In this document: positions 1-8,874 of the stretch, in pieces | Layout of the letters: every line of letters starts with the position of its first letter | How positions within the stretch are numbered: position 1 is the stretch's first letter | IMG/VR virus record: IMGVR_UViG_2667527592_000001 | DNA length: 8,874 bases | Strand: one strand, 5' to 3' | From: a virus | Taxonomy: Duplodnaviria; Heunggongvirae; Uroviricota; Caudoviricetes | Made by a program: the position numbers and the translations under genes | The notes under the pieces: generated by a model | What the model was told of the DNA's origin: nothing | The model's input: only the letters and a program-made list of their open reading frames with translations | Databases searched by the model: none

Positions 1-503
1 TTGAACTGAATGGCAAAGGCACCAGTACGCGCCCCACGCTGACGGTTTCTAACCTGTACGGTATGGTCACCGGGATGGCGGAAGATCTGCAGAGTCTGGT
101 CGGCGGAACGGTGGTCCGGCGTAAGGTCTACGCCCGTTTTCTGGATACGGTGAACTTCGTCAACGGAAACCGTGACGCCGATCCGGAGCAGGAGGTGATC
201 AGCCGCTGGCGCATCGAGCAGTGCAGCGAACTGAGCGCAGTCAGTGCCTCTTTTGTACTGTCCACGCCGACGGAAACGGATGGCGCTGTTTTTCCGGGAC
301 GTATCATGCTGGCCAACACCTGCACCTGGACCTATCGCGGTGATGAGTGCGGTTATCACGGTCCGGCGGTCGCGGATGAATATGACCAGCCGACGTCCGA
401 TATCACGAAGGATAAATGCAGCAAATGCCTGAGCGGCTGTAAGTTTCGCAATAACGTCGGCAACTTTGGCGGCTTCCTTTCCATTAACAAACTTTCGCAG
501 TGA
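1..503 (+). CDS. L: Tail tip protein L, 5'-truncated by the window edge (C-terminal ~167 codons present)
   Basis: Open frame runs from the window start (first full codon 3-5, translating ELNGKGTSTRPTLTVSNLYGMVTGMAED...) to TGA at 501-503. The Met at 63 in the ORF track is internal, not the start. Translation matches the C-terminal part of lambda gpL as I recall it, including the Cys-rich tail CTWTYRGDECGY...CSKCLSGC. Sits immediately upstream of K as in lambda. Confidence 0.9.
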   Translation, partial: ELNGKGTSTRPTLTVSNLYGMVTGMAEDLQSLVGGTVVRRKVYARFLDTVNFVNGNRDADPEQEVISRWRIEQCSELSAVSASFVLSTPTETDGAVFPGRIMLANTCTWTYRGDECGYHGPAVADEYDQPTSDITKDKCSKCLSGCKFRNNVGNFGGFLSINKLSQ

Positions 504-1252
504 ATCCCATGACAGAGACAGAATCAGCGATTCTGGCGCACGCCCGGCGATGTGCGCCAGCGGAGTCGTGCGGCTTCGTGGTGAGAGCGCCGGAGGGGGA
601 AAGATATTTTCCCTGCGTGAATATTTCCGGTGAGCCGGAGGATTATTTCCGGATGGCTCCGGAGGACTGGCTGCAGGCAGAGATGCAGGGTGAGATTGTG
701 GCGCTGGTTCACAGCCACCCCGGTGGTCTGCCCTGGCTGAGTGAGGCTGACCGGCGGTTGCAGGTGCAGAGTGATTTGCCGTGGTGGCTGGTCTGCCGGG
801 GAGTGATTCATAAGTTCCGCTGTGTGCCGCATCTCACCGGGCGGCGCTTTGAGCACGGGGTGACGGACTGTTACACGCTGTTCCGGGATGCTTATCATCT
901 GGCGGGGATTGAGATGCCGGATTTTCATCGCGGGGATGACTGGTGGCGTCACGGTCAGAATCTCTATCTTGACAATATGGAGGCGACTGGTTTTTACCGT
1001 GTCGCACTGACAGAGGCGCAGCCTGGCGACGTGCTGCTGTGCTGCTTTGGTTCATCGGTGCCGAATCATGCCGCCATTTACTGTGGTGACGGCGAGCTGC
1101 TGCACCATATTCCTGAACAACTGAGTAAACGAGAGAGGTATACCGACAAATGGCAGCGACGCACACACTCCCTCTGGCGTCACCGGGCATGGCGCGCATC
1201 TGCCTTTACGGGGATTTACAACGATTTGGCCGCCGCATCGACCTTCGTGTGA
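500..1252 (+). CDS. K: Tail tip assembly protein K, with an N-terminal MPN/JAMM-like motif and a C-terminal NlpC/P60-like Cys/His region
   Basis: 250-codon ORF starting at GTG 500, overlapping the L stop (gTGAat); alternative starts are ATG 509 and ATG 653, the latter giving a 199-aa product like the classical lambda K annotation. HSHPGGLPWLSEAD (nt 710-751) fits the JAMM pattern H-x-H-x7-S-x2-D. Cys124 in TDCYTLF (nt 869-871) and His in PNHAAIY fit an NlpC/P60 papain-like catalytic pair. Overall sequence recognised as lambda gpK. Confidence 0.9.
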   Translation: MNPMTETESAILAHARRCAPAESCGFVVRAPEGERYFPCVNISGEPEDYFRMAPEDWLQAEMQGEIVALVHSHPGGLPWLSEADRRLQVQSDLPWWLVCRGVIHKFRCVPHLTGRRFEHGVTDCYTLFRDAYHLAGIEMPDFHRGDDWWRHGQNLYLDNMEATGFYRVALTEAQPGDVLLCCFGSSVPNHAAIYCGDGELLHHIPEQLSKRERYTDKWQRRTHSLWRHRAWRASAFTGIYNDLAAASTFV

Positions 1253-1821
1253 AAACGGGGGCTGAAGCCATCCGGGCGCTGGCCACACAGCTCCCTGCGT
1301 TTCGTCAGAAACTGAGCGACGGCTGGTATCAGGTGCGTATTGCCGGACAGGATGTCAGCACGTCCGGATTAACGGCGCAGTTACATGAGGCTCTGCCTGA
1401 CGGCGCTGTGATTCATATTGTTCCCAGAGTCGCCGGGGCCAAGTCAGGTGGTGTATTCCAGATTGTCCTGGGAGCAGCCGCCATTGCCGGATCATTCTTT
1501 ACCGCCGGAGCCACCCTTGCAGCATGGGGGGCTGCCATTGGTGCCGGTGGTATGACCGGCATTCTGTTTTCTCTCGGTGCCAGTATGGTGCTCGGCGGTG
1601 TGGCTCAGATGCTGGCACCGAAAGCCAGGACGCCCACGGCAGCCAGTACAGATAACGGCAAACAGAACACGTATTTCTCGTCACTGGATAACATGGTTGC
1701 CCAGGGTAATGTTCTGCCTGTTCTGTACGGGGAAATGCGCGTGGGGTCACGTGTGGTTTCTCAGGAGATCAGCACGGCAGACGAAGGGGACGGTGGTCAG
1801 GTTGTGGTGATTGGTCGCTGA
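1150..1821 (+). CDS. I: Tail tip assembly protein I
   Basis: 223-codon ORF, the same length as lambda gpI, starting at ATG 1150 with a GAGAGAGG Shine-Dalgarno-like run at 1131-1138. Overlaps the K 3' end by 103 nt in a different frame, as I recall for lambda K/I. Contains a Gly/Ala-rich hydrophobic stretch (GGVFQIVLGAAAIAGSFFTAGATLAAWGAAIGAGGMTGILFSLGASMVLGGVAQMLAP). Stop TGA at 1819-1821. Confidence 0.9.
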   Translation: MAATHTLPLASPGMARICLYGDLQRFGRRIDLRVKTGAEAIRALATQLPAFRQKLSDGWYQVRIAGQDVSTSGLTAQLHEALPDGAVIHIVPRVAGAKSGGVFQIVLGAAAIAGSFFTAGATLAAWGAAIGAGGMTGILFSLGASMVLGGVAQMLAPKARTPTAASTDNGKQNTYFSSLDNMVAQGNVLPVLYGEMRVGSRVVSQEISTADEGDGGQVVVIGR

Positions 1822-1839
1822 TGCAAAATGTTTTATGTG

Positions 1840-1867
1840 AAACCGCCTGCGGGCGGTTTTGTCGTTT
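1840..1867 (+). terminator. Terminator-like hairpin in the I-J intergenic region (8-bp GC-rich stem, 4-nt loop, U-rich tail)
   Basis: AAACCGCC (1840-1847) pairs with GGCGGTTT (1852-1859) around loop TGCG, followed by TGTCGTTT. Lies within the late operon, so it may act as a partial terminator, attenuator or RNA-stabilising structure. Confidence 0.5.
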
Positions 1868-1881
1868 ATGGAGCATGAGGA

Positions 1882-4800
1882 ATGGGTAAAGGCAGCAGTA
1901 AGGGGCATACCCCGCGCGAAGCGAAGGACAACCTGAAGTCCACGCAGCTGCTGAGTGTGATCGATGCCATCAGCGAAGGGCCGGTTGAAGGTCCGGTGGA
2001 TGGATTAAAAAGCGTGCTGCTGAACAGTACGCCGGTGCTGGACAGTGAGGGGAATACCAATATATCCGGCGTCACGGTGGTGTTCCGGGCAGGTGAGCAG
2101 GAGCAGACTCCGCCGGAGGGATTTGAATCCTCCGGCTCCGAGACGGTGCTGGGTACGGAAGTGAAATATGACACGCCGATCACCCGGACCATCACGTCGG
2201 CAAACATCGACCGACTGCGCCTGACCTTCGGTGTGCAGGCACTGGTGGAAACCACCTCAAAGGGGGACCGGAATCCGTCGGAAGTCCGCCTGCTGGTTCA
2301 GATACAGCGTAATGGTGGCTGGGTGACGGAAAAAGACATCACCATTAAGGGCAAAACCACCTCGCAGTATCTGGCCTCGGTGGTGGTGGATAACCTGCCG
2401 CCGCGCCCGTTTAATATCCGGATGCGCAGAATGACGCCGGACAGCACCACAGACCAGCTGCAGAACAAAACGCTCTGGTCGTCATACACCGAAATCATCG
2501 ATGTGAAACAGTGCTACCCGAACACGGCACTGGTCGGCGTGCAGGTGGATTCGGAACAGTTCGGCAGCCAGCAGGTGAGCCGTAATTATCATCTTCGCGG
2601 GCGTATTCTGCAGGTGCCGTCGAACTATAACCCGCAGACGCGGCAATACAGCGGTATCTGGGACGGAACGTTTAAACCGGCATACAGCAACAACATGGCC
2701 TGGTGTCTGTGGGATATGCTGACCCACCCGCGCTACGGCATGGGGAAACGTCTTGGTGCGGCAGATGTGGATAAATGGGCGCTGTATGTCATCGGCCAGA
2801 ATTGCGACCAGTCAGTGCCGGACGGCTCTGGCGGCACGGAGCCGCGCATCACCTGTAATGCCTACCTGACCACACAGCGCAAGGCGTGGGATGTGCTCAG
2901 CGATTTCTGCTCGGCGATGCGCTGTATGCCGGTATGGAACGGGCAGACGCTGACGTTCGTGCAGGACCGACCGTCGGATAAGGTGTGGACCTATAACCGC
3001 AGTAATGTGGTGATGCCGGATGATGGCGCGCCGTTCCGCTACAGCTTCAGCGCCCTCAAGGACCGCCATAATGCCGTTGAGGTGAACTGGATTGACCCGG
3101 ATAACGGCTGGGAGACGGCGACAGAGCTTGTGGAGGACACGCAGGCCATTCTCCGTTACGGTCGTAACGTCACGAAGATGGATGCCTTTGGCTGTACCAG
3201 CCGGGGGCAGGCACACCGCGCCGGGCTGTGGCTGATTAAAACGGAGCTGCTGGAGACGCAGACCGTGGATTTCAGCGTGGGTGCCGAAGGGCTTCGCCAT
3301 GTGCCGGGTGATGTTATTGAAATCTGCGATGATGACTATGCGGGGATCAGCATCGGCGGGCGCGTGCTGGCGGTGAACAGCCAGACCCGGACGCTGACGC
3401 TCGACCGTGAAATCACGCTGCCATCCTCCGGTACCACGCTGATAAGCCTGGTTGACGGAAGTGGCAATCCGGTCAGCGTGGAGGTCCAGTCCGTCACCGA
3501 CGGCGTGAAGGTAAAAGTGAGCCGTGTTCCTGACGGCGTTGCCGGATACAGCGTATGGGGGCTGAAGTTGCCGACGTTGCGCCAGCGCCTGTTCCGCTGC
3601 GTGAGTATCCGTGAGAACGACGACGGCACGTATGCCATCACCGCCGTGCAGCATGTACCCGAAAAAGAAGCCATCGTGGATAACGGGGCGCACTTTGACG
3701 GCGACCTGAGCGGCACGGTGAATGGCGTCACACCGCCCGCGGTGCAGCACCTGACTGCCGAAGTCACCGCAGACAGCGGGGAATATCAGGTGCTGGCGCG
3801 CTGGGACACGCCGAAGGTGGTGAAGGGGGTGAGCTTCCTGCTTCGCCTGACCGTGGCAGCGGACGATGGCAGTGAGCGGCTGGTCAGTACGGCCAGGACG
3901 ACGGAAACCACATACCGCTTCACGCAACTGGCGCTGGGGAACTACAGGCTGACTGTCCGGGCGGTAAATGCGTGGGGACAGCAGGGCGATCCGGCATCGG
4001 TATCGTTCCGGATTGCCGCACCGGCAGCGCCGTCTCGGATTGAGCTGACACCGGGCTATTTTCAGATAACTGCCACGCCACATCTTGCGGTTTATGACCC
4101 GACGGTACAATTTGAGTTCTGGTTCTCGGAAACGCGGATTACCGATATCAGGCAGGTTGAAACCACAGCCCGCTACCTTGGCACGGGGCTGTACTGGATA
4201 GCCGCCAGTATCAATATCAAACCGGGCCATGATTATTACTTTTATATCCGCAGTGTGAACACCGTTGGCAAATCGGCATTCGTGGAGGCCGTCGGTCGGG
4301 CGAGCGATGATGCGGAAGGTTACCTGGATTTTTTCAAAGGCAAGATAACCGAATCCCATCTTGGTAAAGAGCTGCTGGAAAAAGTCGACCTGACGGAGGA
4401 TAACGCCAGCAAACTGGAGCAGTTTTCGAAAGAGTGGAAGGATGCTAACGATAAGTGGAATGCCATGTGGGGCGTCAAAATTGAGCAGACCAAAGACGGC
4501 AAACATTATGTCGCGGGTATTGGCCTCAGCATGGAGGACACGGAGGAAGGCAAACTGAGCCAGTTTCTGGTTGCCGCCAATCGTATCGCGTTTATTGACC
4601 CGGCAAACGGGAATGAAACGCCGATGTTTGTGGCGCAGGGCAACCAGATATTCATGAACGACGTGTTCCTGAAGCGCCTGACGGCCCCCACCATTACCAG
4701 CGGTGGAAATCCACCGGCATTTTCCCTGACACCGGACGGAAAGCTGACTGCTAAAAATGCGGATATCAGTGGCAGTGTGAATGCGAACTCCGGGACGCTC

Positions 4801-5277
4801 AACAACGTCACGATTAACGAGAACTGTCGGGTTCTGGGAAAACTGTCCGCGAACCAGATTGAAGGCGATCTCGTTAAAACAGTGGGCAAAGCTTTCCCCC
4901 GGGACTCCCGTGCACCGGAACGGTGGCCATCAGGGACCATTACCGTCAGGGTTTATGACGATCAGCCGTTTGACCGGCAGATTGTTATTCCGGCGGTGGC
5001 ATTCAGCGGCGCTAAACATGAGAGAGAGCATACTGATATTTACTCCTCATGCCGTCTGATAGTGCGGAAAAACGGTGCTGAAATTTATAACCGTACCGCG
5101 CTGGATAATACGCTGATTTACAGTGGCGTTATTGATATGCCTGCCGGTCACGGTCACATGACGCTGGAGTTTTCGGTGTCAGCATGGCTGGTAAATGACT
5201 GGTATCCCACAGCAAGTATCAGCGATTTGCTGGTTGTGGTGATGAAGAAAGCCACCGCAGGCATCAGTATCAGCTGA
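1882..5277 (+). CDS. J: Tail tip host specificity protein J (central tail fibre)
   Basis: 1131-codon ORF (lambda gpJ is 1132 aa). N-terminus [34 protein letters not shown]... and long internal stretches match lambda J as I recall it. GGAG at 1871-1874 lies 7 nt upstream of ATG 1882. Stop TGA at 5275-5277. The last ~150 residues are the receptor-binding region. Confidence 0.97.
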
Positions 5278-5296
5278 ATTTTATAACCCATATACG

Positions 5297-5323
5297 GGCG
5301 CCAGAAATGGCGCCTTTTTTATT
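5297..5323 (+). terminator. Rho-independent terminator between J and lom
   Basis: GGCGCCA (5297-5303) pairs with TGGCGCC (5308-5314) around loop GAAA, followed by TTTTTTATT (5315-5323). Canonical intrinsic terminator geometry, 20 nt after the J stop. Confidence 0.75.
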
Positions 5324-5344
5324 GCAGAAAAGCGAGAGGTAATT

Positions 5345-5416
5345 ATGCGTAAAGTTTGTGCAACCATTTTGTCCGCAGCCATCTGTCTGTCCGTATCCGG
5401 TGCGCCTGCATGGGCG
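5345..5416 (+). other. Predicted Sec signal peptide of Lom (24 aa)
   Basis: Positively charged N-terminus (MRK), hydrophobic core (ATILSAAICLSV), and A-W-A before the predicted mature N-terminus SEHQ... Confidence 0.7.
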
Positions 5417-5944
5417 TCTGAACATCAGTCCACACTGAGCGCAGGGTATCTTCATGCCCGTACGAACGCTCCCGGCAGCGATAATCTGAACGGGATTAAC
5501 GTGAAATACCGTTATGAGTTTACGGACACGCTGGGGCTGATTACGTCCTTCAGTTATGCCAATGCTGAGGATGAGCAAAAAACGCACTACAGCGATACCC
5601 GCTGGCATGAAGATTCCGTGCGTAACCGCTGGTTCAGCGTGATGGCGGGGCCGTCTGTACGCGTGAATGAATGGTTCAGCGCGTATGCGATGGCGGGTGT
5701 GGCTTACAGCCGTGTGTCGACTTTCTCCGGGGATTATCTCCGCGTAACTGACAACAAGGGGAAAACGCACGATGTGCTGACCGGAAGTGATGACGGTCGC
5801 CACAGCAACACGTCTCTGGCGTGGGGAGCTGGCGTGCAGTTTAACCCGACCGAATCCGTGGCCGTTGATGTCGCTTATGAAGGCTCCGGCAGCGGTGACT
5901 GGCGTACCAACAGTTTCATCGTGGGTGTCGGTTATAAATTCTGA
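5345..5944 (+). CDS. lom: Lom-like outer membrane beta-barrel protein (Ail/Lom/PagC family)
   Basis: 199-codon ORF with GAGAGG Shine-Dalgarno at 5334-5339, 5 nt before ATG 5345. N-terminal signal peptide MRKVCATILSAAICLSVSGAPAWA with an AWA-S cleavage-type site. Conserved Lom motifs as I recall them: GINVKYRYE, SVMAGP, SAYAMAGVA and the C-terminal AYEGSGSGDWRTNSFIVGVGYKF ending in aromatic F. Same position as lom in lambda (between J and stf). Confidence 0.93.
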   Translation: MRKVCATILSAAICLSVSGAPAWASEHQSTLSAGYLHARTNAPGSDNLNGINVKYRYEFTDTLGLITSFSYANAEDEQKTHYSDTRWHEDSVRNRWFSVMAGPSVRVNEWFSAYAMAGVAYSRVSTFSGDYLRVTDNKGKTHDVLTGSDDGRHSNTSLAWGAGVQFNPTESVAVDVAYEGSGSGDWRTNSFIVGVGYKF

Positions 5945-5970
5945 TTAGCCAGGTAACACAGTGTTATGAC

Positions 5971-5998
5971 AGCCCGCCGGTTCAGGCGGGCTTTTTTG
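5971..5998 (+). terminator. Rho-independent terminator downstream of lom
   Basis: AGCCCGCC (5971-5978) pairs with GGCGGGCT (5985-5992) around loop GGTTCA, followed by a T-run (5992-5997). Begins 27 nt after the lom stop and ends ~10 nt before the stf start. Confidence 0.75.
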
Positions 5999-6008
5999 TG
6001 GGGGGAAT

Positions 6009-8846
6009 ATGGCAGTACGGATTTCAGGTGTACTGAAAGATGGCGCAGGTAAGCCGATACAAAACTGCACCATTCAGCTAAAGGCCAGGCGCAACAGCAC
6101 CACGGTGGTGGTGAACACAGTGGCCTCAGAAAACCCGGATGAAGCCGGGCGTTACACAATGGACGTCGAGTATGGTCAGTACAGCGTCAGTCTGTTGGTG
6201 GAGGGATTCCCGCCGTCACACGCCGGGATTATCACCGTATATGAGGACTCAAAGCCGGGCACACTGAATGATTTCCTCGGTGCCATGACGGAGGATGATG
6301 TCCGGCCAGAGGCACTGCGCCGTTTTGAACTGATGGTGGAAGAGGTGGCGCGTAACGCGTCCGCAGTGACACAGAACACGGCAGCCGCGAAGAAGTCAGT
6401 CAGCGATGCCAGCACATCAGCCCGTGAGGCGGCAACCCATGCGACTGATGCTGCAGGCTCAGCACGCGCAGCCAGCACGTCAGCCGGACAGGCCGCGACG
6501 TCGGCTCAGTCAGCGTCTTCCAGCGCAGTAACGGCATCAACAAAGGCCACTGAAGCATCAAAAAGTGCTGCCGCTGCAGAGTCCTCAAAAAGCGCGGCGG
6601 CTACCAGTGCCGGTGCGGCGAAAACGTCAGAAACGAATGCGGCAGCGTCACAACAATCAGCAGCCACTTCTGCATCCACCGCGACCACGAAAGCGTCAGA
6701 AGCTGCCTCCTCAGCCCGGGATGCGTCGGCTTCAAAAGAGGCAGCGAAATCATCAGAAACGAACGCATCATCAAGCGCCAGTAGTGCCGCTTCCTCGGCA
6801 ACGGCGGCAGGAAATTCCGCGAAGGCGGCAAAAACGTCCGAGACAAACGCTAGGTCTTCTGAGACGGCAGCGGGACAGAGCGCCTCAGCTGCGGCAGGCT
6901 CAAAAACAGCGGCTGCATCATCTGCCAGCGCCGCGTCAACAAGTGCCGGGCAGGCCTCAGCCAGTGCCACCGCTGCCGGAAAGTCGGCAGAAAGTGCCGC
7001 ATCGTCTGCTTCAACAGCCACAACGAAGGCTGGCGAAGCCACTGAACAGGCCAGTGCAGCAGCGAGGTCTGCTTCCGCAGCGAAGACATCCGAAACGAAC
7101 GCGAAAGCGTCGGAAACCAGCGCAGAATCCTCAAAAACGGCTGCCGCATCGTCAGCCAGTTCGGCGGCGTCATCGGCATCATCGGCGTCTGCTTCAAAAG
7201 ATGAGGCGACCAGACAGGCGTCAGCAGCGAAGAGCAGCGCCACGACGGCATCCACGAAGGCGACAGAGGCTGCTGGCAGTGCGACGGCTGCATCTCAGAG
7301 CAAAGCTGCTGCTGAATCCGCGGCAACGCGTGCCGAAACAGCGGCAAAACGGGCAGAGGATATTGCTGATGCCGTATCTCTGGAAGATGCGAGCACGACG
7401 AAAAAAGGGGTGGTTCAGCTTAGTAGTGCAACCAACAGCACGTCTGAAACACTGGCTGCGACACCGAAAGCGGTTAAGGCGGTAATGGATGAAACAAATA
7501 AGAAAGCCCCATTAAACAGCCCGACGCTGACCGGAACGCCAACAACACCAACTGCGCCAAAGGGTACTAATAATACTCAGATCGCAAGCACGGCTTATGT
7601 GATGGCCGCTATTGCCGCACTTGTAGATTCGTCACCTGATGCACTGAACACGCTGAACGAGCTGGCTGCGGCGCTGGGCAACGACCCGAATTTTGCGACC
7701 ACCATGACTAACGCGCTTGCGGGTAAGCAACCGAAAGATGCCACCCTGACGGCGCTGGCCGGGCTTGCTACTGCGGCAGACAGGTTTCCGTATTTTACGG
7801 GGAATGATGTCGCCAGCCTGGCAACCCTGACAAAAGTCGGGCGGGATATTCTTGCGAAATCGACCATTGCCGCCGTTATCGAATACCTCGGTTTACAGGA
7901 AACGGTAAATCAGGCTTCTGGCGCATTACAGAAAAACCAGAACGGCGCAGATATTCCAGGAAAAGATACCTTCACCAAAAATATTGGTGCCTGCCGCGCA
8001 TATAGCGCATGGCTGAATATTGGTGGCAATAGTCAGGTCTGGACAACCGCGCAATTTATTTCGTGGCTGGAGAGTCAGGGAGCATTTAACCATCCTTACT
8101 GGATGTGCAAAGGCTCATGGGCTTATGCAAACAATAAGGTCATTACAGATACAGGTTGCGGAAATATTTGTCTTGCAGGTGCTGTGGTGGAAGTTATTGG
8201 CACTCGCGGCGCAATGACCATACGCGTTACTACTCCGAGTACGTCCAGCGGCGGCGGAATCACTAACGCTCAATTCACTTATATTAATCATGGTGATGCT
8301 TATGCTCCTGGCTGGCGAAGAGACTACAATACGAAAAACCAGCAGCCTGCATTTGCTTTAGGGCAAACAGGAAGCAGGGTTGCAAATGATAAAGCTGTTG
8401 GCTGGAACTGGAATAGCGGCGTTTATGATGCAGATATCAGTGGTGCATCGACATTAATCCTCCACTTTAATATGAATGCGGGGAGTTGCCCTGCTGTACA
8501 GTTCCGCGTGAATTATAAGAACGGCGGTATTTTTTATCGTTCAGCGCGTGATGGTTATGGCTTTGAAGCTAACTGGTCAGAGTTTTACACCACAACCCGC
8601 AAACCCTCTGCGGGAGATGTTGGTGCATATACGCAGGCAGAATGTAACTCAAGGTTTATTACAGGTATTCGCCTTGGCGGTCTGTCATCTGTTCAGACAT
8701 GGAATGGTCCCGGCTGGTCTGACAGGTCAGGTTATGTCGTTACGGGTTCAGTTAACGGAAACCGTGATGAATTAATTGATACAACTCAGGCAAGGCCAAT
8801 TCAGTATTGCATTAATGGAACGTGGTATAACGCGGGGAGTATTTAA
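6009..8846 (+). CDS. stf: Side tail fibre protein (Stf-like): lambda-Stf-like N-terminus, long Ala/Ser/Thr-rich repeat shaft, conserved fibre motif, distinct C-terminal tip
   Basis: 945-codon uninterrupted ORF; ATG 6009 is preceded by a G-run at 5997-6005. N-terminus MAVRISGVLKDGAGKPIQNCTIQLKARRNSTTVVVNTV...DEAGRYTMDVEYGQYSV matches the lambda Stf N-terminus as I recall it. KGVVQLSSATNSTSETLAATPKAVKAVMDETNKKAPL (nt ~7404-7508) is a motif shared by several tail-fibre proteins. Stop TAA at 8844-8846. Confidence 0.93.
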   Translation: MAVRISGVLKDGAGKPIQNCTIQLKARRNSTTVVVNTVASENPDEAGRYTMDVEYGQYSVSLLVEGFPPSHAGIITVYEDSKPGTLNDFLGAMTEDDVRPEALRRFELMVEEVARNASAVTQNTAAAKKSVSDASTSAREAATHATDAAGSARAASTSAGQAATSAQSASSSAVTASTKATEASKSAAAAESSKSAAATSAGAAKTSETNAAASQQSAATSASTATTKASEAASSARDASASKEAAKSSETNASSSASSAASSATAAGNSAKAAKTSETNARSSETAAGQSASAAAGSKTAAASSASAASTSAGQASASATAAGKSAESAASSASTATTKAGEATEQASAAARSASAAKTSETNAKASETSAESSKTAAASSASSAASSASSASASKDEATRQASAAKSSATTASTKATEAAGSATAASQSKAAAESAATRAETAAKRAEDIADAVSLEDASTTKKGVVQLSSATNSTSETLAATPKAVKAVMDETNKKAPLNSPTLTGTPTTPTAPKGTNNTQIASTAYVMAAIAALVDSSPDALNTLNELAAALGNDPNFATTMTNALAGKQPKDATLTALAGLATAADRFPYFTGNDVASLATLTKVGRDILAKSTIAAVIEYLGLQETVNQASGALQKNQNGADIPGKDTFTKNIGACRAYSAWLNIGGNSQVWTTAQFISWLESQGAFNHPYWMCKGSWAYANNKVITDTGCGNICLAGAVVEVIGTRGAMTIRVTTPSTSSGGGITNAQFTYINHGDAYAPGWRRDYNTKNQQPAFALGQTGSRVANDKAVGWNWNSGVYDADISGASTLILHFNMNAGSCPAVQFRVNYKNGGIFYRSARDGYGFEANWSEFYTTTRKPSAGDVGAYTQAECNSRFITGIRLGGLSSVQTWNGPGWSDRSGYVVTGSVNGNRDELIDTTQARPIQYCINGTWYNAGSI
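6340..7375 (+). repeat. Low-complexity, imperfectly repeated Ala/Ser/Thr-rich tract inside stf, including four copies of a ~24-27-nt unit encoding A-K-(T/S)-S-E-T-N-A
   Basis: Units begin at ~6618 (gcgaaaacgtcagaaacgaatgcggca), ~6744 (gcgaaatcatcagaaacgaacgcatca), ~6828 (gcaaaaacgtccgagacaaacgct) and ~7080 (gcgaagacatccgaaacgaacgcgaaa), all in the stf frame with synonymous and near-synonymous differences. Related units such as TSAGQA and KSAAA also recur. Confidence 0.85.
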
Positions 8847-8848
8847 TT

Positions 8849-8874
8849 ATGATGCACTTAAAAAATATTACTGC
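8849..8874 (+). CDS. tfa: Start of a probable tail fibre assembly (chaperone) gene, 3'-truncated by the window edge
   Basis: ATGATG at 8849-8854 lies 2 nt after the stf stop, with GGGGAG at 8834-8839 as a possible Shine-Dalgarno. It opens a frame reading MMHLKNIT to the window end. The position matches lambdoid stf-tfa arrangement and the N-terminal peptide resembles Tfa-family starts as I recall them. Only 8 codons are visible. Confidence 0.5.

Follow-up and report, generated by a model that had tools for sequence, protein, structure and literature searches.

A lambda-like tail-tip module whose J protein carries a tip of the 1A2/VT1-Sakai type, a probable OmpC binder

Genes of the tail-tip module

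The stretch of DNA analysed here, referred to below as the window, is 8,874 nucleotides long and comes from the IMG/VR virus record IMGVR_UViG_2667527592_000001 (Caudoviricetes). Its open reading frames and their Pfam domains identified it as a lambdoid tail-tip module with the gene order L-K-I-J-lom-stf (Table 1). The window is colinear with lambda between 13.6 and 21.1 kb, and with many lambdoid phages; its DNA identity to lambda and to many of these phages is 92–95% over most of the length. When the phage records and the complete E. coli genomes were searched with the whole window, no match of at least 99% was found. The closest match among the complete E. coli genomes was NZ_CP148365 (95.3%), a separate record of 45.9 kb in an E. 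coli assembly, perhaps the genome of a lambdoid phage that is extrachromosomal or was assembled separately.

Table 1. Genes and other features of the window
Feature	Position	Strand	Basis or remark
L, 3′ end	to 503		ORF list; frame open to the stop from near the left end of the window
K	500–1252	+	250 aa ORF from a GTG overlapping the L stop; Pfam Prok-JAB and NlpC/P60
I	1150–1821		Intact ORF
J, tip attachment/central tail fibre protein	1882–5277	+	1131 aa; intact ORF including the stop
Lambda-like J body (hub, FNIII domains, helical shaft, most of the beta-prism fibre)	1882–4801	+	Identity to lambda
Putative recombination joint	4777–4801	+	Identical in lambda and in J genes of the VT1-Sakai/PhiR55_1 type
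Receptor-binding tip (J residues 981–1131), 1A2/VT1-Sakai/PhiR55_1 type; putative OmpC binder	4822–5274	+	Tip identities, Pfam, AF2/Foldseek
Terminator-like hairpin (5296–5315) plus T-run, between J and lom	5296–5325	+	Consensus scan
lom, Ail/Lom outer-membrane beta-barrel, non-lambda allele	5345–5944	+	Pfam Ail_Lom, E = 4e-127
Terminator-like GC-rich hairpin with T-run after lom	5971–5992	+	Consensus scan
stf, side tail fibre of 945 aa, the tail tip's second organelle for adsorption	6009–8846	+	Pfam phage_tail_N, residues 1–134

J is colinear with lambda J from end to end (1131 vs 1132 aa, with a single gap of one residue). Six J-specific Pfam domains were found in it above their cut-offs: FNIII-A_GpJ, Phage-tail_3, Ig_J, Ig_J_second, Phage_Tail_Tip, and Ig_GpJ_C. 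Taken with the gene order, these results identify the protein as a lambda-type tip attachment protein J. The ORF list also contained an antisense frame of 564 aa inside J (2812–4506, minus strand) and long frame-shifted and antisense frames over the Ala/Ser-rich part of stf (6300–7450). No support was found for any of these as genes.

The J frame is complete, K, I, lom and stf are intact, L stays open to its stop, and every gene scanned carries the Pfam domains expected of it. Such a state of preservation makes it extremely unlikely that J lies in a decaying prophage and that its tip is without current function. That reading could draw on the best whole-window match, which reaches only 95.3%, and on the J of VT1-Sakai, a close relative at the tip (see below), which is annotated as truncated by mutation.

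The Pfam domains of K were located at residues 7–101 (Prok-JAB) and, behind it, 114–227 (NlpC/P60). In NC_001416, lambda K is given a length of 199 aa, which would cut into the JAB domain. The true start of K may lie upstream of the classical annotation.

The stf gene is related to lambda stf with 77–85% DNA identity over 5817–6916 and 7222–7891, and past about nt 7891 there is no similarity to lambda Stf. The last 318 aa of the protein (7890–8843, plus strand) match gpS of phage P7 (the Sv end, from the invertible C-segment) with 98.1% identity and the tail fibre of Shigella phage SfMu with 95.6%. The distal identities indicate a side fibre with a P1/P7/Mu-like tip on a lambda-type base. Window Stf also contains a long Ala/Ser/Thr-rich stretch, in which Tandem Repeats Finder detected no array. 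The protein has 945 aa, against 774 aa for lambda Stf when its two annotated pieces are joined.

Two terminator-like sites were found in the region against 1.4 expected from shuffled sequences, a difference that is weak evidence when taken alone. It may be noted that, in phage 21, a terminator is annotated at the equivalent place behind J. Since the two hairpins bracket lom, it is possible that this gene forms a separate transcription unit.

J body, J tip and the recombination joint

J of the window was aligned with J of lambda (NC_001416). Over residues 1–973 there were 28 mismatches (about 97% identity), whereas the last 158 aligned residues, from 974 to the end, contained 89 mismatches (about 43% identity). 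The contrast between body and tip was highly significant (Fisher p = 8e-63). In windows of 50 residues, identity to lambda J stayed at 88–100% up to residue 950, and then fell to 76%, 48%, 40%, and 34%. The same pattern of body and tip was obtained when the J sequence of the solved lambda structures (8iyk/8xcj) was matched directly.

The DNA gave a similar picture. By blastn, the window matched lambda with 94.8% identity over positions 1–4827, and the next match began at 5817; between 4828 and 5816, the sole match to lambda DNA was one of 58 nt (86%) inside lom (5484–5541). A maximum chi-square scan of the J gene placed the breakpoint at nt 4802, where the mismatch rate rises from 4.5% on the left to 45.1% on the right. 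None of 200 permutations reached this statistic.

These comparisons bear on a reading of the same DNA that had been made from the sequence only. According to it, J follows lambda gpJ up to about residue 980, the final 150 or so residues seem to differ at many positions, and such a pattern is the usual mark of a mosaic joint. This account of lambda J was correct in substance, as the solved lambda J sequence and the alignments show the same pattern: the body is conserved through residue 973, the last 150 residues are far from near-identity with lambda J (43%), and in the pairwise alignment with windowed identity that the sequence-only reading had proposed, identity falls beyond residue 950. In one detail, it needed correction. 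The region had been started at 4820, which is two bases off frame, codon 981 beginning at 4822. The 149 residues quoted there (RVLGKL...AGISIS) are J residues 983–1131, encoded by nt 4828–5274 and followed by the stop codon at 5275–5277.

Two simpler descriptions of the C-terminus were considered and rejected. That it is lambda's own is ruled out by the match to lambda J in the PDB and by the NC_001416 alignment. That it differs from lambda J by a handful of host-range point mutations was rejected because 57% of the positions differ over the whole domain, and because the divergence reaches into lom.

To place the joint, the window was aligned with lambda, VT1-Sakai, PhiR55_1, and h434. Diagnostic bases were of the lambda type up to about 4776 and of the VT1-Sakai/PhiR55_1 type from 4802. 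Over about 4777–4801, which codes for the end of the beta-prism fibre, all the aligned sequences were identical. An identical stretch flanked by bases of two types is the pattern expected of homologous recombination within a short conserved stretch. It is clear from the alignments that the J gene is a natural recombinant of a lambda-type body and, as described below, a 1A2-type tip, and its two modules would have been joined by such an exchange at the end of the fibre. In the chimeras of Brödel et al., the fusion point lies at residue 964 of lambda gpJ, within this conserved region of the fibre (Nature 2024, PMC11338833).

The block that lacks similarity to lambda extends from about 4802 to 5816 (~1 kb), and includes the J tip, the J stop codon, the terminator-like hairpin and most of lom. 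At the amino acid level, Lom of the window is 44% identical to lambda Lom, but 84–89% identical to the Lom proteins of h434, VT1-Sakai, and PhiR55_1, the value for h434 being 88.9%. As the J tip and most of lom lie in one non-lambda block, the J tip and the lom allele may travel together.

The tip allele, its fold and its distribution

To ascertain which allele the tip represents, J residues 981–1131 (151 aa) were compared with the tips of characterized and related phages. The tip of PhiR55_1 was 99.3% identical (150/151) and that of VT1-Sakai 98.0% identical (148/151), followed by PhiR40_1 (88.7%), phage 21 (68%), BP-4795 (64.6%), A8 (62.6%), h434 (44.6%), and lambda (43%). PhiR55_1 is a viable phage, and its record names E. 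coli C as the host. Three known alleles did not fit. The LamB-binding tip of lambda and the OmpC-binding tip of phage 434 (carried by lambda h434) would each be expected to be near-identical to the window tip; neither was, at 43% and 44.6%, respectively, and the 434-type tip also differed by several indels. Members of an A8/phage 21-type allele would be expected to share at least about 80% identity together with two indels, namely an NFNSNN-like insertion of 6 residues behind HE(N) and a first variable loop shortened by 4 residues. Both indels are present in the A8 and phage 21 tips but absent from the window, and identity to these tips was 62.6–68%. In contrast, near-identity over the whole tip and without indels was found for the 1A2/VT1-Sakai type. 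By sequence, the window tip is hence assigned to this allele.

The assignment to 1A2 was made from the gpJ 1A2 gene sequence printed in the supplement of Brödel et al. (Nature 2024, PMC11338833). An exact-string search of that supplement for the DNA and the protein of the window tip returned no match, because the printed 1A2 tail is recoded and the text was damaged by PDF extraction. The tail was instead read by a frameshift-tolerant alignment of protein to DNA. Of 170 readable positions, 164 agreed with the VT1-Sakai tip, and 8 more were masked as frameshifts. One of the mismatches (R/K) concerns residue 954 of J, in a part preceding the fusion where 1A2 has lambda sequence. The other five, among them an in-frame stop that is impossible, adjoin dropped bases and were read as errors of text extraction. 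At every readable, uncorrupted position, the 1A2 tip as printed reads as the VT1-Sakai tip.

The clean differences between the window and 1A2 were S965N, just upstream of the tip, and R1048K, D1106N, and S1129T within it (window residue first). R1048 and D1106 of the window are common to PhiR55_1. The gpJ 1A2 chimera resembles J of the window in having a lambda-type body fused near residue 964–974 to the same tip, with equal tip length and no indels. It differs in its origin: gpJ 1A2 is engineered and recoded, whereas J of the window has recombined naturally.

The tip was also examined for its domain and its fold. Pfam Ig_GpJ_C (PF12421) was detected at J residues 1001–1131 with 128.1 bits against a cut-off of 26.2 (E = 3e-37). 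A phmmer search with the last 251 residues of J gave end-to-end alignments with A8 gpJ (9wca, E = 2e-118) and with lambda J (8xcj/8iyk, E about 1e-97 to 4e-97). An AlphaFold2 model was made for a monomer of J residues 941–1131. Its mean pLDDT was 75, with block means mostly of 83–97 over J residues about 1001–1120; two parts were modelled with low confidence, the extreme C-terminus and the fibre, which folds only as a trimer. The top four Foldseek matches of the model were 9wca (closed A8 gpJ), 8xck (closed lambda fibre), 9wcb (A8 gpJ with EDL933 OmpC), and 8xcj (lambda gpJ with LamB), with E = 5e-20 to 3e-18 and TM 0.66–0.71. A8 gpJ, in which an OmpC-using tip sits on a lambda body, was the best match among solved structures in both sequence and structure. 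Structure prediction of the J C-terminus, which had been put forward as a check in the sequence-only reading, gave the fold of the solved lambda and A8 gpJ tips. By profile and by modelled fold, the tip is an Ig-like receptor-binding domain of the Ig_GpJ_C family.

The lambda tip shares with that of the window the Ig_GpJ_C domain, the fold, almost the same length and the terminal place on a trimeric fibre, and the motifs FPR, WPSG, PFDRQIV, NG, and DMPAG are conserved between them. It differs in its low sequence identity and in its receptor, LamB. Strands and loops alike have diverged from lambda, most of all the loops 1004–1017, 1049–1050, 1074–1076, and 1103–1115, where identities to lambda are (in increasing order) 0/2, 0/3, 4/14, and 7/14. 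Judged by the order of the strands rather than by superposition, these four loops probably correspond to the receptor-facing L1–L4 described for lambda.

Tips at least 95% identical to that of the window were present in 53 phage records, mostly Stx1/Stx2-converting and PPompW prophages of O157, and also 2G7b, JLK-2012, PhiR5_1, and PhiR55_1. The frequency of the allele in bacterial genomes was obtained by searching 5426 complete E. coli genomes with the 456 nt that code for the tip (4822–5277) and with the equivalent segment of lambda (5449–5904 of the lambda DNA used for the comparison). Tip-coding DNA of the window was found in 3398 of the 5426 genomes, with a median of 2 copies per positive genome. 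Several E. coli chromosomes carry it with 100% identity, and in 830 records it was matched with at least 99%. Tip-coding DNA of lambda was found in 98 of the 5426 genomes, all with at least 99% identity; the best five of these 98 were laboratory strains, three of them DE3 derivatives. Among E. coli prophages, it is the LamB-binding tip of lambda that is unusual, the window type being far commoner.

Receptor choice and its meaning

That an exchange of the J C-terminus can change the receptor is shown by lambda h434, the classical case, in which such a swap replaced LamB by OmpC. Brödel et al. (Nature 2024, PMC11338833) fused natural gpJ C-terminal parts to lambda gpJ, and the chimeras A8 and 1A2 were found to use OmpC in place of LamB (PMC11338833). 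The host used for screening these chimeras was a lamB deletion strain (PMC11338833). When 1A2 was assayed in a lamB/ompC double deletion supplied with OmpC variants, delivery was obtained for 20 of the 23, including G17, which is EDL933 OmpC (PMC11338833). Delivery failed (about 1–2%) for the variants G1, G2, and G40 (PMC11338833). The values for G1 agree with those given for MG1655 OmpC in the source file of Extended Data Fig. 2 (PMC11338833). In wild-type MG1655, where LamB is present, 1A2 gave only 5% delivery at MOI 50 (PMC11338833). K-12 OmpC is accepted by A8 but not by 1A2 (PMC11338833).

The sequence-only reading had proposed that the phage may use a receptor other than LamB. The 98% identity of the window tip to the VT1-Sakai tip, together with the LamB independence of 1A2, supports this proposal by homology and points to OmpC. 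It is likely, by analogy with 1A2, that the J tip of the window uses OmpC rather than LamB.

A second, diverged LamB-binding allele has to be weighed against this, and phage 21 offers the precedent. Its tip is 68% identical to that of the window, and natively it uses LamB; moreover, the fold is common to all these tips, and each of them docks on a trimeric porin. However, the window tip shares 98% identity with 1A2, far more than with phage 21, and the 1A2 tip functions in hosts deleted for lamB, barely works in wild-type K-12 that expresses LamB, and follows the OmpC variant supplied. We therefore consider it very unlikely that the window tip still uses LamB. A caution comes from phage 21 itself, to which a single J mutation adds the use of OmpC. 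Its tip is 81.6% identical to that of A8, and the pair illustrates that receptor choice in this family of tips can flip with very few substitutions.

It is also conceivable that R1048, D1106, and S1129 shift the specificity on what is still an OmpC-type scaffold, so that other OmpC variants would be recognized, or a porin other than OmpC (e.g., OmpF). Residue 1106 lies within the long variable loop 1103–1115, and residue 1048 borders a loop that bears indels between alleles, so that two of the three tip differences from 1A2 would be in or adjoin predicted receptor-facing loops. Single J mutations are known to alter porin use in lambda and in phage 21, and A8 and 1A2 differ in the OmpC variants that they accept. 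On the other hand, the three substitutions are conservative (R/K, D/N, S/T), and a tip with a single difference occurs in the viable phage PhiR55_1. The exact tip-coding DNA recurs unchanged in several E. coli chromosomes and nearly so in the 830 records mentioned above, which fits ordinary polymorphism within one functional class. A shift of this kind is hence judged improbable, and OmpC use of the 1A2 type is the preferred reading.

By analogy with 1A2, the trimeric tip would dock on trimeric OmpC, and not on LamB. It would be expected to accept most natural E. coli OmpC variants (e.g., that of EDL933), but not the OmpC of K-12. Triggered by binding to OmpC, the fibre and the tail tip would open, as has been described structurally for lambda and LamB; the complex of A8 gpJ with OmpC has also been solved. 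From the lambda structures, binding would spread the bottoms of the three tip domains, upon which the beta-prism would twist, the helical shaft flip and the tail tip open. The upstream parts of J that perform these movements are about 97% lambda-like in the window.

A literature search for a paper describing 9wca/9wcb found none, and the same was true of a search for receptor data on the PhiR phages. A receptor-prediction preprint of 2026 has GpJ of the Drexlerviridae type as its scope, and the window tip falls outside its coverage.

The combination of a lambda-like J body with a different tip is thus real, but the tip is a widespread and already known allele. It is not a rare receptor switch: in E. 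coli, lambda's own allele is much less frequent than this one. The finding is correct yet ordinary, because the tip belongs to a very common E. coli prophage allele and is near-identical to the characterized 1A2. Exchanges of the J C-terminus that change the receptor have been known since the lambda h434 hybrids, and the window provides an example of such modular tip exchange. The 1A2-type allele is annotated as J everywhere, has been characterized functionally, and has been exploited for DNA delivery targeted to OmpC.

There is a small chance that the window variant of the tip reads a spectrum of OmpC proteins other than that of 1A2, or a further porin as well. In that case, natural polymorphisms of one to three residues in the commonest J tip of E. 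coli prophages would tune the host range among lineages. For annotation, the allele itself is of use: where a J protein carries a 1A2-type tip, OmpC and not LamB may be predicted as the receptor, and the phage would probably not infect K-12 through its native OmpC.

Follow-up and report, generated by a model that had tools for sequence, protein, structure and literature searches.

A side tail fiber with a probable 50-heptad coiled-coil rod of the common length and a Mu-type distal module

The window, by which we mean the whole 8,874-nucleotide stretch of viral DNA that was analyzed, carries the genes K, I, J, lom, and stf in that order, which is also the order in its annotated relatives (ORF list). 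The side tail fiber gene stf thus occupies the position of a lambda-type Stf in a lambdoid tail module, after J (1882-5277) and lom (5345-5944). Its product also begins with the N-terminal domain of a lambda-type fiber: PF08400 (phage_tail_N) was matched by residues 1-134 (Pfam, E = 1.8e-70), and residues 1-94 matched the Ur-lambda Stf collar chain PDB 9e7m (E = 3e-49). In Ur-lambda Stf, the collar at the tip of the tail is made up of residues 1-91, and a flexible linker (residues 92-101) follows (PMC12617516). In NZ_CP148365.1, the closest full-length relative, tfa lies immediately downstream of stf; the window stops 28 nt past the stf stop codon. The main parts of the gene are as follows.

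6009..8846, + strand: stf, side tail fiber gene, 945 aa (ORF list)
6009..6323, + strand: N-terminal collar (PfN) domain and linker, residues 1-105 (PF08400 and PDB 9e7m matches)
6324..7373, + strand: Ala/Ser/Thr tract of 50 uninterrupted heptads, A-x-x-S-A-x-x, residues 106-455; probable proximal coiled-coil rod
7374..7481, + strand: residues 456-491, comprising the rod end and the conserved motif SLEDASTTKKGVVQLSSATNSTSETLAATPKAVK; a major mosaic joint
7875..8846, + strand: C-terminal receptor-binding module, residues 623-945, similar to Mu S' (PDB 8ju3)
7876..7901, - strand: gix-like DNA-inversion crossover site in stf, outside the tract (similarity to gixL)

Between positions 6340 and 7375 (residues 111-456), the protein is 37% Ala, 24% Ser, and 12% Thr, or 73% for the three together. 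Autocorrelation of residue identity along the tract gave z scores of 8-10 at lags of 7, 14, 21, and 28 residues (z = 10 at lag 7) and no signal at other lags; the true repeat period is 7 aa (21 nt). Ala occupies the first heptad position in 47/49 cases, Ser the fourth in 37/49, and Ala the fifth in 34/49, with no phase break. This is the Ala-x-x-Ala/Ser-x-x-Ser heptad periodicity, lying right after PfN, of a PCoil region. The PCoil of EPclA and EPclB, from an E. coli O157 prophage, likewise consists of Ala/Ser-rich heptads directly after PfN (PF08400), and its length differences are multiples of seven, but it spans only residues ~101-245 (about 16 nm), far less than the tract here, and leads into a collagen triple helix, which the window fiber lacks (Ghosh et al. 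2012, PMC3368898).

The original prediction described at least four in-frame copies of a 24- to 27-nt unit encoding AK(T/S)SETNA. The degenerate pattern does have exactly four in-frame matches (0 in 200 shuffles), but the unit length gives way to the 21-nt period: AK(T/S)SETN is one heptad, and the four copies are scattered, at spacings of 126, 84, and 252 nt, rather than tandem.

6618..6640, + strand: AKTSETNA unit 1, heptad at residue 204 (pattern match, heptad layout)
6744..6766, + strand: AKSSETNA unit 2, residue 246; left boundary of a 112-aa deletion in relatives
6828..6850, + strand: AKTSETNA unit 3, residue 274; mosaic joint
7080..7102, + strand: AKTSETNA unit 4, residue 358; right boundary of the 112-aa deletion
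7165..7186, + strand: 9-nt micro tandem repeat encoding SSA SSA, where a rare variant lacks 3 aa (TRF)

The last of these was the sole report within the tract when Tandem Repeats Finder (TRF), proposed earlier as a check, was run with a minimum score of 30; the program found no array across the tract, and the description of the tract as a tandem repeat was dropped on that account. Mean heptad-to-heptad nucleotide identity was only ~0.40-0.47 whatever the in-phase lag, and a search for a higher-order repeat, through the identity at each in-phase lag up to 259 aa, returned a flat profile in which no long period (105 or 112 aa, for instance) stood out. A hypervariable, contingency-type locus, at which slipped-strand events would frequently change tract length within a phage or lysogen population, should consist of near-identical DNA units placed head to tail; neither the TRF result nor the in-phase identity reveals such units, and in the DNA of the tract only the 2.4-copy 9-nt micro-repeat speaks for it.

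Composition raises a different doubt. A tract that is nearly three-quarters Ala, Ser, and Thr, and nearly free of the Leu and Ile typical of coiled-coil cores, might be a disordered low-complexity linker or a nonhelical fibrous fold, for example, a beta-helix. Against this, the 7-residue period is strict and unbroken over 350 residues, and an AF2 monomer model of a 391-residue fragment was helical, as a PCoil should be, over residues 6-389 save for two low-confidence turns. The model is a prediction only, and it was used for secondary structure alone; the three-helix hairpin bundle into which the single chain folded (pLDDT 73.5) was set aside, its fold-back being taken as an artifact of modeling one chain from a trimer. 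The homologous PCoil has been characterized by CD, SEC-MALLS, and EM (PMC3368898), and residues 102-393 of Ur-lambda Stf were described as a trimeric proximal coiled coil from cryo-EM, cryo-ET, and AF3 (PMC12617516). We regard a disordered or nonhelical tract as extremely unlikely.

By analogy with EPclA (PMC3368898) and Ur-lambda Stf (PMC12617516), for both of which trimers were shown, the rod is presumably a parallel trimeric alpha-helical coiled coil. Its core would be built of small residues, with Ala at a, Ser at d, and Ala at e, and it would run from the N-terminal collar domain at the tail tip to a hinge and the receptor-binding distal part; its length would follow from how many heptads it has. 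From ~350 residues at ~0.148 nm each, that length would be ~52 nm, or ~15-16 nm more than the 35-heptad rod of lambda.

Stf of the window is, as first noted, longer than that of lambda, with 945 aa to the 774 aa of Ur-lambda Stf (KT232076.1). The supposition that much of the excess lies in the Ala/Ser/Thr tract was also borne out, in that 105 of the 171 extra residues form one in-frame block in both protein and nucleotide alignments; the other 66 fall in the nonhomologous, Mu S'-like C-terminal module.

6917..7231 (approximate), + strand: 315-nt block (105 aa, 15 heptads) absent from lambda Stf, residues ~304-408, its placement ambiguous by a few residues (alignments)

Repeat number therefore differs between the two fibers, the lambda rod having 35 heptads, 15 fewer than the 50 here. 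They share the gene position after J and lom, a collar matching PDB 9e7m, a heptad rod that is collinear on either side of the gap at ~82% identity, and the conserved motif KKG(I/V)VQLSSATNSTSETLAATPKAVK, but their C termini are unrelated, that of lambda being OmpC-binding and His/Gly-rich and that of the window Mu S'-like from residue 623.

The tract is thus long relative to lambda, as had been proposed, but lambda proved to be the wrong norm. Of 5426 complete E. coli genomes, at least 3577 contained a match spanning 80% or more of the tract; among 60 evenly spaced sampled records, 47, Rac stfR included, gave a match of equal span in a single piece. Only 96 records had the lambda-type junction at 99% identity or more, and the ones listed were largely K-12, BL21(DE3), and other laboratory strains. 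Length was counted as the distance between the anchors ELMVEEVARNA and VQLSSATNSTSE. The 82 distinct tracts with both anchors measured 362 aa (65 tracts), 257 aa (9 tracts), 250 aa (4 tracts), and 467, 264, 180, and 354 aa (1 each), and the 65 were of one length despite 5-12% nucleotide divergence. These frequencies are approximate because they come from the best 80 loci per scan and, for BLAST, from 60 listed rows. Another 67 loci of the first sample failed the anchor-distance method and so were left out of the length counts; in most of them, a different heptad tract rich in Ala/Ser/Asn/Lys had taken the place of part or all of this one, or the contig was truncated. The best 120 protein-search matches, which are biased toward equal length because they are ranked by score, served solely to find small indels. 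Contig matches from nonenteric genera were rejected as distribution data and treated as contamination: most matched the N-terminal domain of the query at 88% identity, and those bearing the tract combined the lambda tract length with the 414-aa truncated ORF of laboratory lambda.

The window, like most E. coli prophages, has the common allele of 50 heptads, and the lambda rod is a shortened, rare form, a correction to the bias that comes with lambda as the reference. The tract is in this respect ordinary and already known, being the expected side tail fiber rod at its most common length, and its value as a discovery is small. From frequency and diversity, we infer that the polarity is one of deletion in lambda and not insertion here, so that lambda would carry an in-frame 15-heptad deletion relative to the common allele.

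The expectation of fiber-length variants among relatives was confirmed, with length heterogeneity across related prophages in 17 of the 82 distinct tracts. In 16 of these 17, the difference was a multiple of 7 aa, as in PCoil regions; the whole-heptad changes reported were -11, -14, -15, -16, and +15, and a size of 7 heptads was also among the large changes observed. The remaining variant, L120, combines losses of 7 aa and 1 aa (-8 in total) and is the sole one-heptad deletion seen. Changes of 3 aa (9 nt) in either direction occurred in three database proteins, P0025 and P0082 being without residues 387-389; nothing else resembling slippage was seen. Given these cases and L120, the register rule is strong but not absolute. 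Coiled coils tolerate stutters and stammers.

Rare 9-nt indels at micro-repeats, and the presence of length variants among the relatives, are what a contingency locus would lead one to expect. So, however, are frequent single-unit changes among close relatives, and here 65 of 82 tracts were equal in length, one heptad was lost in L120 only, and nearly all changes were large (7, 11, 14, 15, or 16 heptads) rather than the one-unit steps of slippage. We consider such a locus very unlikely.

Junction sequences suggest how the lengths change. The 112-aa deletion (L041, L131, L148, and L153) ends in AKxSETNA units 2 and 4, with junction regions that match at 23/26 nt and include an 11-nt exact run. 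The 98-aa deletion sits at TCAGCCCG, with a 13/15-nt match; the +105-aa variant is a tandem duplication whose copies are identical at 310/315 positions; and the 77-aa (11-heptad) deletion of the divergent L191 lineage lies between KTSE(A/T)NA units. Because these junctions fall in similar heptad blocks, several of them KTSETNA, they argue for unequal homologous recombination and not slippage. The tract had been proposed as a substrate for both; the homologous half of that proposal is upheld, while slipped-strand change as the main mode is at odds with the absence of an array. At the lambda deletion endpoints in the window sequence, the longest exact run is 4 nt, with no clear homology, and that deletion may have been an illegitimate event or an ancient one that has since been obscured.

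What was observed here (the heptad period, the place where lambda has its gap, the distribution of lengths among genomes, and the sequences at the junctions), taken with the published structures of homologs, leads us to conclude, with high confidence, that the tract is a proximal coiled-coil rod of 50 heptads, the common allele, subject to rare whole-heptad changes through unequal recombination. The tract would be stable because its heptads are degenerate at the DNA level, and the rare changes probably arise when similar but dispersed heptad blocks undergo unequal, partly homeologous recombination; since such changes add or remove whole heptads, the coiled-coil register is kept. For the engineering of fibers, this means that natural rods tolerate the loss or gain of 11-16 whole heptads.

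The same blocks, most visibly the third AKTSETNA unit, double as joints for exchange of the distal module. At the end of unit 3, nucleotide identity to the fibers of L020, L022, L030, and L039 falls from 93-97% to 43-45%, and E. coli genome BLAST matches also stop at ~6843-6850 of the window. Farther along, collinearity is lost at residues 491-493 in 62 distinct relatives. A crude ungapped breakpoint scan overshoots true joints by up to ~10 residues because chance matching continues in repeats, and the unit 3 joint was therefore checked at the nucleotide level. A tentative, and on balance doubtful, extension is that (A)KTSETNA heptads are preferred, register-preserving recombination joints: exchange within a gene would shift rod length (the L041 type being 16 heptads shorter and the divergent L191 lineage 11 shorter), exchange between genes would swap the distal part (as at position 6850, toward the L020, L022, L030, and L039 fibers), and rod length could then be adjusted to how thick the surface layer of the host is. 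For engineering, natural module joints are marked by the AKTSETNA unit at 6828-6850 and by the ATPKAVK motif.

Long ORFs overlap the tract in another frame and on the opposite strand, and these had been judged spurious.

6565..7485, + strand: spurious 306-aa ORF in the +1-shifted frame; stf codon position 3 is its position 2
6506..7255, - strand: spurious antisense ORF, 249 aa (ORF list)
6850..7347, - strand: spurious antisense ORF, 165 aa (ORF list)
6601..6846, - strand: spurious antisense ORF (ORF list)

Their length is the one argument for an embedded gene at 6565-7485 or 6506-7255. The low-complexity translations are a by-product of runs of GCN/TCN/ACN codons, and across 28 distinct collinear relatives, variable sites numbered 86, 75, and 242 at stf codon positions 1, 2, and 3. 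Because variable sites are concentrated at stf position 3, only the stf frame is under purifying selection; there is next to no chance that either ORF is a real gene, and annotators should treat long off-frame and antisense ORFs over the tract as artifacts.

Related prophage fibers, such as StfR of the Rac prophage of E. coli K-12 and that of mEp460, share with the window the N-terminal domain and a full tract of equal length, at ~92-94% nucleotide identity across nt 1-1462 of the gene, but their distal portions diverge past residue ~491. The region of residues 456-491 matches Mu S residues 86-151 (PDB 5yvq), and the last 323 aa share ~97% identity with Mu S' (PDB 8ju3, domain E = 2e-212). The window fiber is a Mu-type distal module fused to a lambda-type proximal fiber; Mu S has neither the PF08400 collar nor the 50-heptad Ala/Ser rod. 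Shared with the Mu S/S' system, in which the G segment is invertible, is a gix-like site at the module junction. The site (7876-7901, - strand) has 2 mismatches to the gixL sequence, with a chance expectation of 0 matches. In one relative, L198, the gix-like site at the same place forms the arms of an inverted repeat.

The + strand of the window holds a lambdoid tail module, as seen in the ORF list:

First gene in the window, + strand: L, 3' part
500-1252, + strand: K
1150-1821, + strand: I
1882-5277, + strand: J
5345-5944, + strand: lom
6009-8846, + strand: stf by homology, a 945-aa ORF with a PF08400 domain and an Ur-lambda collar match

Because the 945-aa ORF carries the PF08400 "prophage tail fibre N-terminal" domain (residues 1-134, E = 1.8e-70) and its residues 1-94 match the Ur-lambda Stf collar chain (PDB 9e7m, E = 3e-49), we identify it by sequence similarity as the side tail fibre gene, stf.

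Nucleotides 6340-7375 encode Stf residues 111-456 and, as the original prediction had read them, are rich in Ala (37%), Ser (24%), and Thr (12%). At least four in-frame copies of AK(T/S)SETNA had been expected; the degenerate pattern matches in frame exactly four times, at 6618, 6744, 6828, and 7080, and not once in 200 shuffles. The proposed repeat unit of ~24-27 nt did not hold, however. The autocorrelation of residue identity peaks at lags 7, 14, 21, and 28 only (z = 8-10), and the sequence laid out in sevens forms 50 consecutive A-x-x-S-A-x-x heptads (residues 106-455) without a phase break, with Ala at position 1 in 47 of 49, Ser at position 4 in 37 of 49, and Ala at position 5 in 34 of 49. 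AK(T/S)SETN is thus one heptad type, the final A being the start of the following heptad, and its four copies are dispersed at spacings of 126, 84, and 252 nt, each a multiple of 21. Tandem Repeats Finder, suggested as a check on the repeat, returned no array over the tract, its sole report being a 2.4-copy 9-nt repeat at 7165-7186. Nucleotide identity between in-phase heptads is only ~40-47%, and no prominent higher-order period was found among them.

The AF2 model of the tract is helical. In the 2025 structure of Ur-lambda Stf, residues 102-393 are assigned to a proximal trimeric coiled coil that runs from the collar and linker to a hinge (PMC12617516), and length differences in PCoil are multiples of seven (Ghosh et al., PMC3368898). 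Strict heptads with small core residues, the predicted helix, and these homologues together argue that the tract is the proximal rod of the side tail fibre, a known coiled coil. At the ~0.148 nm per residue of coiled-coil geometry, the 50 heptads would span about 52 nm, an estimated excess of some 15-16 nm over the 35 heptads of lambda.

That this Stf is longer than lambda's, largely inside the tract, was confirmed by aligning it (945 aa) with the Stf proteins of Ur-lambda (774 aa) and mEp460 (1023 aa). Across the tract, Ur-lambda Stf is collinear with this protein but lacks a single in-frame block of exactly 105 aa (15 heptads), which in the window occupies residues ~304-408 (nt ~6917-7231). 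The remaining 66 aa of the excess lie in the distal part, where the two proteins are non-homologous; window residues 623-945 instead share ~97% identity with the fibre tip of Mu S' (PDB 8ju3). The window therefore does have extra repeat heptads relative to lambda, but lambda is the outlier and the window tract is of usual length. The mEp460 tract equals it in length, and from nt 1 of the gene to ~1460-1470, whole tract included, a single equal-length alignment at 88-95% identity is found in many phages; thousands of E. coli chromosomes, with stfR of Rac (K-12) among the matches, likewise align in one equal-length piece over this span and in this identity range. When nt 6290-7490 were compared with 5426 complete E. 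coli genomes, at least 3577 had a site that matched 80% or more of the query, and 47 of 60 evenly spaced records matched in a single piece of equal span. A 100-nt probe spanning lambda's deletion junction matched at 99% identity or more in 96 records only, and the matches listed were largely K-12, BL21(DE3), and other laboratory strains. The window's tract length is therefore the common allele and lambda's short form is rare; from frequency and diversity, we infer that lambda's is the derived state.

Length variation was assessed in two IMG/VR locus samples, one collected via the N-terminal domain alone and the other via a conserved motif after the tract, neither chosen on tract length, with GTDB loci added. 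Between the anchors ELMVEEVARNA and VQLSSATNSTSE, a distance of 362 aa in the window, 82 distinct tracts measured 362 aa (65 tracts), 257 (9), 250 (4), and 467, 264, 180, and 354 (1 each). The anticipated fibre-length variants thus exist among relatives (17 of 82), and 16 of the 17 differ by an integral number of heptads; only L120 departs from this, combining a one-heptad with a one-residue deletion. Changes of +/-3 aa occur at 9-nt micro-repeats in three database proteins. Slipped-strand hypervariability is not supported, given 65 tracts of one length and the lack of a tandem array.

Recombination between repeat blocks, also foreseen as a source of such variants, is supported by the junctions, most of which are informative. 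In the 112-aa deletion (L041, L131, L148, and L153), AKSSETNA unit 2 (6744-6766) is joined to AKTSETNA unit 4 (7080-7102), sites alike at 23 of 26 nt, including 11 identical nt in a row. L004 carries a 98-aa deletion at a TCAGCCCG common to both ends, inside a 13/15 match, and the 105-aa gain (L017 and L140) is a tandem duplication, its copies 310/315 identical and its junction inside a similar SK(S/T)AAA(T/S)SA block. L191 and L188 belong to a divergent lineage, and L191 has lost 11 heptads relative to L188 between two KTSE(A/T)NA units. For the lambda deletion, the window sequence gave no clear homology at the junction. The rod would be genetically stable because its heptads have diverged at the DNA level, and rare unequal recombination between similar blocks would change it by whole heptads, keeping register.

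The window has mosaic joints with other fibres. It is 93-97% identical in nucleotides to the fibre family of L020, L022, L030, and L039 up to 6850, the end of AKTSETNA unit 3, and 43-45% identical directly after; BLAST matches to several E. coli genomes also stop at ~6850. Further joints cluster at the rod start (residues ~113-120) and past the ATPKAVK motif (residues ~491-493). KTSETNA heptads are candidates for preferred, register-preserving recombination joints, as suggested by four independent cases, a reading that is the one mildly new element, the tract as a coiled-coil rod being already known.

A set of loci (L020-L022, L030, L034-L037, L039, L040, L043, and L045) shares the window's collar and first 25 heptads and changes to a different heptad tract at unit 3. 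Of these, L030 and L039 were read throughout, and in both that tract is followed by a long distal part (~1100-1270 aa) whose end resembles, by eye, a putative intramolecular-chaperone (endosialidase/S74-type) domain.

As predicted, long ORFs in alternative frames and in antisense overlap the tract (306 aa on +; 249, 165, and 81 aa on -). Among 28 distinct collinear relatives, variable tract sites fall at stf codon positions 1/2/3 in numbers of 86/75/242, a signature of coding selection in the stf frame only, and we reject all four as genes; they are by-products of GCN/TCN/ACN codon runs.

A 26-nt site on the - strand (7876-7901) differs by 2 mismatches from the Mu gixL inversion crossover site (0 matches expected by chance); it falls within stf at residue ~623, the exact start of the ~97% identity to Mu S'. 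In the closest full-length relative, plasmid NZ_CP148365.1, stf precedes two tfa genes, first one on + and then one on -, and a tail protein gene (-) that lacks its N-terminal part; the inverted-repeat arms of this plasmid (L198:5877-5928 and 8903-8954) bear the same site. From this site and gene order, the fibre tip probably belongs to an invertible host-range cassette resembling the G segment, whose right arm and invertase are located past the end of the window.

True tandem repeats of this fibre family sit after the coiled coil, as a ~42-aa unit (KGIVQLSSATNSTSE..AATPKAVKAAYDLANGKYTAQDATT) present once in the window, twice in mEp460 (L002, Stf residues ~463-535), and ~5 times in L004 (Stf residues ~365-545); its copy number varies far more obviously than the Ala/Ser tract.

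Lambda-like stf also occurs in assemblies of unrelated genera (L089, L091-L096, L098, and L101-L107), among them Pseudomonas, Shewanella, Neobacillus, Oceanobacillus, Desulfosporosinus, and Leeuwenhoekiella. Some matches are on ~48.4-48.5 kb contigs, several have ~1x coverage, and those containing the tract match lambda in tract length and carry the 414-aa frameshifted ORF of laboratory lambda; these sequences almost certainly stem from contamination by lambda control or vector DNA. Several NCBI records, including P0005, P0008, and P0020, call Stf homologues "short-chain fatty acid transporter," evidently an annotation error; these proteins have PF08400 and fibre repeats and are 93-95% identical to the query.

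Follow-up and report, generated by a model that had tools for sequence, protein, structure and literature searches.

A probable Mu G-type invertible host-range cassette at the distal end of a lambda-type side tail fibre gene

The side tail fibre gene (stf) of the analysed window, a stretch of 8,874 nucleotides that constitutes a whole draft contig, very probably contains the left crossover site of a Mu G-type invertible host-range cassette built on a lambda-type fibre. The site occupies positions 7876-7901 and coincides with the place at which a lambda-type shaft passes into a Mu S'-type receptor-binding tip. In relatives of this element a 3.05-kb segment demonstrably inverts, and the left boundary of that segment is the equivalent of the site at 7876-7901.

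The mosaic joint in stf

The genes preceding stf are arranged in the order L-K-I-J-lom-stf, the same as in lambda. By exact-protein look-up, the Stf protein is on record only in GCA_000948835.1, on the single contig JXWE01000049.1. The features identified in the window, all on the plus strand, are as follows.

6009-8846, plus strand: stf side tail fibre gene, 945 aa, a single ORF across the joint, preceded by J and lom, an arrangement shared with lambda
6009-6410, plus strand: prophage tail fibre N-terminal domain, aa 1-134 (PF08400, E = 1.8e-70, profile positions 1-134 of 134)
6411-7418, plus strand: Ala/Ser/Thr-rich shaft, aa 135-470, GC about 0.60, delimited by composition
7419-7889, plus strand: distal section of the constant, lambda-type fibre, ending at the crossover point, delimited by homology to lambda
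7870-7914, plus strand: extended inverted-repeat arm, inverted match to positions 10952-10909 of relative L001 (91%)
7876-7901, plus strand: 26-bp Gin/Cin-type crossover site, TTATCGAATACC-TC-GGTTTACAGGAA, central dinucleotide at 7888-7889, encoding (V)IEYLGLQE
7890-8846, plus strand: receptor-binding tip, aa 628-945, Mu S'/P7 Sv type, GC 0.467, assigned by nucleotide and amino acid identity and a PDB match
8634-8840, plus strand: C-terminal stretch common to the alternative tips (…PIQYCINGTWYN…), assigned by its match to Mu S and by repeat I3
8849-8874, plus strand: start of a tail fibre assembly chaperone gene of Mu U' type, 26 nt (8 codons and 2 nt), identical to Mu U'

Two features place the gene product among the lambda-type Stf proteins; (i) the PF08400 N-terminus; (ii) its place in a lambdoid tail module, directly following J and lom. 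The nucleotide identity to lambda stf is 85% over 6009-6916 and 77% over 7222-7891 (lambda 20548-21216), and the homology stops at 7891. The shaft is composed of 36% A, 25% S and 12% T, is devoid of W, Y and C, and differs in length between relatives, in three of which (L011, L007 and L008) stf measures 2319-3102 nt. Annotation pipelines name the stf product only "prophage tail fiber N-terminal domain-containing protein".

The original prediction, made from the letters of the DNA, placed a mosaic joint at about nt 7890, the first base after the central dinucleotide of the crossover site, and judged by eye that the sequence beyond it is richer in AT. Both calls agree with the computed values. 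The GC content is 0.582 for 6009-7889 and 0.467 for 7890-8846 (GC3 0.536 versus 0.401), and the composition of stf falls into two segments instead of being uniform. A two-segment likelihood scan sets the change-point at 7846-7877 with an LLR of 20.4, compared with a maximum of 10.7 among 500 block shuffles. Homology to Mu starts at 7873, and the reading frame remains open straight through the joint in the ORF list. The mosaic joint is thereby confirmed. It is, however, more than the scar of a past horizontal exchange, being a Gin/Cin-type crossover site. The earlier mosaic reading was thus right about a foreign tip and a chaperone and incomplete in two respects, the tip being already known and the joint being a crossover site. 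In the preferred reading, the outer half-site is where the constant part of stf terminates, and the cassette comprises the inner half-site together with the DNA downstream.

The tip (aa 628-945) had been described as rich in Gly, Asn, Trp and Tyr with several Cys, which its composition bears out: G 12.9%, N 8.8%, W 3.8%, Y 4.7% and C 2.2% (seven Cys). It had also been described as unlike the C-terminus of lambda Stf, and a lambda-type receptor-binding C-terminus was indeed not found in Stf, the best BLASTP hit of the tip against lambda orf-314 having E = 1.2. The domain itself is a familiar one. All 318 of 318 residues align colinearly with Mu S' (PDB 8JU3, 8ju3_A; E = 1.1e-214, 96.5% protein identity, 11 substitutions), and at the nucleotide level the identity amounts to 95.7% with Mu S', counted from 7873, and to 98.0% with P7 Sv, counted from 7920, where the core common to P7 and P1 begins; beyond residue 10 the tip differs from P7 Sv in one amino acid. 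The closest tip, with two amino acid differences, is found in a chromosomal relative. On these identities the tip is assigned to the Mu S'/P7 Sv module, which is well studied and has a solved structure. It also matches PHROG tail fibre families. The Pfam search of Stf returned no family for the tip, and no NCBIfam family was obtained for Stf or Tfa; both results are uninformative rather than negative. The stretch at 8634-8840 matches residues 433-503 of Mu S (PDB 5yvq, E = 4e-7) and, in L001, repeat I3 connects it with the end of the silent tip. It is probably the chaperone-dependent folding end, with a role that would involve Tfa.

A receptor specificity different from that of lambda Stf had been proposed, and the foreign origin of the tip and its Mu S'/P7 Sv type support this. 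Mu switches between G(+) and G(-) forms with different hosts (PMC4406740), and the similarity of the tip suggests a Mu G(-)-like receptor. The virion side fibres would then have a Mu G(-)-like, LPS-directed specificity, for hosts such as E. coli C, Shigella sonnei, Citrobacter and Enterobacter. The exact receptor is nevertheless not readable from 96.5% identity, since SfMu carries an S' that is 96% identical and uses the S. flexneri O-antigen, whereas Mu G(-) forms no plaques on S. flexneri (PMC4406740).

The stop codon of stf (TAA, 8844-8846) is separated by 2 nt from the ATG at 8849. The start found there agrees with the predicted cognate chaperone gene, as MMHLKNIT corresponds to the first eight residues of Mu U' and the last 34 nt of the window are identical to Mu. 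Full-length tfa homologues in relatives encode 177 aa and match PF02413 (Caudo_TAP, E = 2e-36). The contig breaks off at 8874, 26 nt into tfa, and both of its ends lie inside repeats. It passes through the crossover site in a single orientation, which excludes an even mix of both orientations in the culture that was sequenced.

The crossover site and inversion in relatives

The site at 7876-7901 consists of two imperfect 12-bp inverted half-sites flanking a 2-bp core, and is located inside the fibre ORF at the boundary of the constant and variable parts. In comparison with both Mu gix sites, 24 of the 26 positions are equal and two differ. In the same alignment, the annotated boundaries of the Mu G segment and of P7 fall on site positions 13/14, and the T at site position 9 is also present in the annotated P7 cixR (AATACC variant). 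No other match occurs within the window, and none of 200 shuffles gave any match. The inverted-repeat arm at 7870-7914 corresponds to repeat pair I2 in L001 (38 nt, 92% complementary), with its partner about 3 kb downstream in relatives. At the homologous place lambda has a good outer half-site, TTCTTGAATACC, and a degenerate inner half.

In all ten relatives examined with this junction, tfa is succeeded by a tfa' in inverted orientation, then by a silent S-type tip that is likewise inverted, a second inverted site and finally a gene for an invertase. The layout, with the silent tip lacking its 5' end and followed by the second site and a recombinase gene, is shared by L001, L005/L012, L007, L008, L009 and L010 and also by L011, L013, L014, L015 and L016. 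In all examined relatives the second site lies about 3.05 kb downstream of the left one; beyond the end of the contig it would be expected on the minus strand as TTATC(T/C)AAAACCTCGGTTTACAGGAA. The GC content of the segment is 0.452 in the relatives and 0.452 in the Mu G segment, and tfa and tfa' form an inverted repeat of 161 nt (75%) in the relatives. The recombinase gene occurs in two forms: an N15-like plasmid prophage has an intact invertase of 184 aa with PF00239 and PF02796, and in nine chromosomal prophages gin is a 64-codon stub with PF00239 only and without the DNA-binding domain. The stub is identical to Mu gin at 186 of 192 nt, the first 110 nt being equal. The stub class comprises 535 of 5,426 complete E. 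coli genomes (about 10%), compared with 34 genomes of the intact class. Collinearity with the whole window (95.3%) is seen for the N15-like record alone, and no record exceeds about 96% identity to the window.

The window's own junction is present in 126 complete genomes, in which stf is a single annotated CDS, and the flipped arrangement in 315. The two orientations differ at the left site, where the junction reads ...GGAAACGGTAAATCAGG when the S' tip is joined and ...GGAAACGGTAAACAGGG when the S tip is joined, and the window site is identical, base for base, to the left site of the flipped relatives. In silico inversion of the segment of strain C2 yields an in-frame, full-length Stf, and at least seven complete genomes contain the junction so predicted, with 926 nt matching at 100% identity.

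The most direct evidence for inversion comes from strains ES1 and ES6, whose upstream flanks differ by two mismatches in 9.5 kb and whose segments lie in opposite orientations. Between the crossover points there are zero substitutions, the outer half-sites have not moved, and the crossover interval is the equivalent of window positions 7885-7909. With six mismatches in 3,087 bp (Poisson P = 0.009), the segment as a whole had appeared more diverged than the flanks, an observation that would point to replacement; this was rejected, as all six mismatches lie in the non-moving outer half-sites. Orientation is furthermore independent of the phylogeny of the flanks, ES1 being nearer to flipped strains than to strains of its own orientation.

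With the segment of the relatives inverting at the equivalent of 7876-7901, exchange of tip and chaperone takes place through programmed inversion in addition to horizontal transfer. The proposal that they are exchanged as a unit therefore stands insofar as the module moves together, and is to be extended by programmed inversion, seen as a clean flip in ES1/ES6.

The proposed cassette and its alternatives

In the orientation captured by the contig, the fibre ORF runs into the Mu S'/P7 Sv-type tip, and the U'-type chaperone comes next. The missing downstream DNA is predicted to contain an inverted U-type chaperone gene, an inverted, promoterless and 5'-less S-type tip, the second inverted site, and an invertase gene or stub. 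Strand exchange at the central TC would be catalysed by a serine invertase of the Gin/Pin/Cin family together with Fis, bound to an enhancer that the invertase gene carries at its 5' end, and inversion of about 3.05 kb would join the alternative tip in frame. PMC3798978, citing Kahmann 1985, describes 26-bp sites and a Fis enhancer inside the invertase gene. By analogy with the relatives, this particular genome would be expected to hold the complete cassette and may continue to flip it.

One alternative is a frozen fossil: long ago, a Mu/P1-type tip would have been grafted onto a lambdoid stf, by an invertase or illegitimately, and the joint would be the resulting scar, with the segment fixed here as a chimeric fibre gene and the partner site or a competent invertase missing. 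That such sites decay is seen in lambda, whose relic retains a good outer half-site next to a degenerate inner half; most relatives have the gin stub alone, and the contig shows a single orientation. However, the window site shares every base with the left site of prophages whose flip is so recent that no substitution separates them in about 3 kb, the second site and the silent tip are kept in all ten relatives examined with the junction, and orientation does not follow flank phylogeny (ES1). A fossil is thus considered unlikely. The chance is extremely small that the joint is an assembly artefact, a draft chimera in which a lambdoid stf was connected to a Mu-, P1- or P2-like prophage tip via the shared 26-45-bp repeat, the organism itself having no such gene. 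The contig is short, draft and bounded by repeats at both ends, and several copies of the module are frequent in E. coli, yet the ORF is in frame across the joint, region 7850-7935 differs from strain C2 at only two bases, and misassembly at a short repeat was rejected on the presence of the junction in the 126 complete genomes. E. coli genomes often have several copies of tip modules, in up to 13 places per genome.

The orientation differences among the relatives could also have another origin, either RecA-dependent recombination at short inverted repeats or replacement by another prophage copy. In favour of this, the stub-class prophages have no invertase of their own and a 38-45-bp inverted repeat is present. 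That repeat is, however, short and its two arms agree at only 92%, the 161-nt tfa/tfa' repeat (75%), although longer, is unused as a breakpoint, and the breakpoints are confined to 25 bp with the canonical crossover dinucleotide at the centre and unmoved outer half-sites. The flip is clean, with no conversion tracts, and unlinked Pin-family invertases have been shown by experiment to invert e14 in trans (PMC12529663). Such an origin is accordingly judged very improbable, and site-specific inversion of the cassette is retained as the preferred reading.

Since the adjacent gin is a stub in nine chromosomal relatives, inversion there would need another invertase in the cell. It is conceivable, though on balance doubtful, that lambdoid prophages of the stub class keep both sites and the enhancer-bearing 5' end of gin, that they flip via invertases encoded elsewhere, and that the window belongs to this class. 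The enzymes supplied in trans would be Pin of e14, Qin or Rac, Gin of Mu or Cin of P1. If this is true, the switch of host range now exists as an "orphan" cis-element, which selection retains and which relies on the resident mobilome. The element of the window may be either of the chromosomal stub class or an N15-like plasmid prophage with an intact invertase. Mild novelty attaches only to the continued flipping of stub-only segments, presumably by an invertase acting in trans.

Comparison with known invertible segments

The finding is a modest extension of known biology and represents no new kind of system. Once the gix site and the S' identity are recognised, a silent alternative tip and a specificity directed at LPS can be predicted, as can a likely break in the assembly. 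The stub-only cassette, widespread and recently flipped in near-isogenic strains, would offer a convenient natural system for the study of trans-acting invertases and enhancer retention. The host-range switch itself is of the kind described for Mu G, P1 C and e14 P, and the tip, chaperone, site and mechanism are textbook.

The closest counterpart is the G segment of Mu (S/U versus S'/U', gix, Gin, sis enhancer). The tip is 96.5% identical at the amino acid level, the start of the chaperone is identical, as are the inner half-site and the adjacent 8 nt, and the site is placed inside the fibre ORF; the relatives agree with Mu in layout, in size (about 3.05 kb) and in the gin stub (186/192 nt). 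In contrast to Mu, a myovirus with a constant part formed by the 170-aa Sc, the constant part is here a 627-aa lambda-type fibre of a siphovirus, the outer half-site is lambda-like (TTATCGAATACC), and gin is cut after codon 64 in most relatives. The C segment of P1/P7 (Sv/Sv', U/U', cix, Cin) has the core 7920-8846 in common (98% nt to P7 Sv), as well as the AATACC half-site of P7 cixR. Its crossover site, however, lies about 640 nt further upstream of the tip core, giving P1/P7 a longer variable part, and its inner half-site is of cix type (GGTTTAAGAGAA) instead of the gix type.

The P segment of e14 in E. coli K-12 (stfP/stfE, tfaE/tfaP, pinE) likewise swaps the 3' end of a lambdoid stf together with tfa by a Pin-family serine invertase. 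Its inversion can also be driven in trans by the invertase of another prophage, as with PinQ (Qin and Rac encode PinQ and PinR), and both orientations are common in sequenced genomes (PMC12529663, PMC4272514). The differences relate to the tips, the site sequence (e14 repeat TTGGTTTGGGAGAAGG), the segment length (1.8 kb in e14) and the invertase, e14 keeping its own pinE whereas most relatives here have a stub. With the Stf/Tfa of lambda (Ur-lambda side tail fibres) the window shares the position after J and lom, PF08400, the Ala/Ser shaft and, as far as ...EYLG, the distal shaft (77-85% nt). The last 318 aa (E = 1.2) are unrelated to lambda, as is the chaperone, and the crossover site of lambda is half decayed.

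The joint between shaft and tip

The window corresponds to JXWE01000049.1 (assembly GCA_000948835.1), a complete draft contig of 8,874 bp which starts inside L and ends 26 nt into the chaperone gene tfa. Its features are as follows.

Features of the window
5' of J: L 3' end, then K and I, lambdoid tail module
1882-5277: J, lambdoid tail module
5345-5944: lom, between J and stf
6009-8846: stf (side tail fibre), 945 aa, 3' of lom
7876-7901: crossover site, TTATCGAATACC-TC-GGTTTACAGGAA, encoding (V)IEYLGLQE
8849-8874: tfa, first 26 nt only, the contig ending inside the gene

No match to the tail module above about 96% identity was found among the complete E. coli genomes, phages and plasmids in the collections; divergence of that level (best about 96%) is usual for mosaic lambdoid prophages. 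Both contig ends are multi-copy sequence in E. coli, with up to 13 stf/tfa-related places per genome, so the breaks are probably due to repeats. Since the contig is not broken at the gix site, the two orientations were not equally frequent in the sequenced culture.

Within stf, the GC content falls from 0.582 (6009-7889) to 0.467 (7890-8846), and GC3 from 0.536 to 0.401 over the same intervals. A two-segment likelihood scan located the change-point at 7846-7877 with an LLR of 20.4, against a maximum of 10.7 in 500 block shuffles, which bears out the GC shift of the original prediction. The shaft is composed mainly of Ala (36%), Ser (25%) and Thr (12%) and lacks Trp, Tyr and Cys, whereas the tip (Stf aa 628-945) is, as had been proposed, rich in Gly, Asn, Trp and Tyr and contains seven Cys. 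The tip was also expected to be unlike the lambda Stf C-terminus, and indeed BLASTP detected no similarity between the two (best E = 1.2); DNA homology to lambda stf covers 6009-6916 (85%) and 7222-7891 (77%), with none beyond 7891. The predicted gene start 2 nt past stf was confirmed as an ATG at 8849, following the stop codon at 8844-8846.

The end of lambda homology at 7891, the start of Mu homology at 7873 and the GC change-point just upstream all converge on the 26-bp crossover site at 7876-7901. The joint, predicted at about 7890, was correctly placed, that position being the first base past the central dinucleotide. Both gix sites of Mu read TTATCCAAAACC-TC-GGTTTACAGGAA, with the annotated G-segment boundary at positions 13/14 of the 26-mer; the annotated P7 cixR is TTATCCAATACC-TT-GGTTTAAGAGAA, has its crossover likewise at positions 13/14, and shares the AATACC variant with the window's site. 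The degenerate site pattern gave a single hit in the window and no hit in 200 shuffles. The outer half-site of the window is lambda-like, and the inner half-site together with the next 8 nt is identical to Mu. At the same place lambda (L003 8202-8227, lambda ~21201-21226) carries the outer half TTCTTGAATACC, which is close to the hix half-site, then a decayed inner half, TT GGGGCCGGTGAG. The lambda stf site looks like a relic crossover site, located exactly where lambda and the window diverge.

The shaft itself is variable. A second mosaic breakpoint lies at about 7470-7480: 2H10, PhiR30_1, Turner, mEp460 and many other lambdoid phages and plasmid prophages match the window only as far as this point, indicating that the distal shaft (7480-7889) is itself an exchangeable block. 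The length of the Ala/Ser/Thr-rich part (6411-7418) differs among close relatives, including the E. coli prophages L007, L008 and L011 (stf of 2319, 2838, 2970 and 3102 nt); indels in this low-complexity region apparently account for the differences. Two long ORFs overlap the Ala-rich shaft, at 6506-7255 (minus strand, 249 aa) and 6565-7485 (plus strand, other frame, 306 aa); the public record calls a 245-aa antisense gene here, with no Pfam hit, and lambda has the annotated antisense orf206b at the equivalent place. These ORFs most likely arise as a side effect of a codon composition rich in GCN.

Origin of the tip and its predicted receptor specificity

The segment 7890-8874 has 96% nucleotide identity with the S'/U' arm of the G segment in Mu, and likewise with D108, SfMu and P88; from 7920 on, its identity with the Sv/Ua arm of the C segment in P7 is 98%. 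All 318 tip residues align with PDB 8JU3 ("Tail fiber protein S, Tail fiber protein S'"; E = 1.1e-214), which a figure legend of PMC11821841 gives as Mu gp52. Over its final ~70 residues the tip also aligns with S, the second of the two Mu tips (PDB 5YVQ, E = 4e-7), and this conserved C-terminal end common to the alternative tips is the repeat I3. The last 34 nt of the window, with the S' stop and the beginning of U', are the same as in Mu; MMHLKNIT, predicted to begin a tail fibre assembly chaperone, proved to be the U' N-terminus. The compositional step at the joint is explained by the GC content of the Mu G segment, 0.452, which equals that of the corresponding segment of the window's relatives (0.452).

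The tip differs from Mu S' by 11 substitutions, clustered at tip residues 163-197, and from P7 Sv, beyond residue 10, by a single one. At this cluster (8376-8480; Stf aa 790-824) the S' tip has two allelic forms: T, G, N, N, G/V, T in Mu and pZ1323HEC0355-3, and R, A, D, D, S, A in the window, P7 and WS1933D. The cluster may form a loop that contacts the receptor.

In the orientation present in the contig, the side fibre would bear a Mu G(-)-type tip, folded with a U'-type chaperone. The receptor specificity we infer for it stops short of an exact receptor, since SfMu has a 96%-identical S' and yet uses the S. flexneri O-antigen, on a host where Mu G(-) forms no plaques (PMC4406740); at residues 163-197, moreover, the window's tip differs from that of Mu and agrees with P7.

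Inversion of the cassette in relatives

The relatives examined were C2, WS1933D, H10407, 503025, ES1, PSS-16 and plasmid pZ1323HEC0355-3, which share the window's junction, and the flipped PEC1003, ETEC6, ES6 and PSS-13. All show one downstream layout.

Locus beyond the tip in the relatives
Directly after the tip: U'-type tfa, 177 aa, PF02413
Next, inverted: U-type tfa, 174 aa, PF02413
Then, inverted: S-type tip, 5'-less
Past the silent tip, inverted, minus strand: second crossover site TTATCTAAAACCTCGGTTTACAGGAA
Past the second site: recombinase gene, outward-reading
That gene in L001 (11001-11195, adjoining the cassette) and its equivalents in L007-L011 and L013-L016 (E. coli prophages): gin stub

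By analogy, the window's locus beyond 8874 presumably holds the second site, the silent tip and an invertase gene, whole or as a stub.

When C2 was inverted in silico at the central dinucleotide, the S-type tip became fused in frame, yielding a full-length Stf, and at least seven complete genomes contain the predicted flipped junction with 100% identity across 926 nt. At coverage of at least 80%, 315 genomes carry the flipped arrangement and 126 that of the window. Aligned with ETEC6 and PEC1003, where the chromosomal site is the same, C2 has collinear flanks and an inverted block of 3,087 bp at 99.7%. The cleanest pair is ES1 (window orientation) and ES6 (flipped), isolates of one frog-farm study; over 9.5 kb of upstream flank they have 2 mismatches, and over 6.4 kb of downstream flank 7. 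Within their inverted block, all six "mismatches" fall in the unmoved outer half-sites, and no difference separates the two strains from one crossover point to the other; the crossover thus occurred within the equivalent of 7885-7909, which includes the central TC. Flipped strains resemble ES1 more closely (99.9%) than do the other strains of its own orientation (95.6-98.3%), and the gin truncation is common to both orientations, so flipping is recent, recurrent and later than the shared truncation.

In the flipped strains ES6, PSS-13, ETEC6 and PEC1003 (L009, L010, L014, L016), stf is annotated as incomplete or a pseudogene, and the cassette thus flipped in prophages whose fibre gene was already broken. 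The upstream ES6/ES1 alignment has one gap, which would explain a shaft frameshift.

Two classes of invertase locus accompany the cassette. One record alone, pZ1323HEC0355-3 (L005/L012, NZ_CP148365.1; 45.9 kb), with a lambda-type tail module and the same invertible cassette, is collinear with the window over its full length (95.3%); its sopA/parB and protelomerase genes identify it as an N15-like plasmid prophage (linear plasmid). It encodes an intact serine invertase of 184 aa (PF00239, PF02796; 54% identity to Gin), an arrangement present in 34 genomes, in records of ~39-50 kb. The chromosomal prophages retain only the first 64 codons of gin (186 of 192 nt as in Mu), fused to a tfa fragment; the same fusion point occurs in 535 of 5,426 complete E. 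coli genomes, in prophages at several integration sites, next to bioA, potB or yciE. The first 110 nt of the stub equal Mu gin exactly and span the homologue of the enhancer annotated in cin (nt 19-86 of that gene), ~70-140 bp from the right site. A passage of PMC3798978, citing Kahmann et al. 1985, describes an enhancer of ~60-65 bp that is bound by Fis, lies within the invertase gene and is ~100 bp away from one of the sites, and the position of the candidate enhancer fits this arrangement.

The simplest reading is that flips of the stub class are catalysed in trans by another Gin/Pin/Cin-family invertase of the cell. The e14 P segment is inverted in trans by PinQ of Qin (PMC12529663), and in cultures of E. 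coli, inversions affecting the tail fibres of prophages are easily detected (PMC4272514). From the relatives we infer that the switch is active in the window's own genome too.

Comparison with known invertible fibre systems

The window's switch is of the same kind as Mu G, P1 C and e14 P. That invertases associated with stf drive the exchange of tips between unrelated phages was proposed long ago, a passage of PMC3945230 crediting the idea to Sandmeier 1994 and Haggard-Ljungquist 1992, and e14 is already known as a lambdoid prophage with an invertible stf end. It is a tentative and mildly novel suggestion that the cassette may be an orphan which still flips in dependence on an invertase supplied in trans. 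The layout downstream of the tip in the relatives is that of Mu G. Specific to the window is that a long shaft of lambda type is united with a Mu G cassette that is almost unchanged, a combination further joined, in most relatives, by the gin stub.
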